The position numbers and the translations under genes are program-made. This document shows positions 1 to 64,000 of a stretch of DNA of 64,000 nt, one piece after another. Source of the DNA: an uncultured archaeon (GTDB lineage: Archaea; Asgardarchaeota; Lokiarchaeia; Sigyniarchaeales; SOKP01); assembly GCA_964447495.1 (NCBI GenBank), contig CAYUTF010000003.1, positions 30,684 to 94,683 on the forward strand, in the 5' to 3' direction. Within the stretch, counting starts at the first letter, position 1. The number at the start of each line of letters is the position of its first letter. The notes below the pieces were generated by a model, which was not told the DNA's origin, searched no databases, and saw only the letters and a list, made by a program, of their open reading frames with translations.

Positions 1-97
1 TAAAAGTTCCTCCTTCGATAGCGAAAAAAGCTTTAAAGCCCATAGAAAAAATGTTAAAATATTCATAAGCGCTTGATTACCAACTAAATTTTATAAA

Positions 98-1588
98 TTA
101 AAATTTATCAAAAAATTGAGTAATCCTTAATTGTTTTTTATCATCAAGAAATTGTAAGAAACTAGTCGTTGGTTTTCCATTCCATAATGCACTACTTGAG
201 TTTTTAGTTTCGAACTTCTCAATATCCTTGTGAGTAAAATTATAATTATTCATGTGATCTTTAAGTTTAAAAAGCCACTTTACAAAATTCTTATATAATC
301 TTCCGTTAATTCCCGCTTTCGATTTATGATATTTCTCATAATAGATTTCATCATTTTCGGTATATTCTGTGTAATAACGGAAATTCTGCCCCATCCAAAA
401 AAAGTTTGAAACTGAATCCGAAAAGTCACTAATCCTACAATCAGTTAGTTTAAGCATTTCAAGCGAATTTAAATCTTCAAGGAATTCAGGAATCTTATTT
501 ATATTGATATTACCTGAAAGGTCAAGAGTTTCTAATTTCTTTAATTCCTCGATACCTTCTATTTCTTTTATGTAATTATTTTTTAAATTCAACTTCTTTA
601 GATTTATGAAATTTTCCAGTCCTTTTATCATTGTTATTCTGTTATTACTCAAATCTAATTCTTCAATTGACTCACTAATACTATCTAAACCTTGAATATC
701 TGGAATATGTTCTATCATTTTATTTCTTAAATTTAGAGTATTATCAATAACTAGACCAATTAAATTATTATGATATTTTACAATTTTAAAGTCTAATTCA
801 TCATAATTTATTTGAGCTTTATTTAGGAACTTTAAAAGAGGAAATCCTCTGTAATTCTTGTATTTATTATAGATTAATTCTACGAAATTTCGTCGATAAT
901 TAAATGGAATTTTTTCCATCGCTTTAATTAGGATCAAATATTTGTAAGAAAACTGAAATGTGCCTAAAAATTTCGTTGTTGATTTTTTAATTGAAGAGAT
1001 AGAATCAGGACTATCAATTTCACTAAGGTGGTTAGATACTTTTCTTGAATATTCATCAATACTGGGGAAATCAATATCACCTAAAACACTCTCAAACTCC
1101 TCTTCAGTTAAATAATACAAGTAACCATTTTGGGTTAAAAATCGAACTACAGTTGGATGTCCTGTAGCATACCGAATTGCGATTTCCTCTTTAAATCGAC
1201 TTTTAGCTAAGGGGTCTCCTGCATCTGCTAAAGCTTTAAGCAAAGGAAAAGCTAAATTACGATGAAGTATACGCGTATCATAATTATTATCTGCCCAAGC
1301 TTGAAGATTGGAACAATGACCCCAAAATTCTGTTTCAGGTGGAATTAAGTTATGATTACGCTCCATTTTACGATTCAACTTTGTTGCAGCTTCATCTATT
1401 GATCTGATCTCGTCATATTCTTCTATTTTATCAATAGGAATATTTATTAATAGATACATACACTGTCTAAAAGGTCGATTGTTAACATATATAACAGTTC
1501 TTCTATTTTCTAATTTCAAGCTCATATACTCATTGATTTTGAACTCATTATTTCTGGGTTTGCTTCCTAAACTATTATTGAGAAACAT
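98..1588 (-). CDS. Leucine-rich repeat protein, Lokiarchaeia-type
   Basis: SDS22-like LRRs (IEELDLSNNRITMIKGLENFINLKKLNLKNNYIKEIEGIEELKKLETLDLSGN). N-terminal EFKINEYMSLKLE...EFWGHCSNLQAW...LAFPLLKAL segment that I recall from lokiarchaeal LRR proteins. Confidence 0.85.
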   Translation of the reverse strand: MFLNNSLGSKPRNNEFKINEYMSLKLENRRTVIYVNNRPFRQCMYLLINIPIDKIEEYDEIRSIDEAATKLNRKMERNHNLIPPETEFWGHCSNLQAWADNNYDTRILHRNLAFPLLKALADAGDPLAKSRFKEEIAIRYATGHPTVVRFLTQNGYLYYLTEEEFESVLGDIDFPSIDEYSRKVSNHLSEIDSPDSISSIKKSTTKFLGTFQFSYKYLILIKAMEKIPFNYRRNFVELIYNKYKNYRGFPLLKFLNKAQINYDELDFKIVKYHNNLIGLVIDNTLNLRNKMIEHIPDIQGLDSISESIEELDLSNNRITMIKGLENFINLKKLNLKNNYIKEIEGIEELKKLETLDLSGNININKIPEFLEDLNSLEMLKLTDCRISDFSDSVSNFFWMGQNFRYYTEYTENDEIYYEKYHKSKAGINGRLYKNFVKWLFKLKDHMNNYNFTHKDIEKFETKNSSSALWNGKPTTSFLQFLDDKKQLRITQFFDKF

Positions 1589-1716
1589 GACTAAGAAGAT
1601 GGCAATAAAACAATGAAAAGGGGGATTTTTGTTATTTTTAAGAACTTATTCTTAAATATTAAAAAACAAAGTCTATGTAGATTTTTAAAATTAGATTACA
1701 TAACTAGATTAGATAG

Positions 1717-2820
1717 TCAATCTTCATCTATAGATGAAAGAATATTTAAATTTACATTGATTTTGGCATTATTCAATAATGATTCTTTCAATATCTTTCC
1801 CTCTTTAGATTGAAGTAGCTTCTTTGACTGAGCAACACCCTCCATTAACTTTTCTCGTTCTATATCTAAGAACCCCATATCTATAGCACTTTTTAAGATT
1901 AAATTCAATAATAATAATTGAAATTGATGCTCTATCGCATTCCAAATTAACCCCATTTCTAACAAATGTTCAGATATCTCTTCAGATATGATATCTAAGT
2001 CAAGAACCATACCAGATATATCCTCTTGAAGATTAATAATTTCGTCAAATAATCTGTCTCTAATCAATCTTAGAGTGGTTGTTCCAAGTAAATCTTCTTC
2101 ATGAAAATAGAAATCATTATTTTCACGCTTAATTAGATAAAAACCGAAGTCACTTTGAATTAGTTTAAATCGAGCTAAATAATTTATTGCTTCCTTTGCT
2201 ACCTTGTAGACTTCACAAAATTGATCTAAATTAAGTTTATAGCCTTTAAATTGTTGAGTATCGTCTTTATCAAAACGCCAATACCTGTTTGCTAATGCTC
2301 CTTGACCTAGAATTGAATTGTAGAAAATATAAAATAGAGATAAAAATAGATCCCGATCTTGTTGTAATTCAAAAAAGTTATCTCCTATTTTAGAAACTAT
2401 TCTTACGATGTGAATGATAAAAAGATCTTCGACATTTATCTTCTTGTAAAAATCTATTAAGTCTTCAAGTTTACGAACATTCCCTTTAAGTTGATTAATC
2501 ACAAATAATTCATCTTTCAATCTTAAGGGACCTTCCCCAAGTTTTTCTATGCCTTTATCGGTGATAACATAACTTTGATATTGTTTATTTGAGTTTTTAT
2601 CAGTTATAATTTTTTGTTCCACATATTGATTTTTACTATGGAGTCTGAGATACTTAGACACAGTGGATCGACTTAAATTTGAATATTTCACTATATTTGT
2701 AAATCTTTGTGGACCTAAATTTCTTAAAATAAATAAAATTCTCCGACTGTTGTCTGCGATATTACTCGATTTCTTTAATAAATCATTTTTCAATTTCTTT
2801 GAGATATTCCAACTCTCCAT
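1717..2820 (-). CDS. Winged helix-turn-helix transcriptional regulator (ArsR/MarR-like N-terminus)
   Basis: RILFILRNLGPQRFTNIVKYSNLSRSTVSKYLRLH...YVITDKG wHTH signature, followed by a long helical C-terminal region. Confidence 0.75.
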   Translation of the reverse strand: MESWNISKKLKNDLLKKSSNIADNSRRILFILRNLGPQRFTNIVKYSNLSRSTVSKYLRLHSKNQYVEQKIITDKNSNKQYQSYVITDKGIEKLGEGPLRLKDELFVINQLKGNVRKLEDLIDFYKKINVEDLFIIHIVRIVSKIGDNFFELQQDRDLFLSLFYIFYNSILGQGALANRYWRFDKDDTQQFKGYKLNLDQFCEVYKVAKEAINYLARFKLIQSDFGFYLIKRENNDFYFHEEDLLGTTTLRLIRDRLFDEIINLQEDISGMVLDLDIISEEISEHLLEMGLIWNAIEHQFQLLLLNLILKSAIDMGFLDIEREKLMEGVAQSKKLLQSKEGKILKESLLNNAKINVNLNILSSIDED

Positions 2821-3071
2821 AATTACTTAATATTAGTACAATAATATAAATTTGTACTTTTTCTCTATACTTAGACTAAATTAACAATATGTTACCTTTT
2901 GTTTTCAATTTGGTATAAAATCACAACTCTATTCTAAGTAACTATTAAAGTCGGAATATATGAAAAAAAATCGTAAAAGTGTAGTAAAATATAAATTTTA
3001 GTAAATAAAACTGTATATCGAACCTATAAAATGAAGATAAAGAGAAAGTATTAAAAAAGTGAAGGAATAAA

Positions 3072-3257
3072 ATGACGATAAACTCTCCAAATATAAATGA
3101 AAGAATTAGAAAAATTGAAGAACGATTAGAAAGAATTGAAGCAAGACTTTCAGATATCGAAAATCGGTTGGGACGTTTTCCAGTTAGACCAGACCCTCAT
3201 CCGGGACCACATCCCCCCGGACCGCCAGCTCCTCCCCTCGAACCATTTCGATTTTAA
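3072..3257 (+). CDS. Small coiled-coil protein with proline-rich tail
   Basis: Heptads IRKIEERLERIEARLSDIENRL, then PDPHPGPHPPGPPAPP. GTGAAGGA just upstream of the ATG. Confidence 0.7.
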   Translation: MTINSPNINERIRKIEERLERIEARLSDIENRLGRFPVRPDPHPGPHPPGPPAPPLEPFRF

Positions 3258-3274
3258 TTGGATTTATTAGACTT

Positions 3275-3294
3275 TGGTTTATTTCATTAAACCA
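3275..3294. other. Short inverted repeat (possible hairpin/terminator or operator)
   Basis: TGGTTTA-tttcat-TAAACCA just after the stop at 3257. Confidence 0.3.
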
Positions 3295-3317
3295 TAGACC
3301 TTAAGTAAAAATTTTAA

Positions 3318-3338
3318 GATATCTATAGTATAGATATC
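3318..3338. promoter_or_regulatory. Perfect palindrome, putative operator of the ubiquitin-like gene
   Basis: GATATCTATA-G-TATAGATATC (10-bp arms), abutting AAAAA-TTTTAAG (BRE/TATA-like), 30 nt before ATG 3369. Confidence 0.5.
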
Positions 3339-3368
3339 AAATTTTATATAAAAAAGGTATGATTATAT

Positions 3369-3620
3369 ATGACCCAATATCGATTTAGATTAACAGGTGT
3401 ACCTCCAGATCAAGCAATAAAATTGATAGAGGTAGATCCGAATCAGTCCATAGCAGAGATCAAGAAAACTGTTCAACGAGAATATAAGCTCAACCCGATC
3501 CTAGCAATCCAATTTATATTTAAGGGTAAAGTTTTACCCGATAGTCTAAAATTTGCTAAGGTGGGAATTCATCCAAAGAAAGATGTCATTACTGTTATGG
3601 CAACGCAAGCAGGAGGATAA
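3369..3620 (+). CDS. Ubiquitin-like (beta-grasp) protein with C-terminal Gly-Gly
   Basis: 83 aa; IQFIFKGKVLPD matches ubiquitin RLIFAGKQLED; ends in QAGG-stop; T-rich tract follows. Confidence 0.9.
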   Translation: MTQYRFRLTGVPPDQAIKLIEVDPNQSIAEIKKTVQREYKLNPILAIQFIFKGKVLPDSLKFAKVGIHPKKDVITVMATQAGG

Positions 3621-3711
3621 GCTTTATCCTTAGTTTTTTTCTTATTTTTTATTTTAATATATTATTTGATAAATTCTAAATTTTTTTAAATTGTTAAAGA
3701 TAAGTTTTCGT

Positions 3712-4935
3712 ATGGCAAATACCACAAAAATATCAATTCAAAAGATTCAACATGAAGATGTGGAAAGAGCTGTCTTTAAAGCGCTCGAAATGATAAATGC
3801 TAAAGAGTTGATGAATAAGACCGGAATGACAGTAGTCTTAAAGCCCAATCTTTTAATGGGAAAGCCTCCCGAAAGAGCTGTAAATACACATCCTGAAATA
3901 CTCCGTTCGGTCATTCATTGGGTAAAGCAATTTAGCCCTTCAAAAATTTATGTATGTGATTCGTCTGGAGGCCAAAAACCCGGAACGACAGAAGTCGCAA
4001 TGAGCGATAGTGGGATTGATATTGTATGCGATGAGGAGAGTGTAGAATGTATTCCTTTTGAGAAGACAGAGAGAGTAATTTATAAGGTTGATAATCCCCT
4101 TGAGCTTTATGAGTTTTCAAGCTCATATTTGTTAAAGGAAGCAGACCTTATAATTAATCTTCCAAAAATTAAGACTCATGGGCAATGTACTCTTACTTGT
4201 TGCATTAAAAATATGTTTGGAACGATGCTTCTTGCAAATAAAACAAAAACCCACGCACAAGCAGCTACCTTAGATCGTTTTACATCTGCCTTAGCAGATA
4301 TCTACTCAGTTTCTAAACCCCAATTAACGGTTATTGATGGTTACTATGCTATGGAAGGTCAGGGACCTTCAAGCGGCGATCCAGTTAAAATGGATATCAT
4401 TTTAGCGGGTTATGATGGTGTAGCGTTAGATAGAACTGTATGTGATATAATTGGGTTTAATCCTTCGGAAATACTTTATTTAGCGAAAGCTGAACAGAAA
4501 AATCTGGGAACAACAGATATTTCTCAAATTGAATATTTAGGGGAGAGTGTTGAGAGTGTTAAAAGAAAGTTTATACCCCCAAAAATAAGACCTATTTCTA
4601 TGCCTTTGCCAAAATGGCTAGCAAATTATGTAGGACGTACCATCTTTAAGGCAACGGTTAAATTTAATCGCGATAAATGTAAATTATGTTCCACATGTTG
4701 GACTAATTGTCCAGTTGGAGCAATTACTCCTCCAGAGATTTTAAAAAAGGGTAATATCCCGAAGTGGGATAAAAAGAAATGCATTACGTGTTTTTGTTGT
4801 GTGGAGTTATGCCCTTATGAGGCCGTCAATTTTAAGATAAATTATGTAAAAAACGCTTTATTTAGTTGGGCTTGTTTAGGATTTCTATCAATATTCACTT
4901 TAATTACGTTATTGATCTTATGGCTCATTCAATAA
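3712..4935 (+). CDS. DUF362-family protein with 2x[4Fe-4S] ferredoxin domain and C-terminal TM helix
   Basis: VVLKPNLL, NTHPE, INLPKIKTH, IKNMFG, MEGQGP; CKLCSTCWTNCP and CITCFCCVELCP; hydrophobic tail. ATG 3712 preferred over TTG 3691. Confidence 0.85.
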   Translation: MANTTKISIQKIQHEDVERAVFKALEMINAKELMNKTGMTVVLKPNLLMGKPPERAVNTHPEILRSVIHWVKQFSPSKIYVCDSSGGQKPGTTEVAMSDSGIDIVCDEESVECIPFEKTERVIYKVDNPLELYEFSSSYLLKEADLIINLPKIKTHGQCTLTCCIKNMFGTMLLANKTKTHAQAATLDRFTSALADIYSVSKPQLTVIDGYYAMEGQGPSSGDPVKMDIILAGYDGVALDRTVCDIIGFNPSEILYLAKAEQKNLGTTDISQIEYLGESVESVKRKFIPPKIRPISMPLPKWLANYVGRTIFKATVKFNRDKCKLCSTCWTNCPVGAITPPEILKKGNIPKWDKKKCITCFCCVELCPYEAVNFKINYVKNALFSWACLGFLSIFTLITLLILWLIQ

Positions 4936-4950
4936 TGGAGGCTAAATAAA

Positions 4951-5136
4951 GTGGCGTGGGGCGGTTCTTTAAATAAGGATGGGTCTGATCATATAAGAAA
5001 ATTGAAAGAGGTAGAAAAAATACTTATTTTCTTAGAAAACTTTCAAAAATCCTTAAAGGATGAGGATTGCAAAAAAGTTTCTGAAGTGATAGATATTATT
5101 ACTGATTATTTTAAAGAACAATTTGAAAAGGATTAA
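4951..5136 (+). CDS. Small hypothetical protein
   Basis: GGAGG before GTG start; fills the gap between neighbouring genes; amphipathic helical sequence. Confidence 0.55.
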   Translation: MAWGGSLNKDGSDHIRKLKEVEKILIFLENFQKSLKDEDCKKVSEVIDIITDYFKEQFEKD

Positions 5137-5139
5137 TTC

Positions 5140-5712
5140 CTATGTTAAAGACGCAATTAATTTTTTAATCATCTCAATAATAACATCGGCAGACATTTGA
5201 AGGGTATCCGTCAAATGGATTTCAAAAAATGGCAGATCAATATTATAATTGAGTTCTTCTATACTTAATTCATCGTTCTTAAATTGTTTGAGTTCAGTAA
5301 ACCCTTCAAGGCTTTCAGGTACAAACCCAATCATGAAAACTTCCAAATTATTCAATTTATTGACTAATAAATCTATAACAATATGAACTGGAATGGTATG
5401 TGTAGATATAGGAATATATTCACTTAAATTTTCACGTTCTAAGATGCTGATTGTTCCAGGTTCTTCTTTTAATGTACAAGTGTCTAAAAGAACTAAATGA
5501 GATGGTTTAAATTCTAGAATATCGTCGATTCTAGCCATAGGATCGATTCCTGCATTTATAAATAAAAACTTTTGATTGGACAAGTGGAGAAGTTCGCTTA
5601 TGATATATGGTCCTACTCCATCATCGCTCAATTTTTCTTCTCCAATCCCCATAAAGACTATTTTTGAAGCTCCTTTTAGCTTATTAAGGATTTTTTGATA
5701 TAAATGTTCCAT
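5140..5712 (-). CDS. Hydrogenase maturation protease (HycI-like)
   Basis: MGIGEEKLSDDGVG, LVLLD, STHTIP motifs. Confidence 0.8.
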   Translation of the reverse strand: MEHLYQKILNKLKGASKIVFMGIGEEKLSDDGVGPYIISELLHLSNQKFLFINAGIDPMARIDDILEFKPSHLVLLDTCTLKEEPGTISILERENLSEYIPISTHTIPVHIVIDLLVNKLNNLEVFMIGFVPESLEGFTELKQFKNDELSIEELNYNIDLPFFEIHLTDTLQMSADVIIEMIKKLIASLT

Positions 5713-5846
5713 ATCTATTTTTATAATTATTTATAATAAATTAATTTTAAGGAATTTTCCCTATCTATTAGAATTTAAGTTTAGCAAATGATTATTAATT
5801 AAATAACCAAGGAAAATCTTTTATTTTGCTATAGTTTGATTTTATT

Positions 5847-6728
5847 ATGTTATTAAAAGGAAAAAACATTATTATTACCGGCTCTGGGAGAGGGATTGGG
5901 AAAGCGGTTGCAATTGCTTGTGCAAAAGAGGGGGCTAATCTTGGCTTAATCTCGCGTAGTTTAGAGGAGATTAACCAAACTAAAGAAGAAATTAAATCAA
6001 TGAGCATATCAACGAAAGTAATTGTAAAAGCTGCAGATGTTACAAATTATGATGACTTATTAAAAACATTTAAGGTATTTTATGAGGAATTAGGCCCTTT
6101 CAATGGAATTATCGCAAATGCAGGATATTCTCGGATGTGGGCAACACATGAATTTGAGAACGAGAAATTTTCTCAAATTTTGAACATAAATATCTTAGGC
6201 GTATTTTATACTTTTAAAGCTGCTTATGAATTGATGAAAAAAGACGATAAAAAAGATAAAGCCCGTTTTATAATAACGGGAAGTGAAGCATATCCAAATG
6301 CGCCATCGAGACTTACAGCATACGTTGCTAGTAAATTTGCTGTTGTAGGGATGCAAAAAGCAATGGCATCAGAATATAAAAGAGAGAATATCACATTTAA
6401 TATGATATTGCCAACACAAGTAGATACACGATTATTGAGAGGAAAAAGCGCCGGAGATGGAAATAAACCTGCTCATGTCTTAAATCCCTGGGATTTAAAC
6501 GAATATTTTCTCTTTCTATTAAGTGATTATGCCAACAGAGTTGATGATGCTCTTATCTTTACATATGATATCAATGAAGCAAAAAAATTATTAAGTGAAG
6601 CTCCAACAGAAAAAAAACAAAATTGGGATGTATTTAAGGATTATTTGGAAGAAAAAGCACCAGAACTTTATGAAAAAGTTAGAAATCTTGGAAAATTGAT
6701 AGATTTCATTATTCTAAGAGAAAAATAA
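5847..6728 (+). CDS. SDR family oxidoreductase
   Basis: TGSGRGIG, NAG and catalytic YVASK. Confidence 0.92.
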   Translation: MLLKGKNIIITGSGRGIGKAVAIACAKEGANLGLISRSLEEINQTKEEIKSMSISTKVIVKAADVTNYDDLLKTFKVFYEELGPFNGIIANAGYSRMWATHEFENEKFSQILNINILGVFYTFKAAYELMKKDDKKDKARFIITGSEAYPNAPSRLTAYVASKFAVVGMQKAMASEYKRENITFNMILPTQVDTRLLRGKSAGDGNKPAHVLNPWDLNEYFLFLLSDYANRVDDALIFTYDINEAKKLLSEAPTEKKQNWDVFKDYLEEKAPELYEKVRNLGKLIDFIILREK

Positions 6729-6829
6729 CAGAAATTGAAAGCATATCGGTCCCATTTAATTTAAAGTATATCATCTTTTCCCAATATAATTAAATTCATT
6801 AGAAAGAAATTATTATATTCTAATAGGAA

Positions 6830-7447
6830 ATGACAGAAAAAGCTAATGAAAAGACGGAAAAAACTCAATTTGAGGCAATTATTGAAGATGAAAAAGTCTT
6901 TATCTTTGATAAAAATGCCATAGAAGAATTTTACAAAAGTTCTTATATTGGAATATTAGAAACATCTGATAATGATGATGTGAAATTAATTTTAGACCCT
7001 ACGGAAGTTCTTCTTTTATGTGAAAGAAACAGAATTTTAATATGGAAAGATAATGATAAAACAAAGGAATTGTATGATTTTGAAAGTTTATTAACCTATT
7101 TCACTCATTTTGACCAAAGATTATGGCAAAAATATATAATATACATGGATTTACGAAAAAGAGGGTATATTGTGAGAGCAGGATATGGTGAAGGAATCGA
7201 TTTTCTTGTTTATAAACGAGGATCGGATTTTGAAACAGATTCTGCAAAATTCTTGATTTATCCTGTTTTTGAGGGAGATCCAGTCGAACTAAAGGAGTTA
7301 GATAGGATGTCACGAGTAGCTTTAAGTTCTCGCAAGGACTTAATTGTTGCTACTGTAGACAGATTGAGTAAGCCAATTTATTATAGTGTAAACAAATTTG
7401 AAATTATTAATAAAATAAATATAAATGAAGAAGAATATGCCCGATAA
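6830..7447 (+). CDS. endA: tRNA splicing endonuclease subunit (catalytic His apparently missing)
   Basis: KYIIYMDLRKRGYIVRAGYGEGIDFLVYKRG and RVALSSRKDLIVA match the EndA fold. Confidence 0.8.
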   Translation: MTEKANEKTEKTQFEAIIEDEKVFIFDKNAIEEFYKSSYIGILETSDNDDVKLILDPTEVLLLCERNRILIWKDNDKTKELYDFESLLTYFTHFDQRLWQKYIIYMDLRKRGYIVRAGYGEGIDFLVYKRGSDFETDSAKFLIYPVFEGDPVELKELDRMSRVALSSRKDLIVATVDRLSKPIYYSVNKFEIINKININEEEYAR

Positions 7448-9095
7448 ATTTGCATGTGATACTTCTGTTATATTTAACGGTCTTATCATAGATTTAATAG
7501 AAGATGGCGAATTAGGAGACCATCCCGCGATTTTCATATCGAATATTGTAGTGGCTGAAATTGAATATCGAACAAATATTCAAAAGGAAATTGGATTCTA
7601 TGGATTAAATGTATTAAAAAAATTACGACAATTTCATAATGATGGAATAATTACCCTCCATGTCGTTGGACATCGTCCTACTCGAGAAGAGATAAAAATG
7701 GCACCCGGGGGCGAATTAGATGCACTGATTCGAGAAAGTGCTGGTGAGAATCATGCGATCTTGATAACTGCTGACAAGATCCAAGGTGATGTGGCCATAT
7801 TTGAAGGAATTGAAGTAATGCCAATAAAGGAGAAAGTGATACATAAAGAAATTCCTCCCAAATCTTTAATGATTATGAGTTTTTTTGATGAAGATACGAT
7901 GAGCATACATCTAAAAACAGGTTTACCTGCTTATGCTAAAAAGGGGAGCCCTGGAAACTGGTATATGGAAGATGTAGCTGAGGAAATCATTGATAAGAAA
8001 AAAATTGAAGATATTGCTTTAGAAATTATCGAATATGTGCGTGAAGATCCCCACTCTTTTGTAGAAATTGAAAAGTATGGAGCCGTAGTAACTCAACTAC
8101 GTGATTTACGAATTGTGATAACCCGTCCCCCATTTTCTAACGATGTTGAGATTACAGCAGTCAAACCTCTCGTTAATTTCACTTTGGAAGATTATTCATT
8201 AGATAAACGAATTAGAAGAAGATTAGAGAAAGCAGAAGGCATCTTAGTTTCAGGATCTCCGGGTGCAGGAAAAAGCACGTTTTCAGCAGCCTTAGCTAAT
8301 TATTATTCAGAACAAAACAAAGTTGTTAAAACGTTAGAAAGTGTAAGGGATTTGCAAGTGAACCCAAAAATTACACAATATACAAAGTTAGAGGGGAGTT
8401 TAGAAAATTCGGCAGATATTCTCCTTCTTGTGAGACCGGACTACACAATTTTTGATGAAGTACGAACTACCAAAGATTTTCAAATATTTGCGGATTTTAG
8501 GTTATCTGGTGTAGGTATGGTAGGTGTTGTTCATTCATCTTCGGCTATAGATGCGATACAAAGATTTATTGGTCGCATTGAACTTGGTATGCTTCCATCA
8601 ATAATAGATACGATTATATTTATTGAAAAGGGTGATGTATCAACAGTTCTTGCATTGAAAATGACAGTTAAAGTACCACATGGCTTTCGAGATAAGGATT
8701 TAGCCCGACCTGTCGTGGAAGTGAGAGATTATTTAACCAAAAAATTAGAGTTTGAGTTGTATTCCTTTGGACAAGATATTGTAGTCAATCCAATAAATCC
8801 ATCAAAATCCAAAAGAGATATGAATAGTTCAGATGATAATCTTAAACTTGATAAATGGCAAAACAGTGGTGATAAAATTCCTTTAGATATTATTGAATTT
8901 AAGAAAAAAGTTATCATTCGTGCTGATGAAGAATATGCGAGTAGAAATATTAATGTATATGCTGATAAACGTATTATTTTTAGCGGTTCATTAAGTAGAA
9001 GTGCTGAAATATCACTTTCTTTAACCAATAGAGATGCAAAACAAGTATCAAAAGAATTAAAGAAGAATTCTGAAATCTATGGAATTTTAAAATAA
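7425..9095 (+). CDS. PIN-domain ATPase (PINA-like)
   Basis: PIN motifs DTSV and DALIR; Walker A GSPGAGKS; LLVRPDYTIFDEVR; DFRLSGVGMVGVVH. Start may be 7437. Confidence 0.88.
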   Translation: MKKNMPDKFACDTSVIFNGLIIDLIEDGELGDHPAIFISNIVVAEIEYRTNIQKEIGFYGLNVLKKLRQFHNDGIITLHVVGHRPTREEIKMAPGGELDALIRESAGENHAILITADKIQGDVAIFEGIEVMPIKEKVIHKEIPPKSLMIMSFFDEDTMSIHLKTGLPAYAKKGSPGNWYMEDVAEEIIDKKKIEDIALEIIEYVREDPHSFVEIEKYGAVVTQLRDLRIVITRPPFSNDVEITAVKPLVNFTLEDYSLDKRIRRRLEKAEGILVSGSPGAGKSTFSAALANYYSEQNKVVKTLESVRDLQVNPKITQYTKLEGSLENSADILLLVRPDYTIFDEVRTTKDFQIFADFRLSGVGMVGVVHSSSAIDAIQRFIGRIELGMLPSIIDTIIFIEKGDVSTVLALKMTVKVPHGFRDKDLARPVVEVRDYLTKKLEFELYSFGQDIVVNPINPSKSKRDMNSSDDNLKLDKWQNSGDKIPLDIIEFKKKVIIRADEEYASRNINVYADKRIIFSGSLSRSAEISLSLTNRDAKQVSKELKKNSEIYGILK

Positions 9096-9145
9096 CGATT
9101 TATTCATTACCAACATTTGGAAATTTGTATCTTTTCTCAGTTTGA

Positions 9146-9904
9146 TTATACAGATATATTTTCTAATTTCTTTACTGCATTTACTATTGGCGGAAGAACC
9201 TCCATAATATCTTCATAAAATCGTAAATCGGGGTTGTACTTTAATGGGATTTCCCCACGATTTAGGATAATGAGTTTTGCGCCATTTTGTTTGGCATATA
9301 AGGGTAATTCTGCAGCAGGATACACAACTAATGAAGAACCAATAACAAAAAATACATCTGATGAAATTGATCTATTTATAGCTTCTTCAAGCTCATCCAC
9401 AGGTAAGGGATCGTTAAAATTTACAATGCTTGAGATAACTCTACCTCCACATTTAGGACATATTGGTTGATTTTTGCGAGGAGAGTCTGTACGATACCCA
9501 TTCCCCCAGATTCTTTTATCCCACCCAATTTCTTCATAAGTATATTTGGTATTACAGCTGAGGCATTTCATAAAATGGCGATTGCCATGCAATTCAGCTA
9601 ATTTATCAAAGGGAATTCCTGATTTAGCATGTAAGCCATCAACATTTTGGGATATTACATAATCTAATTTTCCCATTTTTAAAAGATCCACTATAGCATT
9701 GTGAGCAGCATTAGGTTTAACCTGATCCCAGGGCAGAGATTTAGGAGGGGGAAGGTTCTTATCCCTTCTGGTCCAGACACCATTAGGACCCCGATAGTCA
9801 GGTAATCCAGAATGAGTTGAGATTCCCGCACCAGTAAATATAACTAATTTCTTTGAATCTACTATCCATTTAGCTACTAAGTCAATTTTCTCTTCTAAAT
9901 CCAT
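9146..9904 (-). CDS. NAD-dependent sirtuin deacylase, class IV (SIRT6/7)-like
   Basis: [29 protein letters not shown], ELHGN, two CxxC, [10 protein letters not shown]. Confidence 0.92.
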   Translation of the reverse strand: [252 protein letters not shown]

Positions 9905-9948
9905 AATAAGTTTAAAAAAAATCTTGTATAAAAAATTAATTGTTGGGA

Positions 9949-11217
9949 TTAAACGATTTCGCTTAGATTTATTCCTTTTGTTTCCTTGATATTCTTATAA
10001 ATTAGGGGGATGTTTATCAAAAATAATAAGCTTAAGGCAACAAATGATATTGCTAAACCTAAACTAAAAGTTATAAAAAAGCTTATCAGTAATCCAATAG
10101 TAACTCCTGAAGCAGCAACTAATGATTTTAACCCTGTTGCGGTTCCTCTTGTCTCTGTAGGTACAATTTCTAGGGTTACAATACTTATTAAGATGCGAAA
10201 GCCCCAGTAACATAGATTAGCTATTCCGGCTCCAAGAGCCACTACAATTAATGCACCTTGTGGCAAATTAACGCCAAAAACTACTATTAATAAGGATATG
10301 GGAAATAAAATAGAATAAAGATATAAAAGAGGCTTTCTACCATATTTATCTGCAACTATTCCTGTAATCAAATATCCCAAAATAGACGCTATCCCCATTA
10401 TCCATACTATCAAATCTACATCATCTTTAGATAATGGACTGTTTGTAAGAAAATTTTCTCCAACTAAAATAAATAGATTATTTACTCCTACGATTAAACT
10501 TATTATTAAAATTGTGTCATACTGAGACTTGCGTGAAGATTTAAAAATTAATTTAAGATTTTCTTTAAATTTATTAGAAGGTCTTTCTTCGGCTAATTTT
10601 ATTTCTTTAATTTCCTGATATTTAGATGTTTCTTTAAAAGTAAGAAGAATAATAATACTTAAAGGAATGCCCAAAGCAATTGCAAAATATGTCATTCCTC
10701 TCCAATCTACAATGATACTATGAAAGAAAGGAATTAATAAAGCTCCAGCTACACCTCCAATCAGTACAAAATTCGTGTATAAAGCTCGTTTTTTTGGTGG
10801 GCTTTCTTCGTTTATGAATATGACCCAGATATCCGAATTGAAGAAAAAATATAAAAAAAACAGAAAGATAGTAAACATGACAATATTCGTAGATAATGAA
10901 ATTAATAGTGAGAAGAATCCCATTCCGAATATAGTAATAACCAAAAGAATCTTCCTTCCAATCTTATCGGTTAAATATTGATTGATGATAACAAAAAACA
11001 TACCTAATGTCGAAATTGCCAAAAAAAGTTGGTAATAGGCAATAGCCGCATCCTCAGCTAATAAAGGAAAGAATTCTGCAGAAATATCCGATACAACTAC
11101 ATTTAGATTATTAGTAGTATATGTATCTAAAATCTCTACAAACATTAATATGAAAATCATATATTTAAAATAATTTTTTGATTTATGTTGACTATTCATG
11201 GTTTTTTTAGTGATCAT
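9949..11217 (-). CDS. MFS transporter
   Basis: About 12 TM segments; DKIGRK and DKYGRK loop motifs; EIVPTETRG. Confidence 0.9.
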   Translation of the reverse strand: MITKKTMNSQHKSKNYFKYMIFILMFVEILDTYTTNNLNVVVSDISAEFFPLLAEDAAIAYYQLFLAISTLGMFFVIINQYLTDKIGRKILLVITIFGMGFFSLLISLSTNIVMFTIFLFFLYFFFNSDIWVIFINEESPPKKRALYTNFVLIGGVAGALLIPFFHSIIVDWRGMTYFAIALGIPLSIIILLTFKETSKYQEIKEIKLAEERPSNKFKENLKLIFKSSRKSQYDTILIISLIVGVNNLFILVGENFLTNSPLSKDDVDLIVWIMGIASILGYLITGIVADKYGRKPLLYLYSILFPISLLIVVFGVNLPQGALIVVALGAGIANLCYWGFRILISIVTLEIVPTETRGTATGLKSLVAASGVTIGLLISFFITFSLGLAISFVALSLLFLINIPLIYKNIKETKGINLSEIV

Positions 11218-11417
11218 AATATTACTTCGTCCTAATAATATTTAAAATTAAAAAATAAATAAATAATATCCCATTATATCAAGCAATTTGACTTCAAGAA
11301 CATAAAATTGAATTAACCATGTAGTTTTTTAATATATAAAAATATACATAATTGGAAATTAGTTGCAGAAAGTTTTTATTTCTATATGGTGAAGTATATA
11401 TAAAGTAATACGGTTGA

Positions 11418-11816
11418 GTGTATTTGACGTTTGCTATAGAATTTGAAGAAGATGCTATTAAAAATATTCAGAAAGATTATATTCAGGTGAAATGTGATCC
11501 TAATCAATTGAAATTGATAAAGAGCGTATCCCAAATATTATCTGAACAAATTGATGTCCCTATATTAACCATGAGAGGGGCAACTTGGTATGCATTGAAG
11601 GAATGGCAGACAATAAATAATAAAAACATCGCACAATTAAATAACTTTCCAATTACCGAAAAATTGTTCGCTGCAAAAGAGATTTTTGACATTGGAAAGC
11701 GTGTATTAACAGAAATATTAAAAGATCCATGTAATGAAAATAAAAATAAGTTAGATATTGCATATGAAAAAGCATTCAAAATATATTTGAATGCGATTAA
11801 TCGGATTTCTCATTAA
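11418..11816 (+). CDS. Hypothetical protein
   Basis: 132-aa ORF filling an intergenic gap; no motif recognised. Confidence 0.6.
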   Translation: MYLTFAIEFEEDAIKNIQKDYIQVKCDPNQLKLIKSVSQILSEQIDVPILTMRGATWYALKEWQTINNKNIAQLNNFPITEKLFAAKEIFDIGKRVLTEILKDPCNENKNKLDIAYEKAFKIYLNAINRISH

Positions 11817-12562
11817 AATATTTTTAATACTTCTTTTCTCGTTTTAAGCGCATTAATAAAGCTTAGGAAATTAGGATCAAGCTCATAATAAGAAATCATT
11901 TGAAGAGATCCATCAAAATCGTTTAAATTAGATAAATTATGGGAATCACATCCAATTGAGACCATGATCTCCGAATTTTTTAAGTAGCTAAAAAACGTCT
12001 CATTTCTTCTTGAAAAATATTGAGAGTAACTTGAGTTAAATTCAAAAAAAATATTATTCTCTTTCAAAAATTTAATTAAAACTCCCAAATCGTTATATTC
12101 AAAATATGATGGGTCAAAATGGGCTAATCCTAACAATGCGAGCTCCTTTTTTCTACCATATTTTTGCTTCCAGTATAAAAGGAGGTTTCTTATAAAAGCT
12201 ATCCCCTCAAAACTTTCTAGATATTCAAATAAGATAATATCAAAGTGATAGGGGTTAATTAAATTTGATAAGAATTCATAGGAACTGCTGATATCGATCT
12301 CCACTCCTTTAAAAAGACCGAAGTTGGGAGCCTTAATTTTGAATTCTTTTTGAATATCTGAGATTTCATTTAAATATCTTCTTATTTTCACTTTATCATT
12401 TAAACTTGGAATAATATCGGCCTTCCATGAGTTTGTGCAATGATCTGTTATGCTTATATAATTTAATCCCAGATTGATTGATTTTTCAACAATTTCTCTT
12501 ATTGAGTTTTTACCATCAGAATAATTCGAATGAATATGCAGATTAATCTTTGGAAAATTCAT
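11813..12562 (-). CDS. PHP-domain phosphoesterase
   Basis: NLHIHSNYSDG, ITDH, GVE, LAH, GCDSH. Confidence 0.88.
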   Translation of the reverse strand: MNFPKINLHIHSNYSDGKNSIREIVEKSINLGLNYISITDHCTNSWKADIIPSLNDKVKIRRYLNEISDIQKEFKIKAPNFGLFKGVEIDISSSYEFLSNLINPYHFDIILFEYLESFEGIAFIRNLLLYWKQKYGRKKELALLGLAHFDPSYFEYNDLGVLIKFLKENNIFFEFNSSYSQYFSRRNETFFSYLKNSEIMVSIGCDSHNLSNLNDFDGSLQMISYYELDPNFLSFINALKTRKEVLKIF

Positions 12563-12580
12563 GATTAGAGAGAAATATAA

Positions 12581-14452
12581 TTAGATTCCGAATGATTTTA
12601 ACTCTTTATAATTGAACCACATTAATATTGAACTAAATATAAGTGCAATTTCAAAAAAGATTAAAAGTCCGCTAAATATGAATTTTATAGCTAGTTGTGG
12701 AACAATAGTTATTCCAATATTTAATTCTTGAATGATAACGATATCATTCATAAAAAGAAGGATAATGAAGAAATTAAGAACACAAAAAAATACTTCAATA
12801 CTCACTAACGAAATAGTAATAAAATTTAAGACTCCGGACTTCTTTTTTCCTAATTCTATGATTTGAGCGCTGCCTAAGTTTATTGCTACTACTTGTTTAT
12901 CTATTTTTTTAACAAAGTAATATACGATTTCTCGAATTGAAATAACATCGAAAATAAGCAATCCAATATTAAATAGACAAATTAAAATTAAAATTCTATT
13001 TAATAAAATAACTGAAGGATTGAGAATAGAATTATTATTAATTAACCAAATAAAGGTGCTTAAAATAAGAATTAGAAAAAACTTTATTCCTGATAAAGTT
13101 AATCTGATTGAATGCCGGTCGGTGATAGTTAATAAGTAATAAGCAACACCAACAATAGAAATAATAAACCCTATAAGAATTGCTGTTAAAGATAAGAATA
13201 AAGAGAAGAATAAAAATAAGATACTAATAAAAATAGGCAAATATGGAAAGAAAGGTGCTTTAAATGGACGATCTAATTCCTTTCTTTTTCTTCTTAATTT
13301 AACAGCAGCATAATTAACAGCTGCTAAACCAAAAAAATAAATAAAGCTTATAGTTTCAGCAGTTAATCCAATCTCGGCAAAAATAGTAAAGATACTGGCG
13401 ATAGATGCTGTAATAATCAAAGCAAGAGATGGAAAATTAGTAAATTTTTTTGTTTCTTTTATTTTTTCAGGGAAATAGTGATCTCTCGCAAGAGCAGTAA
13501 TTACACTTACTGCAGATCCTAATGACGCATTAATTAATATCAGTGTGGAAATTAATGTCGCTAAAGCCATTATAAAAAATCCAATAATTCCAAAAGGACC
13601 TAAAATATTCATTAAGATATTTGCTAATAAAACTGGACTTTCGTTCAAGTTAGTTGGATCATTTCCAATATTTATTAACACCACAAAAGTGACTAGTAGG
13701 TATATTAACAGAGTAATTAATATAGCCATTATATTTACTCTTGGAATGTTTTTTGATGGACTTTTTAAATTAATGTTCAAATACGCAAGATTTGAAGTAA
13801 TAGATGAGAAAAATATGAATAAGACTGAAAAAATCGATATTACACTGAAAAAATCAGTTCCAGTAAAAAGAAAGTTAGGATTATAACTTGGTGCATCAAT
13901 GAGTGGTGATACTATTAGGCCACAAATAATAAAGAAAGCAAAAATCCCGATTAAACTCATTGTGAGATAGAGTAAAGTTTTAATAGCAATGCTTTGAGCT
14001 CGAAAAATTACAACACTTGTAAATACTATGGCAATTATTGCAATTGGGGCTACAAAGGGAGAAATTGCATCTGTTCCAAATTTTTTTCCTACTTCTTTGA
14101 ATACTAACGCAAAGATTTGTGCAGAAAAAGAACAGGAAGCAATATTAGCTATCCATAAAAAAAACCCAATTATAAAAGCTAAAAACCCTCCCAATCCTTC
14201 TTTGCTAAAATTATAAGATCCACCAGCACGTGGTAAGCTTGTAGACAATTCAGCATAATTAAGCGCAGTAAAAAAGATTAAAATACCACATAGTATGAGA
14301 CTGATTAAAACTCCCGGACCTGCAATAGAAATAGCATCCCCCAATAAAATGAATATCGATCCACCTATTCCAACTCCAATCCCATAAAGGATCCCTTGAT
14401 ACAATTTCATATTTCTATCGGGAAGGCTTCCTTCTTTTTTAGTTTCATTCAT
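12581..14452 (-). CDS. APC-family amino acid permease with extra C-terminal TM segments
   Basis: IGGSIF, YAELSTSLPRAGGSY, ALARD, RPFKAPFFPYLP. Confidence 0.88.
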   Translation of the reverse strand: MNETKKEGSLPDRNMKLYQGILYGIGVGIGGSIFILLGDAISIAGPGVLISLILCGILIFFTALNYAELSTSLPRAGGSYNFSKEGLGGFLAFIIGFFLWIANIASCSFSAQIFALVFKEVGKKFGTDAISPFVAPIAIIAIVFTSVVIFRAQSIAIKTLLYLTMSLIGIFAFFIICGLIVSPLIDAPSYNPNFLFTGTDFFSVISIFSVLFIFFSSITSNLAYLNINLKSPSKNIPRVNIMAILITLLIYLLVTFVVLINIGNDPTNLNESPVLLANILMNILGPFGIIGFFIMALATLISTLILINASLGSAVSVITALARDHYFPEKIKETKKFTNFPSLALIITASIASIFTIFAEIGLTAETISFIYFFGLAAVNYAAVKLRRKRKELDRPFKAPFFPYLPIFISILFLFFSLFLSLTAILIGFIISIVGVAYYLLTITDRHSIRLTLSGIKFFLILILSTFIWLINNNSILNPSVILLNRILILICLFNIGLLIFDVISIREIVYYFVKKIDKQVVAINLGSAQIIELGKKKSGVLNFITISLVSIEVFFCVLNFFIILLFMNDIVIIQELNIGITIVPQLAIKFIFSGLLIFFEIALIFSSILMWFNYKELKSFGI

Positions 14453-14514
14453 CGTTAATCATTAATGTCAGTTATTGAGAAAATAGGATTATATAATGAT
14501 TAGATTACTTCATC

Positions 14515-16008
14515 CTATGACTTTTCTAAATGGAAGATGCCAGAGATTATTGTAAATCCCGCACTAATTAATAATAATATACTAATAAAACTAAGGTCAA
14601 AATCACCGATTTCAATTAGATTAATGCCACCGAAATTAATAAAATTAAAGATATCTCCTAATGCTAAGATAATAAAAAAGATACCAACACATATTAATAT
14701 ACCACCAAAAAATTTTGAAAGCCGGTAAATCAATGAAAGCGTTTTTAATCGATTAATTCTACTTTCTTTATCTCGAATTTCCTCTTCTTGATTTTCTAAT
14801 TCTACTTTTAGTTCTTGAAGGAGTGCTTTTGCATCATTTGTGCTATTTTCGATCACTTCTTTAGATTTTATTAGCTTATCGTGCTCTGCTTGCATATAAC
14901 TTAGTTTTTCTGATAAAGAATTTAATCGTTCTTCTCTCTCAATATATTCATGGTTTGTGCCTTCAATATTTGCTTTTAAATCATCCAATCTTTTTTCATT
15001 AACTTCAATAAGATTTTTTTGTTTAGCAATCTGGTCATTAATAGTCACAAAAGTTTCATTTAAATTTTGAATCTTTGACTCTAATTCAATTAATGCTTGT
15101 TGCTTTTCAGTTAGCTGTACTTTATATTTAGCAAGTAATTCTTCATAAGTCGCTCTTTGTTCCTCCATTTCAGGAAAGCCTTCTTTATAGTCCTGAATTT
15201 GTTGTTCAATTAATTTTATTCTTGATTCTTTCTTATCAATTTGTTCAGCTAATAACTTTTTTTCTTCTTCCTTTACTTCTATTTCCTTATTTGTATGTTC
15301 TAACTCAAATTTATTTTTATCGATGGTAGCTTTCATTGTGTCATTTTCAGCTTTAAGACTTTGAATCTTTTTTTCTAATGCTGCTGCTGCTTCTTTTTGC
15401 TTTTCAACAATATCTTGTTTTTCTTGGATTTCTTGCTTAAATTTAGAGATATTAGTTCTCAATTCTTCTTGAGTTGCGACTTTCTCTTTAACACTATCAG
15501 TAAGAACAATAAGATCTACCTGTCTTGCTTCATAAGTATTTACTAATTGTTCATTTAGTTTTATTAATTCTTTATATTCCTCTTCAAGGTTTTCTTTACT
15601 CTCTTTTACAATCTCTAGACTTTCTTCTAAATTTTGCATCTCTTCATTTTTTTTATTATACTTTTCTTCTAATTCCTTGATAGTCTCTTCTAATACCGTT
15701 AAGTATTCATCTTTGTCATCTACTTTTTTTTTTACAACATTAAATTTCTCTTCAGCTACTTTGAGTTCTTGATTTATCTCTTCAAGTTCCTTCTTTTCCT
15801 TAACTTTGATTTCTTCATCGGAATCGTTTTCTTTGATTGTATCCGAGATATGTTCTATGCTATTCTCAAATGTTCTTAGCTTTTTATCAATTAAATCTCT
15901 AGAATTCTTAGCTTTAGATAAGATTTCTTTATCAACTCTTTCGACATCCTTTTCAAGCTTGTTTTCTTCCTTTTTCTCCTTCTCATCTTCCTTTAAATCG
16001 TCAGTCAT
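14515..16008 (-). CDS. Long coiled-coil protein with C-terminal two-helix membrane anchor
   Basis: About 420 aa of E/K/Q-rich heptads with no NTPase motif, then two hydrophobic segments at the extreme C-terminus. Confidence 0.8.
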   Translation of the reverse strand: MTDDLKEDEKEKKEENKLEKDVERVDKEILSKAKNSRDLIDKKLRTFENSIEHISDTIKENDSDEEIKVKEKKELEEINQELKVAEEKFNVVKKKVDDKDEYLTVLEETIKELEEKYNKKNEEMQNLEESLEIVKESKENLEEEYKELIKLNEQLVNTYEARQVDLIVLTDSVKEKVATQEELRTNISKFKQEIQEKQDIVEKQKEAAAALEKKIQSLKAENDTMKATIDKNKFELEHTNKEIEVKEEEKKLLAEQIDKKESRIKLIEQQIQDYKEGFPEMEEQRATYEELLAKYKVQLTEKQQALIELESKIQNLNETFVTINDQIAKQKNLIEVNEKRLDDLKANIEGTNHEYIEREERLNSLSEKLSYMQAEHDKLIKSKEVIENSTNDAKALLQELKVELENQEEEIRDKESRINRLKTLSLIYRLSKFFGGILICVGIFFIILALGDIFNFINFGGINLIEIGDFDLSFISILLLISAGFTIISGIFHLEKS

Positions 16009-16345
16009 ATGATCAATTTTTTATAGAATTGGTTTTACGTTTTATTAAATTAGAAGTAGAATTAAAAATATAAAGTTTAATTTTTATTTAAATATGAAAA
16101 AAAAATTGGGCTTTGATCGACTATTTTGTTGATTATATAGATGTTTCTACTATTCATCCAATTACACTACCTAAGTAAATATATGTATTTAAGATATCTA
16201 AATTTATGATACACTCATTCGATTCGTTTAATAGGGTAATATTTTAAACAATAAATTTAAATATGACTATTGGTGTGAATAAATAAAAATTTTAAAAAGG
16301 GATACTAGAGAATTTTACGCACCATTTACTCATATCTGTAATTTA

Positions 16346-16573
16346 TTAGATGATATTATAAAAAGGAAATTCCTTTGCCACATATTTAGAAATATAAACA
16401 CTCGCTTTTCCGATTCGCTCTTTTTCAGGAATTATGTCATATTCCATTGATAGTTGTCTAAAAAATAGAGCGATTATATCTTGTGGTTTTTGAATATAAG
16501 TATTTTCAGGGATTTTCATCAAATACAATTGTGTTCGATTCCTAATTTGGGAAGCTGAGCTTACAGAAGTCAT
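16346..16573 (-). CDS. Small hypothetical protein
   Basis: Starts 12 nt after the stop of the co-oriented upstream gene. Confidence 0.55.
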   Translation of the reverse strand: MTSVSSASQIRNRTQLYLMKIPENTYIQKPQDIIALFFRQLSMEYDIIPEKERIGKASVYISKYVAKEFPFYNII

Positions 16574-16585
16574 TTTTTCAATACT

Positions 16586-18076
16586 TTAATTTTCTTTATA
16601 CAATTTTACCTCTATAAAAAGATCAAGAGTTCTTGGACCAAAAGTCGTCAATATATAAAAATTTTCTCTTGTTCCCAATTCTAACTCCCGATTTATAATT
16701 GGAATTATTAATTGCTTAGACCCATATGTACTAGCAATTCTATGATCAAGATGGTTAAAATCTGCCCGATTCTCTTTAGCTAATACCGTATGCATGAATT
16801 TTGAGCTATCTTCTTTACTTAATTCTGCAAAATAATAATGTAAATCAAGATAATTACCAATTTCATGTTCATTGATTAATAAAGAAGTAGTTGTGTGATA
16901 AGAACGAATAAGTACTTCTCCATCATTCAAATTTGGATATTTTTTTAAAGCATCATGAAAAATCTTTTTTATGATATCTGTCAGAAATAATAATTGAGTA
17001 ATACTATAACTCCTTAATTGTATTTTATAGCGTGATAATATCTGATTACCATAGGTTTGATGATAAGATTCTTTTATTTTTATAAAAGTATTACAGTTAA
17101 CTTGATTTATAGGTTGAAAAATAGTTGAATTTAATCGATTGATATTACGGAAAATCCAACTTCTTAATAAGTTTTTTTGAGAAAAAGGTAATAATTCTGT
17201 TGCTTCTAAAAAACCTCTTGTTATTTGAGAGATTTCTAAAGTGGGAGTAGCGCTTCCAATCGAGATTCTATACCAAAAATTTTGAATAAGCCCTTTTATA
17301 TTAAAGATATTTTTGAAAATGTCAGTAGGTGTCATCCCTCCGAAAGCTCTTGGATCAATCTCGATCCATAAATTAACATATTTTTTTAAAATGTTAACAT
17401 ATCTCTCTAACTCACTTGCTACGTCAATACCACTCAAAATAATAGTATTATTAGGATATTTAGATACAAAGCTTTCAATTCGTTCAAGTGTTGTATATTC
17501 ACGATGATTGTCTGGAAATTTAAAATTACCAAGATCAATTTTTATAAAAAGGGATTTATTGCTACAAAATTTTAAGATCTGCTTCAATTGTTCGTTTGCA
17601 TTATCTAAAAGTTCTAATTTTATGAATGATGGATAAATAACGATTCCACAAACCGGGATTTGCTTTTGAATACGTTCGATTTCTATAATAGAGTTTTTTT
17701 CTGGCGCATTATTACTAAGATCAAATGATAAAATACCTTTAAAGATTGTTGGTTCCTTGCCAATTACTTTAATAACATCAGAATTAGAAATACCATACGA
17801 TTTTCCTATATCCATAGCTTGAACCAAACCTCTATGAATTCCTGAACAGCTAAATTCAATTTTTTCATCCTCAATACTTAGTTTCCTTTTATAAAATAGG
17901 GGGGTTCTCTGATTATCTTTTAATTTTAAAAGGTTATTTAAAGCGTCTGAATGGGGTATGTCGCTAAATATAGGCCAAATAAGACTGTCTATTTTCCCAT
18001 ATGAAAAAGCATCACCAAAAGTATTACCAAAGATGCACGTAAAGTCAGGTTGATATAATCTCTCCATATCAATCAA
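16586..18076 (-). CDS. Amidohydrolase-like domain fused to a C-terminal YjbQ/UPF0047 domain
   Basis: C-terminal HTTTSLLINE...LIIPIINRELELGTRENFY...GPR is YjbQ-like. The middle (GIVIYP, KYPNNTIIL, NLWIEI, RISIGSATP) resembles a degenerate amidohydrolase_2 barrel. Confidence 0.65.
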   Translation of the reverse strand: MIDMERLYQPDFTCIFGNTFGDAFSYGKIDSLIWPIFSDIPHSDALNNLLKLKDNQRTPLFYKRKLSIEDEKIEFSCSGIHRGLVQAMDIGKSYGISNSDVIKVIGKEPTIFKGILSFDLSNNAPEKNSIIEIERIQKQIPVCGIVIYPSFIKLELLDNANEQLKQILKFCSNKSLFIKIDLGNFKFPDNHREYTTLERIESFVSKYPNNTIILSGIDVASELERYVNILKKYVNLWIEIDPRAFGGMTPTDIFKNIFNIKGLIQNFWYRISIGSATPTLEISQITRGFLEATELLPFSQKNLLRSWIFRNINRLNSTIFQPINQVNCNTFIKIKESYHQTYGNQILSRYKIQLRSYSITQLLFLTDIIKKIFHDALKKYPNLNDGEVLIRSYHTTTSLLINEHEIGNYLDLHYYFAELSKEDSSKFMHTVLAKENRADFNHLDHRIASTYGSKQLIIPIINRELELGTRENFYILTTFGPRTLDLFIEVKLYKEN

Positions 18077-18179
18077 ATAATTGAAATTTTAAAAAATTTA
18101 GATAAATTAATTTAATTACAAAAATCAAATAATAATTATAAATTTAATTTCAACTAAAATTAAATAGAATTCTCTAAAG

Positions 18180-20165
18180 ATGCTCGACCTCGAAAAAGGA
18201 AAGTTTCCTATTATTATAAAACCAAACTTAGGTCAACCGACTTTAATTAATTTAAGAGATTATAGAGATAAGAACGGCGTTTTCAACACAACTATAACAT
18301 TAAACGCTATAGTCATTACTATACCAAATTATCCAACTCAAAAAATATTAGAAGCTTTTTATTCAAATATTTTTATTCAACCTATTTTAAAAGATGATGG
18401 AGCTTTTTCTGAGAGAAGAGGCGAAAAAATTCCTTTGCAACCTATCCAAATAGAAGAATTAGAAGCTTTTGATTTCAATGATAAAAATATTTTGGAAGAA
18501 GAGAATTGTATATATTGGGATATTTATAATTCTTTACTCGAAGTTGAAGATGTTTTCGGTAAGAGAACTGAATTACATAAAATCACTTTTAAAATACAAA
18601 ATGTAAATCAGATCGAACAATTAATTGAAAATTCAGGAAGAGAATTCATTTTGTTTGATATCGTTCATGATATTCCTAATATGATGAAATCTAAGATAAA
18701 TTATCATAGTGTTGCGATTTATAAGAAGAATTGGAATGATTTTAACTTTATTCATGCTACAGATTTTCATATTGCGAGAAGAAATGATTTTATTATAAAT
18801 TTCATAAAAGAAAAAGTTAAGATTAAAATTAAAAATCGCGCTAAACATCCAAAAAAGGTTATGAAAATTGATGATTTTATCTTACATCGAGACTTTGAAT
18901 TCAAGAAAGGGTTCCAAGAAGGAAGATTAGATGAAATACAATATGCTAAACTAAATTTTAATTATAGTCTAAGAAAGTTGATTATTTTCATCAATGAGCA
19001 AGTATTACAGAATAATCTAGATTTTGTGCTCATGACTGGTGATTTAATTGATTATCTTAATATTGCTCGAGGAAATTTCCAGTATGAGAATAATTTTCAT
19101 GTTTTTCTTGATATTATCCTTGGAATAAATAGAAATTTAGATGTACCCCCTTTTCTAGGGCAAGATGATGAATTTGTGAACAAAAAAGAGATTTTAGCAC
19201 CTATCTTCACTACAGTAGGAAATCATGATTATAGGAGTGATCATTATGGTATGAGGTTTGGTCAAATTCATAACATATTTGGCATGACTAGTTCCGATAT
19301 TAAAGGATATTATGATAGTAAGTTTTTTAACTATTTTACAGCACTTCGCTCTCGACTTAAATATCTGAAAGATTATTTTAGATACTTAAATCCAAATCTT
19401 AATTTTAAAGTAAAAATAGGAGACTCTTATAATTTCATTTTTCTTGACACGGGGGAAGATTCAATTGCAGATTTACATGATCTCTTAAAAGGGGGTCCAA
19501 GTACAAAAGGTATCAAAGAATATCAAGTTGATCTTCTTCGTGCATATATCCAATTAAGTCATGATGAGAAAATTATCATAGTTATGCATACACCTCCCAT
19601 TGCTCCTAATTTAAGCTATTTGAAACAAAGGAAATTTGCCAAACGATTTAAAATTAAAAAGAAAGATTTGAAATGGTCATATTTCTACGAAGAAAATTTA
19701 AAAATATATTATGAAACTGGAAGATTAGATAAGATTTTAAATATGAAATATCAGACGATAATGTATAACTGGGGCACTCTTCTTAAAATTTTTACTGGAT
19801 CAGATGATACGATTAGAAGGAAGGTAGATATGGTTATTTGTGGTCATACTCATACCTTAAAAGAATATCGCCTTAAAGAAGCAAAAGAGACTGATATTAT
19901 CAATTTTGGATTTTGGCTTTTCCCGATTTATATCAAAATTCCGTGCGAAATGTATACTTCAAACTATAGTGAGAAATTTGATACATTCACAGATTTTGAA
20001 GACCTTAAAATTTGGTTTGATGTCAATAAACCATTTATATTCCAAACGCAAGCTACAGGTCCTATATCTGCCAAAAGTAAGTTTAAACCTCCTGGTTTTC
20101 GCTTTTTCAAGGTGAAAAAGAATCAAATTACCAATGCTGATATTTTTTCAATATTTTTAAAATAA
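18180..20165 (+). CDS. Large calcineurin-like metallophosphoesterase
   Basis: TDFH, TGDLID, GNHD, MHTP, GHTH motifs. Confidence 0.88.
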   Translation: MLDLEKGKFPIIIKPNLGQPTLINLRDYRDKNGVFNTTITLNAIVITIPNYPTQKILEAFYSNIFIQPILKDDGAFSERRGEKIPLQPIQIEELEAFDFNDKNILEEENCIYWDIYNSLLEVEDVFGKRTELHKITFKIQNVNQIEQLIENSGREFILFDIVHDIPNMMKSKINYHSVAIYKKNWNDFNFIHATDFHIARRNDFIINFIKEKVKIKIKNRAKHPKKVMKIDDFILHRDFEFKKGFQEGRLDEIQYAKLNFNYSLRKLIIFINEQVLQNNLDFVLMTGDLIDYLNIARGNFQYENNFHVFLDIILGINRNLDVPPFLGQDDEFVNKKEILAPIFTTVGNHDYRSDHYGMRFGQIHNIFGMTSSDIKGYYDSKFFNYFTALRSRLKYLKDYFRYLNPNLNFKVKIGDSYNFIFLDTGEDSIADLHDLLKGGPSTKGIKEYQVDLLRAYIQLSHDEKIIIVMHTPPIAPNLSYLKQRKFAKRFKIKKKDLKWSYFYEENLKIYYETGRLDKILNMKYQTIMYNWGTLLKIFTGSDDTIRRKVDMVICGHTHTLKEYRLKEAKETDIINFGFWLFPIYIKIPCEMYTSNYSEKFDTFTDFEDLKIWFDVNKPFIFQTQATGPISAKSKFKPPGFRFFKVKKNQITNADIFSIFLK

Positions 20166-20191
20166 ATTGGAATATAATTTCTTAAAATTTC

Positions 20192-21151
20192 TTATATTAT
20201 TCTCATAAATTTTAAAACTGTTTCATAGGTTGTATCTGGCATTGGTCCAAAATGCTGTACTTTTAACGCTCCGACCGCATTTGAAAAACGAGCAGCATCT
20301 AAAAGATTCCATCCCGCTAAATAACTGACAATAAAAGCCCCTCCAAAAGAGTCTCCTGCACCAGTGGGGTCAACTTCATTTACTTCATAGCTTGGTATAT
20401 GTATAGGATTTTCATCTTTATTTGTATAAATAGTACAGCCTTTACTTCCTTGTTTAAGAAGTATAAGAGATATGTTTTTTTTTAATAAAGTATAACAAGC
20501 TTCTTCGAATCCCTCTCTTTGGGCTAGTGTTTCGGCTTCTTCTCTACTAGGTAATAAAATATCCGTATTTTTTAAGACTGGTTCACAAATTTGTAATATT
20601 TCTTCAATATCTAACATTTCAGGGCGTATATTTGGATCAAATGATATTATAACTCTTGGATTTTCTTCTTTTGCTATTTTTATTGCCTTATAACATGCAT
20701 CTCGAGAACTAGGACTTATTGCTAACGAACTTCCCATAATATGTAAAACTTTAACATTTGAAAAATATGTTCTTTTTATATCTTCAGGTGAAAGATCTCC
20801 TGCGGCTCCTGCTGCAAAAATAAATTTACGCGTCCCATCAGAATTATATTGATTAAAAGCAATTCCAGTCGTTTTAGTGGTATCAATTCTAATTTGAGAA
20901 ATATCGACCCCATCTATTTGAAGTTTATTTATAATACATTCACCGAATGCGTCATTTCCTACAACACCAATATATCCTGTGGAAAAATTGAAAGGTCTAG
21001 ACATCCGCGCAGCGGAATCTATAAAGATAGCCGGAGCCCCACTTGGATACGGTCCTTTATAAATTGAACCAACCTTACTGTGAGGAATATTAACATCTTT
21101 ACGCATAATTTCGACTAATAATTCTCCAAAAGAGATAATATTTGGTGACAT
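20192..21151 (-). CDS. PfkB-family sugar kinase
   Basis: GVVGNDAFG, FDPNIRP, DPTGAGDSF. Confidence 0.92.
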   Translation of the reverse strand: MSPNIISFGELLVEIMRKDVNIPHSKVGSIYKGPYPSGAPAIFIDSAARMSRPFNFSTGYIGVVGNDAFGECIINKLQIDGVDISQIRIDTTKTTGIAFNQYNSDGTRKFIFAAGAAGDLSPEDIKRTYFSNVKVLHIMGSSLAISPSSRDACYKAIKIAKEENPRVIISFDPNIRPEMLDIEEILQICEPVLKNTDILLPSREEAETLAQREGFEEACYTLLKKNISLILLKQGSKGCTIYTNKDENPIHIPSYEVNEVDPTGAGDSFGGAFIVSYLAGWNLLDAARFSNAVGALKVQHFGPMPDTTYETVLKFMRII

Positions 21152-21333
21152 TATTATGAGATAATATAGATAAATAGAGATATAATTAAAAAGGAAGAAA
21201 AAAGTAATAAAACTTATTTTATATTTTTAACCATTGTTTTTACTAATCCAATTTTCATAATCAAGTGAATAGTTATAAATTCAGCAACATTCAATATTAT
21301 ATTATAAATTTTAAATATACAAGGGTTTAGAAA

Positions 21334-22368
21334 GTGGTATTAGAGACAAAATTAACATCTATGTTTGATATTAAATATCCAATAGTTGCCGCTCCTATGG
21401 GGCCTTTTTATACTACAGAATTAACTGTGGCTGTGTCTGAAGCGGGCGGATTAGGAGTTTTAAGTCATACCAACTTATTTGGTAAAAGTAGCTTAAAAGA
21501 AATGAAAGATAATATGGAGTATGTAATTGAACATACCGATAAACCATTCGGATTCAATATTCGGACTGCAAGGCTTCAAATTGATGCGGCTACTCTCTGT
21601 AGAGTAATCCCTAAATTCATAAGTAATAATCCAAAATTAAGAGAGCAGTGTGTTTATGTTGTTACAAGCGCAGGTACACCTAAAATGATGCAAAATGGTT
21701 CCTTTAGAAGATTAAAGGAAACAGGCTCCCAAATTAAACATTTTCATGTAGCACCCGCACTTTGGTTAGCAGATAAGTGTGTAAGTGCAGGAGTTGATGG
21801 TGTTGTAGTAACGGGATGGGAAGGAGGAGGGCATCAATCTTATGAAAAAATAAGTACTTTAGTTCTTTTGCAACAGGTTAAAAATAAGTACCCTAACATT
21901 CCATTAATTGCATGTGGGGGGTTCGCTAGCGGAGAAGGATTAGCATCAGCTCTAGCTATGGGCGCTGATGGTGTTGCAATGGGATCACGATTTATCGCAT
22001 CAAAAGAAAGTGAATTTCATGCAAAATATAAAAATGTTATTCCTGATGCAAAAGCAAGCGATACTGTGTATGTTACAGGTGTCTTAGGTCCAATCCGATT
22101 ATGGAAAAATGAGTATTCATTGCACCATGGAGTTATTTCAAGTAAAGAGGAGAAATTATCTGAAGAAACTCAATTAACACCCGAGAAAGCATTGGAGGAC
22201 CAAAAACATTATGAGATGACATATGAGGGAAATATTACGGATGGAGCAGTTCTATTAGGGCAGAGCATAGGCGCTATTGATTCCATCGAAAGTTGCAAAG
22301 ATATAATTGAAAATATTGTCAAAATTGCTGAAAAACGTTTAAGTGAGTCCTATAGGTATATTCATTAA
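21334..22368 (+). CDS. Nitronate monooxygenase / FabK-like flavoenzyme
   Basis: YPIVAAPMG, VSEAGGLGVL, GWEGGGH, ACGGF, GADGVAMGSRF. Confidence 0.88.
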   Translation: MVLETKLTSMFDIKYPIVAAPMGPFYTTELTVAVSEAGGLGVLSHTNLFGKSSLKEMKDNMEYVIEHTDKPFGFNIRTARLQIDAATLCRVIPKFISNNPKLREQCVYVVTSAGTPKMMQNGSFRRLKETGSQIKHFHVAPALWLADKCVSAGVDGVVVTGWEGGGHQSYEKISTLVLLQQVKNKYPNIPLIACGGFASGEGLASALAMGADGVAMGSRFIASKESEFHAKYKNVIPDAKASDTVYVTGVLGPIRLWKNEYSLHHGVISSKEEKLSEETQLTPEKALEDQKHYEMTYEGNITDGAVLLGQSIGAIDSIESCKDIIENIVKIAEKRLSESYRYIH

Positions 22369-22442
22369 GAAATTATAAAGCTTTAATACTTCCTTTTTTT
22401 AATAATAATACAATAATCTATGAAATACATAATGAATTAAGG

Positions 22443-22682
22443 ATGAATGCAAAAAAAAAAATCAAATTGATTAGCGAAGTATTAGATCGATATGATGAGG
22501 GGGTATGTTTTTACTGTGGAAGTACATTAAATGGAGATTTAGAAGCAGATGAATTTGATGATGGATACTCTCCAGATTGGTGCCCCGATTGTTGTAAAAA
22601 CATAGATCCTCATGATGATTGGGATGAGGCATGCCTGGATGCAATAGATAAGGTAATTCATAATGATCCTTTCGAAGCTTAG
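22443..22682 (+). CDS. Small acidic putative Zn-binding protein
   Basis: CFYCG...CPDC pair of CxxC motifs in 79 aa. Confidence 0.65.
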   Translation: MNAKKKIKLISEVLDRYDEGVCFYCGSTLNGDLEADEFDDGYSPDWCPDCCKNIDPHDDWDEACLDAIDKVIHNDPFEA

Positions 22683-22850
22683 CCATTATTTAATTTTAAA
22701 CTGTTTTTGCATCAAAAGATATCATTGAAAAATAAAATTTAGTCTTTTTATGAATTGTTATTAATAGCATAGAACTTAATTATTTGAAAAATCATAGTTA
22801 AAATAGAGAGATATACTTATTAATTTGTCGAATATTTAAGAGGTAAATTA

Positions 22851-24284
22851 ATTATCAGAACTACTCTTCCATTAATTTGTACACAATGTCGCAAAGAATA
22901 TGACGTTAGTACTATATTGTATAAATGCCCTGAATGTAATGGAGTATTATGGATAAGTACAGATATAGACGGATATAAAGAACAATTTTCAAAAATAACA
23001 ACTATCACTAAATTCTGGGATATGCATTTTACTTTACCTGAAATCAACTCTGAATATATCACAAGCTTAAAAGAGGGGGGAACTCCTTGTAAAGATTCTG
23101 ATAAAATTGGAGAGAGTTTAGGCTTAAAGAATTTAAGTTTTAAAAATGAAATCGAAAATCCAACCAATTCATTTAAAGACCGAGTTGGGGCATTATTAGT
23201 GTCTCATGCTAGAAGTTGGGCTTATACTAAGATAATTTGCGCTTCTAATGGAAATCAGGGCGCATCAATTGCCGCTTATAGCTCCTTAGAAGGAATGAAA
23301 TGTATTAACCTTATACCAAATAAAATTGATATTGGTAAAAGAGCACAGATGATTGCCTATAATTCAGAAATTATAATTAAAGGATATCTTGTAGATGAGA
23401 CTATTATTCATGCATTAGACAAGAAGTATCAAAATTTTTATCAAGCCACACCCGTATATAATCCACTTACAATTGAGGCCCAAAAAACGATAGCTTTTGA
23501 AATTTATAAACAGAAAGCTGTACCTGATTGGATAATTATTCCAATGGGAAGTGGAGCGTTGTTAGTTAGCTTATGGAAGGGCTTTAATGAATTAAAACAG
23601 TCAGATATTATCAAAACTGTCCCAAAACTAGTTGGAGTACAATCAGAGTTATCTTCACCCATTGTAGATGAATTTATGAATAAAGAGAATATGGTTGCAT
23701 TACAGAAAGACATCAGAAATTCACATGCTTTAGGAATTTTAGTACGAGACCCAATGTACAAAAAACTAGTAATTAAATTGATAAAAGAATGCAATGGAAC
23801 CGTTATAGCCATTCCTGAAGATTTAATTGTTTCATCTGTTGATGAATTAGTAAGAACTGAAGGTATTTTTGCAGAACCATCATCTGCATTGACTTTAGCT
23901 GCAGTGCATGAATTAAATCAAAATGATATCTTTGATAAAGGTGATGAAATAGTGTGTCTTATAACTGGAAGCGGTTTAAAAGCGCCTTATATCTTAGAGG
24001 CAATTTCTTCGCAAACAACTACTTCAGGGAAGGGATCAATAATAATTACCAAATTAAAAATTTTGTCTCAGATTTCCTTATCAAGTTTTAAAGGTATAAG
24101 TGGTACCAAAATTAAAGAACTAATGAGTTCTATCAGTTTAGCCGCAGTTTACCAACACTTGTACGATTTAGAAACTAAAGGTTTGATTTATCGTAAGAAA
24201 GAGGGAAAAAATGTATTATATTTCATAACGGAGACAGGCAAAAGGATTTTAGATGCATTAGATATTCTGCTTACTCTAATATAA
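22851..24284 (+). CDS. thrC: Threonine synthase-like PLP enzyme with N-terminal Zn ribbon and C-terminal wHTH
   Basis: NPTNSFKDR (PLP Lys), ASNGNQG, PMGSG, EGIFAEPSSA, ITGSGLK; C-terminal SLAAVYQHLYDLETKGLI wHTH. The frame is open upstream of 22917 and encodes CTQC; start inferred at ATT 22851. Confidence 0.8.
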   Translation: MIRTTLPLICTQCRKEYDVSTILYKCPECNGVLWISTDIDGYKEQFSKITTITKFWDMHFTLPEINSEYITSLKEGGTPCKDSDKIGESLGLKNLSFKNEIENPTNSFKDRVGALLVSHARSWAYTKIICASNGNQGASIAAYSSLEGMKCINLIPNKIDIGKRAQMIAYNSEIIIKGYLVDETIIHALDKKYQNFYQATPVYNPLTIEAQKTIAFEIYKQKAVPDWIIIPMGSGALLVSLWKGFNELKQSDIIKTVPKLVGVQSELSSPIVDEFMNKENMVALQKDIRNSHALGILVRDPMYKKLVIKLIKECNGTVIAIPEDLIVSSVDELVRTEGIFAEPSSALTLAAVHELNQNDIFDKGDEIVCLITGSGLKAPYILEAISSQTTTSGKGSIIITKLKILSQISLSSFKGISGTKIKELMSSISLAAVYQHLYDLETKGLIYRKKEGKNVLYFITETGKRILDALDILLTLI

Positions 24285-24307
24285 CTTATTTTTCTATAAC
24301 TTACGTA

Positions 24308-24907
24308 TTATGAAATGAATATCTTATCAAATGCCTGTGGGAGATTTGTTATAATATTTTTTCGAAAAGTTATGTCAAAAATAATAGTTGCAAGTGCTGC
24401 TAATCCAAATTGAATTGCACCGTTGAAGATTGATTCGATTAAAGCTGCGGCAGGTCCATAAAAGATCATCTCTACAATAAAATATCCTAAAACCATAATT
24501 GAACCCCCAATAATTATCGCAATAATATCTCGATAGTTAAATTTTTGATTGTATTTTCTTGGATTAGCAATTAATCCTACGATAAATCCTTCTAATCCCT
24601 TAATTATTAAAGTAGGCAGAGCATATTGGGGTGCTAAAAATAAATCTGTTAATGCCGAACCGAACCCTCCAGCAATACCTCCAATTATTGGTCCAAATAA
24701 ACTCCCTGTTATCATTACACCTATATCTCCAAGATTAATATAACCATTTGTAGCTGGAATGGTAATTGGGACAAAAAATGTCAAAATACACGTTAATGCT
24801 GCAAAAAGTGCTATGATAGATATAACTATCGAGTTTTTAGGCAAAAAATAACCCTTAAAGGTTTTAATTTTCATAAGATTATCCATTTCAGTAATTATTA
24901 ACACCAT
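24308..24907 (-). CDS. ECF transporter S component
   Basis: GYINLGD, LFGPIIGGIAGGFGSALTDL, TLIIKGLEG. Confidence 0.9.
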   Translation of the reverse strand: MVLIITEMDNLMKIKTFKGYFLPKNSIVISIIALFAALTCILTFFVPITIPATNGYINLGDIGVMITGSLFGPIIGGIAGGFGSALTDLFLAPQYALPTLIIKGLEGFIVGLIANPRKYNQKFNYRDIIAIIIGGSIMVLGYFIVEMIFYGPAAALIESIFNGAIQFGLAALATIIFDITFRKNIITNLPQAFDKIFIS

Positions 24908-25188
24908 ATTTTATTTCTAGGATTCAACTTATATAATATTTCATTCTTATTTAAAACTTATTACAATTTGTTTCATGCCTTACTGGTTTATGATTAAGAA
25001 AAAAAAGGGTGGAATTATTGAAACAATTTAATACACAATTGGATAATGTTAAGGATTAATAATATAGGGCTATTTGCTAATACTAGACAAAATAAAGATA
25101 TAAATTCATTTAGTTGTATTATAATTAAGATAATTTATTTCAATTAAATTAATAATTTTCAAAGAATTTATAAGGTGAAGTTTTTAAT

Positions 25189-26739
25189 ATGGTAAACGAT
25201 AACCATGAAAGTAATCAGCTTAATATAGAATATTTGAACCAAATAAAAGATGGCGTTTTTAATACTTTAGTAAATGAATTCCCTGACATAGTACTAATTT
25301 TCGATGAAGAAGGTAGGATAGTATATGTTTCGAGAAATACTTTTTCTTATTTTGATATTCAAACCGAAAATGGACTACTAGGAAAAAACTTTCAAGAATT
25401 AGCAACCTCAGACTATAAAGAGAAAATTAAAAAAGATTTAAATCAAGCAAAAGAGGGTAAAAGCCTAAGTATGTTTGAATATGAATTTTATGGAAGAAAT
25501 GGATCTAAATTCATTGGAGAATTAAGCTTAAGTCACTTCATTCATCAGAAAGATAATAAAAAATATTTTTTAGGGATAATTAGGGATATTACTAATCAAA
25601 AAATCATTGAAATTGAATTAAGAGAAAATAAGCAAATGTTACAATTGGTAATGGATAATATCCCACAATTGATATCTTGGAAAGATGTCAATTCTACATA
25701 TTTAGGATGCAATAAAAATTTTGCTCGCATAGCTGGATTAAATAACCCAGTAGATATTATAGGGAAAACTGATTATGAGTTACCATGGAAAATTAGTGAA
25801 GCGGAATCTTTCTTTGAAACCGATCAATTAGTAATAAATACCAATAAACCAGAATATCATATTATTGAGCCTCAGCTTCAAGCTGATGGAAAGCAGGCAT
25901 GGTTAGACACAAATAAGATACCATTACATAATTCTAAAGAAGAAGTTGTGGGCATTATATGTACTTATGAAGATATTACTGAACGAGTAAATTCAGATAC
26001 AGCATTAAAAAATTCAGAATTGAAATATAAAGAAGCATATAATCGAGCAGAATTTTATAAAGATGTATTTGCTCACGATGTGAGTAATATTCTCCAAGGA
26101 ATTTTATTTTCAGTGGAACTATGTCGATATAATTCGAAAGAATCAAGAAAAGTTAAAGACTTAGAAAATTTCTTTGATATCATTGAAGACCAAGTTAGTC
26201 GAGGAGCGAATCTAGTTTCAAATGTAAGAAAGATATCTTCTATCGATGATATTGGGAGTAAGTTAGAAAAAGTAGAAGTATGCAATCTATTGAACGTCTC
26301 AATCGAAAACATAAAAAAAAGTTTTTCGAAAAGAAAAATAACTTTTTCATTAAAAAAAAAATATGAATATTTATACGTTCAAGCTAATCATTTAATATTA
26401 GATATTTTCAATAATATTCTTTATAATGCTGTAAAACATAATAAAAGGCCAACTGTAAAAATAGCAATAGATATAACTAAAAAATTTATCGAAAATGAAT
26501 CGGTCATCAAATTAGAATTCAAGGATAACGGTTTTGGCATTCCAGATGCTCAAAAATTGAGTATTTTTGAACGAAATACAATAGAATCAAAAAACTTTAA
26601 TCGCATAGGCTTAGGTTTATCTTTAGTGAAAAGGTTAATTGAAAATTATAATGGCGAAATTTGGGTAGAAGATAGAATTGAAGGAGATTATACTCAAGGG
26701 AGTAATTTTGTGATACTTATAAGAGAATATATAGATTAG
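25189..26739 (+). CDS. PAS-domain sensor histidine kinase
   Basis: Two PAS/PAC domains; H-box FAHDVSNIL; N-box NILYNAVKH; DNGFGI; GLGLSLV. Confidence 0.92.
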   Translation: MVNDNHESNQLNIEYLNQIKDGVFNTLVNEFPDIVLIFDEEGRIVYVSRNTFSYFDIQTENGLLGKNFQELATSDYKEKIKKDLNQAKEGKSLSMFEYEFYGRNGSKFIGELSLSHFIHQKDNKKYFLGIIRDITNQKIIEIELRENKQMLQLVMDNIPQLISWKDVNSTYLGCNKNFARIAGLNNPVDIIGKTDYELPWKISEAESFFETDQLVINTNKPEYHIIEPQLQADGKQAWLDTNKIPLHNSKEEVVGIICTYEDITERVNSDTALKNSELKYKEAYNRAEFYKDVFAHDVSNILQGILFSVELCRYNSKESRKVKDLENFFDIIEDQVSRGANLVSNVRKISSIDDIGSKLEKVEVCNLLNVSIENIKKSFSKRKITFSLKKKYEYLYVQANHLILDIFNNILYNAVKHNKRPTVKIAIDITKKFIENESVIKLEFKDNGFGIPDAQKLSIFERNTIESKNFNRIGLGLSLVKRLIENYNGEIWVEDRIEGDYTQGSNFVILIREYID

Positions 26740-26814
26740 AACCTTTCAATCAGTAATAATAAGTTATCAACATTTCAACTAAACTTATTTAATCCTATAA
26801 ATTACATAATATTA

Positions 26815-29406
26815 ATGTATGTAATCTTAAGAAATTTTACTAAAAAAGATATTTCAGAGAACGAAGATTATTTAATACCAAAACCTATTCATTTTAAAAA
26901 AAAGAATTCTCATCGTTTAGAAATCTCTGAGAAGATTGAAGTCAAAACAAATCTTTCAGAAGATTTACTTTATTTGATTGATGACTTTTTTGAAGTTTTA
27001 TTTCAGAGTGAATTCCAAGATAGATTTGACATAAAAATCATAAATGATAGTGAGCCTTTAAATTTTGATCATATTCATTCTTTGATTAAAAATAATTTCC
27101 CGAAGTTAAATTATAATGATCTTCTACTTAGTAACAACTGGATGGAGCAAGGTTATCTATTGAATTGTGACGATTCTCAAGTGTATATATATTCAGAGAC
27201 ACCGCAAGGTTTGTTCTATGGACTTCAAACTTTATTGCAATTATTTAATTCTAATGATATGAAATCATCAGTAAATTCAGTTATAATCTTAGATTATCCA
27301 TTATTGAAAATAAGGGGCATTTCTGATGATATTTCAAGAGGTCAAGCACCAAAGATTTCTAATTTGAAAAAATTCATTAAAATTCTGAGTCATTATAAGA
27401 TAAATCAATATTATTTAGTCTATATACAGGATATGTATCAATTTCGAAATCATCCTAATATCGGAAAAGACCGTGGAGCTTATTCTAAAGAAGAAGTAGA
27501 GGATTTATTTAATTATGCAAAGAAATATTTTGTTGATTTAATCCCTATTTTTCAAACTACTGGTCACTGGGATAACATTTTACATCAAAAAGAATATTGG
27601 GAATATGGAGAATTCCCCGGTTCCAATAGTTTGAATATAGCTAATCCAAAAATTTATGATCTATTAGATGAAATGATTGGAGAATTAAGAGAAAGTTTTA
27701 AATCCGATTATTTCCACATCGCAGCTGATGAAAGTTGGGACGTCGGAAAATTAGCTTCAAAAGAATATATTAAACAATATGGTATTGGTCAAGCATACTT
27801 GAATCATTATAAAAAGATTTATGACATTGCTAAAAGCCATGGCTATAAAAAGATATTGATCTATCATGATATTCTATATAAATACGATGAAGTACTTAAA
27901 GGGTTGCCAAAAGACATGATAATAATGTATTGGGAATATAACCCAAAGAAAAAGCATCCCGTTGTTGATAAAATTAAAGAATTCAATTTCGATTTTGTTG
28001 TAAGTCCTAGTATTATGGATTTCAATAGATTATTTCCTTCCATTAGTAAAGCAGAAAAGAATATCCTAGATCTTACACACTATGGATATCAAAAGGGATG
28101 TGTTGGAGAAATCACTTCAAGTTGGGGCGATTACAATAACAAAGAGATAAGAGAAAATCGAATTTATGGATTTATTTTTTCCGGTGTAGTTGGTTGGAGT
28201 CTTTTAAAATCTTTAGATATAATGTATTTTTGGCAATCATTATTAATTCAATTTTTTGGGACGTGCAATATGAAATATTTGAAAATTTTTTCTATCATCA
28301 GATCAATACAAGACAAAAAAAGCTTACATTTTCGAGATTCATCTTATTATAACCATTTTTTCAGCCATCCATATAACAAAAAACGCTCTTCTTATCGAAA
28401 AAGTTTAAAAATTACTAACTTTCATAAACTTCTTTTAGATCTTGACAAAATTCTTATGTTTTGTGAAGAATTATGGGAAAAAGAAATAAAACACAAAGAA
28501 AATATTCGTAACTTAGCTTTTATAGCTAAACATATCAAATTTTTATGCAACAAACGTATTAATTCAAAAAGAATGGTGTCGTTTTTCCCAGAAAGAGCTA
28601 ATCTTAAATTTATAAATATGTATATTGAGGAAATCGAATCTTTAAAAACTAATCTAAAGGAATTACTTAAGGAATATGAGCTATTATGGAATAATTGCGC
28701 TCAACATTATGGTTTTGATTTAATCAAGCAGAAATATCTTTGGTTATGTAAGTTTTATGATGATATGTTATTAAAAATTGAAAAGAAACTACCATGGAAG
28801 AATCCTAACATTCCTAGTGAAACTATTTATTTAGATGCGAAAAAAAGACATACCATTTATTGTACATATTATTCAAAAGATTTTTTTATTAAAGATGATA
28901 TTGAGAATGCAAACTTACAAGTAGTAGCAGGGAGTTTTGCTAAAATTTATGTAAATAACTCTTATGCAGGATATGTCATTACAAGAAATTCTCTTAATTA
29001 TATAATGAATGAAAACAACATAAAAATATTTAATATTAAAAAATATCTTCACACAGGAGAAAATAATATCCTTATTGAAAATAGCGATTTTGAGGGAGGA
29101 CTCTGTCTTCTTAATATCTATGGTGAGATAAATTTAGTCTCTGGTAAAAAGTGTGTAATAATTACCGATAAGAGTTGGAAAGGAACTCGCAGTATGGAAT
29201 TCGCTTGGAAAGGTGTAAAAAGTTTAGGGAAGCCACCTAAATTTATAGGGGGTATAGGTTATCCTGATTTTACAAAGGGAATACCCTCATCTAAATCAGA
29301 TTATATTGCTCAGTATAACTATTTAGTCGGGAAAATTTCAAAGAAATTTTATATTCTACTGAAATTAGCTTTCAAGTTAATCCATCGATATGATTTACTA
29401 GAATAA
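26815..29406 (+). CDS. Glycoside hydrolase family 20 (beta-N-acetylhexosaminidase-like)
   Basis: [30 protein letters not shown], catalytic HIAADE; C-terminal beta-sandwich-like domain. Confidence 0.88.
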
Positions 29407-29429
29407 ATAAAAATAATAAAAAATAAAGA

Positions 29430-30389
29430 TTAGAAATTAGAATAAATCATAAACTTATTTGCTGAGCCCAAACTATAGATTTCAAACTTAGAACCACGCT
29501 TAGTTTCACAGAACATTTGAATTAAAGGAAATAGATATATTTGGGTTGTTATCTGAGCATCATTATCTTTATCATAGTTTTTATAGTCAGTTCTCGCTGA
29601 ACTAACAGTTTTTTTAATATTTTTATTCATGTATCCTAAAGATGCTTCAACTTTTGATTCTAATTCTTTAAAATCAGAAAATTTAATACCTTCTACGTCA
29701 TCTAATACTATTTGTAGATCATCACCAATCTCTTTTTCATATTTAGTTTGCGCACTACTGTGAAGCACGGGCATCCCTGTCACCACAGTTTGGAAGGGTA
29801 CTGGAAGGATTTCATATTTATAGAGACTTTTATGACCTTCACATTCTTTACATAACTCTTGTCTATTACCAGAACCATAACATGCGCCACATGGATAAGA
29901 AAAAGTCTTTTTTTCTTTTTTTTGTTCTTCTCCAACTAAAACAGATATGGATTCCTCTATTTTTCCTGTTCCACCGCATGTTTTACATTTGTCTTCAGTA
30001 TATCCTTTTCCTTTACATGATTTACAAGTGACGGATTGAATCGATTCAAACATCGGTACAATTTCCTTTTCATTCCATTTTTCTTTATTTAATTTCTCAC
30101 TACCCTTAAAACTATAAAATTGTTCCCTTGCAACTCTTGGAGCAGTAACAATATTCTCATCTTTACCTTTGGGCGCTGGACCCAATGTTTTCTTTACTGC
30201 AAAATAAATTGCTGCTTCTTTAAGGGTATCCTTTACATATTCTGCTGCACTTATTGCATCCAAGGAAAAAATAGCTCCTTTTGTGCCAAATTGCTTTTCC
30301 ATCTTCTTGTGATCAGTTTTGCTAACTTTTTGCTTCCATTTTTCAAAGATTTCATCTAAATTTGGGGTTTTAATTTTTATATCAGGCAA
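29430..30389 (-). CDS. CxxCxGxG zinc-finger protein without J-domain (SSUH2-like)
   Basis: CKSCKGKG, CKTCGGTG, CGACYGSG, CKECEG; no HPD motif. Confidence 0.7.
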   Translation of the reverse strand: MPDIKIKTPNLDEIFEKWKQKVSKTDHKKMEKQFGTKGAIFSLDAISAAEYVKDTLKEAAIYFAVKKTLGPAPKGKDENIVTAPRVAREQFYSFKGSEKLNKEKWNEKEIVPMFESIQSVTCKSCKGKGYTEDKCKTCGGTGKIEESISVLVGEEQKKEKKTFSYPCGACYGSGNRQELCKECEGHKSLYKYEILPVPFQTVVTGMPVLHSSAQTKYEKEIGDDLQIVLDDVEGIKFSDFKELESKVEASLGYMNKNIKKTVSSARTDYKNYDKDNDAQITTQIYLFPLIQMFCETKRGSKFEIYSLGSANKFMIYSNF

Positions 30390-30612
30390 ATGAATTTCAC
30401 ATCCATTATCAATTCTTAACTTTAAAATTTTAAAATTATAAAATTATATAGTAGAATACTATAAATAAATTCATCAGTAACACAATTCCTTTATAAATAA
30501 AATGAATAAATTATATAAAGTGTTTTTTTAGAAATAATTAAAATAGAGTAATTTATAATTATATATAGAAATTAATTACTAAATAAAAAGTACTAAAAAG
30601 TACGGAAATATT

Positions 30613-30780
30613 ATGTCAGCAGAAGAACGTCAAGCGGTTGAGTATTTTCTTCAATGGATGACGCCATCAGGTGGAGGATTGGCTCAATGGATTGAGCATT
30701 TCTTAAACCAAGGCGATGAAGCAAAGCTTAGACAAATTAAAGAGATTTATGATAAGATAAAAAGCATTTTTGGTTTTTAG
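30613..30780 (+). CDS. Small 55-aa protein (absent from ORF track)
   Basis: ATG..TAG ORF MSAEERQAVEYFLQWMTPSGGGLAQWIEHFLNQGDEAKLRQIKEIYDKIKSIFGF; more GC-rich than its flanks; T-tract downstream. Confidence 0.7.
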   Translation: MSAEERQAVEYFLQWMTPSGGGLAQWIEHFLNQGDEAKLRQIKEIYDKIKSIFGF

Positions 30781-30909
30781 CACTACTTTCTTTTTTTATT
30801 TACTCATCATATTCAATAGGATTTAGATGAATTGAATTAAATTAGTAAAATTGAATTAGCGCATTTCATTACTCATATTATTCATTAAGAATTTGTAGCG
30901 ATATTACTT

Positions 30910-33591
30910 GTGAGTATTCCATCGAAAAAGTATTTCATTGTTTTAGATAAGGGTTTACAAAAAGGAGATGAAATCCATTACAATGTTAATTTCTTTTATT
31001 TGAAATCATTTAAGCAAAAAACCTCAAAGTTTTCATACGTAAGTCAGCCTTTCTTTCAAGGATATGTGATTTTTGGTTTTGATATGAGGAATAAAATAAG
31101 ACCTTTATCGTTCTATAAGATTAATAAAAATGGTACGCAAGAAGCGATTAATCCTAAACTCTTCAAGAAATTTATTTTAACAGAGAATAATGTGTTTATT
31201 GGATTTTCGAGTCAAGCAAATCAAGAAGAATTTATCCCCATTAAAAAAATGCTTGATAACTTTCAATTCGATGAAAACAAAATTAAGCTTCTTACATTTT
31301 GTAGTAGATGTTTGGAAAATCGTAAATTTAAAATTCTTTCCAAAGGTTTTCAAATAAAAAATATAAATGATCAAACTATTTGTCCCGATTGTGCATTAGA
31401 GTTAGTTATTAGTCAAGCAGAGGTACGCGGGTTAATTCCAAATAAGAGAGTAAACCCTAAATTAAAGAATTTTTTTAGTCATATGATCTTAAAATTTAAA
31501 GATATAAAAAAAATTGTAAGTTCGTTTAAAACGGATTTTAACCCAGTACAAAATAAAGAAATCACGCTCTATGATGTTGAGAAAAATCCTACAATAAGTG
31601 AACGATTACTTAAATTTCCAATTGATGATTTAGAGATTCCTATAGAATTTAAGACAATTTTATTGAAACAGAATATTAAAACACTTCTACCAATTCAAGC
31701 ACTTGCTATTGAAAAGGGATTGTTAAAAAATAGAACCAACCAATTAATTATGGCACCGACATCCGCAGGGAAAACATTAGTGGGAGAAATCGCAGGTGTG
31801 AGCCAAATTCTATCTCAAAAAGGAAAAATGCTGTATTTAGTTCCAATTGTAGCACTCGCGAACGTGAGAACAGAAGAATTCAAAAAAAAATATGCTCCAT
31901 TGAATTTAAATGTAGTAAAAAAGATAGGAGAATCATTATTAGAAAAAAGCGACGAAAATGATATAGAAAATTTATTGGATGCAGATATTATCATTGCTAC
32001 ATATGAAGCAATAGATTATATCTTAAGAAGTGGCCAAAAAGAAATTTTAGGAAATATTGGTACCATTATTATTGATGAAATTCAGACTTTAATAGATCCT
32101 GAAAGGGGATATTTACTGGATGCATTAATTTCTCGATTAAAATGCATCTACACTAATGCACAGTTCCTTTATTTGAGCGCTACAATAGGTGCTCCAGAGT
32201 TGCTAGCTAAAAAATTAAATTGTAGTTTAATAAATTACAAGAACCGCCCAGTTCCTATTGAGAGACATTTAATTATGTGCATCAATGAGGCGATGAAGCA
32301 CAGAATAATAGCAAAATTGGCAAAGTATGCTTTTCTACAAAAATCAGAATATGGTTTTAAGGGGCAATCCATAATTTTCACAAATACAAGAAAAAAATGT
32401 GAGACATTAGCAACCTATTTGATGAACAAAGGTATTAAAACGGAGGCGTATCATTCAGGGCTAACTAGTGAAGAAAGAAGATATATCGAAGATGAGTTTC
32501 AGGCTCAAAAGATTGCCGCAGTTGTGGCTACCGCCGCACTTGCTGCAGGAGTAGACTTTGCAGCGAAGCAGGTAATTTTTGAGTCTTTAGGTATGGGAAT
32601 AAAAACATTAACCGTTGCTGAATTCGAACAGATGTTAGGACGTGCAGGTAGGTTAAAGAAACATGAACTTGGTTATGCTTATATTCTTATAGAGCCAGGA
32701 AAAATATATAATCCTAAAATGAAAACCACTGAAGATAATGTAGCCATAAATTTATTAAATGGAAAAATTAAAGACTTTGAATTAGAACCAGATGAAGATA
32801 AATCATTAACAGAATTATTAGCAATAATTTCGACTTACATTGAAGGATCAACTCTAAATACTCTTATTCAATATCAAAATTTCTTGATTAATGGGAATTA
32901 CGATTTGCGTAAAATGTTAGACAAATTATTACTTTTAAACTTAGTGAAAGTAGATGATAATTCTAACTACAAATCAACTAATTTAGGGAATGCGATAGCT
33001 AAGTCTTTTATAAGTATTACAAAGAGCTTTGAGATAATAAGTAAATTGAAAAAGAAAGAAGAAGCTTTATTTGATATTGTTCTTGAACTTAAGCCAATAA
33101 AAAATGTGTATTTAACTAAAAGCGTTGTTGCCGATTTATCAAAAAATATGAATATGAAATATTTTAGCAATAATTTCTTTAGTGCCAGTGTTCTCTCTCT
33201 AATGAATGCGGAATATGTTAAGAAAAGAAATAAGTTCTCTCAAGATTTCATTAATTATGTATCAAAATGGACAACTGATATCTTTAATTGTAAATGTAAA
33301 GATAGTCCATACTGTGGTTGCGGCAGGTTAAATTTGGAAAAGATTTTACTAGAATTAAGAATTAAAGAAAACTTTTCTATTGAGGAAATGCGGCAATATT
33401 TTGATGAGGAATACAAAATCTTGATATTTAAAGGGGACATTATTGACTATTTAGAAAACTTAATTTATACATTTGAAAGTATTGCACACATTGTTAAAGC
33501 GATAGTAAAAATTGATAAAGAATATGATAATGAACTGGAGCAAATCCCCGATACAATAGCGGCAATAAAAAATTTAAATATTGATAATTAG
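30910..33591 (+). CDS. Archaeal Ski2-like DExD/H-box helicase (DUF5814-type C-terminus)
   Basis: PTSAGKT, DEIQ, SAT, YHSGL, QMLGRAGR; CSRC/CPDC and C-terminal CKCKDSPYCGCG. Confidence 0.88.
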   Translation: MSIPSKKYFIVLDKGLQKGDEIHYNVNFFYLKSFKQKTSKFSYVSQPFFQGYVIFGFDMRNKIRPLSFYKINKNGTQEAINPKLFKKFILTENNVFIGFSSQANQEEFIPIKKMLDNFQFDENKIKLLTFCSRCLENRKFKILSKGFQIKNINDQTICPDCALELVISQAEVRGLIPNKRVNPKLKNFFSHMILKFKDIKKIVSSFKTDFNPVQNKEITLYDVEKNPTISERLLKFPIDDLEIPIEFKTILLKQNIKTLLPIQALAIEKGLLKNRTNQLIMAPTSAGKTLVGEIAGVSQILSQKGKMLYLVPIVALANVRTEEFKKKYAPLNLNVVKKIGESLLEKSDENDIENLLDADIIIATYEAIDYILRSGQKEILGNIGTIIIDEIQTLIDPERGYLLDALISRLKCIYTNAQFLYLSATIGAPELLAKKLNCSLINYKNRPVPIERHLIMCINEAMKHRIIAKLAKYAFLQKSEYGFKGQSIIFTNTRKKCETLATYLMNKGIKTEAYHSGLTSEERRYIEDEFQAQKIAAVVATAALAAGVDFAAKQVIFESLGMGIKTLTVAEFEQMLGRAGRLKKHELGYAYILIEPGKIYNPKMKTTEDNVAINLLNGKIKDFELEPDEDKSLTELLAIISTYIEGSTLNTLIQYQNFLINGNYDLRKMLDKLLLLNLVKVDDNSNYKSTNLGNAIAKSFISITKSFEIISKLKKKEEALFDIVLELKPIKNVYLTKSVVADLSKNMNMKYFSNNFFSASVLSLMNAEYVKKRNKFSQDFINYVSKWTTDIFNCKCKDSPYCGCGRLNLEKILLELRIKENFSIEEMRQYFDEEYKILIFKGDIIDYLENLIYTFESIAHIVKAIVKIDKEYDNELEQIPDTIAAIKNLNIDN

Positions 33592-33602
33592 TAGAAGTTT
33601 TT

Positions 33603-34796
33603 TCAAATTGTATGAATTTCAATGATATCATTATTTTTTAAATGATAATCCAATCCCACACGTTTTTTCTTTTGTCTCGCACCCTTTCTAATGACAATCG
33701 CATAATCAAATAAGTCATAGAAGCTTCGATGGATTTTTAAAGCAACATCTTTAACTAGTGAACCCTTATTCATAATTAGAGGTTTTTCAGCTACTCGTCC
33801 GGCATGCATTGTAAAAATTCTTATCTTATCCAAAGTATCTAATACAATATTGCCGAAATTTTCTGGAAATTCTTTCTTTTTGACACTGCTTCCAATGATA
33901 ACTTCAAATCTATTTGAATAGTCATTCTTTAGGCTCTCAAAGTTATCTTCTGTTGATGGAAGATCTCCCTTTGTTCCGATGATTATGGCTTTCTTAAATA
34001 CTATTGAGGGGTCTAATGCATCAACTACATCCGCTATGGTAATCCTTCCAAAGATTTTAACCACAACATTTCGTAATCCTCCCTCGAAAACAACTTTTTT
34101 AATATTTTCTGTTAATTCTTTAATCTGGGGTACTTTTTTAGAATCTCGAGTCAAGTAAAATACTTGTATTTTATTAGAACCCGTCTTTTCTATGGATATG
34201 GGAGGAGTTTTTGCATTAAGTTTTATACTTGCGCTATTTAGTTCTGCAAGAATTAGATTTAATTGATTTTTATAATCACGAGTTAAATCTGCACATATAC
34301 ATATTAAATCACAGGATCGTAATTGGGAAAGAATTTCTTTTCCATTCCCTACTCCGATCGATGCTCCTTCCATTAAGGAAGGCATATCTACGATTTGAAA
34401 TCGTATGTTTTCAAATTCATAAATACCAATTTCTGGTATTGCAGTAAATTTTCCAATTTTTTCCTTTGCTGCATGAGTGAGAAAATTTAATAAGGATGTT
34501 TTTCCTACTCCTGGAATGTAATAATCACTAATTAAAATAAGCTGTATTCCTTCTTTCTTAATCGAAAATGGACTAACAACCTTCGATGTACTTTTTAATC
34601 GAGCTTTTCTTTCTTCCTGTTCTTTTTTAAGTTTTGCTAGACGAGATTTATTTAAAGCTACTATATTTTCTGTAGCTTTATGTTTTGGAATAAGAGAAAT
34701 AAATTCTTCCAATCTTTTTATTTTTTCATCAATATTGCTAGCATCAAGGTATTTTTGATACGCTGCTTGAGCTTCAGGACCTATATTACTTGACAC
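33603..34796 (-). CDS. DRG/OBG-family GTP-binding protein with TGS domain
   Basis: IPKHKATE N-terminus, GVGKTS, QIVDMPSL, TKGD; TGS motifs VKDVALKIH and VGLDYHLKNNDIIEI. Confidence 0.85.
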   Translation of the reverse strand: MSSNIGPEAQAAYQKYLDASNIDEKIKRLEEFISLIPKHKATENIVALNKSRLAKLKKEQEERKARLKSTSKVVSPFSIKKEGIQLILISDYYIPGVGKTSLLNFLTHAAKEKIGKFTAIPEIGIYEFENIRFQIVDMPSLMEGASIGVGNGKEILSQLRSCDLICICADLTRDYKNQLNLILAELNSASIKLNAKTPPISIEKTGSNKIQVFYLTRDSKKVPQIKELTENIKKVVFEGGLRNVVVKIFGRITIADVVDALDPSIVFKKAIIIGTKGDLPSTEDNFESLKNDYSNRFEVIIGSSVKKKEFPENFGNIVLDTLDKIRIFTMHAGRVAEKPLIMNKGSLVKDVALKIHRSFYDLFDYAIVIRKGARQKKKRVGLDYHLKNNDIIEIHTI

Positions 34797-34820
34797 TAAT
34801 TACCTACCTTTTTAAATCTC

Positions 34821-35282
34821 TTATAATATTGATCTAAAGCGATCTTCTGTTTTTAATTTTAAATCTCCAATTATCTGATCAATTCTTTCCTCAAAGCTCT
34901 TAAAAAATTTAGATTTTTTAGAAAAGATATCATTAAGAGAATATCTATTAAGAAAGTGGTTATTTATTTCACGTAAATGTTTTTTAACAATTTCAGCGTC
35001 AGTTTCTTTTTCAATTATTGCATATGATAGCATTGGTTGTTGTTTATTTGAATGATCTTCAGAAGGTAATGAAATTAAATCACAATAACATACCAATTTA
35101 AATGACGCAAGAGATACAACATTTATATTATCTCCAAAAACTTCTGAAGTAAAACTCTCAAGAGCAGATAGGAATCCTGCTCTTAATTCGGGATCTAATC
35201 CTACTCCTGCGTCAGAATGATAATACCTTCTATTGATTAGGTTTCGGGTTCCTAAATTTATTCCAAGTTCTAATATCGCCAT
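34821..35282 (-). CDS. Longin-like domain protein
   Basis: DPELRAGFLSALESFTSEVFG helix plus LREINNHFLNRY...FEERIDQII, a longin/sedlin-like pattern frequent in Asgard archaea. Confidence 0.65.
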   Translation of the reverse strand: MAILELGINLGTRNLINRRYYHSDAGVGLDPELRAGFLSALESFTSEVFGDNINVVSLASFKLVCYCDLISLPSEDHSNKQQPMLSYAIIEKETDAEIVKKHLREINNHFLNRYSLNDIFSKKSKFFKSFEERIDQIIGDLKLKTEDRFRSIL

Positions 35283-35398
35283 TTAACTTTCTTAGATTTG
35301 CTTGAGATTTGAGATTTAGTTTTATAGTTTTATATTTATTTCGTTTTAGTTTATATTAAAATTTAGCTTATTTATTTAATTGGAATATTGGTCAGACT

Positions 35399-36259
35399 TT
35401 AATTAATTTTTAATTGCTTTTTAAATACGTGAAAGCTGTTATGACATAGAAATGAAACTGTCAAAGGACCTACTCCGCCAGGTGAGGGTGTTATGCGGGA
35501 ACATTTATCTAGAACATCATTGAAATCAACATCACCACACAATCTTCCATCTACTCTATTAGTCCCCACATCGATTATAACAGCATCTTTTTTTATTTTT
35601 TCTTTAGTTATGAATTTTGGTTGTCCAACGGCTACTACGAGTATGTCTGCTCTTTTTAAATGACTTTCTATATCAATTGTAGAAGTGTGACATACTGTGA
35701 TTGTTGCATTTCTTTTCAGAAACATAAAAATCAAGGGTTTTCCTACTAAGTTTGATCTATTGATAATCACTACTTCTTTCCCTTGGATTTCAATATTATA
35801 ATACTCAAGCAATGCAATTATTCCCTTTGGAGTAGCAGGAGCAAATTCTTCATCATAATTAAATAACATTCCTTGATTAAAGGGATGTAATCCATCAACG
35901 TCTTTTAGAGGAGATATATATCTAACAAATTCTAATGTATGCTTTTTAAGATGTTTAGGAATAGGTAATTGTAAAACTATCCCATTTACGCTCTTATTAT
36001 TATTTAATTTTTCTATTTCGGTAAATAGCTGTTCTCTTGTGATATCTTCACTTAAGGAAATTAATATAAAATCAATACCAATTTGTTCACATGTTTTGCG
36101 TTTAATATTAACATAGATCTTTGATGCAGGGTTATCACCAACTAGTATCGCTGCTAATTTAGGTCTTTTCCCAATCTTTTTGAAGGTAGCCTTAATATTT
36201 TCCCTTAATTTTGCATTTAAATTATCTGCTAATCCTTTTCCATCAAGTATTTTTTCCAT
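35399..36259 (-). CDS. folD: Methylenetetrahydrofolate dehydrogenase/cyclohydrolase
   Basis: YVNIK, VLQLP, KDVDGLHP, ATPKG, RSNLVGKP, PGGVGPLT. Confidence 0.97.
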   Translation of the reverse strand: MEKILDGKGLADNLNAKLRENIKATFKKIGKRPKLAAILVGDNPASKIYVNIKRKTCEQIGIDFILISLSEDITREQLFTEIEKLNNNKSVNGIVLQLPIPKHLKKHTLEFVRYISPLKDVDGLHPFNQGMLFNYDEEFAPATPKGIIALLEYYNIEIQGKEVVIINRSNLVGKPLIFMFLKRNATITVCHTSTIDIESHLKRADILVVAVGQPKFITKEKIKKDAVIIDVGTNRVDGRLCGDVDFNDVLDKCSRITPSPGGVGPLTVSFLCHNSFHVFKKQLKIN

Positions 36260-36369
36260 AATTATCGTAATTAAAAAAAATTAATTTAAACTTTATATTT
36301 TTACATTAGTAATTTTACTCTAAAATTAAATCACTATTATTAGATATTTATTAAAAAATAAAAAAAAGA

Positions 36370-37470
36370 TTATATTCTTCTCTTCCGCCATATAAAGTAA
36401 ATTAACGCAATTGCAATACCAATAGATACTAAAACTATTATTAATATAATAAAGTTAAACTCTACCATGAAGATATCTTCATTTAATAATCCTAATTCGT
36501 TGAAATTCATTAAAAGTTTAAATGCATAATAAGAAGCAGAAATAGATGACAATCCTTGCACTGTTCCGCCAAAAAAATCGCTAAAGCCTCCATCTTCAAA
36601 ATTTTGATGATTTAAAATCCAATTTATTGTTGCATCTTTATTTAACTCGGTTTCATCTAGTAAAGTAATTCCTTTTACACAAAAAAAGGTACTACTAAAT
36701 AATGCGCTTTCAGACAAGATTTCGGGTAAATAACCCCCATAATTGTAAATATTATTAGAATCACTAACATAAAAAGATTTCAAATAATTTAATGTTAAAG
36801 TTCTATTATCTAATTCATTTAAATTTCCAATTTGATCGATTAAATAAATAGCGAGGTACGTTGTTAAAAGCGTTGAATCTAATGTACTATTCCCTCCATA
36901 ACCCCCATCGGTATTATTACACGATAATATCCAATTTTTATGTAAAGTTTGATTTATAAGTGGCTCATTTAAATATTCTTTAATTTCATAAGCAAAATAA
37001 GTGGAAGTCATGTCTGCCATATTTGTTGAATTTTTAGATGAAAAACCACCATTTAGTTGTTCTGTTTCATTTATATAGCGTGATATTTTAGTTTTTATAA
37101 TTGAATTTAGTGATGAATCTAATATATCTAATGATTTGACAAGATAATAAAGATCATATAGGCGAATCTCTTCATTGTTAAACATACTTGAGATCTCGGA
37201 TTCCAAATTCTCTCTGAACAGCGCGACATCTACTTTTGTCTCGACTCCAAATAATCCTTGAATTTGATAAAGATTATAATAATCAATAATCTCCAAAGCA
37301 TAGGCCGTTTCTTGGTATGAACTCCCAAATTTTACACTATCATTTTTCTTTTCAAAAATGAAATCTACTAAATATGATTCTCTTGTTTTTGCTAATACAA
37401 TCGGAGTTAATAACATGAAAAAAATAATTAACGTCGATATTAGGACAGTGGTTCGAATTTTAAGTTTCAA
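36370..37470 (-). CDS. Exported, membrane-anchored prenyltransferase/squalene-oxidase-repeat protein
   Basis: Signal peptide; repeats QLNGGF, CNNTDGGYG, GGYLP, QNFEDGGF; C-terminal TM followed by RKRR. Confidence 0.8.
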   Translation of the reverse strand: MKLKIRTTVLISTLIIFFMLLTPIVLAKTRESYLVDFIFEKKNDSVKFGSSYQETAYALEIIDYYNLYQIQGLFGVETKVDVALFRENLESEISSMFNNEEIRLYDLYYLVKSLDILDSSLNSIIKTKISRYINETEQLNGGFSSKNSTNMADMTSTYFAYEIKEYLNEPLINQTLHKNWILSCNNTDGGYGGNSTLDSTLLTTYLAIYLIDQIGNLNELDNRTLTLNYLKSFYVSDSNNIYNYGGYLPEILSESALFSSTFFCVKGITLLDETELNKDATINWILNHQNFEDGGFSDFFGGTVQGLSSISASYYAFKLLMNFNELGLLNEDIFMVEFNFIILIIVLVSIGIAIALIYFIWRKRRI

Positions 37471-37629
37471 TCTAAAAAAAACCTCAATCTGGTTTTAACT
37501 AAGTTTTAATTTTTTAAAATTTAACTTGTAATTAAAAATTAACGATATGTAAAGAGAAGAGTCTAAATTTTGTAAAAAGAAATCACTTTTTATAGTCATC
37601 TTTTATTTCAAATTCAGCTTAATGTTTAC

Positions 37630-39156
37630 TTAGAATATTTCGCTTATATCTTTATATAAAAGAGCACTATTTTGAATAAACTGATCATGCGTAATAAATA
37701 GACTTTGAAAACTAGGTAGACTCCCTAAAATTGCGGCACCATTAAAAATCGCATAGTGAAGATTTTCAGGTACGAAAAATCTTAGAATTTCATCAATGGA
37801 TTTATAATATCCTGAAAATTCTCTGGCTGGTTTTGTTTTTTTAATTATTTCAGGGGGAACATCAACTAAGCTCGGAGGTTCTAAAGTCTTTCCGCAATAA
37901 GGACAAAATATAGAACTCTCATCCTCAATTGGTTTATTACAATGAGGACAAACTAATTTGCCATCGATTATTTTTAATTTTTTCGGAGTTACTTTTGGCA
38001 TGATGGGCAATTCAGGTAATACCACTCTTCCACCGCATGAGGGACAAAACTCTTTACCGTCAGAGAGATCTACTAAAACACCACAATGGGGACACGTATC
38101 TTGGTTTTTCTTAGACACTTCTAAAGCTTGCATTTTTAATTTTTGACTTGTCATTGAAGTTGTTTCTTTTGGTTTAGGTATTTTTCCCAATTGGGGCAAA
38201 ATTTTGTTTAATTCTGATCTTAACCTTTCCTCAAATCCTGAATATGAGACATTTCCTCCAGAAATTACAATATGTGATAATAGATCACTCCAATGATGAT
38301 TATCAATACCTTGAAGAGACGTTAGGATTGCTTCAGGGATATTCATCATTGTATATCCGAGAAGCTGAGGATTGAATAATACTTCAGGTGCTTCATAAAA
38401 GATATAATGTGGTATCTTAATATTTGAACCATCAGGCATGGCAAAACTAAACGAATCATTAACTTTAGGAGGATGATCGGGATCAATAGCAAAATAACAG
38501 TTTTTTTCTTTTATTTCTTTGATGATTTCATCTACAGCTGACGATTCTATATTAATACCTTCTCTCATTAGCAGATTTTTCAAGTATTGATTGACATCAG
38601 TTCCAGCAAGAGGTAATTTTTGAACGGCTTGATCAACTATCTCTCCATTTATAACAGGGCAAATCCACGTTATCCCATCTCCACTTTCGATCACCAATCC
38701 TGTAGTTAACCCGACACTAAAGATCGAAAGAATAGGTGTAGGGATCATAATTAAGCTCCTAACCCTATGAGTTTCAAATAAAACGCGAGCTATGTATTCT
38801 TTTGTTTCTTTTTGAACAAATGGTTGCTCTGCATATAATACTGGATAATCTGCAAGATTTGGAATTCTTAAAAGTGAATAAAAACAATAATTTATTATAT
38901 CATAATAATCATTCCAATCCATTATTGCCCCACGCTCGATCGGGTATTTAATCTTGAGGACTCCTCGCATTTTTGCCGCATCTGAGCCAATATATGTATT
39001 TCTTGCACTCACATCAACCATTACAGATTTATATTTCTCCTTTCCTGTCATCGTTGGAAATACAAATCGTGGACTTGGTTCACCAGCAAATCCTATCTTA
39101 GTATAAGCTGAACCAATATCTAAAATTACAGGCGTACCGGGGAGAGGGATTGCCAT
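37630..39156 (-). CDS. Actin-family (actin-related) protein with double zinc-ribbon insertion
   Basis: ILDIGSAYTKIGFAGEPSPRFVFP, KYPIERG, GLTTGLVIESGDG, IKEKNCY, PEVLFNP, IVISGG, GAAILGSL; four CxxC inserted near the C-terminus. Confidence 0.93.
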   Translation of the reverse strand: MAIPLPGTPVILDIGSAYTKIGFAGEPSPRFVFPTMTGKEKYKSVMVDVSARNTYIGSDAAKMRGVLKIKYPIERGAIMDWNDYYDIINYCFYSLLRIPNLADYPVLYAEQPFVQKETKEYIARVLFETHRVRSLIMIPTPILSIFSVGLTTGLVIESGDGITWICPVINGEIVDQAVQKLPLAGTDVNQYLKNLLMREGINIESSAVDEIIKEIKEKNCYFAIDPDHPPKVNDSFSFAMPDGSNIKIPHYIFYEAPEVLFNPQLLGYTMMNIPEAILTSLQGIDNHHWSDLLSHIVISGGNVSYSGFEERLRSELNKILPQLGKIPKPKETTSMTSQKLKMQALEVSKKNQDTCPHCGVLVDLSDGKEFCPSCGGRVVLPELPIMPKVTPKKLKIIDGKLVCPHCNKPIEDESSIFCPYCGKTLEPPSLVDVPPEIIKKTKPAREFSGYYKSIDEILRFFVPENLHYAIFNGAAILGSLPSFQSLFITHDQFIQNSALLYKDISEIF

Positions 39157-39223
39157 GATCTTTCAACCTTTTTTTTATTAATATTAATTAAGACTATATT
39201 TTCTTCTATATAATTATCAAAAT

Positions 39224-39664
39224 TTAAGTGTTAGTATCCTTTAAAAACTTAAATAATCGTTCTATAATAGATTGTTTTGTGATTAAACCAATTAATTCAT
39301 TATTATCATTAACAACGGGTAATCGTTCGATACGATTAGATATCATTTTTTCTAACGCGAGATTAAATGTATCATCTTGTCCTATAGTTATGGTATCTGA
39401 AGTCATAAGATCCTTAACTCTTGTATTAGGAGAATCTAAGTTAGTCGCAAATTTGGCTAAACGAATATCTCTTTGAGTTATAATTCCAATTATTTGCTTA
39501 TTTTTACTATCCTTAATAACTGGTAATCCTCCAACATTCTTTCTTAGCATTAAGCGTTCTATTACGCTTATTTTTTCATCGGGAGTACAATAGTAAGGAT
39601 CACGAATCATAAATTCTGATACCTTAATTTTACTTAATAATTGATGCTCTTCTCCCATAATCAA
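39224..39664 (-). CDS. CBS-domain pair protein
   Basis: KVSEFM...GGLPVI...GIITQRDI; VKDLMT...RLPVV...GLIT. Confidence 0.92.
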   Translation of the reverse strand: MIMGEEHQLLSKIKVSEFMIRDPYYCTPDEKISVIERLMLRKNVGGLPVIKDSKNKQIIGIITQRDIRLAKFATNLDSPNTRVKDLMTSDTITIGQDDTFNLALEKMISNRIERLPVVNDNNELIGLITKQSIIERLFKFLKDTNT

Positions 39665-39752
39665 GACATATCCTTACTAATGCAATATTTAAGCAAGTAA
39701 AAATAACTCGTTCTTAGAATAAATAATATCCCTTTCATTTAAAAGATAATTA

Positions 39753-40163
39753 TTACTCAATTTTTAAGGTTTTTTCGAGTCTTTTTTCAAGAATTTTTAA
39801 TTCAGAATGTAAATTATTGAATGTTGTAAGTAAGAAATTTCCCCATTCATTAAGTTTTACCCAACCACCACCACCGCGTCCACCTTTGCCTGTCTCTACA
39901 GGTGAGATCCCGGTTCTAGCCTCTATTCTTTTTAAGATGCTCCAAGCATATTTATATGAATATCCACATTCTTGCGCAGCATGAGATAGAGAGTTTGAAC
40001 CCTTAACATGTTCCGATTTTATGGTTTCTAATAATTTTGCCCAACCTGACCCTAAAATGTTTGCTGATTCTTTATCTTGGAATTCTAACCATATTTTAAT
40101 CCCAAAACCAATTTTAGATTTTAATTTCTCTATATCAACTTTTTTAGTAGATTTTTTCTCCAT
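39753..40163 (-). CDS. ModE-type winged-helix regulator (DNA-binding domain only)
   Basis: LGSGWAKLLETI...SLSHAAQECGYSYKYAW...GGRGGGG..LNEWG. Confidence 0.85.
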   Translation of the reverse strand: MEKKSTKKVDIEKLKSKIGFGIKIWLEFQDKESANILGSGWAKLLETIKSEHVKGSNSLSHAAQECGYSYKYAWSILKRIEARTGISPVETGKGGRGGGGWVKLNEWGNFLLTTFNNLHSELKILEKRLEKTLKIE

Positions 40164-40206
40164 ATGAGGATGTTATTTTTCAAAATATAATTATTTTATA
40201 TTTTTG

Positions 40207-40234
40207 AATGGCAAAACATTTTAACAATGCCATT
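40207..40234. promoter_or_regulatory. Inverted repeat between divergent genes (possible operator)
   Basis: AATGGCA-N14-TGCCATT between the ModE-like regulator and the MBL hydrolase. Confidence 0.3.
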
Positions 40235-40278
40235 TTTATTTTTTCATCCATTTTAATAACAATATAGCGTGTACAGTA

Positions 40279-41028
40279 ATGTTTTCTAATTTTAGACGCA
40301 ATGTAAAAGAAGGAAGAAAAGTTGTTAATAACTTATACTTTTTTACAGAAGATCAGATGTTGGATTGCAATCAATATATTATTGCTGATTCAAATAGTGA
40401 TCAATTGACCTTGTTTGATGCGGGAAATGGATTATCTTTAAATGGATTAATAGAAGGTATGAACAAACTGGGGTTAAACTATAAAGATATTACTAATATT
40501 TTTTTGACTCATGAACATGTTGATCACGTCCTTGGTTTATATCCTCTAATGAAACTATTAAATGAGGTCCCTCCTAAACTTTATGGATATGGAGAAACTG
40601 CAAAGATTTTACAGGCAGGGGATGAATCCAAAATTTTTCCGGGAAATCTCGGAATAAAACCGAGCATGTTCGGAATCGAGATTATTCCTTTAGATATTAT
40701 TGATTTAAAAGAAACTAAGAATATTCAAATTGGTACGGATTTTAATTTTGATATCTACTATACCCCCGGTCATTCTTTGGGATCTATCTCATATTATGAC
40801 CTTGATAAGAAAATTCTGATCCCCGGCGATTTAGTTTTTACAGGTGGAAGTTTTGGAAGATATGATTTTCCAGGAGGTTCGCTTAAAGTGTTGACGCAAT
40901 CAATTAAATTTGTAAATGATCTAGATGTAAGACTTTTACTTCCTGGTCATATGGGGATTAGTTATAAAGGAAATGAAGATATTGCTCTTTCATATAGAAT
41001 GGTTCAATCAATTGGTAACTTCTTTTAG
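40279..41028 (+). CDS. Metallo-beta-lactamase-fold hydrolase
   Basis: THEHVDH, TPGHS, GD, PGH. Confidence 0.92.
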   Translation: MFSNFRRNVKEGRKVVNNLYFFTEDQMLDCNQYIIADSNSDQLTLFDAGNGLSLNGLIEGMNKLGLNYKDITNIFLTHEHVDHVLGLYPLMKLLNEVPPKLYGYGETAKILQAGDESKIFPGNLGIKPSMFGIEIIPLDIIDLKETKNIQIGTDFNFDIYYTPGHSLGSISYYDLDKKILIPGDLVFTGGSFGRYDFPGGSLKVLTQSIKFVNDLDVRLLLPGHMGISYKGNEDIALSYRMVQSIGNFF

Positions 41029-41085
41029 AAAAAATAATAAAATAAAAAAAAATTAAAAGATTTGTTACATAAGTTTTAGCTATTC

Positions 41086-41760
41086 TTATAAATTATCTAA
41101 TTCGTCTGGTTCCATGCTGATATGGCTTAATAAATAATCTATCTGTTCCTGTTTCTTGTTTATATTTAATACAGTAGTTAAAGGAATTACATCTCCTTGT
41201 CCAGGAGAGAGCACTATACTACCTGCGCGCAAAACAAAGAATTCAAAGACATCGGGAATCTCTTTTTTTATTCGCAAACTCTTGGTTGGTAAACGCTCAG
41301 CAGAAGAGAAGATACCCTTTTTATGGTAAATTTCATTTCGTTCAATTTTCCAGTAATCAAATCGTGAGCTCAAAATAACAATTCCAAGAATGAACCCAAG
41401 AATGATAACCATTAGAAAATAGAAGTCTGCAGTTAAATTGGGGTTAAAAGCGATTGCGGGCGCTGGTAGTGCAACATTTGGTAATACTAAGAATGCAAGC
41501 AGCAATATAACAACTACGGCAACGAGAACTAACACAAAAAATTTCGTCGAAGAGAAATCAAAGGCCGTTATGAAAAGATTAATAAAGAACATGATCAGCC
41601 AGAAATTTCCATACCAGGCAACTGGTGTTGGAACAAGCAATTGAAGTAGCCATAAAATGAAGGATGTTAGTAGTAAAGGCCAGAAAAATATCACTTTTGG
41701 ATAAGATCTTAAAATAACTTCGGTTATTGGTTTTTTTGGTTTTTGACTCATACTAATCAC
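41086..41760 (-). CDS. Hypothetical membrane protein
   Basis: Four TM segments followed by a soluble beta-rich tail; the real start is probably the internal ATG (MSQKPK). Confidence 0.75.
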   Translation of the reverse strand: MISMSQKPKKPITEVILRSYPKVIFFWPLLLTSFILWLLQLLVPTPVAWYGNFWLIMFFINLFITAFDFSSTKFFVLVLVAVVVILLLAFLVLPNVALPAPAIAFNPNLTADFYFLMVIILGFILGIVILSSRFDYWKIERNEIYHKKGIFSSAERLPTKSLRIKKEIPDVFEFFVLRAGSIVLSPGQGDVIPLTTVLNINKKQEQIDYLLSHISMEPDELDNL

Positions 41761-42076
41761 ATATTTCGTATTATATATTATATTTTAATTTTAAAATATT
41801 ATTTTTAATTAAATAATTGAATTATTAAAAGTATATATAGAAATGGTATTTAAAAAACCTTCTTATAATCCTAATATTATGATGGTGTAAAATATATCCT
41901 CCCTTATTTTCCTAAAGCACACATAAAGAATCATACGCGGTTTATACAGTATAATCTTTTCATTTTGCATTTTTTCTTTTCATTTATGTATTTTTTTTTA
42001 ATTTAATTTAACAATGTTATTTTGATGTTTTTTTTTAATTAAATTTAAGAATTTAATAAAATTTTTAGATGTACAG

Positions 42077-42802
42077 ATGTCTCATCCTCCAATTTTATTA
42101 TTTGATTTTGATGGGGTTGTTATTACTCAAAAAGCGCTAGAATTCACGGCATTACTTTATAAGAGAAAGAGTTTTTACAAATGGGAAAATACAAAACATT
42201 TGAGATTAATAGACTTTGCTCGATTATTTGAACAATCTGACTCGGATAATAGATTTAAAGCCATTTATCAAGCATATAAATCATACAGAACTTATATACC
42301 AAATAGATTAAGACGTATCTTATTTTTCATTAAATTTAGGCGTACATACCCTAAATATGAAATTTATGAGACATTGAAGCCAAATTTAAAAAATATTTTA
42401 GAAAAGTTAAAATTAATAAAAGTTCCATTAGGAATAGTATCCAATACAAAAGGTTCTAGATTATTATTTTTCAAAGAACATTTAGATTTAGATAAATATT
42501 TCTCTGCTTTCATTTCAAGGGATGACTCACCATATAGAAAACCACACCCATATCCCATTATCAAAATACTAACTCAACTCAAACAAAGATACCATTTTTC
42601 AATAGATAAAAATAATATCTATTTTGTCGGTGATCTTCCGAGTGATATTTTATGTGCCCATAATGCTGGTATAAAAAGTATCGCCCTTCTTAGTGGACAT
42701 GGATCAGAATTGGGATTAAAAAAAGTAAATCCTACTTATCTATTACAAGATATTACTAAATTAATCGAAATAGAACCATTCAAAAAGTTATTATTGGATT
42801 GA
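42077..42802 (+). CDS. HAD-family hydrolase
   Basis: FDFDG, VSN, KPHP, VGDLPSD. Confidence 0.92.
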   Translation: MSHPPILLFDFDGVVITQKALEFTALLYKRKSFYKWENTKHLRLIDFARLFEQSDSDNRFKAIYQAYKSYRTYIPNRLRRILFFIKFRRTYPKYEIYETLKPNLKNILEKLKLIKVPLGIVSNTKGSRLLFFKEHLDLDKYFSAFISRDDSPYRKPHPYPIIKILTQLKQRYHFSIDKNNIYFVGDLPSDILCAHNAGIKSIALLSGHGSELGLKKVNPTYLLQDITKLIEIEPFKKLLLD

Positions 42803-42821
42803 GTATTATCAAGATATTGTA

Positions 42822-45563
42822 ATGTTTAATCCGGAAGATTTTAGAGAGTTTATTTCACTTATTCCTCTCGTTAACAATTTAAATAAATATCTAAATAAAA
42901 ATAAAGCTGAAAAAATCTCAAAGATAATAGAAGATTTAGAAGAGTTAACACAAAACGAAGAATTAGCAATTCCAATTACGTACATTTTCAGTATTTTAGC
43001 CGAAAAGGATATTAAACTAATCCCAGTCAACTTAATTAAAAAATTAGAACCATTCTTAAATTCGGATGACAAAAAATTACAACTAAATACAATTATCATT
43101 ATCGGATTTTTTATTTTAAATAATCCCCAATCTATTAATTCCTACCTACCAAATTTCATGGAAATTATCACGCAAGATTCTGGCGAGATTTTAGAAAATG
43201 CTTATTTTTTTTTACAACAATTAGTAGATACTAATCCTTTATTATTATGCTCTTATAAAAGTGCTATTTTGGAATGCCTTAAAGCTGAGAAAGATGAAAA
43301 AAATCAACTATCACTATTAAAATTTATAGAATCATGTGATAATTTCGATTTTGATGGTATGTACCAATTTAGAGAGGTAGCATCTGCAATAATTTCTCAA
43401 TATTCTGAGAAAAAAGACAGCATGGTATGCACTATTTTGATTGCCAAAATATCTCAGCTTTTTCCTATAATCCAAGATATTTATAATAAAGATAGTGATT
43501 TTAAAATCCTTAGCAAAGAAATTTCAAACCTTCTCCTAATGAAAAGATATAATTTTACTACAATTGAAAAGGAGAAAGGAATTAAATTAAAAGATTATAT
43601 TCAAGAACGGCGGAAAAGCCCTCTATATGATATAAAGGTATCTTTCTATATTCACAATCCAGATGAGAACTTAATATATTTTTATGAAATCGAAAAAGCG
43701 AGACTTAATACTTTTTTTGAAAGAGCAAATAAAATTTCCGGAGATTTAATTTTGAAAAGTTTTTCACAGATTCTTGAAAATGATTCTGAATTGAAATTAT
43801 TTATGAAAACTTTAGTTAAATTAAACATTATAAAAGGGTATTTTTCAGAATTGAATTATTTTTATCCTTATACATATTTAAGGGAAATTATCCTTAAAGA
43901 CGTTCAAGAGAAAGGTTTAGTCAACTTTGATAATTATAATTATATTCCTCCCGAGTTTTTGCAAAATATTATGCAGGACTTATCAGAAAGTACGAAACAG
44001 GTTTTTCTTATAGGAAAGAATAATAAAATTTTTTATTCTTTAAAAAAAATAAATCAAAATATCAATATTGTAGCAGCAAAAAAGAGTTCAATTGATTTAA
44101 ATTCATATCACGAAAGATTAATTGACGAGGGATTTTTAAAATTAATTGAAAGTATACCAAAAGAATATTTATCACCATTTCATAAGGGGACTCAATATCT
44201 TACTAACTTAGGATTATTAAATGTAAAAAAAGAAATTGAAAATTCCAAAATTATTGGTTATTTTTCACTTTCTGAAGTTTCTTCTAAATTAAAAGTAAAT
44301 AAACTGATACTTTTTGATGTGTTGGGAGAAAATGTAGACATGAGAAGTGGTATTTTTGATGAAAACAGAAATAATTTTTACTATTCTAAATTCTTAAACG
44401 AAAAGATTGAAAAAGTTAACTTAATCAAAGATGAAATCGAAAAGAATGAAACTATCTCACAATTAGCTAAAAAGCTGAATATTAATAAAAATATAATCCT
44501 CTCAAAGTTGGATGAAAATCTTAAATCTATTGGAGAAGAAATTAAGATAAGAGATTTTATTGATATTAACGAATATCTTGATAAAACAGGTATGGATTAT
44601 GATGAATTTTTGCATTTTGTTCGAGATTTAGGTATCCCATACTTTAAAAAAGGAGATCGAATAATCATAAATCAAGATCGAATAAACGAAGCTAAAAATG
44701 ATATAAAATCTATATTAATTAATAAAGCAAAATCAGAAGATTTTATATCATTGGGTGATCTTGATTTAACTTTGAGTATTGTAAAAGAGTTATTACTTGA
44801 ATTACAAGAAGCTGAAAAAATTATAGGTATTTTTTATAATGACGGTGATAAACTAATATTTTATACAAGAAAGGGTATTGAGAACCTAATGTTAGAAAAT
44901 CAACAATTATTTTCGTTTCAAGATTTCTTCTTTGAAAAGCAACTTTCAGAATCTGAATTGCAAATATTACGTTCCATATTAGATGATCTAATAAAAAGCA
45001 AAAGATTAAAAGGTATTTTTGATGAAGAAAATTTAGTTTTTTCAAGCAATGAGGTCCTCTTTGCTCAAAACTATAATTCTACCCTTTCTGAATTTGAAAA
45101 GATAATTAAGAAATATTTTGAATATTTTGAATCTGAATTTCAAAAAATTAAAAAGATTCTAATAAAAAAAGGGGACACAATTCTTCCACAAGAAATTAAA
45201 ATAATTCAAGAAATAATTATCAAAATTAATAGTAATTATGTACATTGGAGAAGTGGATTAGAAGCATTTATTCGTAAAACTAACATACAATTGCTCAAAA
45301 AACAGGGTCTATCCCTTAAGAATTATAAATTCATGATTTTGTTACCCGATAAGAGGAAGGACATAAAATTATTTGAGGAAGATCCTGAAGTAGTTGATCT
45401 CTTAAATGGTTTTAAAGAATGGGTAAGAACTTTCAATAATATTGAATTGAAGTATGGTAATGTCATTTTTTATCAAAAAAGATTAATCACAAACCCTAAT
45501 AATGCTGAGGATAGTAAGAAGCTTGAAATTTTACTTGCTCAACTCAAACTCATAAACAATTGA
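42822..45563 (+). CDS. Large protein: HEAT/ARM-like N-terminus plus tandem winged-helix (PCI/UFL1-like) repeats
   Basis: LIKKLEPFLNSDDKKLQLNTIIIIG is HEAT-like. Repeated WH-like units: LVKLNIIKGYF, FSLSEVSSKLKVN, TISQLAKKLNIN, LIKSKRLKGIFDEENLVF. Confidence 0.6.
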   Translation: MFNPEDFREFISLIPLVNNLNKYLNKNKAEKISKIIEDLEELTQNEELAIPITYIFSILAEKDIKLIPVNLIKKLEPFLNSDDKKLQLNTIIIIGFFILNNPQSINSYLPNFMEIITQDSGEILENAYFFLQQLVDTNPLLLCSYKSAILECLKAEKDEKNQLSLLKFIESCDNFDFDGMYQFREVASAIISQYSEKKDSMVCTILIAKISQLFPIIQDIYNKDSDFKILSKEISNLLLMKRYNFTTIEKEKGIKLKDYIQERRKSPLYDIKVSFYIHNPDENLIYFYEIEKARLNTFFERANKISGDLILKSFSQILENDSELKLFMKTLVKLNIIKGYFSELNYFYPYTYLREIILKDVQEKGLVNFDNYNYIPPEFLQNIMQDLSESTKQVFLIGKNNKIFYSLKKINQNINIVAAKKSSIDLNSYHERLIDEGFLKLIESIPKEYLSPFHKGTQYLTNLGLLNVKKEIENSKIIGYFSLSEVSSKLKVNKLILFDVLGENVDMRSGIFDENRNNFYYSKFLNEKIEKVNLIKDEIEKNETISQLAKKLNINKNIILSKLDENLKSIGEEIKIRDFIDINEYLDKTGMDYDEFLHFVRDLGIPYFKKGDRIIINQDRINEAKNDIKSILINKAKSEDFISLGDLDLTLSIVKELLLELQEAEKIIGIFYNDGDKLIFYTRKGIENLMLENQQLFSFQDFFFEKQLSESELQILRSILDDLIKSKRLKGIFDEENLVFSSNEVLFAQNYNSTLSEFEKIIKKYFEYFESEFQKIKKILIKKGDTILPQEIKIIQEIIIKINSNYVHWRSGLEAFIRKTNIQLLKKQGLSLKNYKFMILLPDKRKDIKLFEEDPEVVDLLNGFKEWVRTFNNIELKYGNVIFYQKRLITNPNNAEDSKKLEILLAQLKLINN

Positions 45564-45628
45564 TGTAGGAGTACTTATTTAATAAAAGTATGTTTAAAAC
45601 TTTAAGGAGAACTTTTTAATCAAAGAGC

Positions 45629-45919
45629 TTAATCATTATTCTTTTTAGTTTCAATTGTTGATACTAAACTTTCCACATCTAATTTCTCATTAGGTTTTAT
45701 TTTGTAAGTTTTTGGTGAATATGTCCCGTTTATCTCTAAAATTCCTTCTTCTGCAAGACAATCTAGAGATCTCCATATGAAATTAATTTTTGATCGATCT
45801 GAAGATTTAATTTTATTACATCTTCGAATTCTTTTAGTATTAACTATATTAACGTTATTATCTATTAACTTATTAATTGCTTCAATAGTTTCTCGTAAAT
45901 TTTTTAAAAAGAAGTCCAT
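45629..45919 (-). CDS. Small putative winged-helix protein
   Basis: FIWRSLDCLAEEGILEINGTYSPKTYKI helix-plus-wing pattern. Confidence 0.6.
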   Translation of the reverse strand: MDFFLKNLRETIEAINKLIDNNVNIVNTKRIRRCNKIKSSDRSKINFIWRSLDCLAEEGILEINGTYSPKTYKIKPNEKLDVESLVSTIETKKNND

Positions 45920-46134
45920 AGAATGCTCATTTAAATTATTTTTTCAGATATGGAAGAGTAATTTAAATTTATTTTTAGAAATATATAAACTTTTTTTATA
46001 TCGCTTGAAAATCGCTAAAATCCCAAATACAAAAGTATAGAAAACGAAAATTAGATTTGTAATTTAAAAATAGATAATTTATTGAAAAAAAAGAACCTTT
46101 TAGGAAATTAGTGAAAAAAATAATGATTAAAAGA

Positions 46135-47739
46135 TCAATGTCTAAAAACTCGTTTGTCACAGAATACTAAAGCACAGTTAAGTTCATTTGCTTTCTCGAT
46201 CACCAACTTATCTCTAATCGATCCTCCAGGATTTATAATTGCTTTTGCTCCCGCTTTGGCAGCCACCTCTAGCCCATCTGGGAACGGAAAGAAAGAATCA
46301 GTTCCCATGAGTGAATCCTTTAATTCATCTTTATGCCCAAATTCAATTGCTTTTTGGATAGCTAACTTTACTACATGAACACGACTCTGTTGACCTGCTC
46401 CAATTCCTATTGTATATATTCCATCATTATAGGTCTGAACAAAGCAAGCTGAGTTTGATTTTGCCCATTTTGATACTTTATAAGCAAAGATTAACGCTTG
46501 TTTCTCAATTTCATTAACTTTTCGATTGCTAACAACCCTCCAGTTTTTAATTATTGACTTATTATCATACTCTTGAATTAAGACGCCTCCCAAAACACTT
46601 CTGAGTTCAGGATTGCCATATATCTCATCCCTTTTACTTAAAAAGTCATCAAATTCAAGAAGTATCATTTTCTCTTTTCTTTTAAAAATCTCAAGGGCTG
46701 CTGGTTCAAAGGATGGTGCCATCAATACTTCTATGAATATTTTCTCTTTATTTACAATAAAATCGGCAACCTCTTTTGAGACTGGCTTATTTAAACCCCA
46801 AACACCCCCAAAAGCGGACATAGGATCAGTTTTAAATGCCATTTGCACTGACTTAAACTGACTTTTTTTATTTATCGCAACTCCATTAGGGCTAGTATGC
46901 TTTAGAATTGCGGTATTATAATGTTTGTTATCAAGATCCAAGAGAATCTGCATACATGAATCAATATCAAGATAGTTGTTAAACGAAATCTCTTTTCCTG
47001 ATAATTTTTTGATATTTTGTAATCCATACTTGGAGGAAATATCCCTATAATATGCTGCTGATTGATCCCAGTTTTCACCATAGCGACAATCTTGCACCTT
47101 TTCATATACTTTAATTATATTGTTTCTAAAAGTCAAGTCTGGGTTATAATAGTGCTGTAAATAGGTAGCAATCGCAGCATCATAATCTGCCATGATAGAA
47201 AAAACTTCTTGAGCTAACTGAGCCCTTGTTTGATCGCTAATTCCCCCGAGTTCTCTCATTTCTTTAATAATCTTAGAATAATGATCTGGATTAGGTACAA
47301 CCACAACATTATTGAAGTTTTTTGCTGCAGCTCTTATCATTGTTGGACCGCCAATGTCTATCATCTCTAAAGCATCCCTAAGTGATATATTTGGTTTATT
47401 AATTGCCTCTTTAAATTTATACAGATTACATACTACCATATCTATAGGCTTTATATTATATTTTTGAGCATCTTGAATATCATTTTCATTATCTCGTCGA
47501 AATAAAATGCCTCCTTCGATTTTAGGATGCAATGTTTTAACTCTGCCATCAAACATTTCAGGTGATTGAGTGTAGTCATCTATATTAACAACTTCAATAT
47601 TATTGGCCTTTAAAAGCTTGCTAGTTCCCCCTGTTGAGAGGATCTCAACTCCAAATTCATTTCTTAATACTTTTGCAAAATCAACTAATCCATTTTTATC
47701 AAAAACAGAGACTAAAGCTCTTTCTATTTTTTTCATCAT
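46135..47739 (-). CDS. purH: Bifunctional AICAR transformylase / IMP cyclohydrolase
   Basis: RALVSVFDK, LSTGGT, GRVKTLHP, IDIGGPTMIRAAAKN, RYGEN, DSFFPFPD, RVFRH. Confidence 0.97.
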   Translation of the reverse strand: MMKKIERALVSVFDKNGLVDFAKVLRNEFGVEILSTGGTSKLLKANNIEVVNIDDYTQSPEMFDGRVKTLHPKIEGGILFRRDNENDIQDAQKYNIKPIDMVVCNLYKFKEAINKPNISLRDALEMIDIGGPTMIRAAAKNFNNVVVVPNPDHYSKIIKEMRELGGISDQTRAQLAQEVFSIMADYDAAIATYLQHYYNPDLTFRNNIIKVYEKVQDCRYGENWDQSAAYYRDISSKYGLQNIKKLSGKEISFNNYLDIDSCMQILLDLDNKHYNTAILKHTSPNGVAINKKSQFKSVQMAFKTDPMSAFGGVWGLNKPVSKEVADFIVNKEKIFIEVLMAPSFEPAALEIFKRKEKMILLEFDDFLSKRDEIYGNPELRSVLGGVLIQEYDNKSIIKNWRVVSNRKVNEIEKQALIFAYKVSKWAKSNSACFVQTYNDGIYTIGIGAGQQSRVHVVKLAIQKAIEFGHKDELKDSLMGTDSFFPFPDGLEVAAKAGAKAIINPGGSIRDKLVIEKANELNCALVFCDKRVFRH

Positions 47740-47877
47740 ATCTCGTGTTATATTATTTATTATTAAATTCTTATGCTAATATGAATTGTAAAGATTATTC
47801 TCGTAAAAAGATTTTTAATTCACGATTAATAACACCGAGTTAAGAAAAAAGATAAAAAATAGATAAAAATCGACATT

Positions 47878-49362
47878 TTAATACTTTCCAATTAAATCAT
47901 GAGTTTGTGTTTCACGTTGTCCCGTTGGTGTGATTATACCAATCTTCGCCTTTTTCATTTCTTTAATATTTTTACAACCCGAATATATCATTCCATTAAT
48001 TAATGCTTCCTTTAATGATAATAAAACTCCTGAAAGATCTCCCGTAAAGGGAACATAATCACTTACACCTTCAGCTAGCATTTTTGACCCTTCAGTGTAT
48101 CGATCTGCTACATATCCTGAAGTGCGAGCTTCTTTAGAACCCATACCTCTATATACCTTCACTTTTCTCCCTGCTATTGTATCAATAAATCCGGGACTTT
48201 CTTCTGTTCCTGCGAAGAAATGCCCGGACATTATGAAATCCGCACCTGCAGCAAATGCTTTAGGAATATCACCTGGATTTTTAAATCCTCCATCAGCGAT
48301 TAAACTAATCTTAGGATTATAATCATTAATAGCATCCGCAACTTCTGCTGTTGCAAACATAGTAGGTGCACCAACACCAGTTTGAATAGAAGTTGTACAA
48401 ATAGAACCTGAACCCATTCCAACTTTTAACCCTATAAATTTTTCACTATCAAATCCACTTTTCGTAATTATATGTTCTGCAGCTTCATATGTACCTATAT
48501 TACCTAACACAAAATCAGAATCTAAAAAATCCATAAGTTTTTTAGTTCCTTCAATATCAGTAGATTTAAAATAATCCGCGACATCAATAAAAAAGATGTC
48601 AACGTAGTTATCAATTTCCTTTAATATAACTTGAGCCTTTTTTGAATCGGGAAATTTAGGAGATAATGCTATTGCACATAATAAATGCCCCTCTTCATCC
48701 ATAGATGCAAGGGGAAATTCTGGGGCTAAGTCTTTTTTGGTTATTAAACCTTCCAAATACCCATCATCATTGATAATGGGTAATTTTTCTTTCCGAGATT
48801 TAAATAATAGATTTAATGCATCAATCCTAGAAGCTCCAGGTTTAATAGATATTACATCTTTGGTCATATAGTCTTTTACTAAACCATTATTTATCTGTTC
48901 CTCAGAATAAGGGATATCCCTTTTAGTTAAAATACCACATACTTTTTTTTCATCATTAATTACAACGAGTCCACTGATATTATAATTTTCCATCATGAAT
49001 TTAGCCTTCGATATGCGCTCCTCAGGAAATATTGTCGCTACATCATCAATCACAAATGATCTAGCTCTTTTAACAATTCTCACCATCTCTAGCTGTCTTT
49101 CAAATGAACAATTGCGGTGTAAAACGCCAAGACCACCCAAAAGGGCCATTCTTATTGCCATCATTTCTTCGGTGACTGTGTCCATAGCAGAGGTTAAAAT
49201 AGGCATATGTAATTTGTAATTTCCTAAATTCGATGACAAATTGACTTCATTGGGATCAAAGTATGTATAACCCGGTAATATTAATACATCATCAAATGTG
49301 GCAATAATATTTTCATAGTGTATTTTTTTACGATAGTAATCAGTCATTTTAAACACATCCAT
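47878..49362 (-). CDS. guaB: IMP dehydrogenase
   Basis: [20 protein letters not shown] pair, catalytic [19 protein letters not shown]. Confidence 0.96.
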
Positions 49363-49595
49363 GATTTTTAGAGATAATTGATTTTTTAATTCTTCTTGAT
49401 TATATTATGAGATTTAAATATTAATAATATAGATAAGGCATATATTAAATTTTTATCAATTTAGTTTAAATAATATATATATTTTTTTAAGAATTGGAAA
49501 ATTATTGCGTTAAGATAGACTTAGATTACTATTACTGCTTGATTACAAATTTTTTAGAACGAAAAATCAAAGGATTTGCAGCTGAAAGCGTTTAA

Positions 49596-50522
49596 TCACA
49601 TCTGTGTTAAATTCTTTCTTGGTAGAATTTGAATTCTGGGATCGTTAATATATTGATCTAACGTCTTTAAGAACTTTTCTCTATCTTTCTGAATATTGGA
49701 AGTTTCTAAGGAACAATAATTACTCATATGATCATTAAAGACTTGAGAAGTAACATTATCTCCTAAATTTGCTATAATTTCCCTTTCTTCTTTAAGATTT
49801 TCGACAGGAGTTAATAACTTAAAATCACCTTTTTTCCATATTTCCCAGAGTTCTGAAAAAGGCACTATATTTAAAGTTCTAAATCTAAAAATTGTAGGAT
49901 TAATCTCTGTTAATACTCTTGAGGTCTCTTTCACATGTTCTCTAGAATATTTTTTACCCCCTAAACCAAGAATTATATATAAACTTAATTTTATACCAGC
50001 TTTCAAAATGCGTTTTCCAGCGATTATCATAGATTCAGCATTTGTACCTTTTTTCATTTTCCTTAATATGTTACTGCTTCCACTTTCTAACCCCATATAG
50101 ACAATATCTAATCCTGCATCTGCCAATTGTTTGAGTTCATTATCAGATTTTCTTAAAATATCTAAGGCTTTTGCGTAGCAACTCACTCTTGGAACATTTT
50201 TAAGTTGCTTTCTAATATGTCGAATAATTTCCGCTAGATATTCTGTAGGAGCAGAGGTAGGATTTCCTCCTGCTAAAAATACGGGGTATCCATGATAATT
50301 ATGTTCAGCATAATAATCAATATCTCTTAAAACATCTTCTATTGGACGGATTGCATAATTTTGGATTACATTATACATTCCTTTATAAGTTCCACAAAAA
50401 AGGCAACGATTCCATGAACAACCGCCCGTAACTGGAATTAAGACTGAGTGAGAGGCTCCTTCAACTGGAGGTCTAATAATTATATATTCTGGTGGTACAA
50501 TTTGTAAATCTGAATTATCCAT
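49596..50522 (-). CDS. Radical SAM protein
   Basis: RPP...GCSWNRCLFC, YMGLESG, ILGLGG. Confidence 0.9.
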   Translation of the reverse strand: MDNSDLQIVPPEYIIIRPPVEGASHSVLIPVTGGCSWNRCLFCGTYKGMYNVIQNYAIRPIEDVLRDIDYYAEHNYHGYPVFLAGGNPTSAPTEYLAEIIRHIRKQLKNVPRVSCYAKALDILRKSDNELKQLADAGLDIVYMGLESGSSNILRKMKKGTNAESMIIAGKRILKAGIKLSLYIILGLGGKKYSREHVKETSRVLTEINPTIFRFRTLNIVPFSELWEIWKKGDFKLLTPVENLKEEREIIANLGDNVTSQVFNDHMSNYCSLETSNIQKDREKFLKTLDQYINDPRIQILPRKNLTQM

Positions 50523-50818
50523 TTAAAAAACTATTATTTTTATATTTCTTTTAGGTAAGCTTAGAATTAAGAATTAAGTATTATAATGAAAAAGAATTTT
50601 AATTAGTTTATTTTTAAAAAGTAAATTGAATTCTCTTAGAAAATTAATTTTATTTTTAGTCACTATGGGAAAATAATTCAGAAAAGATAGCCTTGGGTCA
50701 TATATGAGAAAAAATAGCCTTTTAAAATCGTAGAAGAGTGCTATTTTCACATATAAAAACATTTTTTTATAATAATACTTTTTCTTGATCAAAGATTTTA
50801 TAAATTCAATCCATATGT

Positions 50819-51445
50819 TTGAATGAAATGGTATTCCTCTTGAATAAAAGTCCTGAAAAACAAAAAGAAATACTTTATACCTTTAAAATAGTCATCATTG
50901 GAGGGGGAGGGGTTGGAAAAACATGTCTTTTTAACCGATTTTGTTTTAACTCATTCAATTTTGACACGTCGATGACAATAGGTATAAATTTCCATTCAAT
51001 TAATCTAAAAATCCAAGATAAAAATAATACCGAAAAAATAGTTGAAAAGTTCATTGCAAACGCTATATTTGATTTTGGTGGTCAAGAAAGATTTAAACCA
51101 TTAATACCTAAATTTATTGGTGGAGCTAATGGTGCTTTATTAGTATTTGATCTATCACATATATTGTCACTTAAAAAATTGAATTTCTGGTATGATCAAA
51201 TTATTCAGCATGCAAATGGTAATAATATTCCAAAAATATTAGTAGGAAGTAAAAGTGACTTGGTTAAACCTGAAAATGGAGCTTTCGAAAAATATAAAAA
51301 GACGTTTTTAGACTTTGCTTCCAACAAAAATCTTGATGGTTTCTTTATGACATCTTCTTTAAATAATTATAACGTAGTAGATGTTTTTAAAGAGTTGAAC
51401 AATTTAATGTTAGAAAAAATAAAAACACCTTATCAAGTCATTTAG
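50819..51445 (+). CDS. Rab-like small GTPase
   Basis: G1 GGGGVGKT, G2 TIG, G3 DFGGQERF, G4 variant SKSD, G5 TSS. Start position uncertain. Confidence 0.9.
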   Translation: MNEMVFLLNKSPEKQKEILYTFKIVIIGGGGVGKTCLFNRFCFNSFNFDTSMTIGINFHSINLKIQDKNNTEKIVEKFIANAIFDFGGQERFKPLIPKFIGGANGALLVFDLSHILSLKKLNFWYDQIIQHANGNNIPKILVGSKSDLVKPENGAFEKYKKTFLDFASNKNLDGFFMTSSLNNYNVVDVFKELNNLMLEKIKTPYQVI

Positions 51446-51460
51446 TGATTATTTTCTGTG

Positions 51461-52534
51461 TTATAAGGCTCTCATATAAATGAAATCAGCAAATTCATTA
51501 AAGAAGAGTTTTTGTTGCTTGTTAAGATCAGGGTAAATATCACTTAACAAGTTCTTTGCTTGGGAAACTAAATTTTTGGAGAAATGTTCAGCAATAATAA
51601 TAGCATTCGTTTCCGCAAAAATATTTAAGACTTCCTTGACATCAGCTTTGGACAATTCTTCTTTTCTATAAATATCATTTAAACTACGGGATTGTTCTTC
51701 ATTTGTATTTTGAACTGCTAGGATATAAATAACTTTTTTAGCTCTATTTTCCACATCTTTTTTCATATCCAAGATATCATCTCTTATTGCATATGCTTGA
51801 CCTATCCTCAGCATAGCGTCGCTTAGAGGTTTGATTTGATAGTGTATATTGCCTTTTGCCAATATAGCTCCGATTTTTGCTGATTTTTCTAATAAACTGG
51901 CACGTTGTAACTCTGCGATATATAAGTATTGTTCTAAAGACATAGTTATATTATGATAACGCATATATTCTTCAATAATCTGCCCTTTTAATAATGAATC
52001 CATTGCAGCATTATATTCGTTAATTGCTAATAATTTTAGATTATCAGGGAATTTCGATTGTTTAATAATATCTAAACCTAGTAGATATCCTTGAATTCCT
52101 CCCAAAATGCTTAAGTCCCTCCCATAATGCATAACAATATCTTCCTTGCTTTGAAATTCAGAATTTTTGTACAGTTCTCTTATCTCATTTTCTAGTTGTT
52201 TATGAAAAGTCGGTTTATCTCTTCTTATATCATCATTATCAATAAGATCGTCATGGATTAAGTGACCACTATGTAAAAATTCTACAGCTAGAGATACTTT
52301 TCGTATTTGTTCAATCTGATCATCTAAAAATTGGGGATTCACAATACCAATAAAAGCGGCTATTAATAAAATTGGATGGATTCTCTTTGCGTTTTTATTC
52401 AAAATAAATTCTTGAAGTTGTAGGAAGAAATCTTGTAATAAAATTTCATTTTCATTATTTTTGAGTATATCAAAATAGGATTTTAAATGATCATCTATCT
52501 CAATCTTCTCTTTTTTCAAAAAATCTTCAATCAT
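51461..52534 (-). CDS. Polyprenyl diphosphate synthase
   Basis: AKRIHP, FARM LIHDDLIDNDDIRR, GQ, SARM DDILD. Confidence 0.9.
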   Translation of the reverse strand: MIEDFLKKEKIEIDDHLKSYFDILKNNENEILLQDFFLQLQEFILNKNAKRIHPILLIAAFIGIVNPQFLDDQIEQIRKVSLAVEFLHSGHLIHDDLIDNDDIRRDKPTFHKQLENEIRELYKNSEFQSKEDIVMHYGRDLSILGGIQGYLLGLDIIKQSKFPDNLKLLAINEYNAAMDSLLKGQIIEEYMRYHNITMSLEQYLYIAELQRASLLEKSAKIGAILAKGNIHYQIKPLSDAMLRIGQAYAIRDDILDMKKDVENRAKKVIYILAVQNTNEEQSRSLNDIYRKEELSKADVKEVLNIFAETNAIIIAEHFSKNLVSQAKNLLSDIYPDLNKQQKLFFNEFADFIYMRAL

Positions 52535-52672
52535 AGTTATATCACGGAGTTAAAAAAACACGCTCTTTTATATATAGTATTGACATTATGTCTTTTTAAG
52601 TTAACAATATTTTTATTATTATTTTTCTATTACAATCTTAAAAATATTTTAATATAATGGATGTGATTCAAT

Positions 52673-53185
52673 ATGTTAATTGGAGTAATTTCAGATTCAC
52701 ATGATCATAAAAATAATATTCTAAAAGCAGTTGAAATCATGAATGAAAAAAATGTTGAAGCCTTAATTCATTGTGGAGATTATTGCTCACCATTTGTAAA
52801 AAATTGGTTTGATAAATTAAATACGAAAATTAAAGAAAATTTTCACGGAGTATTTGGAAATAATGATGGCGATCATGTGTTTTTAAGGCAGAATTTGGGG
52901 AAAATATGTAAATTAGTAGAAAATGGATATGAATTAATAGAAGAGTTTGATGGAAAATCCATTTATGCATCGCATATGCCTAAGCAAAAAACTATTGAGG
53001 CTCTGGCTAATTCAGGTAAATTTGATATTGTTCTTTCGGGTCATACTCATTCGATGGTAAATAAAAAGTATGCGAATGGTGTTTTAGTTGTAAATCCTGG
53101 AGAATTATGTGGATATCTAACAGGAAATGCAACATTTTCTATTATAAATACCGAAAAAGTAGAAGCAGAGATAATATATATATAA
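52673..53185 (+). CDS. YfcE/MJ0936-family metallophosphoesterase
   Basis: SDSH, HCGD, GNND, GHTH, NPGE. Confidence 0.9.
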   Translation: MLIGVISDSHDHKNNILKAVEIMNEKNVEALIHCGDYCSPFVKNWFDKLNTKIKENFHGVFGNNDGDHVFLRQNLGKICKLVENGYELIEEFDGKSIYASHMPKQKTIEALANSGKFDIVLSGHTHSMVNKKYANGVLVVNPGELCGYLTGNATFSIINTEKVEAEIIYI

Positions 53186-53275
53186 AAAAATATTATATTT
53201 AGGACTTTTGCTTGAGTTATATCATTTTAGAGTATATAATAAAATTTTTTTAGGTATTTCACATTTATCACTATT

Positions 53276-54490
53276 ATGCAATTACCATTAGAAGGAATTA
53301 GAATCTTAGATTTATCAAGAATGCTACCAGGTCCTTATTGTTCGATGATTTTAGCTGATCTGGGTGCAGAAGTTATTCATATTAATAATCCAAGATACCC
53401 TTATGCTAATCCTCCTCCTTTTTACCAAAAAGGAAGATATAGGGAAAGTGCGTTCAACTCAATTTTAATGAGGAACAAAAAATCGATTTCACTAAACCTC
53501 AAAAAAGAAAGAGCAAAACAAATTTTTTATGAATTGGTAAAAAAATCAGATGTAATTTTAGAGACATTTCGCCCAAAAGTGACAAATAAATTGAAAATTG
53601 ATTATGATACTCTTTCTAAGATAAATGATTCAATATTGTATTGTTCCTTAACGGGATATGGCCAGAATGGCCCATATGAACAAATAGCAGGTCATGATAT
53701 GAACTACGTCGGTTTATGTGGAATTTTAAATTTAAATAAAGAAAGAGAGATAAGTGGAAGAGACCAAACAGAAAAGAAGCCCATAGTTCCAGGGATTCAA
53801 GCCGCAGATATAGGAGGGGCATTAGTTGCTACAATTGGAATTCTAGGAGCCATCATTGAAAGAAATAATCATGCCCAGAAAAAAGGCCAGTATATTGATA
53901 TATCTATGCTAGATAGTGTATTTTCTTTCATGCCTATGGCAGCAGCTATCAATTTTTCTAAAGATTTAAATGATGGTATACAGAATGAAAATATTCTCCA
54001 TGGTTCTGTGCCTTATTATTCAATATATAAAACAAAAGATAATAAGTACTTATCTATTGGAGCGATTGAGCTAAAATTCTGGCATGATTTATGTAAAGGT
54101 CTTAATCGAGATGATCTAAAAAATAAACAAACGTTAAAAATAGAAGAAAGAGAATATGTGTTTGCTGAACTTAAAAAAGAGTTTTTAAAGAAAACGCAAA
54201 GTGAATGGCTTGAAGTTTTTAAAGCGTTAGATGCTTGTGTCATGCCAATTAAAAGTTTCAGTAAAGCATGTGAAGATCCTCAAATCATAGCACGAAAGAT
54301 GGTGGTATCATTAGATCACCCTAAATTTGGATATCTCCCAAATATTTCATCGCCTATTAAATATTCTCGTACTCCTCTTTCAATTAGAAGTCCCGCTCCA
54401 AAAATAGGACATCATACAAAAGAAATTTTGAAACAACTTAACTATTCAGAAGAAGAAATTAGAGAATTCAAGAAAAAGGGTATAATATAA
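53276..54490 (+). CDS. CaiB/BaiF class III CoA-transferase
   Basis: PLEGIRILDLSRMLPGP, LADLGAEV, RNKKSI, AGHDMNY. Confidence 0.93.
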   Translation: MQLPLEGIRILDLSRMLPGPYCSMILADLGAEVIHINNPRYPYANPPPFYQKGRYRESAFNSILMRNKKSISLNLKKERAKQIFYELVKKSDVILETFRPKVTNKLKIDYDTLSKINDSILYCSLTGYGQNGPYEQIAGHDMNYVGLCGILNLNKEREISGRDQTEKKPIVPGIQAADIGGALVATIGILGAIIERNNHAQKKGQYIDISMLDSVFSFMPMAAAINFSKDLNDGIQNENILHGSVPYYSIYKTKDNKYLSIGAIELKFWHDLCKGLNRDDLKNKQTLKIEEREYVFAELKKEFLKKTQSEWLEVFKALDACVMPIKSFSKACEDPQIIARKMVVSLDHPKFGYLPNISSPIKYSRTPLSIRSPAPKIGHHTKEILKQLNYSEEEIREFKKKGII

Positions 54491-54593
54491 ATTATTTTTT
54501 TAGTATAATTCTAGATATGAGTAAAAAAGGTATATATATCAAATTCACTTTAATATTTATTATTCATTTCTTAATTTCTATGGTGAAATCCTT

Positions 54594-55562
54594 TTGGTGG
54601 AGTATTGTATTGAATGTGGAAAACCTTTAAAAAAAGATTCAGAATTTTGTATGTATTGTGGCAAAAAAATAACCCATGATAGGGAGAGAAAGAATATTGT
54701 TGTAACAGATGCCCAAACTGATTATTCCAGAATTAAAGAACCTCATGATGCGACTAGTGAAGTAAAATCAAAAAGACAATCAAAATATATATTGAATGAT
54801 TCTCAACGAAAGCTTTTCCTCTACAAAATAATACCTTTACTAGTATTGGGGTGCTTTATATGGTTATTTGGCGAGATTATGCTTAGCTTGATATTTTTTG
54901 AAGCCAGTTTTACCTCCGAGTTTATAATTTTTTATATAACTTTTATCTCAATAGATATAACCACATTTATATCATTTTTATTGACTTCACGTAAGAATTA
55001 TATATTTTTGAGTCTATTATTTTACTTCATCTTTGCTTATTTCGCAGGAGCAATTAGTCTGCCAATCATTATTATAAATTCGGAATTATCTAGACAAGTG
55101 ACTATGTTTATTGTTGCTAGTCTTGAAGGAACTCTAGTTATTGCTTTGTTAGGATATTCCTTAAGAAGTAGATATCTGAGAAAAGGGAATTTTTTCATTC
55201 ATGTTATCTTATTCTTAACTTTTGTGATTATAGCGGAATTATCTTTCTTCTTAACATTTTCAATAGAAAATTGGGTTGTGACATTAATAATCACCTTTCC
55301 ATATATTTGGATTGTATCTCTTATAATTCTATTTTATGGTGCAATTACAGTAAAGAAAGAAAACGAACAACCATGGGTTTTTATCCTTTTTAAAATATTA
55401 GGTATACTCCTATTATCCCTCTTATTAGCGGTTGTTGTTGTTATCATAGTTCTCATAATAATCGCTATTGCTATTGCTTGTGGAGATTCGGATATTGATT
55501 TATCAGGTCTTTCTTTTGGTGGATCGGGTAGCAGGAAAAAAAAGAAACAAAATTTACCCTAA
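54594..55562 (+). CDS. Zinc-ribbon membrane protein, possibly Bax inhibitor-1/YccA-like
   Basis: CIECG...CMYCG N-terminus, then about 7 TM helices and a basic tail. Confidence 0.6.
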   Translation: MVEYCIECGKPLKKDSEFCMYCGKKITHDRERKNIVVTDAQTDYSRIKEPHDATSEVKSKRQSKYILNDSQRKLFLYKIIPLLVLGCFIWLFGEIMLSLIFFEASFTSEFIIFYITFISIDITTFISFLLTSRKNYIFLSLLFYFIFAYFAGAISLPIIIINSELSRQVTMFIVASLEGTLVIALLGYSLRSRYLRKGNFFIHVILFLTFVIIAELSFFLTFSIENWVVTLIITFPYIWIVSLIILFYGAITVKKENEQPWVFILFKILGILLLSLLLAVVVVIIVLIIIAIAIACGDSDIDLSGLSFGGSGSRKKKKQNLP

Positions 55563-55739
55563 AAATACTTCTTCAATTCTATTCGAATGAAAAGACAACC
55601 TTAACTGCATTTGTAATCTTCTTGTTAATAATTGTATCAAAAGCCTCTCGATATTTTTCAAGCGGAAATTTATGCGAGATGAAAATAGATATTTATACTG
55701 GAAAGAAGTTAATATAATTTAAATCATAAATCAATTTTA

Positions 55740-56264
55740 TTGGATGAAACTTTTTTGGAAAAAACAATACAGGCATTGCGGGATTTGTTAAAAGAAGATA
55801 AGAACAATTCAGAAATATGGTTTAAATTAGGATATGCATATTTTCAAAATAATAATTTACCTCAAGCAGTTAAAGCCTATGAAGCGGGATTAAAAATCAA
55901 TCCCGATAGTGCAATATATTGGCAAAATCTAGGGTATTTTTATTATGAATTAGAGCAATATGAAAATGCAATAAGCGCATTGCAAAAAGCGATAGATTTA
56001 AACCCGAAATTATCAATAGCGTGGACAGAATTAAGCTCTGTTTATATAGATACAGATAATTTTGATAAAACGATCAAAGCAAGCAATCAGGCGATAAAAC
56101 TTGATCCGAGCGATGAGGTGGCATGGATAAATTTAGGATCTGCATATTATAACAAAAAGGAATATCTCTTAGCTATTGATGCTTTAAATACAGCGTTAAA
56201 ATTAAATCCAGAATTGGAGTTTGCAAAAAAGATTCTTAAATTAGCACAAAACGAATATAAATAA
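55740..56264 (+). CDS. Tetratricopeptide repeat protein
   Basis: Four canonical 34-aa TPRs (WFKLG, WQNLG, WTELS, WINLG ... A..LNP). Confidence 0.92.
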   Translation: MDETFLEKTIQALRDLLKEDKNNSEIWFKLGYAYFQNNNLPQAVKAYEAGLKINPDSAIYWQNLGYFYYELEQYENAISALQKAIDLNPKLSIAWTELSSVYIDTDNFDKTIKASNQAIKLDPSDEVAWINLGSAYYNKKEYLLAIDALNTALKLNPELEFAKKILKLAQNEYK

Positions 56265-56370
56265 TAAGAATCTTCAATTTGGATAAACCATAATTTTATT
56301 TAATAGCAGTTTTATATTATTCTAAAAAGCGTTTTGTTAAGCATAATATTTCATAAATAAAGGAGTAATT

Positions 56371-57927
56371 ATGCCTGAAGAATTGGAAAAAAGGAATTCT
56401 TTTGATCCTCATGAACAAGTAGAAAAAAACACTCAAGAATCCTCAGAAACAGATCTTTCAATTGAAAAAGAAAGCAAGCCTGTTATCATTAATGCTGAAG
56501 CTTATAAAACGATTATTTTATATGCGAGTAGATATGCAAATAAAGAAATACCACAACCAGAATGGAAAGAAATTTATGGTATATTAACTGGATATGTGGA
56601 TGATGAGTTTGTACGAGTCAAGAATGCATATGCTCTTACTTTTGGTCATGATACTGATGTTCAACTGGATCAAAGACATTACATCTTTATTGGGGAAATC
56701 CAACAACAATTAGATGAAGAAGGAAAAAACCATTTCGTTGTTGGATGGTTTCATTCTCATCCAGGGCTTTCACTATTTTTCTCATATACAGATTTGATTA
56801 ATCAACTAGGATTTCAAGCTAACAATAACGACGCTATTGGTCTTGTTTTTGACCATACGCTTCTAGGAAAAAAAAAAGAAGAAAAAATTGGAGATAATAT
56901 TTTAACGAAATATGATACTGGCTTCGAAATATATAAACTTACCGACGTTAATATGGATATAAATTCACCCAATTATGATAATAATTACCACAAAGTTGAC
57001 TATATTGTTGAAGGGTTGAATAAATTCTTCTTTGCTAATGTCCTAGCTGAACTATCCTCACTCTCTTATGCTGGTAAACCACTTCAATCTGCGTATAAAG
57101 AGATTGAAGATATCAAAAAAAAGCCCGAACAAGACCTAAATTTTTCAGAAGTAGATTATAATACTAATCAAAATTTTCTAGTAGATATCCCTATGTCTGA
57201 GGACATAAATTTCAACTTGGATAAATTATTCTATGAGGTTCCTACTCAAAAAAAAGAAATTAAGATCACACATAAAAAAGAAAATGCAGAAGAATTAATT
57301 TATGAGGGAAATTTGGCTTTTAAAAATAAAGATTACTATACTGCCATTGAAAAGTATAGGAATGGAATAGAAATATATAAAAAAGTTAACGACATTGAAC
57401 GGGCAATGGATTTATTGCGAATATTAATAAAACTCTGTATCACTAATAATCACCTTGTATTAGCAAAAGAATTCACAGAAGACTTAAATGAATTAGCTAA
57501 TAAGCACGATAATACCTTTTATAAAGGCGTGGCTAATTATATGGAGGGATATTTATTGCTAAAAGAGGGGGATATTACTCTTTTGAAATCTGCTCTTAAT
57601 AAGATTAGAGACTCAGCTATTCTTTTTGAAAAGGAGAAAGATTATGCAGGAGCCGGTATGGGATTTAATAAAATAGGTACTATGTATCAAACACGTATGG
57701 AGAATTTCGATAGCGCCTGTTTATTTTATAGAGAAGCAATAGAGAATTATAATAAAGCCATTCTCCACACTCATCCATTAAGAAAATCATTTTGGAGTAT
57801 GCCTGAATCATTACAAGAAAAGATTCTTGAATTACGAGATCTAATTGATGAATTAATAGACAAGTTAAACCCGAGCATAAGAAAAAAAATTTTAGAAGAC
57901 CTTCAATTAATAAACTATAATTTTTGA
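56371..57927 (+). CDS. MPN+/JAMM metalloprotease fused to TPR/helical repeats
   Basis: Catalytic Glu in KEIYGIL; VVGWFHSHPGLSLFFSYTD fits HxH-x7-S-x2-D; C-terminal TPR-like repeats. Confidence 0.88.
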   Translation: MPEELEKRNSFDPHEQVEKNTQESSETDLSIEKESKPVIINAEAYKTIILYASRYANKEIPQPEWKEIYGILTGYVDDEFVRVKNAYALTFGHDTDVQLDQRHYIFIGEIQQQLDEEGKNHFVVGWFHSHPGLSLFFSYTDLINQLGFQANNNDAIGLVFDHTLLGKKKEEKIGDNILTKYDTGFEIYKLTDVNMDINSPNYDNNYHKVDYIVEGLNKFFFANVLAELSSLSYAGKPLQSAYKEIEDIKKKPEQDLNFSEVDYNTNQNFLVDIPMSEDINFNLDKLFYEVPTQKKEIKITHKKENAEELIYEGNLAFKNKDYYTAIEKYRNGIEIYKKVNDIERAMDLLRILIKLCITNNHLVLAKEFTEDLNELANKHDNTFYKGVANYMEGYLLLKEGDITLLKSALNKIRDSAILFEKEKDYAGAGMGFNKIGTMYQTRMENFDSACLFYREAIENYNKAILHTHPLRKSFWSMPESLQEKILELRDLIDELIDKLNPSIRKKILEDLQLINYNF

Positions 57928-58027
57928 TGAAGAAGTTTATAGAATTTTCTTTTATTTTCAACTCCTACAATCAAAAAAATTATATTTTAAGAATAATTAT
58001 ATTATATACTTCTTTTGGTGATTAATA

Positions 58028-58780
58028 ATTCCACGTAGAAAGCAGAAAATAAAATACTCAAGAAAAATAGCTTGTAAACATCTTGAACCGATGGGAGATA
58101 TCAGTAATAATCTTCAACCTCTCTGTTTTTGTAAGGAAAGAGATTTAGTTCTTGGCAGAAAAGCCTATGTATGCCAAGTATGTGAATTGTATGACCCCCT
58201 AAAATCAAATCAGAAGATTGCAGAAATTTACGAAGAAAGTAGAAGAGTAGCAGAAAAAAAAATTAAAGAGAAAACTATAGAATTAGAGGATTTCGAACTC
58301 GCAGAAATGCAAATTGAAGATGAAATCGATCTAACTATAGACGAATTTGAAGAAGAAGATGAGGAGGTTCCTCTTAAATTCGAGAAGAGAAAAGCTGGAA
58401 AAGAGGAAATCGGTATTAAGGAAGATTTTGGTGAGATCGAATGTCCATTTTGTGGTGAAGTATTTGAAGATTTAGCTAGCCATCTTACAACATGCGAATT
58501 CGCACCAGATGATGCGAGTATTGAGGATATTATTCCAAATAGATCTAAAAGGAAAAAGAGATCTACACCAGGTAAGGCAAAAAGTCAAGGAAGCGGAAAA
58601 AAGGAAAAACAAAAATGTCCTTATTGCGGAAAAGAGTTTGCGCGACTAGGAAGGCATATAACTTCTTGTCCAAAAAAACCCAAAGAGGATGAGGAGGAGG
58701 ATGAGGAGGATGAAGATGATGATGACTATGATGATGAAGAAGAGGAAGATGAGGAGGAAGAAGAAGATTTTGAAGATTAA
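58028..58780 (+). CDS. Zinc-finger protein with two C2HC fingers and an acidic tail
   Basis: CPFCGEVFEDLASHLTTC and CPYCGKEFARLGRHITSC; ~30-residue D/E tail. Frame open from 58022; start inferred at ATT 58028 after GGTGA. Confidence 0.75.
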   Translation: MPRRKQKIKYSRKIACKHLEPMGDISNNLQPLCFCKERDLVLGRKAYVCQVCELYDPLKSNQKIAEIYEESRRVAEKKIKEKTIELEDFELAEMQIEDEIDLTIDEFEEEDEEVPLKFEKRKAGKEEIGIKEDFGEIECPFCGEVFEDLASHLTTCEFAPDDASIEDIIPNRSKRKKRSTPGKAKSQGSGKKEKQKCPYCGKEFARLGRHITSCPKKPKEDEEEDEEDEDDDDYDDEEEEDEEEEEDFED

Positions 58781-58829
58781 CTTTACTTATATTTTATTTA
58801 ATATCTAAATTTTTACAATAAATTATATT

Positions 58830-59753
58830 ATGGTCAATTCTAAGGACATATATTATTGTTATCCCGTTTTTCGCCCACCTTCTGAATCTAATTCATTGCT
58901 AATTCAATTAACAGAAGGTTGCACCTATAAATGTGATTTTTGTGTATCTAATCTGACAAAAAGTTTCAATATTCGCCCTATTGAGGCTGTAAAAAAAGAT
59001 TTAGTGCTTGCAAATCGCAGATACCGAGAAAGAGTACAAAAGATATTTTTCCTAGATGGTAATGCAATGGTAACTCCATTTAAAACATTATTAGAATTGA
59101 CTAAATATGCTTTTCAATTATTCCCCAGCCTTGAAAGAGTTGGGGTATATGCCCATGCGAAAGATATCATTAAAAAATCAGATGAACAATTGAAATCTCT
59201 TTCAGAGGCGGGACTAAAAATTGCATATGTAGGTTTTGAAAGTGGTTATGATAAATTATTGCAATCCATCAACAAACATGCAACGAAAGAAGACTTAATT
59301 CAAGCATCAAAGAAACTAATGAAAGCAAATATCACTCTATCCGCGACATTAATTAATGGTTTAGGCGGAGCGGGTAATCTTGAAGTTTCAAAAGCCCATG
59401 CAATTGAATCTGCTGATCTTGTAAATAAAATAGTACCGAAAGATGAAAGAATTTGGTATATATCATTTCTATCTCTTATGATCCCTCCTGGAACAATTTT
59501 ATATGATAAAAAGAAACAAGGTCTTTTTAAAGAAATGAATTCTACGGATATTCTGAAAGAATTAAAGGTTTTTATTGAACATATTAATTTTGATAATAAA
59601 AAGGCAAATTGTGTATTTCGTTCGAATCATGCGAGTAACTTTTTACCATTAAAAGGAGTGCTTGAAAAAGATAAGATGAAGCTACTAAAAGCTATTAATT
59701 TTGGTTTAGAACATACAGAGGTTCTAAGACCAGAATTCTATAGAGCGTTATAG
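58830..59753 (+). CDS. Radical SAM protein (paralog of 49596..50522)
   Basis: RPPSE...GCTYKCDFC, YVGFESG, INGLGG, SNHASN. Confidence 0.9.
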   Translation: MVNSKDIYYCYPVFRPPSESNSLLIQLTEGCTYKCDFCVSNLTKSFNIRPIEAVKKDLVLANRRYRERVQKIFFLDGNAMVTPFKTLLELTKYAFQLFPSLERVGVYAHAKDIIKKSDEQLKSLSEAGLKIAYVGFESGYDKLLQSINKHATKEDLIQASKKLMKANITLSATLINGLGGAGNLEVSKAHAIESADLVNKIVPKDERIWYISFLSLMIPPGTILYDKKKQGLFKEMNSTDILKELKVFIEHINFDNKKANCVFRSNHASNFLPLKGVLEKDKMKLLKAINFGLEHTEVLRPEFYRAL

Positions 59754-59759
59754 TCTAAT

Positions 59760-60515
59760 TTATAATGCATTTATTTTTTTGTTAAAAACTATTTCTTGTG
59801 TTTTTGGGATATAATTCTTGATGGGAGCCATTTGCTGTTTCATTAATATATGGACAAATTCCACTAAATTTTGAGAATCAATAGCTAAAATGTGAGAGAG
59901 CTCAGAAATCTTAATTTTATCATATTTTTCGGAGATTTCTGATAATTTTAAACTCAATAATTCTTGATATAAAGATAATGTTATTTTTTTTATATTAGGG
60001 AAGTTTTCATTTTTTATCTCACTTGCAAATCGTAATATCTGTTTTGATGCGGTGTAATAGTTTAATACTTTATATGAGCTTAATATAGTATAGATATTCT
60101 TAATGTATTTGAAGTATTTGTTGATTTCAGTATGGATATCATGTAAATTGAACTTATCCATATTTTTATCAATTTCAACTTTCAACATTGCCAATAATTT
60201 AGAAAAATTTTCGAGATTGTCTTTCGTAAGGTCTTCCTTTAATAGACTATTGTATCGTTTAAGAAATTTCGATCTAAAACTGCCTAGCTCAGATTTAATT
60301 TCATTGTTCAAATTTTCAAGCTCAATCCGTTCTTGATATAAATCATAATAATCTTCGTATTCATTTAATAAGATTAAGACCGATTTCAATTTCTCTAAAG
60401 CAGAATTATAATCTTGATTAATGCGTTTTTTTGAGATGATAGATCTATAGAGATTGATTTCAGCGATTAATTCCTTTTTGTTTTTATATTTTTCAAACCT
60501 CTCTTGTAAACTCAT
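59760..60515 (-). CDS. Helical protein with C-terminal PCI-like winged helix
   Basis: EKYDKIKISELSHILAIDSQNLVEFVHILM...KTQEIVF resembles the PCI consensus Y..I.L..LA..L.L....VE..V..........G.V.F. Confidence 0.6.
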   Translation of the reverse strand: MSLQERFEKYKNKKELIAEINLYRSIISKKRINQDYNSALEKLKSVLILLNEYEDYYDLYQERIELENLNNEIKSELGSFRSKFLKRYNSLLKEDLTKDNLENFSKLLAMLKVEIDKNMDKFNLHDIHTEINKYFKYIKNIYTILSSYKVLNYYTASKQILRFASEIKNENFPNIKKITLSLYQELLSLKLSEISEKYDKIKISELSHILAIDSQNLVEFVHILMKQQMAPIKNYIPKTQEIVFNKKINAL

Positions 60516-60634
60516 AATATAAGTTCATCTCATTGATACTTCCTAAACCCTTAATGTTACAAAAGATTAATTTCAAATATAAACTTAATATTATAAAATT
60601 AATAATTGAATGCAAACTGAAGTAGGGATAAAAT

Positions 60635-61261
60635 TTGAGTAAGATTGTATTAATTAATGGTTCACCAAGAAAAAACAGAGCATGTAACTTTTTACTTGAA
60701 CAAGCAATTGAGGGAATTAAGTTAATAGCAGACAATATTGAAATAAAGAAAATAAATATTACCGATTATAACATTACTCCTTGTAATGGTTGTGATCAAT
60801 GCTTAAGACCACCAAATGATTGTCCTCTTGCGGAAAGTGATGATACGAATAAATTAGAGGATATCGTATTAAATAGTGATGCGATTATAATAGCTGCTCC
60901 AAATTATTTTGGTTCAGTAAGTTCTCAGATTAAAACATTAATAGACCGTTCAAGACCATGGAAGATGAAAAATTATTTATTGAAAGATGTTATATTAGCT
61001 CCAATGGCGGCTACTGGTCTAAGGAATGGTGGAGAGGGCGTAATAAGTGATCTAATAAATTTTGGTTTGATCCAAGGCATGATTGTTGTGGGCAATACAT
61101 TTGGAAGCCCCGTTATCGAAGGAAATATCGCAATTACCAGTGTTCAAAAGTTTTCATTGAAGGAGTTTTTAGGTAAAGGAGAACTTGATGAGCTAGCAGG
61201 ATTAATTGCAAAAGATACAGGGAAAAGAGTTGCTGAATTAGTATTAAAGTTTAAAGGTTAA
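60635..61261 (+). CDS. Flavodoxin-family / iron-sulfur flavoprotein
   Basis: NGSPRK, CNGCDQC...C, APNYFG, KTLIDR. Confidence 0.88.
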   Translation: MSKIVLINGSPRKNRACNFLLEQAIEGIKLIADNIEIKKINITDYNITPCNGCDQCLRPPNDCPLAESDDTNKLEDIVLNSDAIIIAAPNYFGSVSSQIKTLIDRSRPWKMKNYLLKDVILAPMAATGLRNGGEGVISDLINFGLIQGMIVVGNTFGSPVIEGNIAITSVQKFSLKEFLGKGELDELAGLIAKDTGKRVAELVLKFKG

Positions 61262-61319
61262 AAAAAGATAAAAAATTATTAATTTTTTTACAATCAGTAA
61301 GGATTTTAATTTATTTCAA

Positions 61320-61847
61320 CTATTCTTCCGCCGTATTTTTATCTTCATCCTCAAGAGATGCAGAAGGTTTATCAGATATTTCGTTTTCTTCTTCTTTTAA
61401 TTCTTTTTCTTTTGTTTGCTTTTCTGGTTCGAGTTTTTCTTTTAGTTCTCCTACTTCCTCTATTTCCTTAGGCTCTTCAATTGTTTCAGGTTCCTTTTCC
61501 TCTTCCACTTCCTCTTCTGTTTTCGCTTTTTCGAGCCTTTTCTTTTCTTTTTTAATTTTTGGTTCCTTCTTTTTCTCTTCTTTCTTCTTTGCTTCCTTTC
61601 TAAATTTATCAAGATATCTTGGAGGTCTGTCACCAGGCCAAGCAATATTAACTATTGCGCCTACTGTAACAATTACGACAAATAGAGCGATGTAAAATAT
61701 CAGTTCTCCAGGAAAATAGTTTAGAACGAAATTCATCCATGCAACCATCCATTCTCCCATTGGGGATACGATTGGGCGTAAAAAGTTCAAAATAGCAGCA
61801 ATTATATCTGCTAAGGTTTGTATTAATTCAGGTGATTGAAAGATTAT
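61320..61847 (-). CDS. Membrane protein with highly charged K/E tail
   Basis: One TM segment, then K/E-rich tail. Frame open upstream of TTG 61790; start inferred at ATA 61847 overlapping the upstream TAA. Confidence 0.7.
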   Translation of the reverse strand: MIFQSPELIQTLADIIAAILNFLRPIVSPMGEWMVAWMNFVLNYFPGELIFYIALFVVIVTVGAIVNIAWPGDRPPRYLDKFRKEAKKKEEKKKEPKIKKEKKRLEKAKTEEEVEEEKEPETIEEPKEIEEVGELKEKLEPEKQTKEKELKEEENEISDKPSASLEDEDKNTAEE

Positions 61848-62356
61848 AGTATATCATCTCCTTCTATAATTTTATATCGTTTTTGCCTTATCTTATCTCT
61901 ATTTATGACGAAATCAACCAAATCATATCCTTTTAATACGATTGTAAGGAAATAGATGCCCATGTATAACATCACCATGTTTTGAACATCAATAGTAATA
62001 AATCCTACATTTGTAATCTCAAATACTATTTCGAATTTTACTTCCGTTGCACCACTAAATTTATATGACCATATATATAAACAGTTCAATAAAATTTGGA
62101 TTAAAGCAAACGTACCTTTTCTGATTGATTGTTTCGGAGACGAATAATTAAAGAATGCACATGCGCTAATAAGTAATCCAAAGGCAGAAATCCAAAAAAC
62201 AATACGGTTGTATTCAAGTTGCTCAAGTACGATGCTCACACCTAATAATTGGACTTCTTTTATCCAAGTAAATGTGAGGAAGGGGACAACCATTGTGGTT
62301 GTAATGTATACTCCCATATATATAATACCTTTTAATATATTTGGAAATGCTCCCAT
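61844..62356 (-). CDS. Hypothetical membrane protein (about 4 TM)
   Basis: Hydrophobic segments; GAGG upstream; operon-like spacing. Confidence 0.75.
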   Translation of the reverse strand: MGAFPNILKGIIYMGVYITTTMVVPFLTFTWIKEVQLLGVSIVLEQLEYNRIVFWISAFGLLISACAFFNYSSPKQSIRKGTFALIQILLNCLYIWSYKFSGATEVKFEIVFEITNVGFITIDVQNMVMLYMGIYFLTIVLKGYDLVDFVINRDKIRQKRYKIIEGDDIL

Positions 62357-62371
62357 TTTTATCAGCCTCTA

Positions 62372-62935
62372 TTATATATCTAATACTCCTAAGCTATAGT
62401 TAATTAGATTTACGGTGAATTTATATAATCTTAATGAGTACATCGCACTAAAGGTAAAATTCGCATGAAATTCTAAATCAGGATTTCTAAAACGATCAAT
62501 TTCAATAAGAGCAGGAATATTTGCAAAGATAAACCCATCTGAGCCTAAACCACTGAATATATCCTTAAGTACATCTCCATGTAAAACAGACCCATAATTT
62601 TGGGTTTTATCAAATATTTTAACATTCGTGGTTTCATTTAATAGTGTGGAGGCGTTCCCATAAATCATGCCTATCTGAAAGCCTATAGTTATTTCATCTA
62701 AATCGTACACTCCTACGTTTGTAATGTTAAAAGGGATAGATATACTCATTGCTGACTTATTTGTTATATCAAAATTAGCTACAATGGGACCATCAGGTAT
62801 ATTGACATTATAGCTGTCAGGATCAAGAATCGTTACAGCAGAGAAACCCCCTAATAACGACACACCTGTCAATGAGAGAGTAAACACTAAAAGAAACAGT
62901 CGAACTATCCATCTAAAAATTCGTGAAGGTCTCAT
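62372..62935 (-). CDS. Membrane-anchored exported beta-rich protein
   Basis: N-terminal TM; ISIPFNITNVGVYDL Ig/LEA14-like pattern; several N-x-S/T sequons. Confidence 0.7.
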   Translation of the reverse strand: MRPSRIFRWIVRLFLLVFTLSLTGVSLLGGFSAVTILDPDSYNVNIPDGPIVANFDITNKSAMSISIPFNITNVGVYDLDEITIGFQIGMIYGNASTLLNETTNVKIFDKTQNYGSVLHGDVLKDIFSGLGSDGFIFANIPALIEIDRFRNPDLEFHANFTFSAMYSLRLYKFTVNLINYSLGVLDI

Positions 62936-63021
62936 AATAATCAGTATGTTCTATTTTTAGGTTTAAAATTTGTTTTTATTAGATAAATTAAATTAACAAT
63001 AAATAGAATTGATATATTTAT

Positions 63022-63081
63022 AAATTTATTTATTATACGTGCTATACACACAGTATTATTGTATATGGAACGGATGCGACC
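63022..63081. repeat. 60-bp direct repeat, copy 1
   Basis: AAATTTATTTATTATACGTGCTATACACACAGTATTATTGTATATGGAACGGATGCGACC; 59/60 identical to 63853..63912. Confidence 0.95.
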
Positions 63082-63129
63082 TATAACATTATAAAGGTAA
63101 ACATTCAATTCCTTATTTGTTTAATTGAA

Positions 63130-63762
63130 TTAAAAAGTACGAATACTAAATCCAATAGTTATTCCAAGGAGGTACCCAATTACACAAATAATGTTAAGAC
63201 TTAGAACTAAAGTCCTTTTGTATTTTTTCTCAAATTGCTTAATTGCTTTTTTTATTAATTCTAGGTCTTCAGGACTGCGATCTTGCCAATATTGTCGTCC
63301 TTTATCAAACTGAGCAAACTTTCGATTATTTGCGAAGAATATGTAGGGGTGTGGTCTTATAAAGGCATGGCGCAGCCGTTGATAATGAGTCATTGGTATC
63401 GTAAGCATGAAGAAAATAAGAATCCCAATTTCAAAAATAACAAAAATAATTCCAATGATTAGCAAATAATAAATTAAGTTAAAATATGATATATATACAA
63501 AAATTGCAATAGTGGAAATCCACCCACATAATAATAGTGGAAACTCTGAAAATCGATGATATGGATTTTTTTTTAAATATAAATAAAGCATGATACCTAA
63601 TAATAATAGGGCAAATAATAGTGAAATAATTGCGGTTAGAAGATTGTTAAAAATATGGATTATTGCAATATAAATTACAGAAAGATGGATAAAATTAAGA
63701 ACTAAATTGACTCTATCTTTCCATAGCCGTGTATATACAAATTGATTTTTCTCTAAATTCAT
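63130..63762 (-). CDS. Hypothetical membrane protein between the two repeats
   Basis: 210 aa, about 5 TM segments. Confidence 0.7.
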   Translation of the reverse strand: MNLEKNQFVYTRLWKDRVNLVLNFIHLSVIYIAIIHIFNNLLTAIISLLFALLLLGIMLYLYLKKNPYHRFSEFPLLLCGWISTIAIFVYISYFNLIYYLLIIGIIFVIFEIGILIFFMLTIPMTHYQRLRHAFIRPHPYIFFANNRKFAQFDKGRQYWQDRSPEDLELIKKAIKQFEKKYKRTLVLSLNIICVIGYLLGITIGFSIRTF

Positions 63763-63852
63763 TATAAAAAAGTAATGTTAATTTGGTTTACATCCATGTA
63801 GATATAAGCAAAACTCATATTTAAATCATGTAAACACTATAATTTTATTTAA

Positions 63853-63912
63853 AAATTTATTTATTATACGTGCTATACACACAGTATTATTGTATATGGA
63901 ACGGATACGACC
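63853..63912. repeat. 60-bp direct repeat, copy 2
   Basis: Same sequence as 63022..63081 except G->A at 63907; offset 831 bp. Confidence 0.95.
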
Positions 63913-64000
63913 GTTAATCTCGTATTCTTCTACAATTTTCAAGAATAGTTCATTTTATTAGCCATATACATTAGATTCTTTTTTAATGAACAATACTCCA

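Follow-up and report, generated by a model that had tools for sequence, protein, structure and literature searches.

The 64,000-nucleotide stretch of DNA analysed in this work (the window), from an archaeon of the Lokiarchaeia, encodes a 508-residue protein that is a true member of the actin family with an actin fold, interrupted by an insert of about 133 residues that holds two predicted zinc ribbons. We conclude that this zinc-ribbon actin is an order-specific paralogue of Lokiactin, and an 'ARP' in the loose sense of that term. The ribbons sit on tethers in a surface loop and the residues with which actin splits ATP have been lost; for these two reasons the protein is more likely to cap, anchor or decorate actin filaments than to act as an ordinary actin. 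The features that bear on this are collected in Table 1.

Table 1. Positions of the zinc-ribbon actin gene, its parts and its downstream neighbour in the window
Feature	Coordinates	Strand	Basis
Zinc-ribbon actin relative, whole gene (508 codons + stop)	37630..39156	minus	ORF translation; Pfam Actin + DZR
N-terminal part of the actin core: subdomains 1, 2 and 4 and the greater part of 3 (residues 1-326)	38179..39156	minus	Aligned to actin ~8-328; AF2 pLDDT mostly 80-96
D-loop equivalent, residues 37-54	38995..39048	minus	Length as in eukaryotic actin; disordered in model; family's most conserved stretch
Thr140, at the position of actin catalytic Gln137	38737..38739	minus	T 52, S 16, A 1 of 69; Gln 0/69
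Trp164, at the position of actin His161	38665..38667	minus	W 65, T 3, F 1 of 69; His 0/69
Insert replacing actin Lys328 (residues 327-459)	37780..38178	minus	Gap between phmmer-aligned stretches; alignment with Lokiactin, plant actin and centractin
Zinc ribbon 1, C355-C374 (CPHC-12-CPSC)	38035..38094	minus	Pfam DZR / Zn_Ribbon_1; Cys invariant; majority fraction 0.85
Zinc ribbon 2, C403-C421 (CPHC-11-CPYC)	37894..37950	minus	Pfam Zn_ribbon_3 at 401-424; Cys invariant in 69
EFSGYY (residues 446-451), an acidic-aromatic motif a little ahead of the return to the core	37804..37821	minus	Conservation in 69 relatives
C-terminal part of the actin core (residues 460-508): strand FFVP, equivalent to actin IIAP, followed by the last helices of subdomain 1	37633..37779	minus	Aligned to actin ~330-366; pLDDT 85-92
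Downstream neighbour, 366 aa: N-terminal hydrophobic segment, prenyltransferase-type alpha-alpha toroid domain, C-terminal membrane helix	36370..37470	minus	Pfam PF00432, E 9.1e-19

Membership of the actin family is supported by profile, alignment and model. Residues 9-323 score 238.1 bits with the Pfam Actin profile (PF00022; E 1.7e-70), for which the cut-off is 27, and the best solved match of the whole protein in a phmmer search of the PDB is 9wc4, 'HC1 actin' (E 9.3e-72), with Arp1 scoring about as well as actin at 228.7 bits. This phmmer alignment is split in two. Its first part pairs residues 6-326 with the actin chain as far as roughly position 328, and its second resumes near actin 330 with residues 458/460-497, so that some 133 residues (327-459) occupy the place of Lys328. 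Apart from the insert, alignment with Lokiactin, a plant actin and centractin shows no large insertions or deletions, and both the D-loop and the plug have the length seen in actin. The AF2 model has a mean pLDDT of 77.8 and a pTM of 0.70, and in Foldseek it matches actin chains with target-normalised TM-scores of 0.84-0.89, as expected of the four-subdomain actin fold. The D-loop region (residues 37-60) has a pLDDT below 50, and the model leaves the position of the insert relative to the core undefined.

An earlier note, made from the letters of the window, had described an Asgard actin-family protein with a double zinc-ribbon insert of about 130 residues in the subdomain-3 loop. This description holds: Pfam recognises both Actin and DZR, phmmer places the insert in that loop, and a separate Lokiactin is present in the genome. 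The span given in that note, 37795-38190, corresponds to residues 323-454 and is essentially the same stretch as ours, and the flanks that it quoted, ELNKILP and LRFFVPENLHYAIFNGAAILGSL, are present in the translation together with the four CPxC knuckles.

These knuckles are C355PHC358, C371PSC374, C403PHC406 and C418PYC421. Together with profile scores above the cut-off (DZR, PF12773, at residues 355-422, 33.2 bits against 27.3; Zn_ribbon_3, 35.5 bits against 27) they lead us to predict that the insert binds zinc. All eight cysteines are invariant in the 69 aligned relatives, while ribbon 1 is always 20 residues long and ribbon 2 always 19 in the 65 full-length family members; the insert is thus more than a product of chance. 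Conservation is uneven along it, the majority fraction being 0.85 in ribbon 1, against 0.84 in the core and 0.44-0.50 in the linkers. It rises again before the chain rejoins the core (0.75 for residues 443-452, with E446 and F447 at least 90% conserved), and EF or EY motifs akin to EFSGYY are found in orthologues from the groups f2, f3 and f4. Ribbon 1 is present in all orthologues examined, including the forms with one ribbon; ribbon 2 is missing from the families or genera f4 and g19. The linkers that join the ribbons are disordered tethers as modelled by AF2, with pLDDT below 50 at residues 332-348, 380-392 and 428-447, compared with about 71-77 for the blocks containing the ribbons. Their charge varies: linker 1 is 27% lysine in the window's own family, and the linkers are acidic in f3 and f4 orthologues. 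When searched alone the insert had no usable match in the ESM Atlas, and its ribbon matches among PDB sequences were all non-significant, the best being Nop10 (E 0.018) and eL43 (E 0.027).

In F-actin, position 328 lies on the outer face of subdomain 3, adjoining the longitudinal contact formed by residues 322-325. The only other length changes that we saw in this loop are 4-6 extra residues, in a fungal protein named as centractin and in the second ARP-like gene of this genome.

It is practically certain that the insert is genuine. A misassembly, a chimera, an intein or a mobile insertion could in principle place foreign sequence inside an actin gene, as the earlier note had considered for misassembly, yet 142 of the 153 genomes in the order to which the window belongs carry the insert in-frame, and its junctions are spanned by contigs from three further sequencing runs (38178/38179 in X4 record 12 and X5 record 19; 37779/37780 in X3 record 5). 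The presence of the insert in orthologues and in other assemblies rejects misassembly, with the qualification that the bridging runs are salt-marsh metagenomes, possibly from one campaign; and an intein is rejected by the absence of intein or Hint families among Pfam matches at E up to 1. A metatranscriptome run (X23) also holds two 151-nt contigs within 37751-38025. Neither spans position 37780 with 31 letters on each side and DNA carry-over is possible, so we do not read them as evidence of transcription.

A survey of Asgard actins for the insert and a phylogeny with the insert removed had both been put forward in the earlier note. Insert-bearing orthologues were found in the 142 genomes mentioned above and in none outside that order among 400 Asgard genomes. 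With the insert columns excluded, the insert-bearing rows form one clade with an SH-aLRT of 100 in each of two trees (18 of 78 rows in one, 24 of 43 in the other), and judging from these alignments the insert-bearing proteins share a single origin. Both are quick trees without resolution in their deep branches, in which the named centractin was included and Arp2-Arp10 were left out. The same genome encodes the separate Lokiactin (442 bits) and two further actin-family genes. The zinc-ribbon proteins form a clade of their own (SH-aLRT 100) and do not branch within the clade of Lokiactin and actin. In these quick trees P0224, the named centractin, is the partner of P0165 and lies outside the zinc-ribbon clade.

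JGI labels some members as centractin. Among the 80 loci listed, some that are 61-76% identical to the query are titled 'Hodarchaeota', 'Hermodarchaeota', 'Odinarchaeota' and 'Thorarchaeota'; we do not trust these wider taxonomic titles, because they come from a single accession series and the genome search places the gene in one order only.

The nucleotide site is partly preserved. Actin residue numbers were mapped through the alignment with actins. The nucleotide-binding residues D11, K18, G156, G158, G301 and G302, from the phosphate 1, phosphate 2 and adenosine motifs, do not vary among the 69 aligned relatives, and the position of Asp154 is E in 68 of them. The pair that marks a conventional actin, Gln137 and His161, is found in 0 of 69 at either position, and both of the residues used by actin for ATP splitting are thus replaced in the aligned proteins. 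His161 is retained in two g19 orthologues that lie outside the 69-row alignment, hence the loss of hydrolysis may not extend to the whole clade.

The zinc-ribbon actin is 37% identical to the Lokiactin of its own genome (138 of 370 positions), and the likeness differs between the faces that meet in a filament. On contact lists not derived from a structure, 14 of 30 pointed-face positions are identical (7 of 13 in the D-loop), compared with 13 of 36 on the barbed face (6 of 25 without helix 345-355) and 6 of 25 among the lateral elements. Within the zinc-ribbon family the D-loop is the best-conserved stretch, with a mean majority fraction of 0.90 against 0.84 for the core. The D-loop of Lokiactin is 3 residues longer than that of the zinc-ribbon actin, which speaks against the docking proposed below.

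The genomic context adds a conserved neighbour. At 13 of 14 hand-picked loci, one of them from another family, the gene for the toroid protein directly follows in the same orientation, and in the window it is separated from the actin gene by 159 AT-rich nucleotides with a T-run; a link between the two genes is putative. Upstream, 12 of the 14 loci have a small gene with a helix-turn-helix-like sequence; this upstream gene is without a Pfam match. Searches of the genome for ARPC4 (PF05856) and for the profilin Pfam families gave no match. Control genomes were equally silent, and these results are therefore not evidence of absence.

What might such a protein do? The earlier note had suggested a cap, a nucleator or an adaptor, and the lost catalytic residues, the Lokiactin-like D-loop and the diverged barbed face would fit this suggestion. 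Our preferred reading, which we hold tentatively and at somewhat less than an even chance, is that of an adaptor that sits on the ends of Lokiactin filaments and presents its ribbons there. It would bind ATP but hydrolyse it poorly, and with poor hydrolysis it would not behave as a treadmilling polymer. The pointed-end face of the protein, with the Lokiactin-like D-loop and the PDG loop of subdomain 4, would dock at the filament's barbed end, while its own barbed face, with its changes in subdomain 3 and the insert alongside, would hinder further growth. The ribbons could then fasten the capped end to another protein, to a site on the membrane or to nucleic acid. A narrower version, possible though on the unlikely side, is a filament-end anchor derived from actin, whose D-loop would plug the Lokiactin barbed end, whose subdomain-3 face and insert would stop growth and whose ribbons would tie the end to a membrane or protein site. 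If so, the order to which the cultured Asgard strains belong would have invented, separately, a prokaryotic equivalent of eukaryotic capping protein, Arp1 minifilaments or Arp2/3.

The strongest competing proposal is that the protein forms filaments of its own, or co-polymers, with ribbons projecting from the outer surface of every subunit to give a static filament studded with binding modules. We consider this unlikely. In its favour, both faces are conserved within the family: the majority fraction is 0.88-0.90 in the D-loop, 0.94-0.98 in the barbed-face groove and 0.80-0.91 in the subdomain-4 loops. Such conservation of the groove suits a face that still has a binding partner, for example a second copy's D-loop; it thereby agrees with a homopolymer and counts against the end-binding reading. 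The actin-like length of D-loop and plug and the lack of other large indels agree with a homopolymer as well. The exit point of the insert at position 328 is solvent-exposed on F-actin, and one matched PDB title links K326/K328 to tropomyosin. On the other hand, neither Gln137 nor His161 is kept, the insert lies next to the contact at 322-325, and the subdomain-3 contact residues 283-292 are identical to Lokiactin at 2 of 10 positions. Transcript levels also count against it. RT-qPCR on four actin homologues of Ca. Lokiarchaeum ossiferum, including a zinc-ribbon member (UYP44711.1), gave Lokiactin levels severalfold above the others (Rodrigues-Oliveira et al. 2022, PMC9834061). Low abundance would instead suit a protein that binds filament ends.

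Two further proposals fare worse. It is improbable that the protein is a non-cytoskeletal, ATP-bound scaffold with an actin fold, tied to nucleic acid or chromatin by its ribbons and basic linker as eukaryotic nuclear ARPs are in remodellers. The lysine-rich linker 1, the helix-turn-helix-like gene upstream and the RNA-binding nature of the (non-significant) ribbon matches Nop10 and eL43 would agree with such a role, but the basic charge gives way to acidic linkers in f3 and f4, the upstream gene lacks a Pfam match, and a conserved D-loop and groove would not be needed. Furthermore, the other double-ribbon proteins examined in related genomes are not DNA binders; there the modules are N-terminal tags of multi-pass membrane proteins of about 350-370 residues. 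More improbable still is a nucleator that recruits Lokiactin monomers onto its actin-like body using part of its last linker as a WH2- or VCA-like element. The motifs in question, IIKKT in the window protein and, in f3, KKLLKKT followed by the acidic-aromatic motif, may resemble WH2/VCA. However, neither the window protein nor four orthologues match Pfam WH2 (PF02205) at E up to 1, so the WH2/VCA-like reading is without Pfam support, and within the window's family the basic motif shows little conservation (majority fraction 0.44 at residues 424-442).

The regulation of actin in Asgard archaea offers a view of the origin of the eukaryotic cytoskeleton, and work on it has so far concerned Lokiactin, profilins and gelsolins. 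A domain spliced into a filament-contact loop, combined with lost catalytic residues and near-universal in one order, is an oddity in this setting. If the zinc-ribbon actin caps or anchors filaments, end-control by an actin-derived protein would have an archaeal origin separate from that of the eukaryotic ARPs; should it polymerise, there would be a second, decorated filament system. The order includes the cultured Ca. L. ossiferum and Promethearchaeum syntrophicum, in which filaments have been imaged, so direct testing is possible.

The closest known relatives come from these two organisms. UYP44711.1 of Ca. L. ossiferum (499 residues, one ribbon, His161 retained) and QEE17409.1 of P. syntrophicum (557 residues, two ribbons, annotated as 'zinc ribbon domain-containing protein') fall in the same clade as the window protein. 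Both share with it the insertion point after LPxLGP, ribbon 1, the acidic-aromatic motif and the replacement of Gln137; they are 38-42% identical to it, and their linkers are acidic where those of the window protein are lysine-rich. UYP44711.1 is one of three unnamed 'ARPs' placed in a tree by Rodrigues-Oliveira et al. (2022, PMC9834061), and the parts of that paper that deal with it give its tree position and RT-qPCR primers without mentioning the insert. The earlier note had allowed for an already described, common Asgard subfamily that polymerises normally. The L. ossiferum member has been published as an 'ARP', its insert passing unmentioned in those parts, and the subfamily is common, but within a single order. 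In a search of full-text literature the accession UYP44711 appeared in PMC9834061 alone and no description of zinc ribbons in an Asgard actin was found; subscription journals and supplementary tables (asCOG, ESP), beyond the reach of that search, may hold one.

Compared with Lokiactin and conventional actin, the zinc-ribbon actin has the same fold, nucleotide-binding residues, hydrophobic groove and C-terminal Phe. It differs in its 133-residue insert, in the replacement of Gln137 and His161, in a subdomain-4 loop that is about 6 residues shorter, and in forming a separate clade. The DZR module is also placed differently, lying here inside another domain rather than at an N-terminus as in the membrane proteins of related genomes.

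A further likeness is found among the lokiarchaeal two-domain gelsolins (2DGel), in whose Link + Zn extension a long, charged linker bears a (CxxC)2 module. This module, of unassigned function, did not associate with F-actin in an assay (Akil et al. 2022, PMC9433394). The window's own genome encodes a Link + Zn gelsolin. Both zinc modules sit on actin-cytoskeleton proteins of the same lineage; the gelsolin module is C-terminal with about 38 residues between its two knuckles, whereas the actin ribbons are internal. Homology between them is rejected, as BLASTP aligned a 16-residue stretch with 5 identities and the likeness is confined to the CPxCG knuckle.

Eukaryotic ARPs differ in that the zinc-ribbon actin does not group with the named centractin. 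Arp2 and Arp3 are absent from the 20 proteins named from the best 150 matches, and the earlier note's remark that no eukaryotic actin or ARP is known to have ribbons at this site agrees with the matches inspected, none of which carries them. The general principle is nevertheless a shared one. Arp5 and Arp8 carry large insertions, the loop at the insert site is a few residues longer in centractin, and eukaryotic ARPs, like the zinc-ribbon actin, are actin folds specialised by insertions.

The zinc-ribbon actin is a real, strongly selected and order-wide variant of the actin fold. It is encoded in an AT-rich window (GC 0.24-0.34), and its residues 9-323 match Pfam Actin (E 1.7e-70). Two further matches exceed their curated cut-offs, the double zinc ribbon family DZR at residues 355-422 and Zn_ribbon_3 at residues 401-424. 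The top PDB sequence match is 9wc4 'HC1 actin' (E 9.3e-72), and every one of the best 60 of 159 PDB matches is an actin or Arp1. Because the PDB alignments end at query residue 326 (actin ~328) and restart at 458-460 (actin ~330), about 133 residues occupy the place of one actin lysine. From LPQLGKIP a Lys-rich linker leads to ribbon 1 (C355-C374), and a second linker to ribbon 2 (C403-C421). The third linker, which contains a predicted short helix and the motif EFSGYY, precedes the strand FFVP, equivalent to actin IIAP. The earlier note had described and located a double zinc-ribbon insert in an actin-family protein; the alignment gap and the layout of the translation bear out both the description and the coordinates.

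Coordinates of the genes and reading frames discussed in the text
Feature	Location	Strand	Details
Zinc-ribbon actin	window 37630..39156	-	508 codons, single ORF
ORF antisense to the insert	window 37958-38146	+	62 aa; no sign of being a gene
Toroid protein	window 36370-37470	-	366 aa; PF00432, E 9.1e-19
136-aa gene	window 39753-40163	-	no Pfam match; HTH-like by eye
224-aa gene	window 41086-41760	-	conserved, no Pfam match; duplicated in two loci
913-aa ORF	window 42822-45563	+	homologue in 11/14 related loci
Insert-less 386-aa frame	G196 contig C37, 24158-25117		47% identical to residues 5-328, E 7.7e-105
Double-ribbon membrane protein	L031 1509-2621		
Double-ribbon membrane protein	L032 801-1901		
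Double-ribbon membrane protein	L033 1591-2643		
Two-domain gelsolin of the window's genome	L131 539-1549 (G000 contig C40)	-	337 aa

A search with residues 320-470 matched 79 protein clusters, most of them 498-519 aa long. Pfam Actin and zinc-ribbon families are both present in all of these but P0049, for which Actin is listed alone. The eight insert cysteines are invariant in 69 aligned relatives and, without exception among 65 full-length members, ribbon 1 has 20 residues and ribbon 2 has 19, with linkers of varying length. The mean majority fraction is 0.84 for the actin core, 0.85 for ribbon 1, 0.69 for ribbon 2, 0.75 for the EFSGFY stretch and 0.44-0.50 for the linkers. Misassembly of the insert is excluded, as contigs assembled from three further runs, none of them the likely source, span both junctions with no indel.

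The full-length protein served as query against 400 genomes of the phylum (E <= 1e-74); matches extending into the insert, in frames of ~490-566 aa, were counted as insert-bearing. Such matches occur in 142 of the 153 genomes of the window's own order, i.e. 127/134 in the window's family (f1), 1/1 in f2, 10/14 in f3 and 4/4 in f4; completeness is 61-100% in the seven f1 genomes that lack one. At the same threshold none of the 7 genomes from the three remaining families of the class matches. Ten genomes outside the class do, and the six matches listed of these are ordinary actins, 375-413-aa frames covering residues 5-326 only. The insert alone as query again gave 127/134 in f1 and, in other genomes, just weak ribbon matches in other ORFs; this search did not recover the forms of f3 and f4, which are diverged. 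Most of the 80 best loci have record titles of 'Promethearchaeota' or 'Promethearchaeia' MAGs. Label or binning problems probably account for locus L052 (DATKTW010000100.1), titled 'Candidatus Nanopelagicaceae bacterium' with an orthologue 72% identical, and for several MAGs of one accession series (JBHL...), titled Hod-, Hermod-, Odin- or Thorarchaeota with orthologues 61-76% identical to the window's Promethearchaeota gene. Genome G196, of the window's family, has an extra frame nearer to the zinc-ribbon actin than any Lokiactin match, which may stem from contamination (7% in this genome) or represent a relative lacking the insert.

Ribbon number varies among the orthologues inspected, with a single ribbon in f4 and in genus g19 of f3, and two in f2 and the remaining f3 orthologues. 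All diverged forms have LPxLGP ahead of the insert, then ribbon 1, and behind the ribbon part an EF/EY motif of acidic-aromatic type. By exact look-up, the g19 orthologue is UYP44711.1, from Ca. Lokiarchaeum ossiferum; a second orthologue is QEE17409.1, from Promethearchaeum syntrophicum, and a third cluster belongs to Ca. Harpocratesius repetitus. Cultured strains thus possess the zinc-ribbon actin.

A tree of 78 rows of the actin family, built on columns outside the insert, unites the 18 rows that bear it in a single clade (SH-aLRT 100, stem 0.51), the neighbours of which the tree does not resolve. With f2-f4 forms added and the insert columns dropped (375 columns left), a branch supported at 100 again separates all 24 insert-bearing rows from the remainder. 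Among these 24, f4 is sister to the others, and g19, with its single ribbon, branches inside the two-ribbon forms of f3. This topology, obtained without the insert columns, implies that the insertion occurred once and that ribbon number changed at least twice. No named row, i.e. conventional or divergent eukaryotic actins and one centractin, joins the clade, and orthology to a eukaryotic ARP is compatible with these trees, which do not include Arp2-Arp10. The window's genome has four actin-family genes: Lokiactin (442 bits), the zinc-ribbon actin and two others. Among the 150 best representative matches, many (P0099, P0125, P0126, P0144 and others) are 1,000-1,900-aa proteins with an actin domain near the C-terminus. 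P0203, named 'actin, cytoplasmic 2' (379 aa), is on record for three Nocardia assemblies and represents either contamination or an actin xenologue in bacteria.

In actin, Gln137, His161 and Asp154 position the attacking water. Numbering residues by rabbit actin, mapped via a plant actin, we find T, S or A at the place of Gln137 and W, T or F at that of His161 in 69/69 aligned zinc-ribbon actins, and Glu at that of Asp154 in 68/69; His161 is retained in both g19 proteins. Since these catalytic-site residues are replaced and the nucleotide-binding residues are invariant in the 69, the sequences suggest that ATP is likely bound and not efficiently hydrolysed.

In F-actin, residues 322-325 contact subdomain 4 of the neighbouring subunit on the barbed-end side, and K326 and K328 lie on the outer surface, so the insert at 328 would point outward beside the barbed-end face. 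One PDB title among the structure matches couples K326/328 with tropomyosin. AF2 folds both ribbons at moderate confidence (ribbon-containing blocks average ~71-77) and leaves the tethers unplaced. The first linker is Lys-rich (27% K), a charge that is not kept across the order.

Elsewhere the alignment has no large indels relative to actin; the D-loop and plug are as long as in actin, and a loop in subdomain 4 is shorter by ~6 residues. The D-loop is disordered in the AF2 model yet is the most conserved stretch (majority fraction 0.90), a combination that marks a binding element. Overall identity to the Lokiactin of the same genome is 37%. By contact lists from the F-actin literature, and with small numbers of positions, the two proteins are identical at 14/30 pointed-face positions (D-loop 7/13), 13/36 barbed-face positions (6/25 without helix 345-355) and 6/25 lateral positions. 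Because of this comparison we rank end-binding first, and tentatively regard the zinc-ribbon actin as a filament-end cap or anchor. A simple 'blocked face' is countered by the groove residues, which are conserved at 0.94-0.98 within the family. The same conservation would suit self-assembly as well, and a decorated homopolymer is our second, rather unlikely, candidate; non-cytoskeletal or nucleator roles rank below both.

The gene neighbourhood was compared in 14 chosen loci (2 of the same genus, 11 of other f1 genera, 1 of f3). In 13/14, including one of another family, the next gene on the same strand encodes the toroid protein, a membrane protein whose toroid domain is of the prenyltransferase type. 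This protein has a hydrophobic N-terminal segment, an alpha-alpha toroid domain, a C-terminal membrane helix and a tail of ~six residues, and between its gene and the actin gene lie 159 nt that include a T-run. FolD follows the toroid gene in 12/14 loci; upstream of the actin gene are an HTH-like 136-aa gene (12/14) and a CBS-pair gene (10/14). The 913-aa ORF has no Pfam match at E 0.001. Most of the shared neighbourhood is simple synteny between related genomes. Actin-toroid linkage is hinted at only by the f3 locus, where the wider context differs, and we treat it as no more than a lead.

Public trees already include the gene family, and the insert appears to be undescribed in print. Rodrigues-Oliveira et al. 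(PMC9834061), in the text accessible to us, give RT-qPCR primers for the L. ossiferum orthologue and report severalfold higher expression of Lokiactin; Da Cunha et al. 2022, likewise in its accessible text, divides 'asgardactins' into five clades. Neither text mentions the insert, and a full-text literature search, with supplements and subscription journals outside its scope, found no description of it. Database labels of members are 'zinc ribbon domain-containing protein', 'actin-related protein' or 'centractin'.

Double ribbons also occur in three proteins of related genomes (loci L031, L032 and L033), multi-pass membrane proteins ~350-370 aa long that carry them as an N-terminal tag. There a basic linker joins the ribbons to the membrane domain, which has a CPBP-protease-like motif assigned by eye. 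Lokiarchaeal gelsolins have their own Zn module on a long linker, unrelated to the ribbons of the zinc-ribbon actin; the gelsolin of the window's genome ends in a linker and (CxxC)2 'Zn' domain, as described for Lokiarchaeal 2DGels. Given their presence in both the actin and the gelsolins, zinc modules on tethers look like a putative recurrent device for addressing the cytoskeletal proteins of this lineage.
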